Below, in pieces: positions 1-64,000 of a stretch of 64,000 nucleotides of DNA. Numbering within the stretch: position 1 is the stretch's first letter; each line of letters begins with the position of its first letter. The stretch lies in NCBI GenBank assembly GCA_965240325.2, contig OZ251228.1, positions 992,001 to 1,056,000 on the forward strand, written 5' to 3'. Under the pieces are notes generated by a model. That model was given only the letters and a program-made list of their open reading frames with translations. It made no database searches and was not told the origin of the DNA. Made by a program: the position numbers and the translations under genes. The DNA is from Rebecca billardiae RCC1528. Lineage: Eukaryota; Protista; Haptophyta.

Positions 1-1070
1 CGCACCAGCTCTGCGGCGAGCTGATGCCCTCGGGCCGGCGCGCGCGCCGAGCGCACCGAGCAGCTGGCACACCACCGGGCGCAGCGCCGCAAGCGCGAGC
101 AGCTCGTGCCCGCCCTCCGCCGCACCGCGCGCACCGCGCGTCGCGCACAGCTCAGCGGCGCGCGCGCTTGCAGTCGCCACGGCCGCATCCGGCCACAGGG
201 CGAGCACGCCGCCCACGAGCGCGTGCGTCTGTCTCGGCCTGGCCCGCGCCGGCCCGCGCCCCGCGCCGCCTGGTCGCGGGCGCGCGCAGCAGCTCGTTCG
301 CCAAAGCGCGCGCCGCCACGCGCCTCCACTCGAGCACGCGCGTGCTCGCGCAGCGCGCTCGAGGACGCGCCGCAGCCGATCTTCAGCGCCCAGGCCGACG
401 GCGCCGCAGAGCGCGGGCGTCCTCGTCCACGCGCGCGCGCGCACACGCGCCGCGCCGAGCGGCAGTGGCCAACGCGAGGTGGCCCGCGCGGTGGCGGCGG
501 CGGTGCCAAGGGCGCGGTCGGGCGCCAGCCGCGGGAGTGATGAGGCGTGATGGCAGGGGACTCGCGCGAGGGGGGAGTCCAGCGCTCGGCAGCCACACTC
601 GCGCCGTGCCAGGCCACGAGCGCGCGCGGGTCGGTGCGACGCCGCCGCCATCGCGCGCATCAGCCGCAGCGCCAGCTTGCTGTGCGCGCGCACGAGGTCG
701 AGCTTGGCGTCGTCTGCGAGCACAGACGGCGAGGCGTGGGCGGGGTGGGCGGGCAAAGCCGTCTCGGTCGAGTGCGCCCGAGCGCACGCCACCACCCCGA
801 GCGCACGCCACCACCCCGCACGGAACCGTCCAATCACCATCGTGTGCGCGTGCACGCGACACTGAGCCAGCGCAGCGCGACCGAGCTGAGACACGGGCAG
901 CAGCGAGGGCGATACGTGTCAGGCCCACCGCGAGCGCGCGGCCGAGCCGAGCCCCAAGCCGCGACCGCACGAACCAGCAGCCGCGACCGCAAGCACGCGT
1001 GCGATCGCGCAGCCGAGCGTGCGGCCGGACACGCGATTCGCTGTGTGCGTCTCTTATTCTTAGTCAACTG
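1..1070. repeat. Right-hand end of a further copy of the ~7.7-kb tandem unit (continues off the left window edge)
   Basis: 1-1070 matches 7684-8753 almost base for base (offset 7683; identical ORF calls 106..540 vs 7789..8223) and ends in the same terminal repeat ...TCTTAGTCAACTG|TA. Confidence 0.93.
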
Positions 1071-1311
1071 TACGATCTCGCCTGCCTGAGCTGTGTGCGT
1101 CTCTTATTATTCTTAGTAAACTGTAGTACTACTGCACTGTTGTAACATCTAGATACAGGTAGGATACGATACACGAGTATTGACTCGCCCATGAACAATC
1201 ACTCGAGTGGCGGGTACCGTACAGTAGGTGCAGTTTACTCATCAGAATCAGAGACGCACATGTACAGTTTACTAAAGAATAAGAGACGCACACAGCTCAG
1301 GCAGGCGAGAT
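1040..1311. mobile_element. Junction cluster of Tc1/mariner-like terminal repeats: right ends 1040-1070 and 1074-1123, ~90-bp spacer, left ends ~1231-1260 and 1265-1311
   Basis: The motif CAGTTTACTAAGAATAAGAGACGCACACAGC(TCAGGCAGGCGAGAT) occurs in both orientations, mostly abutting TA. TA|CAGT termini are typical of Tc1/mariner elements. TACAGTA at 1220-1226 resembles an excision footprint. Confidence 0.7.
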
Positions 1312-1998
1312 CGACGCCCGCCAACTGTCACCGCCCATGAAGCCGTCGTCGCCGATGGCTGCGCCGCCGGAAAATTCGTTCAGCCGTCCGCCTGCGAGGC
1401 CTGGATGAGGGCTGCGGCCGCCTCGCGGCGGCGCGCCAGCGCCCGTCGTCCTCGCCCCACCGTCGTCCACAAAAAAAACCGACAAAACGTCGTCGTCCGA
1501 ACTCGCCGACTGGGCGCCGATGCAACAGCGCGCCGACAGGATGTGAGTAGTAGTATGGAATGTGGAGCCCCACTGTCGGTTGGGGAAGGCGTGTATCAAG
1601 CGGCATGACTGGGGTAGCTTATCACACAGAAGGCCTGGCCCTCACCGGGTCAGGTGATATGGATATGTGCCCCAGTATGGCGCGTCGGCCTCAAAGTCAA
1701 AGCCGGCGGCAGGGTTCTGACACTTCTGAGTTCTGTTGCCCGGAGGGTTCGCTGGCTCACCAGCTGCGAGGGCCGGGGCGTCCGGCTGTTTGCGCTTGCG
1801 GGCTGGGGCCGGCACTGGTGCCACCCCACCGCGTGTGTTGGCAATCAGGAGGCCCACGTCGTCCTAGATAAAGTACCTGATGTGTCCGTTCAATCATAGA
1901 ATGAGTCCTCCCCGTAATGGGCAGGCTGACAATGTTGATGATGTCTTCACAGTCAAGCCCAACGGCAATGCATGATGACACACGACGACACTGTACGA

Positions 1999-2047
1999 CA
2001 GTTTACTAAAAAGAATAAGAGACGCACACAGCTCAGGCAGGCGAGAT
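1999..2047 (+). mobile_element. Internal (nested) copy of the ~46-bp terminal repeat
   Basis: CAGTTTACTAAAAAGAATAAGAGACGCACACAGCTCAGGCAGGCGAGAT; duplicate at 9748-9796. Confidence 0.75.
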
Positions 2048-2383
2048 TTGTAGATTGTATTACCGCCCTTGATTGTATCCACACGTTCGACAAGGGCGGC
2101 GGAGGCTGCTGCCTCCGCTGCTTGCAACTTGAAACGTGTGCTGTCTTGGGTGTGCATGGCACGATCTCGCAGCCGGCGAGATCGACGCGATCGACGCATC
2201 ATCAGCCTTTTTCCCGTCGAAACGCTCGGCCGCCGCCCGGGCCCCGACGTCGCCGGTCCTGACCCGGGCCGCCCTGCAGGACGACTGCTTTGGGAGCCCG
2301 AGCGACGAACAAGCACCTGCCGCCACACGACCTCGTTGTGCCGACGAACTTCCCGCACGTGCCCACGAACGACTCCATACCGC

Positions 2384-5175
2384 ATGCCGCCCGAGTCCTG
2401 CGACGATCTGAGCCGCAAGCTGGCCGAGCTGAGCCCCCAACTCGCGCTGATGATACAAGCCATGGCTGACCTCCTCGTGGAGAGGCGACACCGCGCAGAC
2501 GGCGCGGCCGCAGGCCAAAGCCCGGACGCGCGCAAGGCCTGCATCATGCTGCTGGCAGCGCTCACGGACCACAAGCGCCTCGTCGACTTGGCGACGGAAC
2601 GTGCGCTCCAGGCGCATCCCAAGTGGCCGACCATCCTCTGCGACAAGCTGAACAGCTTGGCGTTCGCCCGCTGGTTGGCAGTCGAGTTGCTCTTCTCGAA
2701 CGAGAACGGCATGGCGGCGCTCAAGAAGCTCGAGTCGTCAGACGATGCCGCGCTGGCCAAGCTGAAGAGCAGGCTCAAGAAATCGCGATCGAGGCGCAGG
2801 GCGAGCAGCACGAAGGACACCCCCAAGTGGGCGCAGGCCCTGGTCTGCCCGTTCTACGACGCGGCGGAGCAGGCGTGCGGGGAGCACGAGGCGATGCGCG
2901 ACATGATCTCGCACGCAGAGACGAGCGGGCTGCGGCAGGTCCTCGAGCGCGGCGGGCTCGTGACGGTGGCGAGCCGCGACGGCGAGCAGATCCTGCTGCT
3001 CGACCCGGAGATCGTGCTCGTGCTCTCGGCGCTCATCGTCCCCCTGGAGCCGCTCCTGTACCGCAAACGCGGCGTGCTCGCGCAACCCGCGATGCCAACC
3101 ACAACAAGGATGGCGCTGGTGCCAGTGTCGCCGCAAGCGCTGCACGGGAACGGCGGCGGCGGCGCGCTCGCGGCGCGGCCCATCGCGCTCGAGCGGCTTG
3201 CCGATCCCAGCTGCCTCGGGCTCCGCTTCGCGCGCGGCGCCCTCATCCGCTGCTCATCGTCGCCGAGCGCGCGCCCATCCTCGTGCCCGCCCGCGGCAGA
3301 TGACGCGGCCGGGCCCGGCGCGGTCCCGCGGCAGGCGCCCATTGCTGCGCTTGCGAGCACCGTCGTGAACGCGGTGTATCTACTGAACGCTCGCGTGACA
3401 GCTCTTGAGGAGCGCGTGCAGGGCGCGGCCGACCCGGTGCGCTCATCGCCATCATCACCGTCGATGGTTCCGACGGCCGTCCCGGCGCCGTCGAGCCCGT
3501 CGGCGGCGGGTGGCGCTGAGCCACCGCCGAGCGCGCCGTTTGGCGAGCAGATCGCGCAGCCGCCGGCAGCAGTGCCGTGCCTCGGCGGCGAGCGCGTCGA
3601 CGACGAGAACGAGTGCCGCGTGCGCGCGCTGCTCGAGCGCGGTGACGATGGGGCTTTTTTCGACGAAGGCCTGATGCTCGGGCGGGACGGCTCCATCCCC
3701 AGCAGCCCGACGAGCTCGCTTGGCTCCATGGTGCCGCGGGCGGCGATTACGGACATTGACGCGTCGATCTCGCCGTCCGACGAGCAGTCGAGCTCGCAGA
3801 CCGCCGAGCTGACGGCAGGGCAGCTGCGCAAGGCAGGCATGGGGTGCGCGCTGCTGAAAGTCGTGGCTTTCTGCCAGCCTCCGTCGCCATCGCAGCGGCA
3901 GGTGTGCGCATGCGGCCCCGCCGCGTCTGCTGCGTCTGCGATCGTGCGCGCCCGGTGCGCACGTCCGCGCATGCCGGATCTCGCTGCTCGCTGCTCACCA
4001 CCACCGGCCGGTTGCGCCCCCGCCCCAAACGCCTTGCGCAGTTCGGCGGGCTGGCCGAGATGCCGCGCGTCTGCGAGTCCTACGCGATGGTCTGGGAGTA
4101 TGTGGTCGAGAAGGTCGCGCCGAATTTCGGCGTCGGCGCGGCGCGCGATCTGTGCGTGCTGCTGGACAAGCTGATCCCGAACGTGTCCGCGCCGCTGGGC
4201 GTGCTGCCGGGCATGATCGGCGTCGACGATTTCACCGATTGGAAGCCGCTCGGCTCTGGGACCCAGGCCAACGTGTTCCAGGCCACGGACTCGCTCGGCG
4301 CGTTGGTCGCGCTCAAACAGATCCGCCTCCACCAGCTGGAGAAGCCGCATGTGGCCGAGATGCTCGTCTCGGAGATCTTGTCGTTGGCGATGCTCGACAG
4401 CCCACACATCGTCAAGTGTGCGTGCCACGCGCAACCCGCCCTCGGCGGCGCGGCGCGCCCAGCGTGGTAGACTACTGGCTGCGTTGTACGCGCGCGACTT
4501 GTGGACGAGCGTGCCAAAGTGCGGTGCGCGCATCCTCACCGGCGCGACCGCCTGCCCTTCATCACCGCGCGCTCGCGCGCGCGCGCAGTCAAGGGCCTCT
4601 TCTCCAATGCTACGGCCGTGTACATCGTCCTCGAGCTCGCCAACGGCGGCACGCTCGAAGACCGCCTGCGCAACACGGGCGGGTCTTTGCCGGAGATCGA
4701 GGCTGCCGGCTCCTTTTTGCAGCTCGCCAGCGGCGCCCTCGAGATGCACAAGCATCACCTGCGGCACGGCGACCTCAATCTGGCCAACATCGTTGTCACG
4801 AAAGAGGGCAGGTGCAAACTCTGTGACTTGGGCCTCACGCGCGAGGTCCTCCCGGGCCAGTACGAGGTGAAGGTCTGGGGCACTTTCGAGTACATGGCGC
4901 CCGAGATGCGAACGCGGCCGGCCGCGTACAACCAGAGCGCGGACGTGTGGGCTCTCGGTATCATCCTCTTCCAGATGCTCGCCGGTAAGCACCCGTTCGA
5001 GCCGCCGCTGACGCCGGCCGAGCTCATCTTCCCGACTGACGAGCCGAACACGTTCCGCGACTCGACTCGGCACCTCGTGCAGATGATGCTCAACCCGAAG
5101 CCGTCAGAGCGGCCGAAGCTCCCCGAGGTCCACGCGCTCGCGAGCGAGTGGATGAAGGAGATCGACGACTCGTAG
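2384..5175 (+). CDS. Ser/Thr protein kinase, copy 1, with a long uncharacterised N-terminal region. Predicted exons ~2384-3901, 4042-4417, 4589-5175; an alternative in-frame ATG lies at 2156.
   Basis: Kinase motifs LGSGTQANV, VALK, HGDLNLAN, DLG, GTFEYMAPE, SADVWALG are split over ORFs 3844..4470 and 4501..5175. GT-AG intron 4418-4588 joins them in frame (HIVK-F-KGLF). GT-AG intron 3902-4041 (phase 0) links ORF 2069..4174; this donor is less certain (GC donor at 3833 also fits the frame). Confidence 0.85.
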
Positions 5176-6128
5176 CGGCGAGGCGCAATCGTCCCCCAGC
5201 AGGACGACTGCCGCCATCATCGGCATCACGAGCGAGCTGCTGCTTGCTGCCAAGCCCGCCAACAGCGGCACGAGCCGCCGCATCAGTGAGTGAGTCCCAT
5301 GCATGACGAGACGACGAGCACGGCCAGCGTGCGCGGCGCGATCCTCCGCAATCGATCAGCAGCAGCGCACCGTCGCTCCCATCAGCCCATCTAGCTGTCT
5401 GCTTCCCATCAGTTGCGCTGAGTGCACTCAATACTTACCGCCAGCATGTGATGCATGAGATATCTCCGCGTTCATCCGCGGCCCTTTTCCGTAGATCGAA
5501 CTCACGAGTCGTATAAGCTAGTAGTTATACTACGTAGTCGTTGCGCCCGTTGCTGGCCCGCGGTGCTGACGATGATTCAAACACAGCATCATCATCAGAT
5601 GACGGGCCGATCGGACGACGATCGATGGACCGACCGAGTGATTCGGCTAGCCGTTCGGGAATCAGGGGCGGTTCGCCGCGAGCCGTGAGTGCGAGTGCGG
5701 CGAGTGCGCCGCGGCTGGCGGCCCGCGCGGTCTGACTCCGACAGTCACGCCCTAGCTGGACTTTTGATGACAGGCGTGCTGACGCGGACGGCGGAGTCGG
5801 CGTCGGTGCCGGGCCCGGAGCAGCCTGACCCTGAGGGTGCTGCTCGGCCCGCTCTCCGCACTGAGACTGCGCCACAGCACTCACAGGACTGAGCGTGAGG
5901 TCTGCGCTTCGCGGCGGTGGAGACGCGCCGTGGCCGAGCCAGCCGCCGCTGCTCTAGCGCTCCTGTTGTGGCGGATGAGGGGCGCGGCGAGACCTGCTGC
6001 GATATGCTGCTGCGACATATGATCTGCCGGCGCGGGCTGCGCGCGCAGGCTGAGGCGGCCCATGCACGGGGCCACAGCACACACGAGTCGTGCGGGGGCG
6101 CGTCATATAGTAGTCTATAGAATGCGCG

Positions 6129-6170
<42 letters not shown>

Positions 6171-6171
6171 A
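6129..6171. repeat. (ATCT)10 microsatellite grading into AT
   Basis: Read directly; the equivalent site in copy 2 is a pure (AT)n tract at 13909-13926. Confidence 0.95.
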
Positions 6172-6651
6172 TGTCTAGCCGTCCTCGTGAACGCCGACGC
6201 CAACTGCTGGCCGAAGGTGGGCACGCCGCCTGGCATGTCAATGCTGAGGCGGCTGCGTGTGTTCCTACTCAGTGGGATTTATGTGTCCTCATGCCTTGGC
6301 GAGCGGCAGCAGATGCGGTGGGCATGCCGCTCGCCGTCGACGAGACGCGGTGCGTGAGAGATGTTGGTCGGTGCACGCGACGCGCCACCCGCGTGCGAGC
6401 CGCCGCCGCCGGCGACGCAGGACGAGCTTGGCTGGAGCAACCTCGCACGCCGCGCCTGGCGAAGCAGGCGGCGGAGGCCGGCGCCGGAAACCGATCTCCT
6501 GGGCGGCAGAAAAACCCGGACAGACTGTTTGTCCGGGAGCAGCCCTTTGAGGCGATGGTCTGTTACAGGGCGATGTGGCTGATGAGCGGCGCTGGCGCCC
6601 GGCGTTCTTGTCGTCCTCTTAGACAATATCAGTTATTGTACCAATAACCCC
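6172..6651. mobile_element. 480-bp non-autonomous element with asymmetric structured ends (member A)
   Basis: Starts TGTCTAGCCGTCCTC and ends CGTCCTCTTAGACAATATCAGTTATTGTACCAATAACCCC; both ends match the reverse complement of the ends of 13927-14664. Confidence 0.75.
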
Positions 6652-6848
6652 ACATATTTAGCAGTAGTGTGTGTGCGCGCGCGCGCGCGCGCGCTCATGA
6701 GGATCCGCCAACTAGCATCAGCTGCTTTTGGCTCGCGGGCCGGCGTCGCAGCTCAGCCGGCTGGGGCACGCGACTGGCAAACACCAGTGATTGACTGCTG
6801 CTGCTCGTGCTGTTCTGAAAATGACAACCACCTGGTCATCTCATCACA

Positions 6849-8030
6849 TCACACGGCGTGTGCAGCCGCCGCCTCCGCCTGCACGGCTTCTAGAACGCCC
6901 ACGTCCTCTGCGAGCGCGCGCATCAGCAGGCGGAACGTCGGCAGGTCGGTCGCGTCCGCGTGCTCGGCGGCGAGCATCCCGCACAGCGCGTCGCGCTGCG
7001 CCGCGTCCACGTGTGCGCACAGCGCCAGCGCAATGCGCGCCAGCTCGAGGGGCGCGACGCCGCCGCCCGCGCCGGCGCGCCCGTTGTCCACGACAAGAGC
7101 GTGCAGCGCGCCGATGGCCTCGTCGCGCACGCCCGCGTGCGCCGGATCGACGAGCGCGCGGAGCAGCGCGTCCGCAACCACGGGCCGCGCAGTCACGCAC
7201 TCTGGGTGGGCGCGCAGCCGACCGCGCGTCGCCTCGTCCGCGCGCACCAGCCGCTCCGCCGCCGAGCGAAATCGCGTGCGCCTCGCGCACGCCGTCTGCC
7301 GCCCACGCCTCGGCCGGCACCGCGCTCGCGACCGCGCGAACCAGGGCCGCGGCCGCGCCGCATCCGCTGCTGCTGCGTGCGCCGCGCCCAGCGCGCCGAC
7401 GATGAGCTGGGCGGCCTCGGCCTCGGCGGCGACGTCGGCGCGCGAGGCCTCAGCCACGTGCGCGAGCGGCCTAGCCAGCGCGTTCCATGCGCGCGGCAGC
7501 AGCAGCAGCAGCAGCAGCGGCAGCAGCGGCAGCAGCGGCAGCAGCGGCAGCAGCGGCAGCGGCGGCAGCAGCAGCGGCGGCGGCAGCAGCAGCGGCAGCC
7601 CGGCGCGCGTGCACGCTCCGTCACGAGCTCGCGGCGGCGGCAGCGGCGGAGACAATGCTCGCGCCGCGCTCAGCGCCGCCGCGCGCACCAGCTCTGCGGC
7701 GAGCTGATGCCCTCGGGCCGGCGCGCGCGCCGAGCGCACCGAGCAGCTGGCACACCACCGGGCGCAGCGCCGCAAGCGCGAGCAGCTCGTGCCCGCCCTC
7801 CGCCGCACCGCGCGCACCGCGCGTCGCGCACAGCTCAGCGGCGCGCGCGCTTGCAGTCGCCACGGCCGCATCCGGCCACAGGGCGAGCACGCCGCCCACG
7901 AGCGCGTGCGTCTGTCTCGGCCTGGCCCGCGCCGGCCCGCGCCCCGCGCCGCCTGGTCGCGGGCGCGCGCAGCAGCTCGTTCGCCAAAGCGCGCGCCGCC
8001 ACGCGCCTCCACTCGAGCACGCGCGTGCTC
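6849..8030 (-). pseudogene. Rearranged partial duplicate of the exportin-6-like gene (3' portion with internal deletions, frameshifts and triplet expansion)
   Basis: 6849-7270 is near-identical to 14863-15283, then jumps to parent ~16215 (~930 bp missing). There is a ~40-bp deletion near 7358, and more diverged matches to ~16500-16790 and ~17020-17120. The N-terminal importin-beta region is absent. Confidence 0.85.
7494..7599. repeat. Expanded CAG/CGG triplet repeat (~35 triplets)
   Basis: Read directly; the parent gene has only ~(CAG)5 at ~16480-16496. Confidence 0.9.
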
Positions 8031-8722
8031 GCGCAGCGCGCTCGAGGACGCGCCGCAGCCGATCTTCAGCGCCCAGGCCGACGGCGCCGCAGAGCGCGGG
8101 CGTCCTCGTCCACGCGCGCGCGCGCACACGCGCCGCGCCGAGCGGCAGTGGCCAACGCGAGGTGGCCCGCGCGGTGGCGGCGGCGGTGCCAAGGGCGCGG
8201 TCGGGCGCCAGCCGCGGGAGTGATGAGGCGTGATGGCAGGGGACTCGCGCGAGGGGGGAGTCCAGCGCTCGGCAGCCACACTCGCGCCGTGCCAGGCCAC
8301 GAGCGCGCGCGGGTCGGTGCGACGCCGCCGCCATCGCGCGCATCAGCCGCAGCGCCAGCTTGCTGTGCGCGCGCACGAGGTCGAGCTTGGCGTCGTCTGC
8401 GAGCACAGACGGCGAGGCGTGGGCGGGGTGGGCGGGCAAAGCCGTCTCGGTCGAGTGCGCCCGAGCGCACGCCACCACCCCGAGCGCACGCCACCACCCC
8501 GCACGGAACCGTCCAATCACCACCGTGTGCGCGTGCACGCGACACTGAGCCAGCGCAGCGCGACCGAGCTGAGACACGGGCAGCAGCGAGGGCGATACGT
8601 GTCAGGCCCACCGCGAGCGCGCGGCCGAGCCGAGCCCCAAGCCGCGACCGCACGAACCAGCAGCCGCGACCGCAAGCACGCGTGCGATCGCGCAGCCGAG
8701 CGTGCGGCCGGACACGCGATTC

Positions 8723-9051
8723 GCTGTGTGCGTCTCTTATTCTTAGTCAACTGTACTGTGCCTTTGTGCAGTGTTGGATGGCGTTAATCACGCCTTAACC
8801 AAGTGTGCACGTTAAATCATAGTAAACTGTAGTACTACTGAACTGTTGTAACATCTAGATACAGGTAGGATACGATACATGACTCGCCCATGAACAATCA
8901 CTCGAGAGGCGGGTACGTACAGTTTACTAAGAATAAGAGACGCACACAGCTCAGGCAGGCGAGAGGTACAGTTTACTCATCAGAATCAGAGACGCACATG
9001 TATACAGTTTACTCAAGAATAAGAGACGCACACAGCTCAGGCAGGCGAGAT
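8723..9051. mobile_element. Second junction cluster of terminal repeats: right ends 8723-8753 and ~8820-8829; left ends 8920-8964, 8969-8998, 9005-9051
   Basis: Same motif, each copy abutting TA; the content differs from the first junction. Confidence 0.7.
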
Positions 9052-10132
9052 CGACGCCCGCCAACTGTCACCGCCCATGAAGCCGTCGCCGATGGCTGCG
9101 CCGCCGGAAAATTCGTTCAGCCGTCCGCCTGCGAGGCCTGCGAGGCCTGGATGAGGGCTGCGGCCGCCTCGCGGCGGCGCGCCAGCGCCCGTCGTCCTCG
9201 CCCCACCGTCGTCCACAAAACCGACAAAACGTCGTCGTCCGAACTCGCCGACTGGGCGCCGATGCAACAGCGCGCCGACAGGATGTTAGTAGTATGGAAT
9301 GTGGAGCCCCACTGTCGGTTGGGGAAGGCGTGTATCAAGCGGCATGACTCTGGGGTAGCTTATCACACAGATGCCAGAGTCAGAAGGCCTGGCCCTCAGG
9401 TGATATGTGCCCCAGTATGGCGCGTCGGCCAGTCAAACTCAAAGCCGGCGGCAGGGTTCTGACACTTCTGTTGCCCGGAGGGTTCGCTGGCTCACCAGCT
9501 GCGAGGGCCGGGGCGTCCGGCTGTTTGCGCTTGCGGGCTGGGGCCGGCACTGGACCTGGTGCCACCCCACCGCGTGTGTTGGCAATTCAGGAGACCCGCG
9601 TCGTCCTAGATAAAGTACCTGACGATGTGTCCGTTCAATCATAGTTAGAATGAGTCCTCCCCGTAATGGGCAGGCTGACAATGTTGATGATGTCTTCACA
9701 GTCAAGCCCAACGGCAATGCATGATGACACGCGACGACACTGTACGACAGTTTACTAAAAAGAATAAGAGACGCACACAGCTCAGGCAGGCGAGATTTGT
9801 AGATTGTATTACCGCCCTTGATTGTATCCACACGTTCGACAAGGGCGGCGGAGGCTGCTGCCTCCGCTGCTTGCAACTTGAAACGTGTGCTGTCTTGGGT
9901 GTGCATGGCACGATCTCGCAGCCGGCGAGATCGACGCGATCGACGCATCATCAGCCTTTTTCCCGTCGAAACGCTCGGCCGCCGCCCGGGCCCCGACGTC
10001 GCCGGTCCTGACCCGGGCCGCCCTGCAGGACGACTGCTTTGGGAGCCCGAGCGACGAACAAGCACCTGCCGCCACACGACCTCGTTGTGCCGACGAACTT
10101 CCCGCACGTGCCCACGAACGACTCCATACCGC

Positions 10133-12924
10133 ATGCCGCCCGAGTCCTGCGACGATCTGAGCCGCAAGCTGGCCGAGCTGAGCCCCCAACTCGCGCTGAT
10201 GATACAAGCCATGGCTGACCTCCTCGTGGAGAGGCGACACCGCGCAGACGGCGCGGCCGCAGGCCAAAGCCCGGACGCGCGCAAGGCCTGCATCATGCTG
10301 CTGGCAGCGCTCACGGACCACAAGCGCCTCGTCGACTTGGCGACGGAACGTGCGCTCCAGGCGCATCCCAAGTGGCCGACCATCCTCTGCGACAAGCTGA
10401 ACAGCTTGGCGTTCGCCCGCTGGTTGGCAGTCGAGTTGCTCTTCTCGAACGAGAACGGCATGGCGGCGCTCAAGAAGCTCGAGTCGTCAGACGATGCCGC
10501 GCTGGCCAAGCTGAAGAGCAGACTCAAGAAATCGCGATCGAGGCGCAGGGCGAGCAGCACGAAGGACACCCCCAAGTGGGCGCAGGCCCTGGTCTGCCCG
10601 TTCTACGACGCGGCGGAGCAGGCGTGCGGGGAGCACGAGGCGATGCGCGACATGATCTCGCACGCAGAGACGAGCGGGCTGCGGCAGGTCCTCGAGCGCG
10701 GCGGGCTCGTGACGGTGGCGAGCCGCGACGGCGAGCAGATCCTGCTGCTCGACCCGGAGATCGTGCTCGTGCTCTCGGCGCTCATCGTCCCCCTGGAGCC
10801 GCTCCTGTACCGCAAACGCGGCGTGCTCGCGCAACCCGCGATGCCAACCACAACAAGGATGGCGCTGGTGCCAGTGTCGCCGCAAGCGCTGCACGGGAAC
10901 GGCGGCGGCGGCGCGCTCGCGGCGCGGCCCATCGCGCTCGAGCGGCTTGCCGATCCCAGCTGCCTCGGGCTCCGCTTCGCGCGCGGCGCCCTCATCCGCT
11001 GCTCATCGTCGCCGAGCGCGCGCCCATCCTCGTGCCCGCCCGCGGCAGATGACGCGGCCGGGCCCGGCGCGGTCCCGCGGCAGGCGCCCATTGCTGCGCT
11101 TGCGAGCACCGTCGTGAACGCGGTGTATCTACTGAACGCTCGCGTGACAGCTCTTGAGGAGCGCGTGCAGGGCGCGGCCGACCCGGTGCGCTCATCGCCA
11201 TCATCACCGTCGATGGTTCCGACGGCCGTCCCGGCGCCGTCGAGCCCGTCGGCGGCGGGTGGCGCTGAGCCACCGCCGAGCGCGCCGTTTGGCGAGCAGA
11301 TCGCGCAGCCGCCGGCAGCAGTGCCGTGCCTCGGCGGCGAGCGCGTCGACGACGAGAACGAGTGCCGCGTGCGCGCGCTGCTCGAGCGCGGTGACGATGG
11401 GGCTTTTTTCGACGAAGGCCTGATGCTCGGGCGGGACGGCTCCATCCCCAGCAGCCCGACGAGCTCGCTTGGCTCCATGGTGCCGCGGGCGGCGATTACG
11501 GACATTGACGCGTCGATCTCGCCGTCCGACGAGCAGTCGAGCTCGCAGACCGCCGAGCTGACGGCAGGGCAGCTGCGCAAGGCAGGCATGGGGTGCGCGC
11601 TGCTGAAAGTCGTGGCTTTCTGCCAGCCTCCGTCGCCATCGCAGCGGCAGGTGTGCGCATGCGGCCCCGCCGCGTCTGCTGCGTCTGCGATCGTGCGCGC
11701 CCGGTGCGCACGTCCGCGCATGCCGGATCTCGCTGCTCGCTGCTCACCACCACCGGCCGGTTGCGCCCCCGCCCCAAACGCCTTGCGCAGTTCGGCGGGC
11801 TGGCCGAGATGCCGCGCGTCTGCGAGTCCTACGCGATGGTCTGGGAGTATGTGGTCGAGAAGGTCGCGCCGAATTTCGGCGTCGGCGCGGCGCGCGATCT
11901 GTGCGTGCTGCTGGACAAGCTGATCCCGAACGTGTCCGCGCCGCTGGGCGTGCTGCCGGGCATGATCGGCGTCGACGATTTCACCGATTGGAAGCCGCTC
12001 GGCTCTGGGACCCAGGCCAACGTGTTCCAGGCCACGGACTCGCTCGGCGCGTTGGTCGCGCTCAAACAGATCCGCCTCCACCAGCTGGAGAAGCCGCATG
12101 TGGCCGAGATGCTCGTCTCGGAGATCTTGTCGTTGGCGATGCTCGACAGCCCACACATCGTCAAGTGTGCGTGCCACGCGCAACCCGCCCTCGGCGGCGC
12201 GGCGCGCCCAGCGTGGTAGACTACTGGCTGCGTTGTACGCGCGCGACTTGTGGACGAGCGTGCCAAAGTGCGGTGCGCGCATCCTCACCGGCGCGACCGC
12301 CTGCCCTTCATCACCGCGCGCTCGCGCGCGCGCGCAGTCAAGGGCCTCTTCTCCAATGCTACGGCCGTGTACATCGTCCTCGAGCTCGCCAACGGCGGCA
12401 CGCTCGAAGACCGCCTGCGCAACACGGGCGGGTCTTTGCCGGAGATCGAGGCTGCCGGCTCCTTTTTGCAGCTCGCCAGCGGCGCCCTCGAGATGCACAA
12501 GCATCACCTGCGGCACGGCGACCTCAATCTGGCCAACATCGTTGTCACGAAAGAGGGCAGGTGCAAACTCTGTGACTTGGGCCTCACGCGCGAGGTCCTC
12601 CCGGGCCAGTACGAGGTGAAGGTCTGGGGCACTTTCGAGTACATGGCGCCCGAGATGCGAACGCGGCCGGCCGCGTACAACCAGAGCGCGGACGTGTGGG
12701 CTCTCGGTATCATCCTCTTCCAGATGCTCGCCGGTAAGCACCCGTTCGAGCCGCCGCTGACGCCGGCCGAGCTCATCTTCCCGACTGACGAGCCGAACAC
12801 GTTCCGCGACTCGACTCGGCACCTCGTGCAGATGATGCTCAACCCGAAGCCGTCAGAGCGGCCGAAGCTCCCCGAGGTCCACGCGCTCGCGAGCGAGTGG
12901 ATGAAGGAGATCGACGACTCGTAG
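10133..12924 (+). CDS. Ser/Thr protein kinase, copy 2. Predicted exons ~10133-11650, 11791-12166, 12338-12924.
   Basis: Offset +7749 from copy 1, with identical translated ORFs; one synonymous AGG/AGA difference noticed (2773 vs 10522). Confidence 0.85.
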
Positions 12925-13908
12925 CGGCGAGGCGCAATCGTCCCCCAGCAGGACGACTGCCGCCATCGGCATCACGAGCGAGCTGCTGCTTGCTGCCAAG
13001 CCCGCCAACAGCGGCACGAGCCGCCGCATCAGTGAGTGAGTCCCATGCATGACGAGACGACGAGCACGGCCAGCGTGCGCGGCGCGATCCTCCGCAATCG
13101 ATCAGCAGCAGCGCACCGTCGCTCCCATCAGCCCATCTAGCTGTCTGCTTCCCATCAGTTGCGCTGAGTGCACTCAATACTTACCGCCAGCATGTGATGC
13201 ATGAGATATCTCCGCGTTCATCCGCGGCCCTTTTCCGTAGATCGAACTCACGAGTCGTATAAGCTAGCTAGTAGTTATACTACGTAGTCGTTGTATGCGC
13301 CCGTTGCGGGCCCGCGGTGCTGCCACGATGCATGATTCAAACACAGCGCATCATCATCAGATGACGGGCCGATCGGACGACGATCGATGGACCGACCGAG
13401 TGATTCGGCTAGCCGTTCGGGAATCAGGGGCGGTTCGCCGCGAGCCGTGAGTGCGAGTGCGGCGAGTGCGCCGCGGCTGGCGGCCCGCGCGGTCTGACTC
13501 CGACAGTCACGCCCTAGCTGGACTTTTGATGACAGGCGTGCTGACGCGGACGGCGGAGTCGGCGTCGGTGTCGGGCCCGGAGCAGCCTGACCCTGAGGGT
13601 GCTGCTCGGCCCGCTCTCCGCACTGAGACTGCGCCACAGCACTCACAGGACTGATGAGCGTGAGGTCTGCGCTTCGCGGCGGTGGAGACGCGCCGTGGCC
13701 GAGCCAGCCGCCGCTGCTCTAGCGCTCCTGTTGTGGCGGATGAGGGGCGCGGCGAGACCTGCTGCGATATGCTGCTGCGACATATGATCTGCCGGCGCGG
13801 GCTGCGCGCGCAGGCTGAGGCGGCCCATGCACGGGGCCACAGCACACACGAGTCGTGCGGAGGCGCAGTCATATAGTATAGACGTAGTCTATAGTAGAAT
13901 ATGCGATA

Positions 13909-13926
13909 ATATATATATATATATAT
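13909..13926. repeat. (AT)n microsatellite, resumed at ~14665-14674 after the inserted element
   Basis: Read directly. Confidence 0.9.
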
Positions 13927-14664
13927 GGGGTTATTGGCACAATAACTGATTGTCTAAGAGGACGGTGGGAGCGCAATGCGCCGTATCAACACCTGCCTGC
14001 CATTCAGCCTGAGCCAGGCGGCCGAGCTCAAGTCCGGCTGCCATCTTGGCCACCCTCTTCTCGTGCCACAAGGGACTTTCGAGCCCGTGCTCTGTGTGCA
14101 CGCACGGCGGCCTAGAACGACCTACTCACTGCGCTGCTCCTGGGCCATAGGCTAACTAGGCATGGTTGGCATGGCGGTCAGGACGGCCAATTCGTGAACT
14201 GGGTTTTTTCATCAGGCGCCGAGCCAACCGTTACCGTCGCTGCTGCATGCCTCCCGCTCACTCGCAGCGAGCACCCGTCGGAAGCGCCCACTGTCCTGAT
14301 GGCTGCAGCTGTTTCCGGCGGCCCGCAGCTTCGAGGCGCCCTGTGCGCGATGTCCTTCGTGCCTCGCTGTCGTGTGGCTTGGCGGCTCTCGAGCTGCGTC
14401 GTCCAAGCTGCCCCGCCCGCCCACCCCTGCTGTTGGCAGCTACTTGATGTTGCCTCACACCGCGCGTCTGTCGGCGTTGAGCGGCCAGTCCTGCCGCGCG
14501 CTCGGTCCGAGCGCTGGCTGCCGCTCGCACTTTGTTTCGAGGAACAAAAATCCCATACAATGTATAGAGTCTGGTCTCTCGCCGCGTGGCTCCGCCCTGC
14601 CCGGCGTGTGCCTCGCCTCCTCGCTGCATCTGGATGGCGCAGGCGCTCCGAGGACGGCTAGACA
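13927..14664. mobile_element. 738-bp non-autonomous element with asymmetric structured ends (member B, opposite orientation to A), inserted in (AT)n
   Basis: Starts GGGGTTATTGGCACAATAACTGATTGTCTAAGAGGACGG and ends GAGGACGGCTAGACA; flanked on both sides by AT repeats. Confidence 0.75.
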
Positions 14665-14862
14665 TATATATATAGCAGCACTGTGTGTCTGCGCGCGCGC
14701 TCATGAGGTCTGAGGATCCGCCAACTATAGCATCAGCTGCTTTTGGCTCGCGGGCCGGCGTCGCAGCTCAGCCGGCTGGGGCACGCGACTGGCAAACACC
14801 AGTGATTGATGCTGCTGCTCGTGCTGTTCTGAAAATGACAACCACCTGGTCATCTCATCACA

Positions 14863-17800
14863 TCACACGGCGTGTGCAGCCGCCGCCTCCGCCTGCACGG
14901 CTGCCAGAACGCCCACGTCCTCTGCGAGCGCGCGCATCAGCAGGCGGAACGTCGGCAGGTCGGTCGCGTCCGCGTGCTCGGCGGCGAGCATCCCGCACAG
15001 CGCGTCGCGCTGCGCCGCGTCCACGTGTGCGCACAGCGCCAGCGCATCGCGCGCCAGCTCGAGGGGCGCGACGCCGCCGCCCGCGCCGGCGCGCCCGCTG
15101 TCCACGACAAGAGCGTGCAGCGCGCCGATGGCCTCGTCGCGCACGCCCGCGTGCGCCGGATCGACGAGCGCGCGGAGCAGCGCGTCCGCAACCACGGGCC
15201 GCGCAGTCACGCACTCTGGGTGGGCGCGCAGCCGACCGCGCGTCGCCTCGTCCGCGCGCACCAGCCGCTCCGCCGCCGAGCGAAACGCGGCGCGCGCGCC
15301 CGGCCGCGCGAGCGCGTGCGCGTACGCGCCGACGAGCGCGCGCACGGCGCCCGGCGTCACCTCGAGCTCGCGCCAGCGCTCGCGCACGAGCACGTCGAGC
15401 ACGCGATGGTACCGCGGCGCCGACGCGCGCCGGCTGGCGCCCGACTCGAGCCGCGCCGCGCACAGCTGCAGCGCGGCCGCCCAGTGCGCGCGCGAGCCGC
15501 CGACCATCGCGAGCAGCCGCAGCAGCAGGCGCTCGAGGGCGGCGCCGGCGCGCTCGCTGCCCGGCCCGCCTGCCGTGCGCACCGGCCGCGCGGCGTACGC
15601 CACGAGCTCGTCGAGCAGCGGCGTGAGCGCACCCAGCGCGCCGCCCGCCGCGCCGCGCGCGCCTGCCGGCGCGGCCGCGAGCGCGAGCGCGAGACCTGCA
15701 AGCGCGCCGAGCGCACGCGCGCACGCCTCGCGCGCGGCGGGGTCAGTGGCGCGCTCGTCGACGCTCGCGTAGTGCCGGATCAGCGCGGCTGCGACGGGCA
15801 GCAGCGGCTCCAACGCGCCGTGCGCCGCGTCCACCGCCGCGCGCGCCAGCCCATGCGACGCGCGCACCAGCGCCGTGAGCGCGCGCGCCCCAGCTGCGAC
15901 CTCGCGCGCCGCTGCCGCCTCGCCCGCGCCCGACGGCGGCGGCCACGCTCCCGGCGTGAGCGCGTCGGCGCGCGGCGTGCCCGCTGCGTCGAGCAGGCCG
16001 CACGCATGCCACGGGGCTGCCGCCACGCGCACGAGCACGCCGACCGCACCCGCGCCCCACTCCGCCGCGCCGTGCGCGCGGCCGGCGGCGTGCGCGGCCG
16101 CTCGGAGTGCGAACAGGCTCAGAGCGCCGCACATCGGCGCACGGCCACGAGCGGGCAGCGCGATCATGAGTGCGTGCGCGTCGGCAACGAGCGCGTGCAC
16201 GGCCGAGCGCACGCTCGCGTGCGCCTCGCGCACGCCGTCTGCCGCCCACGCCTCGGCCGGCACCGCGCTCGCGACCGCGCGAACCAGGGCCGCGGCCGCG
16301 CCGCCGAGCGCGGCCGCGGCCGCCCGCCCGTCGGCCGACGCCGCATCCGCTGCTGCTGCGTGCGCCGCGCGCAGCGCGCCGACGATGAGCTGGGCGGCCT
16401 CGGCCTCGGCGGCGACGTCGGCGCTCGAGGCCTCAGCCACGTGCGCGAGCGGCCTCGCCAGCGCGGGCGCGAGCGCGCGCAGCAGCAGCAGCAGCCCAAC
16501 GCGGGCGCACGCGCCATCGCGAGCTCGCGGCGGCGGCGGCAGCGGCGACAAGGCTCGCGCCGCGCTCAGCGCCGCGCGCGCGAGCTCCAAGGCGAGCTGG
16601 CGCCCTCCGCCCGCGCACGCATCGAGCGCGCCGACCGCCTGGCACGCCACCGGGCACAGCGCCGCAAGCGCGAGCAGCTCGTCCCCGCCCTCCGCCGCAC
16701 CGCCCGCACCGAGCGGCGCGCACAGCTCAGCGACGCGCGCGCTCACAGCCGCCGCGGCCGCATCCGGCCACAGGGCGAGCACGCCGCCCACAATGTCAGC
16801 CTCCGTGTGCGCGTCGACGAGCGCGGCCCGCGCTGCGGGCACGGCTGCGTCATCCTCGTCGCTCTCGCCGCTGCTATCCACTGCGCCGATCATCGCCCCC
16901 GCCGCCGCGCCGCCGTCGCCACCGCCGTCGAGGTTGTCGTCATCATCGTCAGCGCCCTCATCCGCGGACGCTGCGGAGGCGCCGCTGTCATCGTCGGCGT
17001 CAGCGTCGGCGTCGGCGGGGCCCGGGCCCGCGGCAGCCTGCGCCCCACGCCGGCTAGGGGAGGGCCCGCGCAGCAGCCCGTCGGCCAGCACGCGCGCCGC
17101 CACGCGCCTCCGCTCGAGCACGTGCCGCAGCAGCTCCCCGTGGCCCGGACCGAAGGCGGCGCAGAATTCGTCACGGCTGAGTCCGAGCGGTCTCGCGCGC
17201 GTGCCCTCCTCGCGCACGCACGCGCCCAGCCCGTCGAGCAGCGTGGCCCACGCGCGGTAGCACGCGCGCGCGGCGGCGCGGGTGCCAGGGGCACACGTCA
17301 GCGCGAGCAGCGCGCCGAGCAGCGCGCCTGCCTCGTCGCTGTACGGCACTGTCGCCGCGCCGCCGATCCGAGGCAGCACGTGCGCACACATGGCCTGCGC
17401 GCACTCTGCGAGCGCGCGCGCCTCCGCCGTCGCTCCCTCGGCGCGACGCGCCTCGGCGGGTGACGCGGCTGCGCGGCGGAGCGCCTGCTCGAGGTGTGCC
17501 AGCGCCGGCACGAACAGGCTCGCCGCGTCCGCCGCGCGCACGTTGCGCTCGAAGAGCGTGCGCGCGCACGCGAGCGCGCGGGCGCGATGAGCCGCGCTCG
17601 GCGCTGCAAAGCGCGCGCACAGCGCTGGCACGAGCTGGGGCGGGACGGACTGCGCGCTGACGGGGAGCCACTGGGCGCACGTACTGAGCGTGTCGAGTGC
17701 GTCGGCCTCAACGCCCACGCCACCGCCACCTCCGTCATCCGCCCCGGCCGCCGCCGCGAGCGCATCCGCCGCATGCGCAAACACGGCGGGCGCAGCAGCC

Positions 17801-18351
17801 GACAGGCCGCGCGCGAGCAGGCGGCGGCGCGAGCTGAGCACCGTGGCGCGAGAGGGGTCGAGGCTCTCGTGGACAAGCAGCTCAATCAGCCGAAGGCCAA
17901 GGGCGCGCGTCGGCGGTGAGCGCACCGCCGCAAGCAAGTCGTCGAGAAACGAAGGAGCGGCGTCCGGCCACAGCTGCCGGCCGGCGCGCACGTACACCTG
18001 GCATAGCTTGCGGTTGACGCCGGATGGCCAGGCGGCGGCGTGCGTGAAGAGGAGCTCGCGCAGCACCGTGAGCGTCTCCAGCTGCTCCGCGTGCGCCAGC
18101 CCGTGCCAGCGCGCCAGCACGAGCCGGTCGAGCACGAGCGCGCAGAACCACAGCACCAGTTGGCCCGCGGCGGCGGGCTCGCGCAGCGCGGCGACGGCGA
18201 CGGCGACGTTGGCCGGCTCGTCGCGAAAGCGCACGAGCTCGGTCTCAAGCTGCTGTCGCCGCGACGGGTCGGTCCCATCGCCCCCGTAGTACTGCGCCAG
18301 CGCGTGCTGAAGCTCTTGCAGCACGCGGCGTTGATCACGACCGTGCGCCAT
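14863..18351 (-). CDS. XPO6: Exportin-6-like karyopherin (importin-beta/HEAT family), 1162 aa, apparently intronless
   Basis: The N-terminal RKLCQVYVRAGRQLWP...SPPTRALGL and the C-terminal CAHVDAAQRDAL...DLPTF resemble, from recall, the exportin-6 segments NKLCKVIVDIGRQDWP...SPVTTPLGL and CDGVDANQKSVL...DLPSF. The length fits a karyopherin, and the ORF starts at an ATG. Confidence 0.75.
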   Translation of the reverse strand: MAHGRDQRRVLQELQHALAQYYGGDGTDPSRRQQLETELVRFRDEPANVAVAVAALREPAAAGQLVLWFCALVLDRLVLARWHGLAHAEQLETLTVLRELLFTHAAAWPSGVNRKLCQVYVRAGRQLWPDAAPSFLDDLLAAVRSPPTRALGLRLIELLVHESLDPSRATVLSSRRRLLARGLSAAAPAVFAHAADALAAAAGADDGGGGGVGVEADALDTLSTCAQWLPVSAQSVPPQLVPALCARFAAPSAAHRARALACARTLFERNVRAADAASLFVPALAHLEQALRRAAASPAEARRAEGATAEARALAECAQAMCAHVLPRIGGAATVPYSDEAGALLGALLALTCAPGTRAAARACYRAWATLLDGLGACVREEGTRARPLGLSRDEFCAAFGPGHGELLRHVLERRRVAARVLADGLLRGPSPSRRGAQAAAGPGPADADADADDDSGASAASADEGADDDDDNLDGGGDGGAAAGAMIGAVDSSGESDEDDAAVPAARAALVDAHTEADIVGGVLALWPDAAAAAVSARVAELCAPLGAGGAAEGGDELLALAALCPVACQAVGALDACAGGGRQLALELARAALSAARALSPLPPPPRARDGACARVGLLLLLRALAPALARPLAHVAEASSADVAAEAEAAQLIVGALRAAHAAAADAASADGRAAAAALGGAAAALVRAVASAVPAEAWAADGVREAHASVRSAVHALVADAHALMIALPARGRAPMCGALSLFALRAAAHAAGRAHGAAEWGAGAVGVLVRVAAAPWHACGLLDAAGTPRADALTPGAWPPPSGAGEAAAAREVAAGARALTALVRASHGLARAAVDAAHGALEPLLPVAAALIRHYASVDERATDPAAREACARALGALAGLALALAAAPAGARGAAGGALGALTPLLDELVAYAARPVRTAGGPGSERAGAALERLLLRLLAMVGGSRAHWAAALQLCAARLESGASRRASAPRYHRVLDVLVRERWRELEVTPGAVRALVGAYAHALARPGARAAFRSAAERLVRADEATRGRLRAHPECVTARPVVADALLRALVDPAHAGVRDEAIGALHALVVDSGRAGAGGGVAPLELARDALALCAHVDAAQRDALCGMLAAEHADATDLPTFRLLMRALAEDVGVLAAVQAEAAAAHAV

Positions 18352-18563
18352 CTCCCGGCCGCAGATCCGGGAGATCGTCGCTGTGTTAGCTGGTTATTTC
18401 GGTCATATCCGGGAAAATGAGGTGCCCCCTTGGTTGGTTGACCCGGACCCGCCGCCGACGCCTGCGGCCTGGCCCCTTCCGCTTGGAACGAGGTGGCACA
18501 CGGACGTTCGCAAGCACCTTCAAGCCGATCAGCAGATCAAAGGAGTCAAAGGGAGTACTGCGC

Positions 18564-19069
18564 CCAGTGCGCAGCGCGGCAGAGGCTCACTCATCGCGAG
18601 GTCGCCGCTCGCCAGTGGGACTCGCCCGCCCGCCGCCGTGCACGGTGGCCGGGCCGCTCGCGCCGTGCGCTCCTGCGGCCGTCGGGTCGGGCCGCGGTGG
18701 CGTCGCGCGCGCATGTGATAGCACGGCATGCCCCTGCAGAGGCTCGAGCCCCGAGTCGAGCCCGTCGCGCGCTGCGGGCGCGCGCTTGCACGCGAGCCGG
18801 CATGCGCTGCTGTAGTGTGCGGCGCAGCGCGTGTGCGTGCTGCTTCAAGGCGCGGAGGAGGCGAGGACGAGGAAGGCTCGCGGCACAGAGAGGGGCGCTG
18901 GGCGGCTCTGCGACGGCTCAAGCCCCGCGACGCCACCGCGGCCCGACCCGACGGCCGCAGGAGCGCACGGCGCGAGCGGCCCGGCCACCGTGCACGGCGG
19001 CGGGCGGGCGAGTGCCATTGGCGAGCGGCGACCTTGCGATGACACAGCCTCTACCGCGCTGCGCACTGG
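18564..19069. repeat. Long inverted repeat 1 (arms 18564-18707 and 18926-19069, 144 bp each, ~218-bp spacer)
   Basis: The arms are reverse complements, essentially perfect over the inner ~85 bp with scattered mismatches outward. Confidence 0.9.
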
Positions 19070-19169
19070 CTGTTGCGGACCCTGGCCACCCTTGGTAGTG
19101 CCCGCGCGCGCCCTGTGGCCAGTGGCGAGCGCGGCGGCCGCGGATCAGCAGGCGGACATGCTGAGGATA

Positions 19170-20142
19170 TTTCTGACCCACACCCTCGGCGGTGGCGGCG
19201 GCAAGGGCTGTGCTCCGTTGGCGGGACGCGCACGGGGCGCGGCGCTGCGGGCGCGGATGTGCCCGCGGAGCTGGTACATGTGGATGGGGTGTTGTACGAG
19301 AGCATCTGGCGCCCTCCTGCGCCGCGCGTCTTGCGCCACGCCTCTTTCGCCTCGGCTCAGGGCAACGCGCACGCGCGCGCCGCCTCAATCAAGGCCAGCC
19401 TTGCCGCGCCGCAGCCGACCGCGCGCGCGCCGTGCGCAGCGTGGTGGGGTAAGAGCGGGCGCTGCTGCCGGGCGAGATGACGACGTCATATTCGCACGCC
19501 ATGCCGCCCCGCGACGCCTTGACGAGCGTATCTTCGGCCCGTTTGCATGCCTCTTCGACTTGTCACGAATGGCGTGCACGGCCCTTGCGGTGCCCCTTGT
19601 AGGGACGATCATAGACACAAAACAGCGCCAGACTGGCGCGCGGGCTATGCACGCACGAGTGTTCACCGCCGCGCGGTCATGTAGACGTACTGGGAGCGAC
19701 GCGTCCTCGCGCTGATGCTCTTTCATCATCTTCTTTGAGCTCAGGTCTGGCTTCTGGCACAACACTTGATCAGCACTCATCAACAGCTGTGCACGTTGGC
19801 GTGCCCTTTCGCGGCGTTGCGGGGCGGCATGGCGTGCGAATATGACGTTGCCATCATGCCCGGCAGCAGCGCCCGCTCCTTCCTGACCACACCGCGCACG
19901 GCGCGCGCGCGGTCGACTGCGGCGCGGCAAGGCTGGCCTTGATTGAGGCGGCGCGTGCGTGCGCGTTGCCCTGAGCCGAGGCGAAACAGGCGTGGCGCAA
20001 GACGCGCGGCGTAGAAGGGCGTCAGATGCTCTCGCACAACAGCCCGTCCACACGCACCGGCTCCGCGGGCACATCCGCGCCGCGCGCCCCGCCAGCGGAG
20101 CACGCCCTTGCCGCCGCCGCCGCCGGGCGTGGGTCACAGAAT
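19170..20142. repeat. Long inverted repeat 2 (arms ~19170-19518 and ~19813-20142, ~295-bp spacer)
   Basis: For example GTCATATTCGCACGCCATGCCGCCCCGC vs GCGGGGCGGCATGGCGTGCGAATATGAC, and CCTCAATCAAGGCCAGCCTTGCC vs GGCAAGGCTGGCCTTGATTGAGG; moderately diverged. Confidence 0.88.
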
Positions 20143-20347
20143 GATGTCCCAACACGCCTACGTCTGTTCTGGCGCAGGACTCCCTTGGCCCTTTGCCCGC
20201 CGCTTGCTCGCCAGTCTGAAGTGCTCCTCAGCCTTGGTGAGCAGTGACGACCAGTGGACAAACACGAGTTTGAAGTTGCGGACCGGAGGCCGCGTCGAGC
20301 AAAGCGCCGCGTCCTCTTACACCGCGCGGGCTCGCGAAAGGGCGTCG

Positions 20348-20685
20348 ATGCAAGGAGCGACGATGCCATGCGTGCGCACCCTGAAGGGCCAGACCTCCTT
20401 TGTGTATTCGGTGGCGATCTCGACCGCGGACGGCGGCTGCCGCTGGGCCGCGTCCGCGTCTGACGACCACAGCGTGCGTCTTTGGGACCTGCATTCGGGC
20501 GAGTGCGTGCTCATCCTCATTGGGCACACCAACAGGGTGCACTCGGTGGCGATCTCGAGCGCGGACGGCGGCTGCCGCTGGGCCGTGTCCGCGTCACACG
20601 ACGGCACTGTGCGGCTGTGGGACCTGCAGTCCGGCGGGTGCGTGCACATCTTCGAGGGGCACACCGACTGGGTGAACTCGGTGGC
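20348..20685 (+). pseudogene. WD40-repeat gene fragment (about 2.4 highly similar 45-aa repeats) truncated by the satellite array
   Basis: Repeats such as GHTNRVHSVAISSADGGCRWAVSASHDGTVRLWDL with a 135-bp period (GTGGC at 20411, 20546, 20681). The third repeat is cut at GHTDWVNSVA; the frame reads into the satellite and stops at 20782. Confidence 0.85.
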
Positions 20686-23600
20686 CACGGGCGCACGGGC
20701 GCGCCGGGTGGGCGGCGCGCCACCAGCCTCAGCTCGGATATGGGCATCGAGGCGCGCCAAGCGCTCGAGTGGCGGCACTTGACGGTGCTGGCAGCAGCCG
20801 TACTCGAGCGCGCTCGAGCCGTGCCCGTGCGAGCCGACGGTATCCGCACCGCCACGTCTCGCGCACTTCGAAGCCCACCGCGCCCATCCCACCAGCGCAC
20901 GGGCGCACGGGCGCACGGGCGCACGGGCGCACCGGCGCGCCGGGTGGGCGGCGCGCCACCAGCCTCAGCTCGGATATGGGGATCGAGGCGCGCCAAGCGC
21001 TCGAGTGGCGGCATTGTGACGATGCTGGCGGCAGCCGTACTCGAGCGCGCTCGAGCCGTGCCCGTGCGAGCCGACGGTATCCGCACCGCCACGTCTCGCG
21101 CACTTCGAAGCCCACCGCGCCCATCCCACCAGCGCACGGGCGCACGGGCGCACGGGCGCACCGGCGCGCCGGGTGGGCGGCGCGCCACCAGCCTCAGCTC
21201 GGATATGGGGATCGAGGCGCGCCAAGCGCTCGTGTGGCGGCACTTGACGGTGCTGGCAGCAGCCGTACTCGAGCGCGCTCGAGCCGTGCCCGTGCGAGCC
21301 GACGGTATCCGCACCGCCACGTCTCGCGCACTTCGAAGCCCACCGCGCCCATCCCACCAGCGCACGGGCGCACGGGCGCACGGGCGCACGGGCGCACCGG
21401 CGCGCCGGGTGGGCGGCGCGCCACCAGCCTCAGCTCGGATATGGGGATCGAGGCGCGCCAAGCGCTCGAGTGGCGGCATTGTGACGGTGCTGGCGGCAGC
21501 CGTACTCGAGCGCGCTCGAGCCGTGCCCGTGCGAGCCGACGGTATCCGCACCGCCACGTCTCGCGCACTTCGAAGCCCACCGCGCCCATCCCACCAGCGC
21601 ACGGGCGCACGGGCGCACGGGCGCACGGGCGCACCGGCGCGCCGGGTGGGCGGCGCGCCACCAGCCCCAGCTCGGATATGGGCATCGAGGCGCGCCAAGC
21701 GCTCGAGTGGCGGAACGTGACGGTGCTGGCAGCAGCCGTACTCGAGCGCGCTCGAGCCGTGCCCGTGCGAGCCGACGGTATCCGCACCGCCACGTCTCGC
21801 GCACTTCGAAGCCCACCGCGCCCATCCCACCAGCGCACGGGCGCACGGGCGCACGGGCGCACGGGCGCGCCGGGTGGGCGGCGCACAGCCTCAGCTCGGA
21901 TATGGGCATCGAGGCGCGCCAAGCGCTCGAGTGGCGGAACTTGACGGTGCTGGCAGCAGCCGTACTCGAGCGCGCTCGAGCCGTGCCCGTGCGAGCCGAC
22001 GGTATCCGCACCGCCACGTCTCGCGCACTTCGAAGCCCACCGCGCCCATCCCACCAGCGCACGGGCGCACGGGCGCACGGGCGCACGGGCGCGCCGGGTG
22101 GGCGGCGCACAGCCTCAGCTCGGATATGGGCATCGAGGCGCGCCAAGCGCTCGAGTGGCGGAACTTGACGGTGCTGGCAGCAGCCGTACTCGGGCGCGCT
22201 CGAGCCGTGCCCGTGCGAGCCGACGGTATCCGCACCGCCACGTCTCGCGCACTTCGAAGCCCACCGCGCCCATCCCACCAGCGCACGGGCGCACGGGCGC
22301 ACGGGCGCACGGGCGCACCGGCGCGCCGGGTGGGCGGCGCGCCACCAGCCTCAGCTCGGATATGGGCATCGAGGCGCGCCAAGCGCTCGTGTGGCGGCAC
22401 TTGACGGTGCTGGCAGCAGCCGTACTCGAGCGCGCTCGAGCCGTGCCCGTGCGAGCCGACGGTATCCGCACCGCCACGTCTCGCGCACTTCGAAGCCCAC
22501 CGCGCCCATCCCACCAGCGCACGGGCGCACGGGCGCACGGGCGCACCGGCGCGCCGGGTGGGCGGCGCGCCACCAGCCTCAGCTCGGATATGGGGATCGA
22601 GGCGCGCCAAGCGCTCGAGTGGCGGCATCGTGACGGTGCTGGCGGCAGCCGTACTCGAGCGCGCTCGAGCCGTGCCCGTGCGAGCCGACGGTATCCGCAC
22701 CGCCACGTCTCGCGCACTTCGAAGCCCACCGCGCCCATCCCACCAGCGCACGGGCGCACGGGCGCACGGGCGCACCGGCGCGCCGGGTGGGCGGCGCGCC
22801 ACCAGCCTCAGCTCGGATATGGGGATCGAAACGCGCCAAGCGCTCGTGTGGCGGCACTTGACGGTGCTGGGAGCAGCCGTACTTGAGCGCGCTCGAGCCG
22901 TGCCCGTGCGAGCCGACGGTATCCGCACCGCCACGTCTCGCGCACTTCGAAGCCCACCGCGCCCATCCCACCAGCGCACGGGCGCACGGGCGCACGGGCG
23001 CACGGGCGCACCGGCGCGCCGGGTGGGCGGCGCGCCACCAGCCTCAGCTCGGATATGGGCATCGAGGCGCGCCAAGCGCTCGAGTGGCGGCATCGTGACG
23101 GTGCTGGCGGCAGCCGTGCTCGAGCGCGCTCGAGCCGTGCCCGTGCGAGCCGACGGTATCCGCACCGCCACGTCTCGCGCACTTCGAAGCCCACCGCGCC
23201 CATCCCACCAGCGCACGGGCGCACGGGCGCACGGGCGCACGGGCGCGCCGGGTGGGCGGCGCGCCACCAGCCTCAGCTCGGATATGGGCATCGAGGCGCG
23301 CCAAGCGCTCGTGTGGCGGAACTTGACGGTGCTGGCAGCAGCCGTACTCGAGCGCGCTCGAGCCGTGCCCGTGCGAGCCGACGGTATCCGCACCGCCACG
23401 TCTCGCGCACTTCGAAGCCCACCGCGCCCATCCCACCAGCGCACGGGCGCACGGGCGCACGGGCGCACCGGCGCGCCGGGTGGGCGGCGCGCCACCAGCC
23501 TCAGCTCGGATATGGGCATCGAGGCGCGCCAAGCGCTCGAGTGGCGGACCTTGACGGTGCTTGCAGCAGCCGTACTCGAGCGCGCTCGAGCCGTGCCCGT

Positions 23601-26600
23601 GCGAGCCGACGGTATCCGCACCGCCACGTCTCGCGCACTTCGAAGCCCACCGCGCCCGTCCCACCAGCGCACGGGCGCACGGGCGCACGGGCGCACCGGC
23701 GCGCCGGGTGGGCGGCGCGCCACCAGCCTCAGCTCGGATATGGGCATCGAGGCGCGCCAAGCGCTCGAGTGGCGGCATCGTGACGGTGCTGGCGGCAGCC
23801 GTGCTCGAGCGCGCTCGAGCCGTGCCCGTGCGAGCCGACGGTATCCGCACCGCCACGTCTCGCGCACTTCGAAGCCCACCGCGCCCATCCCACCAGCGCA
23901 CGGGCGCACGGGCGCACGGGCGCACGGGCGCGCCGGGTGGGCGGCGCGCCACCAGCCTCAGCTCGGATATGGGCATCGAGGCGCGCCAAGCGCTCGAGTG
24001 GCGGAACTTGACGGTGCTGGCAGCAGCCGTACTCGAGCGCGCTCGAGCCGTGCCCGTGCGACCCGACGGTATCCGCACCGCCACGTCTCGCGCACTTCGA
24101 AGCCCACCGCGCCCATCCCACCAGCGCACGGGCGCACGGGCGCACGGGCGCACGGGCGCGCCGGGTGGGCGGTGCGCCACCAGCCTCAGCTCGGATATGG
24201 GGATCGAGGCGCGCCAAGCGCTCGAGTGGCGGCATTGTGATGGTGCTGGCAGCAGCCGTACTCGGGCGCGCTCGAGCCGTGCCCGTGCGAGCCGACGGTA
24301 TCCGCACCGCCACGTCTCGCGCACTTCGAAGCCCACCGCGCCCATCCCACCAGCGCACGGGCGCACGGGCGCACGGGCGCACGGGCGCGCCGGGTGGGCG
24401 GCGCGCCACCAGCCTCAGCTCGGATATGGGGATCGAGGCGCGCCAAGCGCTCGAGTGGCGGCATTGTGACGGTGCTGGCGGCAGCCGTACTCGAGCGCGC
24501 TCGAGCCGTGCCCGTGCGAGCCGACGGTATCCGCACCGCCACGTCTCGCGCACTTCGAAGCCCACCGCGCCCATCCCACCAGCGCACGGGCGCACGGGCG
24601 CACGGGCGCACCGGCGCGCCGGGTGGGCGGCGCGCCACCAGCCTCAGCTCGGATATGGGCATCGAGGCGCGCCAAGCGCTCGAGTGGCGGAACTTGACGG
24701 TGCTGGCAGCAGCCGTACTCGAGCGCGCTCGAGCCGTGCCCGTGCGAGCCGACGGTATCCGCACCGCCACGTCTCGCGCACTTCGAAGCCCACCGCGCCC
24801 ATCCCACCAGCGCACGGGCGCACGGGCGCACGGGCGCACGGGCGCGCCGGGTGGGCGGCGCGCCACCAGCCTCAGCTCGGATATGGGCATCGAGGCGCGC
24901 CAAGCGCTCGAGTGGCGGCATTGTGACGGTGCTGGCAGCAGCCGTACTCGAGCGCGCTCGAGCCGTGCCCGTGCGACCCGACGGTATCCGCACCGCCACG
25001 TCTCGCGCACTTTGAAGCCCACCGCGCCCATCCCACCAGCGCACGGGCGCACGGGCGCACGGGCGCACGGGCGCACGGGCGCGCCGGGTGGGCGGTGCGC
25101 CACCGGCCTCAGCTCGGATATGGGCATCGAGGCGCGCCAAGCGCTCGAGTGGCGGCATTGTGACGGTGCTGGCGGCAGCCGTACTCGAGCGCGCTCGAGC
25201 CGTGCCCGTGCGAGCCGACGGTATCCGCACCGCCACGTCTCGCGCACTTCGAAGCCCACCGCGCCCATCCCACCAGCGCACGGGCGCACGGGCGCACGGG
25301 CGCACGGGCGCACGGGCGCGCCGGGTGGGCGGCGCGCCACCAGCCTCAGCTCGGATATGGGCATCGAGGCGCGCCAAGCGCTCGAGTGGCGGAACTTGAC
25401 GGTGCTGGCAGCAGCCGTACTCGAGCGCGCTCGAGCCGTGCCCGTGCGAGCCGACGGTATCCGCACCGCCACGTCTCGCGCACTTCGAAGCCCACCGCGC
25501 CCATCCCACCAGCGCACGGGCGCACGGGCGCACGGGCGCACGGGCGCACCGGCGCGCCGGGTGGGCGGCGCGCCACCAGCCTCAGCTCGGATATGGGCAT
25601 CGAGGCGCGCCAAGCGCTCGAGTGGCGGAACTTGACGGTGCTGGCAGCAGCCGTACTCGAGCGCGCTCGAGCCGTGCCCGTGCGAGCCGACGGTATCCGC
25701 ACCGCCACGTCTCGCGCACTTCGAAGCCCACCGCGCCCATCCCACCAGCGCACGGGCGCACGGGCGCACGGGCGCACCGGCGCGCCGGGTGGGCGGCGCG
25801 CCACCAGCCTCAGCTCGGATATGGGCATCGAGGCGCGCCAAGCGCTCGAGTGGTGGAACTTGACGGTGCTGGCAGCAGCCGTACTCGAGCGCGCTCGAGC
25901 CGTGCCCGTGCGAGCCGACGGTATCCGCACCGCCACGTCTCGCGCACTTCGAAGCCCACCGCGCCCATCCCACCAGCGCACGGGCGCACGGGCGCACGGG
26001 CGCACCGGCGCGCCGGGTGGGCGGCGCGCCACCAGCCTCAGCTCGGATATGGGCATCGAGGCGCGCCAAGCGCTCGAGTGGCAGAACTTGACGGTGCTGG
26101 CAGCAGCCGTACTCGAGCGCGCTCGAGCCGTGCCCGTGCGACCCGACGGTATCCGCACCGCCACGTCTCGCGCACTTCGAAGCCCACCGCGCCCATCCCA
26201 CCAGCGCACGGGCGCACGGGCGCACGGGCGCACGGGCGCGCCGGGTGGGCGGTGCGCCACCAGCCTCAGCTCGGATATGGGGATCGAGGCGCGCCAAGCG
26301 CTCGAGTGGCGGCATTGTGATGGTGCTGGCAGCAGCCGTACTCAAGCGCGCTCGAGCCGTGCCCGTGCGAGCCGACGGTATCCGCACCGCCACGTCTCGC
26401 GCACTTCGAAGCCCACCGCGCCCATCCCACCAGCGCACGGGCGCACGGGCGCACGGGCGCACCGGCGCGCCGGGTGGGCGGCGCGCGACCAGCCTCAGCT
26501 CGGATATGGGGATCGAGGCGCGCCAAGCGCTCGTGTGGCGGCACTTGACGGTGCTGGCAGCAGCCGTACTCGAGCGCGCTCGAGCCGTGCCCGTGCGAGC

Positions 26601-29600
26601 CGACGGTATCCGCACCGCCACGTCTCGCGCACTTCGAAGCCCACCGCGCCCATCCCACCAGCGCACGGGCGCACGGGCGCACGGGCGCACGGGCGCGCCG
26701 GGTGGGCGGCGCGCGACCAGCCTCAGCTCGGATATGGGCATCGAGGCGCGCCAAGCGCTCGAGTGGCGGCACTTGACGGTGCTGGCAGCAGCCGTACTCG
26801 AGCGCGCTCGAGCCGTGCCCGTGCGAGCCGACGGTATCCGCACCGCCACGTCTCGCGCACTTCGAAGCCCACCGCGCCCATCCCACCAGCGCACGGGCGC
26901 ACGGGCGCACGGGCGCACGGGCGCACCGGCGCGCCGGGTGGGCGGCGCGCCACCAGCCTCAGCTCGGATATGGGCATCGAGGCGCGCCAAGCGCTCGAGT
27001 GGCGGCATTGTGACGGTGCTGGCAGCAGCCGTACTCGAGCGCGCTCGAGCCGTGCCCGTGCGAGCCGACGGTATCCGCACCGCCACGTCTCGCGCACTTC
27101 GAAGCCCACCGCGCCCATCCCACCAGCGCACGGGCGCACGGGCGCACGGGCGCACGGGCGCACCGGCGCGCCGGGTGGGCGGCGCGCCACCGGCCTCAGC
27201 TCGGATATGGGCATCGAGGCGCGCCAAGCGCTCGAGTGGCGGCATTGTGACGGTGCTGGCGGCAGCCGTACTCGAGCGCGCTCGAGCCGTGCCCGTGCGA
27301 GCCGACGGTATCCGCACCGCCACGTCTCGCGCACTTCGAAGCCCACCGCGCCCATCCCACCAGCGCACGGGCGCACGGGCGCACGGGCGCACGGGCGCGC
27401 CGGGTGGGCGGCGCGCCACCAGCCTCAGCTCGGATATGGGCATCGAGGCGCGCCAAGCGCTCGAGTGGCGGAACTTGACGGTGCTGGCAGCAGCCGTACT
27501 CGGGCGCGCTCGAGCCGTGCCCGTGCGAGCCGACGGTATCCGCACCGCCACGTCTCGCGCACTTCGAAGCCCACCGCGCCCATCCCACCAGCGCACGGGC
27601 GCACGGGCGCACGGGCGCACGGGCGCGCCGGGTGGGCGGCGCGCCACCAGCCTCAGCTCGGATATGGGCATCGAGGCGCGCCAAGCGCTCGAGTGGCGGA
27701 ACTTGACGGTGCTGGCAGCAGCCGTACTCGAGCGCGCTCGAGCCGTGCCCGTGCGAGCCGACGGTATCCGCACCGCCACGTCTCGCGCACTTCGAAGCCC
27801 ACCGCGCCCATCCCACCAGCGCACGGGCGCACGGGCGCACGGGCGCACGGGCGCACCGGCGCGCCGGGTGGGCGGCGCGCCACCAGCCTCAGCTCGGATA
27901 TGGGGATCGAGGCGCGCCAAGCGCTCGATTGCGGCATTGTGACGGTGCTGACGGCAGCCGTACTCGAGCGCGCTCGAGCCGTGCCCGTGCGCGTCGACGG
28001 TATCCGCACCGCCACGTCTCGCGCACTTCGAAGCCCACCGCGCCCATCCCACCAGCGCACGGGCGCACGGGCGCACGGGCGCACGGGCGCGCCGGGTGGG
28101 CGGCGCGCCACCAGCCTCAGCTCGGATATGGGCATCGAGGCGCGCCAAGCGCTCGAGTGGCGGCACTTGACGGTGCTGGCAGCAGCCGTACTCGAGCGCG
28201 CTCGAGCCGTGCCCGTGCGAGCCGACGGTATCCGCACCGCCACGTCTCGCGCACTTCGAAGCCCACCGCGCCCATCCCACCAGCGCACGGGCGCACGGGC
28301 GCACGGGCGCACGGGCGCACCGGCGCGCCGGGTGGGCGGCGCGCCACCAGCCTCAGCTCGGATATGGGGATCGAGGCGCGCCAAGCGCTCGAGTGGCGGC
28401 ATTGTGACGATGCTGGCGGCAGCCGTACTCGAGCGCGCTCGAGCCGTGCCCGTGCGAGCCGACGGTATCCGCACCGCCACGTCTCGCGCACTTCGAAGCC
28501 CACCGCGCCCATCCCACCAGCGCACGGGCGCACGGGCGCACGGGCGCACCGGCGCGCCGGGTGGGCGGCGCGCCACCAGCCTCAGCTCGGATATGGGGAT
28601 CGAGGCGCGCCAAGCGCTCGTGTGGCGGCACTTGACGGTGCTGGCAGCAGCCGTACTCGAGCGCGCTCGAGCCGTGCCCGTGCGAGCCGACGGTATCCGC
28701 ACCGCCACGTCTCGCGCACTTCGAAGCCCACCGCGCCCATCCCACCAGCGCACGGGCGCACGGGCGCACGGGCGCACGGGCGCACCGGCGCGCCGGGTGG
28801 GCGGCGCGCCACCAGCCTCAGCTCGGATATGGGGATCGAGGCGCGCCAAGCGCTCGAGTGGCGGCATTGTGACGGTGCTGGCGGCAGCCGTACTCGAGCG
28901 CGCTCGAGCCGTGCCCGTGCGAGCCGACGGTATCCGCACCGCCACGTCTCGCGCACTTCGAAGCCCACCGCGCCCATCCCACCAGCGCACGGGCGCACGG
29001 GCGCACGGGCGCACGGGCGCACCGGCGCGCCGGGTGGGCGGCGCGCCACCAGCCCCAGCTCGGATATGGGCATCGAGGCGCGCCAAGCGCTCGAGTGGCG
29101 GAACGTGACGGTGCTGGCAGCAGCCGTACTCGAGCGCGCTCGAGCCGTGCCCGTGCGAGCCGACGGTATCCGCACCGCCACGTCTCGCGCACTTCGAAGC
29201 CCACCGCGCCCATCCCACCAGCGCACGGGCGCACGGGCGCACGGGCGCACGGGCGCGCCGGGTGGGCGGCGCACAGCCTCAGCTCGGATATGGGCATCGA
29301 GGCGCGCCAAGCGCTCGAGTGGCGGAACTTGACGGTGCTGGCAGCAGCCGTACTCGAGCGCGCTCGAGCCGTGCCCGTGCGAGCCGACGGTATCCGCACC
29401 GCCACGTCTCGCGCACTTCGAAGCCCACCGCGCCCATCCCACCAGCGCACGGGCGCACGGGCGCACGGGCGCACGGGCGCGCCGGGTGGGCGGCGCACAG
29501 CCTCAGCTCGGATATGGGCATCGAGGCGCGCCAAGCGCTCGAGTGGCGGAACTTGACGGTGCTGGCAGCAGCCGTACTCGGGCGCGCTCGAGCCGTGCCC

Positions 29601-32600
29601 GTGCGAGCCGACGGTATCCGCACCGCCACGTCTCGCGCACTTCGAAGCCCACCGCGCCCATCCCACCAGCGCACGGGCGCACGGGCGCACGGGCGCACGG
29701 GCGCGCCGGGTGGGCGGCGCACAGCCTCAGCTCGGATATGGGCATCGAGGCGCGCCAAGCGCTCGAGTGGCGGAACTTGACGGTGCTGGCAGCAGCCGTA
29801 CTCGAGCGCGCTCGAGCCGTGCCCGTGCGAGCCGACGGTATCCGCACCGCCACGTCTCGCGCACTTCGAAGCCCACCGCGCCCATCCCACCAGCGCACGG
29901 GCGCACGGGCGCACGGGCGCACCGGCGCGCCGGGTGGGCGGCGCGCCACCAGCCTCAGCTCGGATATGGGCATCGAGGCGCGCCAAGCGCTCGAGTGGCG
30001 GAACGTGACGGTGCTGGCAGCAGCCGTACTCGAGCGCGCTCGAGCCGTGCCCGTGCGAGCCGACGGTATCCGCACCGCCACGTCTCGCGCACTTCGAAGC
30101 CCACCGCGCCCATCCCACCAGCGCACGGGCGCACGGGTGCACGGGCGCACGGGCGCGCCGGGTGGGCGGCGCGCCACCAGCCTCAGCTCGGATATGGGGA
30201 TCGAGGCGCGCCAAGCGCTCGAGTGGCGGAACTTGACGGTGCTGGCAGCCGCCGTACTCGAGCGCGCTCGAGCCGTGCCCGTGCGAGCCGACGGTATCCG
30301 CACCGCCACGTCTCGCGCACTTCGAAGCCCACCGCGCCCATCCCACCAGCGCACGGGCGCACGGGCGCACGGGCGCACCGGCGCGCCGGGTGGGCGGCGC
30401 GCCACCAGCCTCAGCTCGGATATGGGGATCGAGGCGCGCCAAGCGCTCGATTGGCGGCATCGTGACGGTGCTGGCGGCAGCCGTACTCGAGCGCGCTCGA
30501 GCCGTGCCCGTGCGAGCCGACGGTATCCGCACCGCCACGTCTCGCGCACTTCGAAGCCCACCGCGCCCATCCCACCAGCGCACGGGCGCACGGGCGCACG
30601 GGCGCACGGGCGCGCCGGGTGGGCGGCGCGCCACCAGCCTCAGCTCGGATATGGGGATCGAGGCGCGCCAAGCGCTCGTGTGGCGGCACTTGACGGTGCT
30701 GGCAGCAGCCGTACTCGAGCGCGCTCGAGCCGTGCCCGTGCGAGCCGACGGTATCCGCACCGCCACGTCTCGCGCACTTCGAAGCCCACCGCGCCCATCC
30801 CACCAGCGCACGGGCGCACGGGCGCACGGGCGCACGGGCGCACCGGCGCGCCGGGTGGGCGGCGCGCCACCAGCCTCAGCTCGAATATGGGCATCGAGGC
30901 GCGCCAAGCGCTCGTGTGGCGGCACTTGACGGTGCTGGCAGCAGCCGTACTCGAGCGCGCTCGAGCCGTGCCCGTGCGAGCCGACGGTATCCGCACCGCC
31001 ACGTCTCGCGCACTTCGAAGCCCACCGCGCCCATCCCACCAGCGCACGGGCGCACGGGCGCACGGGCGCACCGGTGCTCCGGGTGGGCGGCGCGCAACCA
31101 GCCTCAGCTCGGATATGGGCATCGAGGCGCGCCAAGCGCTCGAGTGGCGGAACTTGACGGTGCTGGCAGCAGCCGTACTCGAGCGCGCTCGAGCCGTGCC
31201 CGTGCGAGCCGACGGTATCCGCACCGCCACGTCTCGCGCACTTCGAAGCCCACCGCGCCCATCCCACCAGCGCACGGGCGCACGGGCGCACGGGCGCACG
31301 GGCGCACCGGCGCGCCGGGTGGGCGGCGCGCCACCAGCCTCAGCTCGAATATGGGCATCGAGGCGCGCCAAGCGCTCGTGTGGCGGCACTTGACGGTGCT
31401 GGCAGCAGCCGTACTCGAGCGCGCTCGAGCCGTGCCCGTGCGAGCCGACGGTATCCGCACCGCCACGTCTCGCGCACTTCGAAGCCCACCGCGCCCATCC
31501 CACCAGCGCACGGGCGCACGGGCGCACGGGCGCACCGGCGCGCCGGGTGGGCGGCGCGCCACCAGCCTCAGCTCGGATATGGGGATCGAAACGCGCCAAG
31601 CGCTCGTGTGGCGGAACTTGACGGTGCTGGGAGCAGCCGTACTTGAGCGCGCTCGAGCCGTGCCCGTGCGAGCCGACGGTATCCGCACCGCCACGTCTCG
31701 CGCACTTCGAAGCCCACCGCGCCCATCCCACCAGCGCACGGGCGCACGGGCGCACGGGCGCACGGGCGCACCGGCGCGCCGGGTGGGCGGCGCGCCACCA
31801 GCCTCAGCTCGGATATGGGCATCGAGGCGCGCCAAGCGCTCGAGTGGCGGCATCGTGACGGTGCTGGCGGCAGCCGTGCTCGAGCGCGCTCGAGCCGTGC
31901 CCGTGCGAGCCGACGGTATCCGCACCGCCACGTCTCGCGCACTTCGAAGCCCACCGCGCCCATCCCACCAGCGCACGGGCGCACGGGCGCACGGGCGCAC
32001 GGGCGCGCCGGGTGGGCGGCGCGCCACCAGCCTCAGCTCGGATATGGGCATCGAGGCGCGCCAAGCGCTCGAGTGGCGGAACTTGACGGTGCTGGCAGCA
32101 GCCGTACTCGAGCGCGCTCGAGCCGTGCCCGTGCGAGCCGACGGTATCCGCACCGCCACGTCTCGCGCACTTCGAAGCCCACCGCGCCCATCCCACCAGC
32201 GCACGGGCGCACGGGCGCACGGGCGCACGGGCGCACCGGCGCGCCGGGTGGGCGGCGCGCCACCAGCCTCAGCTCGGATATGGGCATCGAGGCGCGCCAA
32301 GCGCTCGAGTGGCGGCATCGTGACGGTGCTGGCGGCAGCCGTGCTCGAGCGCGCTCGAGCCGTGCCCGTGCGAGCCGACGGTATCCGCACCGCCACGTCT
32401 CGCGCACTTCGAAGCCCACCGCGCCCATCCCACCAGCGCACGGGCGCACGGGCGCACGGGCGCACGGGCGCGCCGGGTGGGCGGCGCGCCACCAGCCTCA
32501 GCTCGGATATGGGCATCGAGGCGCGCCAAGCGCTCGAGTGGCGGAACTTGACGGTGCTGGCAGCAGCCGTACTCGAGCGCGCTCGAGCCGTGCCCGTGCG

Positions 32601-35600
32601 ACCCGACGGTATCCGCACCGCCACGTCTCGCGCACTTCGAAGCCCACCGCGCCCATCCCACCAGCGCACGGGCGCACGGGCGCACGGGCGCACGGGCGCA
32701 CGGGCGCGCCGGGTGGGCGGTGCGCCACCGGCCTCAGCTCGGATATGGGCATCGAGGCGCGCCAAGCGCTCGAGTGGCGGCATTGTGACGGTGCTGGCGG
32801 CAGCCGTACTCGAGCGCGCTCGAGCCGTGCCCGTGCGAGCCGACGGTATCCGCACCGCCACGTCTCGCGCACTTCGAAGCCCACCGCGCCCATCCCACCA
32901 GCGCACGGGCGCACGGGCGCACGGGCGCACGGGCGCGCCGGGTGGGCGGCGCGCCACCAGCCTCAGCTCGGATATGGGCATCGAGGCGCGCCAAGCGCTC
33001 GAGTGGCGGAACTTGACGGTGCTGGCAGCAGCCGTACTCGAGCGCGCTCGAGCCGTGCCCGTGCGAGCCGACGGTATCCGCACCGCCACGTCTCGCGCAC
33101 TTCGAAGCCCACCGCGCCCATCCCACCAGCGCACGGGCGCACGGGCGCACGGGCGCACGGGCGCACGGGCGCGCCGGGTGGGCGGCGCGCCACCAGCCTC
33201 AGCTCGAATATGGGCATCGAGGCGCGCCAAGCGCTCGTGTGGCGGCACTTGACGGTGCTGGCAGCAGCCGTACTCGAGCGCGCTCGAGCCGTGCCCGTGC
33301 GAGCCGACGGTATCCGCACCGCCACGTCTCGCGCACTTCGAAGCCCACCGCGCCCATCCCACCAGCGCACGGGCGCACGGGCGCACGGGCGCACCGGTGC
33401 TCCGGGTGGGCGGCGCGCAACCAGCCTCAGCTCGGATATGGGCATCGAGGCGCGCCAAGCGCTCGAGTGGCGGAACTTGACGGTGCTGGCATCAGCCGTA
33501 CTCGAGCGCGCTCGAGCCGTGCCCGTGCGAGCCGACGGTATCCGCACCGCCACGTCTCGCGCACTTCGAAGCCCACCGCGCCCATCCCACCAGCGCACGG
33601 GCGCACGGGCGCACGGGCGCACGGGCGCACCGGCGCGCCGGGTGGGCGGCGCGCCACCAGCCTCAGCTCGGATATGGGGATCGAGGCGCGCCAAGCGCTC
33701 GAGTGGCGGCATTGTGACGGTGCTGGCGGCAGCCGTACTCGAGCGCGCTCGAGCCGTGCCCGTGCGAGCCGACGGTATCCGCACCGCCACGTCTCGCGCA
33801 CTTCGAAGCCCACCGCGCCCATCCCACCAGCGCACGGGCGCACGGGCGCACGGGCGCACCGGCGCGCCGGGTGGGCGGCGCGCCACCAGCCTCAGCTCGG
33901 ATATGGGGATCGAAACGCGCCAAGCGCTCGTGTGGCGGAACTTGACGGTGCTGGGAGCAGCCGTACTTGAGCGCGCTCGAGCCGTGCCCGTGCGAGCCGA
34001 CGGTATCCGCACCGCCACGTCTCGCGCACTTCGAAGCCCACCGCGCCCATCCCACCAGCGCACGGGCGCACGGGCGCACGGGCGCACGGGCGCACCGGCG
34101 CGCCGGGTGGGCGGCGCGCCACCAGCCTCAGCTCGGATATGGGCATCGAGGCGCGCCAAGCGCTCGAGTGGCGGCATCGTGACGGTGCTGGCGGCAGCCG
34201 TGCTCGAGCGCGCTCGAGCCGTGCCCGTGCGAGCCGACGGTATCCGCACCGCCACGTCTCGCGCACTTCGAAGCCCACCGCGCCCATCCCACCAGCGCAC
34301 GGGCGCACGGGCGCACGGGCGCACGGGCGCGCCGGGTGGGCGGCGCGCCACCAGCCTCAGCTCGGATATGGGCATCGAGGCGCGCCAAGCGCTCGAGTGG
34401 CGGAACTTGACGGTGCTGGCAGCAGCCGTACTCGAGCGCGCTCGAGCCGTGCCCGTGCGAGCCGACGGTATCCGCACCGCCACGTCTCGCGCACTTCGAA
34501 GCCCACCGCGCCCATCCCACCAGCGCACGGGCGCACGGGCGCACGGGCGCACGGGCGCACCGGCGCGCCGGGTGGGCGGCGCGCCACCAGCCTCAGCTCG
34601 GATATGGGCATCGAGGCGCGCCAAGCGCTCGAGTGGCGGCATCGTGACGGTGCTGGCGGCAGCCGTGCTCGAGCGCGCTCGAGCCGTGCCCGTGCGAGCC
34701 GACGGTATCCGCACCGCCACGTCTCGCGCACTTCGAAGCCCACCGCGCCCATCCCACCAGCGCACGGGCGCACGGGCGCACGGGCGCACGGGCGCGCCGG
34801 GTGGGCGGCGCGCCACCAGCCTCAGCTCGGATATGGGCATCGAGGCGCGCCAAGCGCTCGAGTGGCGGAACTTGACGGTGCTGGCAGCAGCCGTACTCGA
34901 GCGCGCTCGAGCCGTGCCCGTGCGACCCGACGGTATCCGCACCGCCACGTCTCGCGCACTTCGAAGCCCACCGCGCCCATCCCACCAGCGCACGGGCGCA
35001 CGGGCGCACGGGCGCACGGGCGCACGGGCGCGCCGGGTGGGCGGTGCGCCACCGGCCTCAGCTCGGATATGGGCATCGAGGCGCGCCAAGCGCTCGAGTG
35101 GCGGCATTGTGACGGTGCTGGCGGCAGCCGTACTCGAGCGCGCTCGAGCCGTGCCCGTGCGAGCCGACGGTATCCGCACCGCCACGTCTCGCGCACTTCG
35201 AAGCCCACCGCGCCCATCCCACCAGCGCACGGGCGCACGGGCGCACGGGCGCACGGGCGCGCCGGGTGGGCGGCGCGCCACCAGCCTCAGCTCGGATATG
35301 GGCATCGAGGCGCGCCAAGCGCTCGAGTGGCGGAACTTGACGGTGCTGGCAGCAGCCGTACTCGAGCGCGCTCGAGCCGTGCCCGTGCGAGCCGACGGTA
35401 TCCGCACCGCCACGTCTCGCGCACTTCGAAGCCCACCGCGCCCATCCCACCAGCGCACGGGCGCACGGGCGCACGGGCGCACGGGCGCGCCGGGTGGGCG
35501 GTGCGCCACCAGCCTCAGCTCGGATATGGGGATCGAGGCGCGCCAAGCGCTCGAGTGGCGGCATTGTGACGGTGCTGGCGGCAGCCGTACTCGAGCGCGC

Positions 35601-38600
35601 TCGAGCCGTGCCCGTGCGAGCCGACGGTATCCGCACCGCCACGTCTCGCGCACTTCGAAGCCCACCGCGCCCATCCCACCAGCGCACGGGCGCACGGGCG
35701 CACGGGCGCACCGGCGCGCCGGGTGGGCGGCGCGCCACCAGCCTCAGCTCGGATATGGGCATCGAGGCGCGCCAAGCGCTCGAGTGGCGGAACTTGACGG
35801 TGCTGGCAGCAGCCGTACTCGAGCGCGCTCGAGCCGTGCCCGTGCGAGCCGACGGTATCCGCACCGCCACGTCTCGCGCACTTCGAAGCCCACCGCGCCC
35901 ATCCCACCAGCGCACGGGCGCACGGGCGCACGGGCGCACGGGCGCGCCGGGTGGGCGGCGCGCCACCAGCCTCAGCTCGGATATGGGCATCGAGGCGCGC
36001 CAAGCGCTCGAGTGGCGGCATTGTGACGGTGCTGGCAGCAGCCGTACTCGAGCGCGCTCGAGCCGTGCCCGTGCGACCCGACGGTATCCGCACCGCCACG
36101 TCTCGCGCACTTTGAAGCCCACCGCGCCCATCCCACCAGCGCACGGGCGCACGGGCGCACGGGCGCACGGGCGCACGGGCGCGCCGGGTGGGCGGTGCGC
36201 CACCGGCCTCAGCTCGGATATGGGCATCGAGGCGCGCCAAGCGCTCGAGTGGCGGCATTGTGACGGTGCTGGCGGCAGCCGTACTCGAGCGCGCTCGAGC
36301 CGTGCCCGTGCGAGCCGACGGTATCCGCACCGCCACGTCTCGCGCACTTCGAAGCCCACCGCGCCCATCCCACCAGCGCACGGGCGCACGGGCGCACGGG
36401 CGCACGGGCGCACGGGCGCGCCGGGTGGGCGGCGCGCCACCAGCCTCAGCTCGGATATGGGCATCGAGGCGCGCCAAGCGCTCGAGTGGCGGAACTTGAC
36501 GGTGCTGGCAGCAGCCGTACTCGAGCGCGCTCGAGCCGTGCCCGTGCGAGCCGACGGTATCCGCACCGCCACGTCTCGCGCACTTCGAAGCCCACCGCGC
36601 CCATCCCACCAGCGCACGGGCGCACGGGCGCACGGGCGCACGGGCGCACCGGCGCGCCGGGTGGGCGGCGCGCCACCAGCCTCAGCTCGGATATGGGCAT
36701 CGAGGCGCGCCAAGCGCTCGAGTGGCGGAACTTGACGGTGCTGGCAGCAGCCGTACTCGAGCGCGCTCGAGCCGTGCCCGTGCGAGCCGACGGTATCCGC
36801 ACCGCCACGTCTCGCGCACTTCGAAGCCCACCGCGCCCATCCCACCAGCGCACGGGCGCACGGGCGCACGGGCGCACCGGCGCGCCGGGTGGGCGGCGCG
36901 CCACCAGCCTCAGCTCGGATATGGGCATCGAGGCGCGCCAAGCGCTCGAGTGGTGGAACTTGACGGTGCTGGCAGCAGCCGTACTCGAGCGCGCTCGAGC
37001 CGTGCCCGTGCGAGCCGACGGTATCCGCACCGCCACGTCTCGTGCACTTCGAAGCCCACCGCGCCCATCCCACCAGCGCACGGGCGCACGGGCGCACGGG
37101 CGCACCGGCGCGCCGGGTGGGCGGCGCGCCACCAGCCTCAGCTCGGATATGGGCATCGAGGCGCGCCAAGCGCTCGAGTGGCAGAACTTGACGGTGCTGG
37201 CAGCAGCCGTACTCGAGCGCGCTCGAGCCGTGCCCGTGCGACCCGACGGTATCCGCACCGCCACGTCTCGCGCACTTCGAAGCCCACCGCGCCCATCCCA
37301 CCAGCGCACGGGCGCACGGGCGCACGGGCGCACGGGCGCGCCGGGTGGGCGGTGCGCCACCAGCCTCAGCTCGGATATGGGGATCGAGGCGCGCCAAGCG
37401 CTCGAGTGGCGGCATTGTGATGGTGCTGGCAGCAGCCGTACTCAAGCGCGCTCGAGCCGTGCCCGTGCGAGCCGACGGTATCCGCACCGCCACGTCTCGC
37501 GCACTTCGAAGCCCACCGCGCCCATCCCACCAGCGCACGGGCGCACGGGCGCACGGGCGCACCGGCGCGCCGGGTGGGCGGCGCGCGACCAGCCTCAGCT
37601 CGGATATGGGGATCGAGGCGCGCCAAGCGCTCGTGTGGCGGCACTTGACGGTGCTGGCAGCAGCCGTACTCGAGCGCGCTCGAGCCGTGCCCGTGCGAGC
37701 CGACGGTATCCGCACCGCCACGTCTCGCGCACTTCGAAGCCCACCGCGCCCATCCCACCAGCGCACGGGCGCACGGGCGCACGGGCGCACGGGCGCGCCG
37801 GGTGGGCGGCGCGCGACCAGCCTCAGCTCGGATATGGGCATCGAGGCGCGCCAAGCGCTCGAGTGGCGGCACTTGACGGTGCTGGCAGCAGCCGTACTCG
37901 AGCGCGCTCGAGCCGTGCCCGTGCGAGCCGACGGTATCCGCACCGCCACGTCTCGCGCACTTCGAAGCCCACCGCGCCCATCCCACCAGCGCACGGGCGC
38001 ACGGGCGCACGGGCGCACGGGCGCACCGGCGCGCCGGGTGGGCGGCGCGCCACCAGCCTCAGCTCGGATATGGGCATCGAGGCGCGCCAAGCGCTCGAGT
38101 GGCGGCATTGTGACGGTGCTGGCAGCAGCCGTACTCGAGCGCGCTCGAGCCGTGCCCGTGCGACCCGACGGTATCCGCACCGCCACGTCTCGCGCACTTC
38201 GAAGCCCACCGCGCCCATCCCACCAGCGCACGGGCGCACGGGCGCACGGGCGCACGGGCGCACCGGCGCGCCGGGTGGGCGGCGCGCCACCGGCCTCAGC
38301 TCGGATATGGGCATCGAGGCGCGCCAAGCGCTCGAGTGGCGGCATTGTGACGGTGCTGGCGGCAGCCGTACTCGAGCGCGCTCGAGCCGTGCCCGTGCGA
38401 GCCGACGGTATCCGCACCGCCACGTCTCGCGCACTTCGAAGCCCACCGCGCCCATCCCACCAGCGCACGGGCGCACGGGCGCACGGGCGCACGGGCGCAC
38501 GGGCGCGCCGGGTGGGCGGCGCGCCACCAGCCTCAGCTCGGATATGGGCATCGAGGCGCGCCAAGCGCTCGAGTGGCGGCATTGTGACGGTGCTGGCGGC

Positions 38601-41600
38601 AGCCGTACTCGAGCGCGCTCGAGCCGTGCCCGTGCGAGCCGACGGTATCCGCACCGCCACGTCTCGCGCACTTCGAAGCCCACCGCGCCCATCCCACCAG
38701 CGCACGGGCGCACGGGCGCACGGGCGCACCGGCGCGCCGGGTGGGCGGCGCGCGACCAGCCTCAGCTCGGATATGGGCATCGAGGCGCGCCAAGCGCTCG
38801 AGTGGCGGAACTTGACGGTGCTGGCAGCAGCCGTACTCGAGCGCGCTCGAGCCGTGCCCGTGCGAGCCGACGGTATCCGCACCGCCACGTCTCGCGCACT
38901 TCGAAGCCCACCGCGCCCATCCCACCAGCGCACGGGCGCACGGGCGCACGGGCGCACGGGCGCGCCGGGTGGGCGGCGCGCCACCAGCCTCAGCTCGGAT
39001 ATGGGCATCGAGGCGCGCCAAGCGCTCGAGTGGCGGCATTGTGACGGTGCTGGCGGCAGCCGTACTCGAGCGCGCTCGAGCCGTGCCCGTGCGAGCCGAC
39101 GGTATCCGCACCGCCACGTCTCGCGCACTTCGAAGCCCACCGCGCCCATCCCACCAGCGCACGGGCGCACGGGCGCACGGGCGCACGGGCGCGCCGGGTG
39201 GGCGGCGCGCCACCAGCCTCAGCTCGGATATGGGCATCGAGGCGCGCCAAGCGCTCGAGTGGCGGAACTTGACGGTGCTGGCAGCAGCCGTACTCGAGCG
39301 CGCTCGAGCCGTGCCCGTGCGAGCCGACGGTATCCGCACCGCCACGTCTCGCGCACTTCGAAGCCCACCGCGCCCATCCCACCAGCGCACGGGCGCACGG
39401 GCGCACGGGCGCACGGGCGCACGGGCGCGCCGGGTGGGCGGCGCGCCACCAGCCTCAGCTCGGATATGGGCATCGAGGCGCGCCAAGCGCTCGAGTGGCG
39501 GAACTTGACGGTGCTGGCAGCAGCCGTACTCGGGCGCGCTCGAGCCGTGCCCGTGCGAGCCGACGGTATCCGCACCGCCACGTCTCGCGCACTTCGAAGC
39601 CCACCGCGCCCATCCCACCAGCGCACGGGCGCACGGGCGCACGGGCGCACCGGCGCGCCGGGTGGGCGGCGCGCCACCAGCCTCAGCTCGGATATGGGCA
39701 TCGAGGCGCGCCAAGCGCTCGAGTGGCGGAACTTGACGGTGCTGGCAGCAGCCGTACTCGAGCGCGCTCGAGCCGTGCCCGTGCGAGCCGACGGTATCCG
39801 CACCGCCACGTCTCGCGCACTTCGAAGCCCACCGCGCCCATCCCACCAGCGCACGGGCGCACGGGCGCACGGGCGCACGGGCGCACGGGCGCGCCGGGTG
39901 GGCGGCGCGCGACCAGCCTCAGCTCGGATATGGGGATCGAGGCGCGCCAAGCGCTCGTGTGGCGGCACTTGACGGTGCTGGCAGCAGCCGTACTCGAGCG
40001 CGCTCGAGCCGTGCCCGTGCGAGCCGACGGTATCCGCACCGCCACGTCTCGCGCACTTCGAAGCCCACCGCGCCCATCCCACCAGCGCACGGGCGCACGG
40101 GCGCACGGGCGCACGGGCGCGCCGGGTGGGCGGCGCGCCACCAGCCTCAGCTCGGATATGGGCATCGAGGCGCGCCAAGCGCTCGAGTGGCGGAACTTGA
40201 CGGTGCTGGCAGCAGCCGTACTCGGGCGCGCTCGAGCCGTGCCCGTGCGAGCCGACGGTATCCGCACCGCCACGTCTCGCGCACTTCGAAGCCCACCGCG
40301 CCCATCCCACCAGCGCACGGGCGCACGGGCGCACGGGCGCACGGGCGCGCCGGGTGGGCGGCGCGCCACCAGCCTCAGCTCGGATATGGGCATCGAGGCG
40401 CGCCAAGCGCTCGAGTGGCGGAACTTGACGGTGCTGGCAGCAGCCGTACTCGGGCGCGCTCGAGCCGTGCCCGTGCGAGCCGACGGTATCCGCACCGCCA
40501 CGTCTCGCGCACTTCGAAGCCCACCGCGCCCATCCCACCAGCGCACGGGCGCACGGGCGCACGGGCGCACCGGCGCGCCGGGTGGGCGGCGCGCCACCAG
40601 CCTCAGCTCGGATATGGGCATCGAGGCGCGCCAAGCGCTCGAGTGGCGGAACTTGACGGTGCTGGCAGCAGCCGTACTCGGGCGCGCTCGAGCCGTGCCC
40701 GTGCGAGCCGACGGTATCCGCACCGCCACGTCTCGCGCACTTCGAAGCCCACCGCGCCCATCCCACCAGCGCACGGGCGCACGGGCGCACGGGCGCACGG
40801 GCGCGCCGGGTGGGCGGCGCGCCACCAGCCTCAGCTCGGATATGGGCATCGAGGCGCGCCAAGCGCTCGAGTGGCGGAACTTGACGGTGCTGGCAGCAGC
40901 CGTACTCGAGCGCGCTCGAGCCGTGCCCGTGCGAGCCGACGGTATCCGCACCGCCACGTCTCGCGCACTTCGAAGCCCACCGCGCCCATCCCACCAGCGC
41001 ACGGGCGCACGGGCGCACGGGCGCACGGGCGCACGGGCGCGCCGGGTGGGCGGCGCGCGACCAGCCTCAGCTCGGATATGGGGATCGAGGCGCGCCAAGC
41101 GCTCGTGTGGCGGCACTTGACGGTGCTGGCAGCAGCCGTACTCGAGCGCGCTCGAGCCGTGCCCGTGCGAGCCGACGGTATCCGCACCGCCACGTCTCGC
41201 GCACTTCGAAGCCCACCGCGCCCATCCCACCAGCGCACGGGCGCACGGGCGCACGGGCGCACGGGCGCGCCGGGTGGGCGGCGCGCCACCAGCCTCAGCT
41301 CGGATATGGGCATCGAGGCGCGCCAAGCGCTCGAGTGGCGGAACTTGACGGTGCTGGCAGCAGCCGTACTCGGGCGCGCTCGAGCCGTGCCCGTGCGAGC
41401 CGACGGTATCCGCACCGCCACGTCTCGCGCACTTCGAATCCCACCGCGCCCATCCCACCAGCGCACGGGCGCACGGGCGCACGGGCGCACGGGCGCGCCG
41501 GGTGGGCGGCGCGCCACCAGCCTCAGCTCGGATATGGGCATCGAGGCGCGCCAAGCGCTCGAGTGGCGGAACTTGACGGTGCTGGCAGCAGCCGTACTCG

Positions 41601-44600
41601 GGCGCGCTCGAGCCGTGCCCTTGCGAGCCGACGGTATCCGCACCGCCACGTCTCGCGCACTTCGAAGCCCACCGCGCCCATCCCACCAGCGCACGGGCGC
41701 ACGGGCGCACGGGCGCACGGGCGCGCCGGGTGGGCGGCGCGCCACCAGCCTCAGCTCGGATATGGGCATCGAGGCGCGCCAAGCGCTCGAGTGGCGGAAC
41801 TTGACGGTGCTGGCAGCAGCCGTACTCGGGCGCGCTCGAGCCGTGCCCGTGCGAGCCGACGGTATCCGCACCGCCACGTCTCGCGCACTTCGAAGCCCAC
41901 CGCGCCCATCCCACCAGCGCACGGGCGCACGGGCGCACGGGCGCACCGGCGCGCCGGGTGGGCGGCGCGCCACCAGCCTCAGCTCGGATATGGGCATCGA
42001 GGCGCGCCAAGCGCTCGAGTGGCGGAACTTGACGGTGCTGGCAGCAGCCGTACTCGGGCGCGCTCGAGCCGTGCCCGTGCGAGCCGACGGTATCCGCACC
42101 GCCACGTCTCGCGCACTTCGAAGCCCACCGCGCCCATCCCACCAGCGCACGGGCGCACGGGCGCACGGGCGCACGGGCGCGCCGGGTGGGCGGCGCGCCA
42201 CCAGCCTCAGCTCGGATATGGGCATCGAGGCGCGCCAAGCGCTCGAGTGGCGGAACTTGACGGTGCTGGCAGCAGCCGTACTCGAGCGCGCTCGAGCCGT
42301 GCCCGTGCGAGCCGACGGTATCCGCACCGCCACGTCTCGCGCACTTCGAAGCCCACCGCGCCCATCCCACCAGCGCACGGGCGCACGGGCGCACGGGCGC
42401 ACGGGCGCACGGGCGCGCCGGGTGGGCGGCGCGCGACCAGCCTCAGCTCGGATATGGGGATCGAGGCGCGCCAAGCGCTCGTGTGGCGGCACTTGACGGT
42501 GCTGGCAGCAGCCGTACTCGAGCGCGCTCGAGCCGTGCCCGTGCGAGCCGACGGTATCCGCACCGCCACGTCTCGCGCACTTCGAAGCCCACCGCGCCCA
42601 TCCCACCAGCGCACGGGCGCACGGGCGCACGGGCGCACGGGCGCGCCGGGTGGGCGGCGCGCCACCAGCCTCAGCTCGGATATGGGCATCGAGGCGCGCC
42701 AAGCGCTCGAGTGGCGGAACTTGACGGTGCTGGCAGCAGCCGTACTCGGGCGCGCTCGAGCCGTGCCCGTGCGAGCCGACGGTATCCGCACCGCCACGTC
42801 TCGCGCACTTCGAATCCCACCGCGCCCATCCCACCAGCGCACGGGCGCACGGGCGCACGGGCGCACGGGCGCGCCGGGTGGGCGGCGCGCCACCAGCCTC
42901 AGCTCGGATATGGGCATCGAGGCGCGCCAAGCGCTCGAGTGGCGGAACTTGACGGTGCTGGCAGCAGCCGTACTCGGGCGCGCTCGAGCCGTGCCCTTGC
43001 GAGCCGACGGTATCCGCACCGCCACGTCTCGCGCACTTCGAAGCCCACCGCGCCCATCCCACCAGCGCACGGGCGCACGGGCGCACGGGCGCACGGGCGC
43101 GCCGGGTGGGCGGCGCGCCACCAGCCTCAGCTCGGATATGGGGATCGAGGCGCGCCAAGCGCTCGTGTGGCGGCACTTGACGGTGCTGGCAGCAGCCGTA
43201 CTCGAGCGCGCTCGAGCCGTGCCCGTGCGAGCCGACGGTATCCGCACCGCCACGTCTCGCGCACTTCGAAGCCCACCGCGCCCATCCCACCAGCGCACGG
43301 GCGCACGGGCGCACGGGCGCACGGGCGCGCCGGGTGGGCGGCGCGCGACCAGCCTCAGCTCGGATATGGGCATCGAGGCGCGCCAAGCGCTCGTGTGGCG
43401 GCACTTGACGGTGCTGGCAGCAGCCGTACTCGAGCGCGCTCGAGCCGTGCCCGTGCGAGCCGACGGTATCCGCACCGCCACGTCTCGCGCACTTCGAAGC
43501 CCACCGCGCCCATCCCACCAGCGCACGGGCGCACGGGCGCACGGGCGCACGGGCGCGCCGGGTGGGCGGCGCGCCACCAGCCTCAGCTCGGATATGGGCA
43601 TCGAGGCGCGCCAAGCGCTCGAGTGGCGGAACTTGACGGTGCTGGCAGCAGCCGTACTCGAGCGCGCTCGAGCCGTGCCCGTGCGAGCCGACGGTATCCG
43701 CACCGCCACGTCTCGCGCACTTCGAAGCCCACCGCGCCCATCCCACCAGCGCACGGGCGCACGGGCGCACGGGCGCACCGGCGCGCCGGGTGGGCGGCGC
43801 GCCACCGGCCTCAGCTCGGATATGGGCATCGAGGCGCGCCAAGCGCTCGTGTGGCGGAACTTGACGGTGCTGGCAGCAGCCGTACTCGAGCGCGCTCGAG
43901 CCGTGCCCGTGCGAGCCGACGGTATCCGCACCGCCACGTCTCGCGCACTTCGAAGCCCACCGCGCCCATCCCACCAGCGCACGGGCGCACGGGCGCACGG
44001 GCGCACGGGTGCGCCGGGTGGGCGGCGCGCCACCAGCCTCAGCTCGGATATGGGCATCGAGGCGCGCCAAGCGCTCGAGTGGTGGAACTTGACGGTGCTG
44101 GCAGCAGCCGTACTCGAGCGCGCTCGAGCCGTGCCCGTGCGAGCCGACGGTATCCGCACCGCCACGTCTCGCGCACTTCGAAGCCCACCGCGCCCATCCC
44201 ACCAGCGCACGGGCGCACGGGCGCACGGGCGCACGGGCGCGCCGGGTGGGCGGCGCGCCACCAGCCTCAGCTCGGATATGGGCATCGAGGCGCGCCAAGC
44301 GCTCGTGTGGCGGAACTTGACGGTGCTGGCAGCAGCCGTACTCGAGCACGCTCGAGCCGTGCCCGTGCGAGCCGACGGTATCCGCACCGCCACGTCTCGC
44401 GCACTTCGAAGCCCACCGCGCCCATCCCACCAGCGCACGGGCGCACGGGCGCACGGGCGCACGGGCGCGCCGGGTGGGCGGCGCGCCACCAGCCTCAGCT
44501 CGGATATGGGGATCGAAGCGCGCCAAGCGCTCGTGTGGCGGAACTTGACGGTGCTGGCAGCCGCCGTACTCGAGCGCGCTCGAGCCGTGCCCGTGCGAGC

Positions 44601-47600
44601 CGACGGTATCCGCACCGCCACGTCTCGCGCACTTCGAAGCCCACCGCGCCCATCCCACCAGCGCACGGGCGCACGGGTGCACGGGCGCACGGGCGCGCCG
44701 GGTGGGCGGCGCGCCACCAGCCTCAGCTCGGATATGGGCATCGAGGCGCGCCAAGCGCTCGAGTGGCGGACTTGACGGTGCTGGCAGCCGCCGTACTCGA
44801 GCGCGCTCGAGCCGTGCCCGTGCGAGCCGACGGTATCCGCACCGCCACGTCTCGCGCACTTCGAAGCCCACCGCGCCCATCCCACCAGCGCACGGGCGCA
44901 CGGGCGCACGGGCGCACCGGCGCGCCGGGTGGGCGGCGCGCCACCAGCCTCAGCTCGGATATGGGGATCGAGGCGCGCCAAGCGCTCGATTGGCGGCATC
45001 GTGACGGTGCTGGCGGCAGCCGTACTCGAGCGCGCTCGAGCCGTGCCCGTGCGAGCCGACGGTATCCGCACCGCCACGTCTCGCGCACTTCGAAGCCCAC
45101 CGCGCCCATCCCACCAGCGCACGGGCGCACGGGCGCACGGGCGCACGGGCGCGCCGGGTGGGCGGCGCGCCACCAGCCTCAGCTCGGATATGGGGATCGA
45201 GGCGCGCCAAGCGCTCGTGTGGCGGCACTTGACGGTGCTGGCAGCAGCCGTACTCGAGCGCGCTCGAGCCGTGCCCGTGCGAGCCGACGGTATCCGCACC
45301 GCCACGTCTCGCGCACTTCGAAGCCCACCGCGCCCATCCCACCAGCGCACGGGCGCACGGGCGCACGGGCGCACGGGCGCACCGGCGCGCCGGGTGGGCG
45401 GCGCGCCACCAGCCTCAGCTCGGATATGGGCATCGAGGCGCGCCAAGCGCTCGTGTGGCGGCACTTGACGGTGCTGGCAGCAGCCGTACTCGAGCGCGCT
45501 CGAGCCGTGCCCGTGCGAGCCGACGGTATCCGCACCGCCACGTCTCGCGCACTTCGAAGCCCACCGCGCCCATCCCACCAGCGCACGGGCGCACGGGCGC
45601 ACGGGCGCACCGGTGCTCCGGGTGGGCGGCGCGCAACCAGCCTCAGCTCGGATATGGGCATCGAGGCGCGCCAAGCGCTCGAGTGGCGGAACTTGACGGT
45701 GCTGGCATCAGCCGTACTCGAGCGCGCTCGAGCCGTGCCCGTGCGAGCCGACGGTATCCGCACCGCCACGTCTCGCGCACTTCGAAGCCCACCGCGCCCA
45801 TCCCACCAGCGCACGGGCGCACGGGCGCACGGGCGCACGGGCGCACCGGCGCGCCGGGTGGGCGGCGCGCCACCAGCCTCAGCTCGGATATGGGGATCGA
45901 GGCGCGCCAAGCGCTCGAGTGGCGGCATTGTGACGGTGCTGGCGGCAGCCGTACTCGAGCGCGCTCGAGCCGTGCCCGTGCGAGCCGACGGTATCCGCAC
46001 CGCCACGTCTCGCGCACTTCGAAGCCCACCGCGCCCATCCCACCAGCGCACGGGCGCACGGGCGCACGGGCGCACGGGCGCACCGGCGCGCCGGGTGGAT
46101 GGCGCGCCACCAGCCCCAGCTCGGATATGGGCATCGAGGCGCGCCAAGCGCTCGAGTGGCGGAACTTGACGGTGCTGGCAGCAGCCGTACTCGAGCGCGC
46201 TCGAGCCGTGCCCGTGCGAGCCGACGGTATCCGCACCGCCACGTCTCGCGCACTTCGAAGCCCACCGCGCCCATCCCACCAGCGCACGGGCGCACGGGCG
46301 CACGGGCGCACGGGCGCACCGGCGCGCCGGGTGGGCGGCGCGCCACCAGCCTCAGCTCGGATATGGGCATCGAGGCGCGCCAAGCGCTCGAGTGGCGGAA
46401 CTTGACGGCGCTGGCAGCAGCCGTACTCGAGCGCGCTCGAGCCGTGCCCGTGCGAGCCGACGGTATCCGCACCGCCACGTCTCGCGCACTTCGAAGCCCA
46501 CCGCGCCCATCCCACCAGCGCACGGGCGCACGGGCGCACGGGCGCACCGGCGCGCCGGGTGGGCGGCGCGCCACCAGCCTCAGCTCGGATATGGGGATCG
46601 AGGCGCGCCAAGCGCTCGTGTGGCGGCACTTGACGGTGCTGGCAGCAGCCGTACTCGAGCGCGCTCGAGCCGTGCCCGTGCGAGCCGACGGTATCCGCAC
46701 CGCCACGTCTCGCGCACTTCGAAGCCCACCGCGCCCATCCCACCAGCGCACGGGCGCACGGGCGCACGGGCGCACGGGCGCACCGGCGCGCCGGGTGGGC
46801 GGCGCGCCACCAGCCTCAGCTCGGATATGGGCATCGAGGCGCGCCAAGCGCTCGATTGCGGCATTGTGACGGTGCTGACGGCAGCCGTACTCGAGCGCGC
46901 TCGAGCCGTGCCCGTGCGCGTCGACGGTATCCGCACCGCCACGTCTCGCGCACTTCGAAGCCCACCGCGCCCATCCCACCAGCGCACGGGCGCACGGGCG
47001 CACGGGCGCACGGGCGCGCCGGGTGGGCGGCGCGCCACCAGCCTCAGCTCGGATATGGGCATCGAGGCGCGCCAAGCGCTCGAGTGGCGGCACTTGACGG
47101 TGCTGGCAGCAGCCGTACTCGAGCGCGCTCGAGCCGTGCCCGTGCGAGCCGACGGTATCCGCACCGCCACGTCTCGCGCACTTCGAAGCCCACCGCGCCC
47201 ATCCCACCAGCGCACGGGCGCACGGGCGCACGGGCGCACGGGCGCGCCGGGTGGGCGGCGCGCCACCAGCCTCAGCTCGGATATGGGCATCGAGGCGCGC
47301 CAAGCGCTCGTGTGGCGGCACTTGACGGTGCTGGCAGCAGCCGTACTCGAGCGCGCTCGAGCCGTGCCCGTGCGAGCCGACGGTATCCGCACCGCCACGT
47401 CTCGCGCACTTCGAAGCCCACCGCGCCCATCCCACCAGCGCACGGGCGCACGGGCGCACGGGCGCACGGGCGCACCGGCGCGCCGGGTGGGCGGCGCGCC
47501 ACCAGCCTCAGCTCGGATATGGGGATCGAGGCGCGCCAAGCGCTCGAGTGGCGGCATTGTGACGGTGCTGGCGGCAGCCGTACTCGAGCGCGCTCGAGCC

Positions 47601-50600
47601 GTGCCCGTGCGAGCCGACGGTATCCGCACCGCCACGTCTCGCGCACTTCGAAGCCCACCGCGCCCATCCCACCAGCGCACGGGCGCACGGGCGCACGGGC
47701 GCACGGGCGCACCGGCGCGCCGGGTGGGCGGCGCGCCACCAGCCTCAGCTCGGATATGGGCATCGAGGCGCGCCAAGCGCTCGAGTGGCGGCACTTGACG
47801 GTGCTGGCAGCAGCCGTACTCGAGCGCGCTCGAGCCGTGCCCGTGCGAGCCGACGGTATCCGCACCGCCACGTCTCGCGCACTTCGAAGCCCACCGCGCC
47901 CATCCCACCAGCGCACGGGCGCACGGGCGCACGGGCGCACGGGCGCACGGGCGCGCCGGGTGGGCGGCGCGCCACCAGCCTCAGCTCGGATATGGGGATC
48001 GAGGCGCGCCAAGCGCTCGAGTGGCGGCATTGTGACGGTGCTGGCGGCAGCCGTACTCGAGCGCGCTCGAGCCGTGCCCGTGCGAGCCGACGGTATCCGC
48101 ACCGCCACGTCTCGCGCACTTCGAAGCCCACCGCGCCCATCCCACCAGCGCACGGGCGCACGGGCGCACGGGCGCACGGGCGCGCCGGGTGGGCGGCGCG
48201 CCACCAGCCCCAGCTCGGATATGGGCATCGAGGCGCGCCAAGCGCTCGAGTGGCGGAACGTGACGGTGCTGGCAGCAGCCGTACTCGAGCGCGCTCGAGC
48301 CGTGCCCGTGCGAGCCGACGGTATCCGCACCGCCACGTCTCGCGCACTTCGAAGCCCACCGCGCCCATCCCACCAGCGCACGGGCGCACGGGCGCACGGG
48401 CGCACGGGCGCGCCGGGTGGGCGGCGCACAGCCTCAGCTCGGATATGGGCATCGAGGCGCGCCAAGCGCTCGAGTGGCGGAACTTGACGGTGCTGGCAGC
48501 AGCCGTACTCGAGCGCGCTCGAGCCGTGCCCGTGCGAGCCGACGGTATCCGCACCGCCACGTCTCGCGCACTTCGAAGCCCACCGCGCCCATCCCACCAG
48601 CGCACGGGCGCACGGGCGCACGGGCGCACCGGCGCACCGGCGCGCCGGGTGGGCGGCGCGCCACCAGCCTCAGCTCGGATATGGGCATCGAGGCGCGCCA
48701 AGCGCTCGAGTGGCGGAACTTGACGGTGCTGGCAGCAGCCGTACTCGAGCGCGCTCGAGCCGTGCCCGTGCGAGCCGACGGTATCCGCACCGCCACGTCT
48801 CGCGCACTTCGAAGCCCACCGCGCCCATCCCACCAGCGCACGGGCGCACGGGCGCACGGGCGCACCGGCGCGCCGGGTGGGCGGCGCGCCACCAGCCTCA
48901 GCTCGGATATGGGGATCGAGGCGCGCCAAGCGCTCGTGTGGCGGCACTTGACGGTGCTGGCAGCAGCCGTACTCGAGCGCGCTCGAGCCGTGCCCGTGCG
49001 AGCCGACGGTATCCGCACCGCCACGTCTCGCGCACTTCGAAGCCCACCGCGCCCATCCCACCAGCGCACGGGCGCACGGGCGCACGGGCGCACGGGCGCA
49101 CCGGCGCGCCGGGTGGGCGGCGCGCCACCAGCCTCAGCTCGGATATGGGGATCGAGGCGCGCCAAGCGCTCGATTGCGGCATTGTGACGGTGCTGACGGC
49201 AGCCGTACTCGAGCGCGCTCGAGCCGTGCCCGTGCGCGTCGACGGTATCCGCACCGCCACGTCTCGCGCACTTCGAAGCCCACCGCGCCCATCCCACCAG
49301 CGCACGGGCGCACGGGCGCACGGGCGCACGGGCGCGCCGGGTGGGCGGCGCGCCACCAGCCTCAGCTCGGATATGGGCATCGAGGCGCGCCAAGCGCTCG
49401 AGTGGCGGCACTTGACGGTGCTGGCAGCAGCCGTACTCGAGCGCGCTCGAGCCGTGCCCGTGCGAGCCGACGGTATCCGCACCGCCACGTCTCGCGCACT
49501 TCGAAGCCCACCGCGCCCATCCCACCAGCGCACGGGCGCACGGGCGCACGGGCGCACGGGCGCACCGGCGCGCCGGGTGGGCGGCGCGCCACCAGCCTCA
49601 GCTCGGATATGGGGATCGAGGCGCGCCAAGCGCTCGAGTGGCGGCATTGTGACGATGCTGGCGGCAGCCGTACTCGAGCGCGCTCGAGCCGTGCCCGTGC
49701 GAGCCGACGGTATCCGCACCGCCACGTCTCGCGCACTTCGAAGCCCACCGCGCCCATCCCACCAGCGCACGGGCGCACGGGCGCACGGGCGCACCGGCGC
49801 GCCGGGTGGGCGGCGCGCCACCAGCCTCAGCTCGGATATGGGGATCGAGGCGCGCCAAGCGCTCGTGTGGCGGCACTTGACGGTGCTGGCAGCAGCCGTA
49901 CTCGAGCGCGCTCGAGCCGTGCCCGTGCGAGCCGACGGTATCCGCACCGCCACGTCTCGCGCACTTCGAAGCCCACCGCGCCCATCCCACCAGCGCACGG
50001 GCGCACGGGCGCACGGGCGCACGGGCGCACCGGCGCGCCGGGTGGGCGGCGCGCCACCAGCCTCAGCTCGGATATGGGGATCGAGGCGCGCCAAGCGCTC
50101 GAGTGGCGGCATTGTGACGGTGCTGGCGGCAGCCGTACTCGAGCGCGCTCGAGCCGTGCCCGTGCGAGCCGACGGTATCCGCACCGCCACGTCTCGCGCA
50201 CTTCGAAGCCCACCGCGCCCATCCCACCAGCGCACGGGCGCACGGGCGCACGGGCGCACGGGCGCACCGGCGCGCCGGGTGGGCGGCGCGCCACCAGCCC
50301 CAGCTCGGATATGGGCATCGAGGCGCGCCAAGCGCTCGAGTGGCGGAACGTGACGGTGCTGGCAGCAGCCGTACTCGAGCGCGCTCGAGCCGTGCCCGTG
50401 CGAGCCGACGGTATCCGCACCGCCACGTCTCGCGCACTTCGAAGCCCACCGCGCCCATCCCACCAGCGCACGGGCGCACGGGCGCACGGGCGCACGGGCG
50501 CGCCGGGTGGGCGGCGCACAGCCTCAGCTCGGATATGGGCATCGAGGCGCGCCAAGCGCTCGAGTGGCGGAACTTGACGGTGCTGGCAGCAGCCGTACTC

Positions 50601-53600
50601 GAGCGCGCTCGAGCCGTGCCCGTGCGAGCCGACGGTATCCGCACCGCCACGTCTCGCGCACTTCGAAGCCCACCGCGCCCATCCCACCAGCGCACGGGCG
50701 CACGGGCGCACGGGCGCACGGGCGCACCGGCGCGCCGGGTGGGCGGCGCGCCACCAGCCCCAGCTCGGATATGGGCATCGAGGCGCGCCAAGCGCTCGAG
50801 TGGCGGAACGTGACGGTGCTGGCAGCAGCCGTACTCGAGCGCGCTCGAGCCGTGCCCGTGCGAGCCGACGGTATCCGCACCGCCACGTCTCGCGCACTTC
50901 GAAGCCCACCGCGCCCATCCCACCAGCGCACGGGCGCACGGGCGCACGGGCGCACGGGCGCGCCGGGTGGGCGGCGCACAGCCTCAGCTCGGATATGGGC
51001 ATCGAGGCGCGCCAAGCGCTCGAGTGGCGGAACTTGACGGTGCTGGCAGCAGCCGTACTCGAGCGCGCTCGAGCCGTGCCCGTGCGAGCCGACGGTATCC
51101 GCACCGCCACGTCTCGCGCACTTCGAAGCCCACCGCGCCCATCCCACCAGCGCACGGGCGCACGGGCGCACGGGCGCACGGGCGCGCCGGGTGGGCGGCG
51201 ACCAGCCTCAGCTCGGATATGGGCATCGAGGCGCGCCAAGCGCTCGAGAGGCGGAACTTGACGGTGCTGGCAGCAGCCGTACTCGAGCGCGCTCGAGCCG
51301 TGCCCGTGCGAGCCGACGGTATCCGCACCGCCACGTCTCGCGCACTTCGAAGCCCACCGCGCCCATCCCACCAGCGCACGGGCGCACGGGCGCACGGGCG
51401 CACGGGCGCACCGGGTGGGCGGCGCACAGCCTCAGCTCGGATATGGGCATCGAGGCGCGCCAAGCGCTCGTGTGGCGGAACTTGACGGTGCTGGCAGCAG
51501 CCGTACTCGAGCGCGCTCGAGCCGTGCCCGTGCGAGCCGACGGTATCCGCACCGCCACGTCTCGCGCACTTCGAAGCCCACCGCGCCCATCCCACCAGCG
51601 CACGGGCGCACGGGCGCACGGGCGCACCGGCGCGCCGGGTGGGCGGCGCGCCACCAGCCTCAGCTCGGATATGGGGATCGAGGCGCGCCAAGCGCTCGAG
51701 TGGCGGCATCGTGACGGTGCTGGCGGCAGCCGTACTCGAGCGCGCTCGAGCCGTGCCCGTGCGAGCCGACGGTATCCGCACCGCCACGTCTCGCGCACTT
51801 CGAAGCCCACCGCGCCCATCCCACCAGCGCACGGGCGCACGGGCGCACGGGCGCACCGGCGCGCCGGGTGGGCGGCGCGCCACCAGCCTCAGCTCGGATA
51901 TGGGGATCGAAACGCGCCAAGCGCTCGTGTGGCGGCACTTGACGGTGCTGGGAGCAGCCGTACTTGAGCGCGCTCGAGCCGTGCCCGTGCGAGCCGACGG
52001 TATCCGCACCGCCACGTCTCGCGCACTTCGAAGCCCACCGCGCCCATCCCACCAGCGCACGGGCGCACGGGCGCACGGGCGCACGGGCGCACCGGCGCGC
52101 CGGGTGGGCGGCGCGCCACCAGCCTCAGCTCGGATATGGGCATCGAGGCGCGCCAAGCGCTCGAGTGGCGGCATCGTGACGGTGCTGGCGGCAGCCGTGC
52201 TCGAGCGCGCTCGAGCCGTGCCCGTGCGAGCCGACGGTATCCGCACCGCCACGTCTCGCGCACTTCGAAGCCCACCGCGCCCATCCCACCAGCGCACGGG
52301 CGCACGGGCGCACGGGCGCACGGGCGCGCCGGGTGGGCGGCGCGCCACCAGCCTCAGCTCGGATATGGGCATCGAGGCGCGCCAAGCGCTCGTGTGGCGG
52401 AACTTGACGGTGCTGGCAGCAGCCGTACTCGAGCGCGCTCGAGCCGTGCCCGTGCGAGCCGACGGTATCCGCACCGCCACGTCTCGCGCACTTCGAAGCC
52501 CACCGCGCCCATCCCACCAGCGCACGGGCGCACGGGCGCACGGGCGCACCGGCGCGCCGGGTGGGCGGCGCGCCACCAGCCTCAGCTCGGATATGGGCAT
52601 CGAGGCGCGCCAAGCGCTCGTGTGGCGGACCTTGACGGTGCTTGCAGCAGCCGTACTCGAGCGCGCTCGAGCCGTGCCCGTGCGAGCCGACGGTATCCGC
52701 ACCGCCACGTCTCGCGCACTTCGAAGCCCACCGCGCCCGTCCCACCAGCGCACGGGCGCACGGGCGCACGGGCGCACCGGCGCGCCGGGTGGGCGGCGCG
52801 CCACCAGCCTCAGCTCGGATATGGGGATCGAGGCGCGCCAAGCGCTCGTGTGGCGGCACTTGACGGTGCTGGCAGCAGCCGTACTCGAGCGCGCTCGAGC
52901 CGTGCCCGTGCGAGCCGACGGTATCCGCACCGCCACGTCTCGCGCACTTCGAAGCCCACCGCGCCCATCCCACCAGCGCACGGGCGCACGGGCGCACGGG
53001 CGCACCGGCGCGCCGGGTGGGCGGCGCGCCACCAGCCTCAGCTCGGATATGGGCATCGAGGCGCGCCAAGCGCTCGATTGCGGCATTGTGACGGTGCTGA
53101 CGGCAGTCGTATTCGAGCGCGCTCGAGTCGTGCCCGTGCGAGCCGACGGTATCCGCACCGCCACGTCTCGCGCACTTCGAAGCCCACCGCGCCCATCCCA
53201 CCAGCGCACGGGCGCACGGGCGCACGGGCGCGCCGGGTGGGCGGCGCGCCACCAGCCTCAGCTCGGATATGGGCATCGAGGCGCGCCAAGCGCTCGTGTG
53301 GCGGAACTTGACGGTGCTGGCAGCAGCCGTACTCGAGCGCGCTCGAGCCGTGCCCGTGCGAGCCGACGGTATCCGCACCGCCACGTCTCGCGCACTTCGA
53401 AGCCCACCGCGCCCATCCCACCAGCGCACGGGCGCACGGGCGCACGGGCGCACGGGCGCGCCGGGTGGGCGGCGCGCCACCAGCCTCAGCTCGGATATGG
53501 GCATCGAGGCGCGCCAAGCGCTCGTGTGGCGGAACTTGACGGTGCTGGCAGCAGCCGTACTCGAGCGCGCTCGAGCCGTGCCCGTGCGAGCCGACGGTAT

Positions 53601-56600
53601 CCGCACCGCCACGTCTCGCGCACTTCGAAGCCCACCGCGCCCATCCCACCAGCGCACGGGCGCACGGGCGCACGGGCGCACCGGCGCGCCGGGTGGGCGG
53701 CGCGCCACCAGCCTCAGCTCGGATATGGGCATCGAGGCGCGCCAAGCGCTCGTGTGGCGGACCTTGACGGTGCTTGCAGCAGCCGTACTCGAGCGCGCTC
53801 GAGCCGTGCCCGTGCGAGCCGACGGTATCCGCACCGCCACGTCTCGCGCACTTCGAAGCCCACCGCGCCCGTCCCACCAGCGCACGGGCGCACGGGCGCA
53901 CGGGCGCACCGGCGCGCCGGGTGGGCGGCGCGCCACCAGCCTCAGCTCGGATATGGGGATCGAGGCGCGCCAAGCGCTCGTGTGGCGGCACTTGACGGTG
54001 CTGGCAGCAGCCGTACTCGAGCGCGCTCGAGCCGTGCCCGTGCGAGCCGACGGTATCCGCACCGCCACGTCTCGCGCACTTCGAAGCCCACCGCGCCCAT
54101 CCCACCAGCGCACGGGCGCACGGGCGCACGGGCGCACCGGCGCGCCGGGTGGGCGGCGCGCCACCAGCCTCAGCTCGGATATGGGCATCGAGGCGCGCCA
54201 AGCGCTCGATTGCGGCATTGTGACGGTGCTGACGGCAGTCGTATTCGAGCGCGCTCGAGTCGTGCCCGTGCGAGCCGACGGTATCCGCACCGCCACGTCT
54301 CGCGCACTTCGAAGCCCACCGCGCCCATCCCACCAGCGCACGGGCGCACGGGCGCACGGGCGCGCCGGGTGGGCGGCGCGCCACCAGCCTCAGCTCGGAT
54401 ATGGGCATCGAGGCGCGCCAAGCGCTCGTGTGGCGGAACTTGACGGTGCTGGCAGCAGCCGTACTCGAGCGCGCTCGAGCCGTGCCCGTGCGAGCCGACG
54501 GTATCCGCACCGCCACGTCTCGCGCACTTCGAAGCCCACCGCGCCCATCCCACCAGCGCACGGGCGCACGGGCGCACGGGCGCACCGGCGCGCCGGGTGG
54601 GCGGCGCGCCACCAGCCTCAGCTCGGATATGGGGATCGAGGCGCGCCAAGCGCTCGAGTGGCGGCATCGTGACGGTGCTGGCGGCAGCCGTACTCGAGCG
54701 CGCTCGAGCCGTGCCCGTGCGAGCCGACGGTATCCGCACCGCCACGTCTCGCGCACTTCGAAGCCCACCGCGCCCATCCCACCAGCGCACGGGCGCACGG
54801 GCGCACGGGCGCACGGGCGCGCCGGGTGGGCGGCGCGCCACCAGCCTCAGCTCGGATATGGGCATCGAGGCGCGCCAAGCGCTCGTGTGGCGGAACTTGA
54901 CGGTGCTGGCAGCAGCCGTACTCGAGCGCGCTCGAGCCGTGCCCGTGCGAGCCGACGGTATCCGCACCGCCACGTCTCGCGCACTTCGAAGCCCACCGCG
55001 CCCATCCCACCAGCGCACGGGCGCACGGGCGCACGGGCGCACCGGCGCGCCGGGTGGGCGGCGCGCCACCAGCCTCAGCTCGGATATGGGGATCGAAACG
55101 CGCCAAGCGCTCGTGTGGCGGCACTTGACGGTGCTGGGAGCAGCCGTACTTGAGCGCGCTCGAGCCGTGCCCGTGCGAGCCGACGGTATCCGCACCGCCA
55201 CGTCTCGCGCACTTCGAAGCCCACCGCGCCCATCCCACCAGCGCACGGGCGCACGGGCGCACGGGCGCACGGGCGCGCCGGGTGGGCGGCGCGCCACCAG
55301 CCTCAGCTCGGATATGGGGATCGAAACGCGCCAAGCGCTCGTGTGGCGGCACTTGACGGTGCTGGGAGCAGCCGTACTTGAGCGCGCTCGAGCCGTGCCC
55401 GTGCGAGCCGACGGTATCCGCACCGCCACGTCTCGCGCACTTCGAAGCCCACCGCGCCCATCCCACCAGCGCACGGGCGCACGGGCGCACGGGCGCACGG
55501 GCGCACCGGCGCGCCGGGTGGGCGGCGCGCCACCAGCCTCAGCTCGGATATGGGCATCGAGGCGCGCCAAGCGCTCGAGTGGCGGAACTTGACGGTGCTG
55601 GCATCAGCCGTACTCGAGCGCGCTCGAGCCGTGCCCGTGCGAGCCGACGGTATCCGCACCGCCACGTCTCGCGCACTTCGAAGCCCACCGCGCCCATCCC
55701 ACCAGCGCACGGGCGCACGGGCGCACGGGCGCACGGGCGCGCCGGGTGGGCGGCGCGCCACCAGCCTCAGCTCGGATATGGGGATCGAGGCGCGCCAAGC
55801 GCTCGTGTGGCGGCACTTGACGGTGCTGGCAGCAGCCGTACTCGAGCGCGCTCGAGCCGTGCCCGTGCGAGCCGACGGTATCCGCACCGCCACGTCTCGC
55901 GCACTTCGAAGCCCACCGCGCCCATCCCACCAGCGCACGGGCGCACGGGCGCACGGGCGCACGGGCGCACCGGCGCGCCGGGTGGGCGGCGCGCCACCAG
56001 CCTCAGCTCGGATATGGGCATCGAGGCGCGCCAAGCGCTCGAGTGGCGGCATCGTGACGGTGCTGGCGGCAGCCGTGCTCGAGCGCGCTCGAGCCGTGCC
56101 CGTGCGAGCCGACGGTATCCGCACCGCCACGTCTCGCGCACTTCGAAGCCCACCGCGCCCATCCCACCAGCGCACGGGCGCACGGGCGCACGGGCGCACG
56201 GGCGCGCCGGGTGGGCGGCGCGCCACCAGCCTCAGCTCGGATATGGGCATCGAGGCGCGCCAAGCGCTCGAGTGGCGGAACTTGACGGTGCTGGCAGCAG
56301 CCGTACTCGAGCGCGCTCGAGCCGTGCCCGTGCGACCCGACGGTATCCGCACCGCCACGTCTCGCGCACTTCGAAGCCCACCGCGCCCATCCCACCAGCG
56401 CACGGGCGCACGGGCGCGCCGGGTGGGCGGTGCGCCACCAGCCTCAGCTCGGATATGGGGATCGAGGCGCGCCAAGCGCTCGAGTGGCGGCATTGTGATG
56501 GTGCTGGCAGCAGCCGTACTCAAGCGCGCTCGAGCCGTGCCCGTGCGAGCCGACGGTATCCGCACCGCCACGTCTCGCGCACTTCGAAGCCCACCGCGCC

Positions 56601-59600
56601 CATCCCACCAGCGCACGGGCGCACGGGCGCACGGGCGCACGGGCGCACCGGGTGGGCGGCGCGCCACCAGCCTCAGCTCGGATATGGGGATCGAGGCGCG
56701 CCAAGCGCTCGAGTGGCGGCATTGTGACGGTGCTGGCGGCAGCCGTACTCGAGCGCGCTCGAGCCGTGCCCGTGCGAGCCGACGGTATCCGCACCGCCAC
56801 GTCTCGCGCACTTCGAAGCCCACCGCGCCCATCCCACCAGCGCACGGGCGCACGGGCGCACGGGCGCACCGGCGCGCCGGGTGGGCGGCGCGCCACCAGC
56901 CTCAGCTCGGATATGGGCATCGAGGCGCGCCAAGCGCTCGAGTGGCGGAACTTGACGGTGCTGGCAGCAGCCGTACTCGAGCGCGCTCGAGCCGTGCCCG
57001 TGCGAGCCGACGGTATCCGCACCGCCACGTCTCGCGCACTTCGAAGCCCACCGCGCCCATCCCACCAGCGCACGGGCGCACGGGCGCACGGGCGCACGGG
57101 CGCGCCGGGTGGGCGGCGCGCCACCAGCCTCAGCTCGGATATGGGCATCGAGGCGCGCCAAGCGCTCGAGTGGCGGCATTGTGACGGTGCTGGCAGCAGC
57201 CGTACTCGAGCGCGCTCGAGCCGTGCCCGTGCGACCCGACGGTATCCGCACCGCCACGTCTCGCGCACTTTGAAGCCCACCGCGCCCATCCCACCAGCGC
57301 ACGGGCGCACGGGCGCACGGGCGCACGGGCGCACGGGCGCACGGGCGCACGGGCGCGCCGGGTGGGCGGTGCGCCACCGGCCTCAGCTCGGATATGGGCA
57401 TCGAGGCGCGCCAAGCGCTCGAGTGGCGGCATTGTGACGGTGCTGGCGGCAGCCGTACTCGAGCGCGCTCGAGCCGTGCCCGTGCGAGCCGACGGTATCC
57501 GCACCGCCACGTCTCGCGCACTTCGAAGCCCACCGCGCCCATCCCACCAGCGCACGGGCGCACGGGCGCACGGGCGCACGGGCGCACGGGCGCGCCGGGT
57601 GGGCGGCGCGCCACCAGCCTCAGCTCGGATATGGGCATCGAGGCGCGCCAAGCGCTCGAGTGGCGGAACTTGACGGTGCTGGCAGCAGCCGTACTCGAGC
57701 GCGCTCGAGCCGTGCCCGTGCGAGCCGACGGTATCCGCACCGCCACGTCTCGCGCACTTCGAAGCCCACCGCGCCCATCCCACCAGCGCACGGGCGCACG
57801 GGCGCACGGGCGCACGGGCGCACCGGCGCGCCGGGTGGGCGGCGCGCCACCAGCCTCAGCTCGGATATGGGCATCGAGGCGCGCCAAGCGCTCGAGTGGC
57901 GGAACTTGACGGTGCTGGCAGCAGCCGTACTCGAGCGCGCTCGAGCCGTGCCCGTGCGAGCCGACGGTATCCGCACCGCCACGTCTCGCGCACTTCGAAG
58001 CCCACCGCGCCCATCCCACCAGCGCACGGGCGCACGGGCGCACGGGCGCACCGGCGCGCCGGGTGGGCGGCGCGCCACCAGCCTCAGCTCGGATATGGGC
58101 ATCGAGGCGCGCCAAGCGCTCGAGTGGTGGAACTTGACGGTGCTGGCAGCAGCCGTACTCGAGCGCGCTCGAGCCGTGCCCGTGCGAGCCGACGGTATCC
58201 GCACCGCCACGTCTCGCGCACTTCGAAGCCCACCGCGCCCATCCCACCAGCGCACGGGCGCACGGGCGCACGGGCGCACCGGCGCGCCGGGTGGGCGGCG
58301 CGCCACCAGCCTCAGCTCGGATATGGGCATCGAGGCGCGCCAAGCGCTCGAGTGGCAGAACTTGACGGTGCTGGCAGCAGCCGTACTCGAGCGCGCTCGA
58401 GCCGTGCCCGTGCGACCCGACGGTATCCGCACCGCCACGTCTCGCGCACTTCGAAGCCCACCGCGCCCATCCCACCAGCGCACGGGCGCACGGGCGCACG
58501 GGCGCACGGGCGCGCCGGGTGGGCGGTGCGCCACCAGCCTCAGCTCGGATATGGGGATCGAGGCGCGCCAAGCGCTCGAGTGGCGGCATTGTGATGGTGC
58601 TGGCAGCAGCCGTACTCAAGCGCGCTCGAGCCGTGCCCGTGCGAGCCGACGGTATCCGCACCGCCACGTCTCGCGCACTTCGAAGCCCACCGCGCCCATC
58701 CCACCAGCGCACGGGCGCACGGGCGCACGGGCGCACCGGCGCGCCGGGTGGGCGGCGCGCGACCAGCCTCAGCTCGGATATGGGGATCGAGGCGCGCCAA
58801 GCGCTCGTGTGGCGGCACTTGACGGTGCTGGCAGCAGCCGTACTCGAGCGCGCTCGAGCCGTGCCCGTGCGAGCCGACGGTATCCGCACCGCCACGTCTC
58901 GCGCACTTCGAAGCCCACCGCGCCCATCCCACCAGCGCACGGGCGCACGGGCGCACGGGCGCACGGGCGCGCCGGGTGGGCGGCGCGCGACCAGCCTCAG
59001 CTCGGATATGGGCATCGAGGCGCGCCAAGCGCTCGAGTGGCGGCACTTGACGGTGCTGGCAGCAGCCGTACTCGAGCGCGCTCGAGCCGTGCCCGTGCGA
59101 GCCGACGGTATCCGCACCGCCACGTCTCGCGCACTTCGAAGCCCACCGCGCCCATCCCACCAGCGCACGGGCGCACGGGCGCACGGGCGCACGGGCGCAC
59201 CGGCGCGCCGGGTGGGCGGCGCGCCACCAGCCTCAGCTCGGATATGGGCATCGAGGCGCGCCAAGCGCTCGAGTGGCGGCATTGTGACGGTGCTGGCAGC
59301 AGCCGTACTCGAGCGCGCTCGAGCCGTGCCCGTGCGAGCCGACGGTATCCGCACCGCCACGTCTCGCGCACTTCGAAGCCCACCGCGCCCATCCCACCAG
59401 CGCACGGGCGCACGGGCGCACGGGCGCACGGGCGCACCGGCGCGCCGGGTGGGCGGCGCGCCACCAGCCTCAGCTCGGATATGGGCATCGAGGCGCGCCA
59501 AGCGCTCGAGTGGCGGAACTTGACGGTGCTGGCAGCAGCCGTACTCGAGCGCGCTCGAGCCGTGCCCGTGCGAGCCGACGGTATCCGCACCGCCACGTCT

Positions 59601-62600
59601 CGCGCACTTCGAAGCCCACCGCGCCCATCCCACCAGCGCACGAGCGCACGGGCGCACGGGCGCACGGGCGCGCCGGGTGGGCGGCGCGCCACCAGCCTCA
59701 GCTCGGATATGGGCATCGAGGCGCGCCAAGCGCTCGAGTGGCGGCATTGTGACGGTGCTGGCAGCAGCCGTACTCGAGCGCGCTCGAGCCGTGCCCGTGC
59801 GACCCGACGGTATCCGCACCGCCACGTCTCGCGCACTTTGAAGCCCACCGCGCCCATCCCACCAGCGCACGGGCGCACGGGCGCACGGGCGCACGGGCGC
59901 ACGGGCGCGCCGGGTGGGCGGTGCGCCACCGGCCTCAGCTCGGATATGGGCATCGAGGCGCGCCAAGCGCTCGAGTGGCGGCATTGTGACGGTGCTGGCG
60001 GCAGCCGTACTCGAGCGCGCTCGAGCCGTGCCCGTGCGAGCCGACGGTATCCGCACCGCCACGTCTCGCGCACTTCGAAGCCCACCGCGCCCATCCCACC
60101 AGCGCACGGGCGCACGGGCGCACGGGCGCACGGGCGCACGGGCGCGCCGGGTGGGCGGCGCGCCACCAGCCTCAGCTCGGATATGGGCATCGAGGCGCGC
60201 CAAGCGCTCGAGTGGCGGAACTTGACGGTGCTGGCAGCAGCCGTACTCGAGCGCGCTCGAGCCGTGCCCGTGCGAGCCGACGGTATCCGCACCGCCACGT
60301 CTCGCGCACTTCGAAGCCCACCGCGCCCATCCCACCAGCGCACGGGCGCACGGGCGCACGGGCGCACGGGCGCACCGGCGCGCCGGGTGGGCGGCGCGCC
60401 ACCAGCCTCAGCTCGGATATGGGCATCGAGGCGCGCCAAGCGCTCGAGTGGCGGAACTTGACGGTGCTGGCAGCAGCCGTACTCGAGCGCGCTCGAGCCG
60501 TGCCCGTGCGAGCCGACGGTATCCGCACCGCCACGTCTCGCGCACTTCGAAGCCCACCGCGCCCATCCCACCAGCGCACGGGCGCACGGGCGCACGGGCG
60601 CACCGGCGCGCCGGGTGGGCGGCGCGCCACCAGCCTCAGCTCGGATATGGGCATCGAGGCGCGCCAAGCGCTCGAGTGGTGGAACTTGACGGTGCTGGCA
60701 GCAGCCGTACTCGAGCGCGCTCGAGCCGTGCCCGTGCGAGCCGACGGTATCCGCACCGCCACGTCTCGCGCACTTCGAAGCCCACCGCGCCCATCCCACC
60801 AGCGCACGGGCGCACGGGCGCACGGGCGCACCGGCGCGCCGGGTGGGCGGCGCGCCACCAGCCTCAGCTCGGATATGGGCATCGAGGCGCGCCAAGCGCT
60901 CGAGTGGCAGAACTTGACGGTGCTGGCAGCAGCCGTACTCGAGCGCGCTCGAGCCGTGCCCGTGCGACCCGACGGTATCCGCACCGCCACGTCTCGCGCA
61001 CTTCGAAGCCCACCGCGCCCATCCCACCAGCGCACGGGCGCACGGGCGCACGGGCGCACGGGCGCGCCGGGTGGGCGGTGCGCCACCAGCCTCAGCTCGG
61101 ATATGGGGATCGAGGCGCGCCAAGCGCTCGAGTGGCGGCATTGTGATGGTGCTGGCAGCAGCCGTACTCAAGCGCGCTCGAGCCGTGCCCGTGCGAGCCG
61201 ACGGTATCCGCACCGCCACGTCTCGCGCACTTCGAAGCCCACCGCGCCCATCCCACCAGCGCACGGGCGCACGGGCGCACGGGCGCACCGGCGCGCCGGG
61301 TGGGCGGCGCGCGACCAGCCTCAGCTCGGATATGGGGATCGAGGCGCGCCAAGCGCTCGTGTGGCGGCACTTGACGGTGCTGGCAGCAGCCGTACTCGAG
61401 CGCGCTCGAGCCGTGCCCGTGCGAGCCGACGGTATCCGCACCGCCACGTCTCGCGCACTTCGAAGCCCACCGCGCCCATCCCACCAGCGCACGGGCGCAC
61501 GGGCGCACGGGCGCACCGGCGCGCCGGGTGGGCGGCGCGCCACCAGCCTCAGCTCGGATATGGGCATCGAGGCGCGCCAAGCGCTCGAGTGGCGGCACTT
61601 GACGGTGCTGGCAGCAGCCGTACTCGAGCGCGCTCGAGCCGTGCCCGTGCGAGCCGACGGTATCCGCACCGCCACGTCTCGCGCACTTCGAAGCCCACCG
61701 CGCCCATCCCACCAGCGCACGGGCGCACGGGCGCACGGGCGCACGGGCGCACCGGCGCGCCGGGTGGGCGGCGCGCCACCAGCCTCAGCTCGGATATGGG
61801 CATCGAGGCGCGCCAAGCGCTCGAGTGGCGGCATTGTGACGGTGCTGGCAGCAGCCGTACTCGAGCGCGCTCGAGCCGTGCCCGTGCGAGCCGACGGTAT
61901 CCGCACCGCCACGTCTCGCGCACTTCGAAGCCCACCGCGCCCATCCCACCAGCGCACGGGCGCACGGGCGCACGGGCGCACGGGCGCACCGGCGCGCCGG
62001 GTGGGCGGCGCGCCACCGGCCTCAGCTCGGATATGGGCATCGAGGCGCGCCAAGCGCTCGAGTGGCGGCATTGTGACGGTGCTGGCGGCAGCCGTACTCG
62101 AGCGCGCTCGAGCCGTGCCCGTGCGAGCCGACGGTATCCGCACCGCCACGTCTCGCGCACTTCGAAGCCCACCGCGCCCATCCCACCAGCGCACGGGCGC
62201 ACGGGCGCACGGGCGCACGGGCGCACGGGCGCGCCGGGTGGGCGGCGCGCCACCAGCCTCAGCTCGGATATGGGCATCGAGGCGCGCCAAGCGCTCGAGT
62301 GGCGGCATTGTGACGGTGCTGGCGGCAGCCGTACTCGAGCGCGCTCGAGCCGTGCCCGTGCGAGCCGACGGTATCCGCACCGCCACGTCTCGCGCACTTC
62401 GAAGCCCACCGCGCCCATCCCACCAGCGCACGGGCGCACGGGCGCACGGGCGCACGGGCGCGCCGGGTGGGCGGCGCGCGACCAGCCTCAGCTCGGATAT
62501 GGGCATCGAGGCGCGCCAAGCGCTCGAGTGGCGGCACTTGACGGTGCTGGCAGCAGCCGTACTCGAGCGCGCTCGAGCCGTGCCCGTGCGAGCCGACGGT

Positions 62601-64000
62601 ATCCGCACCGCCACGTCTCGCGCACTTCGAAGCCCACCGCGCCCATCCCACCAGCGCACGGGCGCACGGGCGCACGGGCGCACGGGCGCGCCGGGTGGGC
62701 GGCGCGCCACCAGCCTCAGCTCGGATATGGGCATCGAGGCGCGCCAAGCGCTCGAGTGGCGGAACTTGACGGTGCTGGCAGCAGCCGTACTCGAGCGCGC
62801 TCGAGCCGTGCCCGTGCGAGCCGACGGTATCCGCACCGCCACGTCTCGCGCACTTCGAAGCCCACCGCGCCCATCCCACCAGCGCACGGGCGCACGGGCG
62901 CACGGGCGCACGGGCGCACGGGCGCGCCGGGTGGGCGGCGCGCCACCAGCCCCAGCTCGGATATGGGCATCGAGGCGCGCCAAGCGCTCGAGTGGCGGAA
63001 CTTGACGGTGCTGGCAGCAGCCGTACTCGGGCGCGCTCGAGCCGTGCCCGTGCGAGCCGACGGTATCCGCACCGCCACGTCTCGCGCACTTCGAAGCCCA
63101 CCGCGCCCATCCCACCAGCGCACGGGCGCACGGGCGCACGGGCGCACCGGCGCGCCGGGTGGGCGGCGCGCCACCAGCCTCAGCTCGGATATGGGCATCG
63201 AGGCGCGCCAAGCGCTCGAGTGGCGGCATTGTGACGGTGCTGGCGGCAGCCGTACTCGAGCGCGCTCGAGCCGTGCCCGTGCGAGCCGACGGTATCCGCA
63301 CCGCCACGTCTCGCGCACTTCGAAGCCCACCGCGCCCATCCCACCAGCGCACGGGCGCACGGGCGCACGGGCGCACGGGCGCGCCGGGTGGGCGGCGCGC
63401 CACCAGCCTCAGCTCGGATATGGGCATCGAGGCGCGCCAAGCGCTCGAGTGGCGGCATTGTGACGGTGCTGGCGGCAGCCGTACTCGAGCGCGCTCGAGC
63501 CGTGCCCGTGCGAGCCGACGGTATCCGCACCGCCACGTCTCGCGCACTTCGAAGCCCACCGCGCCCATCCCACCAGCGCACGGGCGCACGGGCGCACGGG
63601 CGCACGGGCGCACGGGCGCGCCGGGTGGGCGGCGCGCGACCAGCCTCAGCTCGGATATGGGGATCGAGGCGCGCCAAGCGCTCGTGTGGCGGCACTTGAC
63701 GGTGCTGGCAGCAGCCGTACTCGAGCGCGCTCGAGCCGTGCCCGTGCGAGCCGACGGTATCCGCACCGCCACGTCTCGCGCACTTCGAAGCCCACCGCGC
63801 CCATCCCACCAGCGCACGGGCGCACGGGCGCACGGGCGCACGGGCGCGCCGGGTGGGCGGCGCGCCACCAGCCTCAGCTCGGATATGGGCATCGAGGCGC
63901 GCCAAGCGCTCGAGTGGCGGAACTTGACGGTGCTGGCAGCAGCCGTACTCGGGCGCGCTCGAGCCGTGCCCGTGCGAGCCGACGGTATCCGCACCGCCAC
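20686..64000. repeat. Tandem satellite array, modal monomer 228 bp (common variants 224/229/236/237), ~187 copies, single orientation, runs off the right edge
   Basis: The monomer ...CAGCCTCAGCTCGGATATGGG[C/G]ATCGAGGCGCGCCAAGCGCTCG[A/T]GTGGCGG...GACGGTATCCGCACCGCCACGTCTCGCGCACTTCGAAGCCCACC...(GCGCACGG)n repeats head-to-tail; I saw no foreign insertion. Confidence 0.98.

Follow-up and report, generated by a model that had tools for sequence, protein, structure and literature searches.

Two inserts, lying in the same microsatellite of two duplicated blocks, each represent a single-unit copy of a small mobile element without genes. They arrived independently and belong to two sister families that have only their end signals in common. 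Both were found in the window, the whole 64,000-nucleotide stretch of Rebecca billardiae DNA that was analyzed. A tyrosine-recombinase retrotransposon kind of element is most likely, rather than a Helitron or an exchangeable cassette. We consider it probable that the inserts are non-coding single-unit copies of this kind, with the PAT/Ngaro/VIPER layout, and that they entered the same (TA)n of paralogous blocks independently.

The duplicated host block occurs at 1226–7294 (copy 1, which holds insert 1) and at 8964–15306 (copy 2, which holds insert 2). Its two copies are about 98% identical: 1226–6112 aligned with 8964–13878 at 98.0% and 6654–7294 with 14668–15306 at 96.1%. Since the flanks are paralogous, the microsatellite is the same for both inserts, whose orientations are opposite, as the original prediction had stated. 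Insert 1 (6173–6653, plus strand) is a 481-bp single-unit copy of the GTA-loop family that reads 5′-GTCTAG...CCCCAC-3′. It is composed of a segment A of about 190 bp directly abutting a segment B of about 298 bp, and showed 96–98% identity to the A and B parts of 727- and 1017-bp units elsewhere in the genome. Insert 2 (13925–14663, minus strand) belongs to the sister GCA-loop family. This 739-bp single-unit copy reads 5′-GTCTAG...CCCCAT-3′, its final base deviating from the usual C; it was 97.6–99% identical to copy L024 (C5:845.8 kb). The target left of insert 1 is a (TATC)n microsatellite ending in TATAT (6129–6172), and the right flank begins with ATATTT at 6654. Beside the hairpin end of insert 2 lies an (AT)9 tract (13909–13926), whose last two bases overlap the nominal end of the insert because this copy ends in CCCCAT. 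A second (AT)n, at 14664–14674, adjoins the other end.

When the inserts were compared, one end had about 16 nt in common and the hairpin-bearing end about 40 nt; the interiors did not align, as had been noted. The short internal motifs that had been listed are present in the same order in both, GGGATTT lying about 100–140 nt from the 5′ end and GCGAGCGGCAGC about 26 nt further on, but the eight 9-mers common to both inserts are not clearly above the number in shuffled sequences (mean 2.8, maximum 12). Neither a Pfam nor an Rfam match was obtained for insert 1, and none that was credible for insert 2; an Rfam scan of 5500–15500 gave no match, and when the ten longest open frames of six elements were compared with Pfam, nothing credible emerged.

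The inner hairpin of insert 1 (6632–6648, plus strand; GTTATTG-TAC-CAATAAC) stops 5 nt short of the 3′ end, and that of insert 2 (13931–13947, minus strand) has the loop TGC on the element strand. The 5′ end signals are GTCTAGCCGTCCTCG at 6173–6187 (plus strand) in insert 1 and the stretch 14649–14663 (minus strand) in insert 2. Within the window, the hairpin ends and the opposite ends occur only at these sites, and shuffled sequences would be expected to yield 0 and 0.09, respectively. The description of an invariant stem with a GNA loop was borne out, the loop being GTA or GCA in every genomic match among those listed; the GCA-loop hairpin had 64 exact matches in the genome. The boundaries had been placed at TGTCTA and TAGACA. 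The head-to-tail joints found in the genome define the element as GTCTAG...CCCCAC, and so the outer T and A are part of the flank.

The search for these termini in the 72-Mb genome revealed 345 hairpin ends (a control with the reversed pattern gave 0), 261 exact 5′ ends, and 70 seamless end-to-start joints, CCCCAC|GTCTAG. The ends are therefore not local to the window; they are dispersed over hundreds of (TA)n loci in a GC-rich host genome. Of the 5′ ends not located at a joint, 158 of 191 (83%) were preceded by six A/T bases, almost always ATATAT, and all 15 sampled 3′ flanks began with ATA. Copies read as 5′-GT...AC-3′ thus sit between the T and the A of (TA)n. The ends abut T and A and the joints contain no extra base; a 2-bp AT duplication would be hidden within the microsatellite. 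A transposon with terminal inverted repeats, such as a Tc1/mariner MITE with TA duplication, was rejected: the two ends are not inverted copies of each other, and TA is missing from the joints. In metagenome scans, the joint sequence had no matches, and the hairpin plus CCCC gave two chance matches in AT-rich unrelated DNA.

This dispersal bears on the two explanations offered earlier for the window. The first, that a non-autonomous family targeting (TA)n inserted twice independently, holds, with the correction that two sister families are involved. The second took the inserts to be cassettes exchanged at a fixed att-like site, TGTCTA-AGAGGACGGC-TAGACA, which would account for differing interiors with the same ends at one paralogous site. 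Yet the empty site had no match in the 72 Mb, even with up to two mismatches, and the ends occur at hundreds of different (TA)n loci; we regard cassette exchange as highly improbable. Host-block copies 0 and 1 were 99.9% alike over the single stretch compared, and copy 2 was only 98% alike; one repeat unit upstream, there is a 5′ end with matching orientation. A history of the form ((0,1),2) with two separate insertions therefore suffices. The pattern of the same site with different cargo amounts to ordinary target saturation of scarce TA tracts.

When the two ends are joined, they fold into a three-storey stem-loop formed by the invariant 7-bp GNA hairpin, the pairing TAGAC/GTCTA, and a family-specific outer stem. 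In insert 1, GTCTA pairs with TAGAC at 6619–6623. The invariant 5-bp arm is located 5 nt upstream of the hairpin, and the outer arm is interrupted. The fold of a real joint had z = −4.4, and virtual joints of all three sister families folded alike, the outer stem containing two doubly compensated pairs. The first 69 nt folded no better than shuffled sequences (z = +1.36), which speaks against a 5′-terminal hairpin.

In its full form, the GTA-loop family has the layout A1-X-B1|A2-Y-B2, of about 727 + 1017 bp, in which the internal B1|A2 joint is an exact fusion of the 3′ and 5′ ends. The order of a unit of about 727 bp followed by one of about 1017 bp was seen at at least 12 loci with differing flanks, and the GCA family has a unit of about 840 bp followed by a long one. 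Seamless head-to-tail arrays reach four units. Single units of one structural type are present at many loci, the commonest form being A-B, of about 480 bp. The window copies themselves are single units without a joint.

The A and B repeats differed at 0–1 positions within a copy and at 6–32 positions between copies, in three lineages, a test based on 5–6 copies out of some 60 with two units. In C1_402, B1 and B2 differ at one position and both differ from other copies at 31–32 of 300; B1 equals B2 in C3_068, C3_097, and C5_197; and in C3_284, A1 equals A2, with six differences from all other copies. Identical B variants were also found in single units. In an older copy, C3_035, the repeats have diverged. 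Such homogenisation within a copy, on which our choice between the readings mainly depends, is the signature of split-direct-repeat retroelements of the PAT/Ngaro/VIPER type and would be unexpected for a Helitron dimer. Local gene conversion could mimic such concerted repeats.

The original prediction had also pointed to Helitron2/Helentron elements. Under that model, an HUH Rep would nick the 5′ GT, peel the strand off up to the hairpin-AC, and place a circle into T^A, and two-unit and longer arrays would result from missed termination. We hold this to be a possible but rather doubtful origin for the family. The end anatomy agrees with it loosely: a hairpin lies 5 nt from the 3′ end, and the 5′ end forms a short asymmetric inverted repeat with a site upstream of the hairpin. 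Seamless arrays of up to four units would also fit, as tandem Helitrons are known (PMC5148889), and so would the single structural type of solo unit at many loci. The published definition of Helitron2 specifies asymmetric terminal inverted repeats of 8–15 bp, with the 3′ arm just upstream of the 3′ hairpin (PMC3627910). The geometry of the algal ends agrees with this, whereas the invariant repeat measured here has just 5 bp and the 5′ hairpin is absent. The algal copies start with G and enter T^A. Helitron2 elements have a 5′ T and insert after T (T^T). Nor does a rolling-circle dimer explain X/Y heterodimers in which B1 = B2 and A1 = A2 across three diverged lineages.

Further evidence on the Helitron2 model came from the genome's own RepHel loci, of which there are five, in two families. 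Young copies are present (99.9% identical), a point in favor of the model. A Helitron family of 10.6–11.2 kb, whose ends we defined from 150 kb around the five loci, begins with 5′ ACGCACAAC... and terminates in ...CTGCCTCAAC 3′, ends unrelated to GTCTAG...CCCCAC. No family hairpin or 5′ end was found in the flanks of the RepHel loci, and a single RepHel on C39 had no recognizable matching ends.

Six enzyme profiles were searched genome-wide: PF14214 (Helitron Rep), PF05970 (PIF1), PF07282 (TnpB/Fanzor), PF01797 (Y1 HUH transposase), PF00589 (tyrosine recombinase), and PF00078 (RT). None co-locates with the family ends or with the long copies, for which we compared those on C15 (8.8 and 7.8 kb), C10 (5.6 kb), and C22 (4.5 kb). 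PF01797 and PF07282 had no match in the genome, and the control genomes were matched. Long copies on C15 and C10 lie within C15:1823.3–1833.0 kb, C15:1870.1–1878.7 kb, and C10:1973.8–1980.3 kb. PF00589 gave five weak matches in the whole genome (25 bits, below the Pfam cut-off), at C33:128.8 kb, C38:21.1 kb, C12:523.1 kb, C18:1305.4 kb, and C23:1222.8 kb, and PF00078 gave 55, with weak RT families at C11:73.6 kb and C16:603.6 kb, for example; neither set lies near the long copies, the family ends, or the other set. No coding copy with GTCTAG...CCCCAC ends was found. It had been suggested to look to long members for the encoded enzyme; because no recombinase, RT, or RepHel match lies inside the long copies, the link to an enzyme is one that we infer.

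The separation of recombinase and RT matches is compatible with a DNA-only element. A Crypton-like tyrosine recombinase, or an unrecognized enzyme, would act on the folded or palindromic joined ends and direct one- or two-joint circles into TA repeats. Single units seem to be mobile, palindromes are present at the joint (ACGT) and at the target (TA), and the ends together with their flanks give TGT...ACA, all of which agrees with this explanation. A conservative mechanism, however, leaves the homogenised A and B repeats unexplained, the recombinase matches reach only 25 bits, and no such element with the family ends was seen in the genome. We consider a DNA-only element unlikely.

For the split-direct-repeat retroelement that we prefer, a sub-genomic RNA would be copied into cDNA, and the missing tips would be rebuilt on the internal B1|A2 joint, a role that has been demonstrated in DIRS-1 for its internal complementary region. 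Enzymes acting in trans would then recombine the structure formed by the joined ends into the T^A of a TA repeat. Single units (A-B and A-X-B) would have arisen either by collapse through recombination between repeats or by direct integration of one-joint circles, and would be analogous to SIRE/VIPER and to the solo AB repeats of Ngaro. A tyrosine recombinase had been mentioned in the original prediction on account of inverted arms around a duplicated core; the direction now looks the likelier one, for the different reason given by the concerted repeats.

Besides the small sample behind the concerted-repeat test and the failure to find a coding copy, two observations argue against this preferred reading. 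One recombination cannot turn A-X-B|A-Y-B into an A-B unit of about 480 bp, and no joint followed by such a unit occurs among the joints listed; single units may therefore move alone, and a Helitron-like model accounts for this more simply. Classical tyrosine recombinases use overlaps of 6–8 bp, unlike the clean exchange of one phosphodiester seen here (AC|GT with T|A). There is a slim chance that the three-storey hairpin serves, in single-stranded form, as the substrate for an enzyme other than a Helitron RepHel or a classical pair of RT and recombinase, one that cuts and joins at exactly this bond. GT...AC elements would then form a separate microsatellite-specific class of single-strand transposons, with self-moving A-B units.

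If the preferred reading is true, this alga has a recombinase-type retroelement group that inserts almost exclusively at one bond in TA microsatellites and whose fused ends form a conserved folded joint. To our knowledge, few experiments have addressed how DIRS, Ngaro, and PAT elements integrate. This could be tested with a substrate that is small, young, high-copy, and non-coding and in which both the joint and the target are defined. For annotation, the ends mimic Helitron2 closely enough for mis-filing, and the comparison of repeats within a copy is a simple discriminator between a split-direct-repeat element and Helitron2.

Among known systems, SIRE of Trypanosoma cruzi corresponds to the A2-B2 region of VIPER, and whether it is a mover or a remnant is an open question, as for the window copies (PMC6681497). 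Like the algal family, SIRE copies are short, abundant, and non-coding, with the 5′ repeat of a split-direct-repeat element fused to its 3′ repeat. The algal family differs in that no coding parent was found, in its strict (TA)n targeting, and in the conserved hairpin at the joined ends. Ngaro has the structure A1-[ORFs]-B1A2B2, and its solo AB repeats are scattered (PMC8547959), and in PAT-type A1-B1-A2-B2 repeats the internal repeats are movable (PMC4157794). Ngaro and the PAT-like elements (Pat1, TOC1) resemble the algal copies in the A1...B1A2...B2 arrangement, in repeats that match within a copy (A1 = A2, B1 = B2), in their solo AB repeats, and in showing no evident target duplication (PMC8547959, PMC4157794). 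Unlike them, the algal copies (1.7 kb) lack genes, and a body flanks the internal joint on either side. Literature searches on the subject yielded no description of TA-microsatellite targeting for these groups and nothing relevant on repeats of Pavlovales.

DIRS-1 of Dictyostelium requires its internal joined-end copy to rebuild its termini from a shorter transcript and has a single-stranded cDNA stage with a self-complementary junction (PMC7192593). Unlike the algal family, it combines inverted terminal repeats with an internal complementary region, and other DIRS-1 copies are its preferred insertion sites. Non-autonomous Helitron2 elements (Helitron-1N1_CRe; HINE/DINE-1) resemble the algal family in their asymmetric ends, 3′ hairpin with an inverted-repeat arm just upstream, lack of an evident target duplication, tandem arrays, and variable interiors (PMC3627910, PMC5148889). 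Unlike these, the algal family has no 5′ hairpin and no RepHel partner with the same ends; it starts with G, enters T^A, and has repeats that evolve in concert within two-unit copies.

The two inserts lie where the original prediction had placed them. Within the window, the 20-nt hairpin end was found only at 6632-6651 (-) and 13927-13946 (+), and the 15-nt opposite end was likewise confined to 6172-6186 (-) and 14650-14664 (+). In shuffled sequence, matches to either end were zero or nearly so. The host DNA around the inserts is duplicated in tandem: 1226-6112 matches 8964-13878 at 98.0% and, on the other flank, 6654-7294 matches 14668-15306 at 96.1%. Since the flanks of both inserts are duplicated, the inserts occupy a single ancestral microsatellite and are oppositely oriented, as had been proposed. 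Aligned on a common strand, insert 1 (6173-6653, GTA loop) and insert 2 (13925-14663, GCA loop) agree over only ~16 nt at one terminus and ~40 nt at the opposite one, which bears out that their interiors do not align overall. The short interior motifs claimed to be shared are present in the same order, but their total is not clearly above chance (8 common 9-mers; shuffle mean 2.8, maximum 12). The GGGATTT...GCGAGCGGCAGC pair lies at an equal distance from the element end in both inserts, and GGGATTT is present in a third sister family too.

The region 1-1073 matches 7684-8756 at 99.9%, and 7,691 bp upstream of insert 1, a short way beyond the window edge, lies a 5' end with the same orientation; of the host repeat units, blocks 0 and 1 therefore separated from each other more recently than from block 2, whose identity is 98%. 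This end, the family's third, lies at G000:C11:990482-990496, 1.5 kb outside the window and upstream of insert 1 by one repeat unit; among the matches listed it had no partner hairpin end with at most one mismatch, and the copy may be damaged. Insert 1, which diverges by ~4% from its closest relatives, probably arrived before the duplication of blocks 0 and 1, and insert 2, at 1-2.4% from its closest relative, arrived in block 2 independently. Positions 20686-64000 of the window are a 228-bp satellite (~75% G+C, ~188 copies, 95% identity) that continues past the window end.

When searched across the eukaryotic assembly that contains the window at G000:C11:992001-1056000 (72 Mb, 41 contigs, ~70% G+C), the termini proved to be dispersed: the hairpin end had 345 matches (0 for the reversed control), 64 of them exact for the GCA loop, and the 5' end had 261 exact copies. 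At 70 places the ends are fused head to tail with zero bases between (...CCCCAC|GTCTAG...). These seamless joints set the true boundaries as 5'-GTCTAG...CCCCAC-3', so that the outer T and A of the TGTCTA and TAGACA ends originally described belong to the flank. The reading in which cassettes are exchanged at an att-like site was rejected and is given almost no credence, as its hypothetical empty site, TGTCTAAGAGGACGGCTAGACA, had no match in the genome with up to two mismatches allowed.

The copies sit between the T and A of TA repeats. Six A/T bases precede 158 of 191 non-joint 5' ends (83%), ATATAT precedes 96 of the first 100 listed, and all 15 sampled 3' flanks begin with ATA; insertion may duplicate 2 bp (AT) inside the microsatellite. 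TA tracts are scarce (~12 loci in 214 kb sampled), and many of those sampled already adjoin ends of this GT...AC family or of other elements, so that repeat insertion into one tract is unsurprising. As far as our literature searches went, this target habit is apparently undescribed. TA tracts in this genome draw several unrelated kinds of element: at L049:5165-7026 (C33:775.2-777.0 kb), two long (AT)n tracts enclose an element with inverted TACAGTGGGC...GCCCACTGTA ends, which resembles a TA-targeting terminal-inverted-repeat transposon.

GTA-loop units share a 5' part, A (~190 nt), and a 3' part, B (~300 nt), and their middles of 0, ~226, and ~516 or more nt give units of ~480, 727, and 1017 bp. 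Units of the GCA-loop family measure 555-739 bp and are built on a separate A' and B'; they have only the terminal signals in common with the GTA-loop family. The third sister family (817 bp; L048:5438-6254, C23:75438-76254) is flanked by (AT)48 and (AT)34; it carries GTCTAA...TTAGAC, has GT...AC ends, and agrees with the other families in the inner hairpin, but differs in A and B. The elements gave no credible Pfam or Rfam match. One 3076-bp unit of the GTA-loop family (L019:1646-3020 plus L020:1-640; C3:2839.5-2841.5 kb) carries, 145 nt from its 3' end, an apparent nested insert of ~2.3 kb, which begins with repeated GTGGCACTGGGT motifs, ends GGGGGTGG-like, and is probably another small transposon. 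At L002 (C1:1523833) and L023 (C5:563392), the sequence diverges from both families directly after the hairpin (e.g., ...CAATAACTGAGTGTGTCCTCG); these may be additional relatives or copies that have been rearranged.

One rod-like fold is common to the real joint and to virtual joints assembled from single units of each of the three families. Its innermost part is the invariant 7-bp hairpin, whose loop is of GNA type; next to this, TAGAC pairs with GTCTA, and a family-specific stem (GGCGTTC/GAACGCC versus GCGCTCC/GGAGCGC) is outermost. The end-to-end bond lies 5 nt past the inner hairpin. The real joint gave z = -4.4, and the 5' end by itself did not fold significantly (z = +1.4). Covariation support is modest, as only two pairs change in a fully compensatory way from family to family.

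A ~727-bp unit followed by a ~1017-bp unit recurs at at least 12 loci with differing flanks, and this fixed order shows that units are not joined into dimers at random. Such two-unit copies read A1-X-B1|A2-Y-B2, where X and Y are unrelated. We compared the repeats within and between five to six copies. In the C1 copy, B1 and B2 have 1 difference, versus 31-32/300 from the B of other copies; B1 equals B2 in C3_068 (6 differences from the main type), C3_097, and C5_197; and in C3_284, A1 equals A2 and differs at 6 positions from every other copy, while both B ends carry their own common variant. The positions that vary are 130-240 nt within B, away from the tip, and the B variants of two-unit copies are found in single units too. 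Rebuilding of the repeats from one template in each cycle would make B1 and B2 identical within a copy. The follow-up of this window adds the paralogous double insertion and independently confirms within-copy homogenization.

We therefore consider it rather probable that the inserts are split-direct-repeat retroelements, an assignment based on structure and repeat behavior and not on an enzyme. A less probable reading is a Helitron2-like family in which the 70 joints are tandem dimers, and another DNA mechanism, such as a DNA circle, is unlikely. Both would be favored if single units moved: the most frequent form, the ~480-bp A-B, is underivable from A-X-B|A-Y-B by one recombination, and no listed joint is followed by a ~480-bp unit, so single units may themselves be mobile. 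A heterodimer moving as one Helitron offers no reason for B1 to equal B2 across three diverged lineages. The proposed Rep/helicase partner did not emerge. Four of the five Helitron Rep loci in the genome are a young 10.6-11.2-kb family with ends (5' ACGCACAAC..., 3' ...CTGCCTCAAC) unrelated to those of the GT...AC element, and the fifth is a single copy without matching ends. Copies of this Helitron family (pieces L046-L057; C23:58859-69493, C33:779120-790352, C7, C13) reach 99.9% identity and contain open frames of 2,865-3,640 codons; two end before the helicase. TnpB/Fanzor and HUH Y1 transposases, also suggested as encoded enzymes, are absent from the genome. Five weak tyrosine-recombinase matches (25 bits, below the Pfam cut-off) and 55 RT matches were found genome-wide, none inside long GT...AC copies and no recombinase match adjoining an RT match. 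Metagenome scans for the family gave nothing useful.

The two-unit layout and behavior of the retroelement that we favor are as described for Ngaro, PAT-type elements, and VIPER. Ngaro has the order A1-[ORFs]-B1A2B2 and also occurs as scattered solo AB repeats (PMC8547959), PAT-type elements have A1-B1-A2-B2 repeats with the internal pair at varying places (PMC4157794), and SIRE, an abundant short VIPER derivative, equals the A2-B2 region (PMC6681497); SIRE may likewise be mobile itself. In DIRS-1, the intermediate is single-stranded cDNA, and experiments showed that the internal joined-end copy is needed for rebuilding the ends from a shorter transcript (PMC7192593). Exchange at a single bond differs from classical tyrosine recombination, and this is one weak point of the retroelement reading. 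The GT...AC element is of a known kind, with an unusual choice of target and a joint whose fold is conserved.
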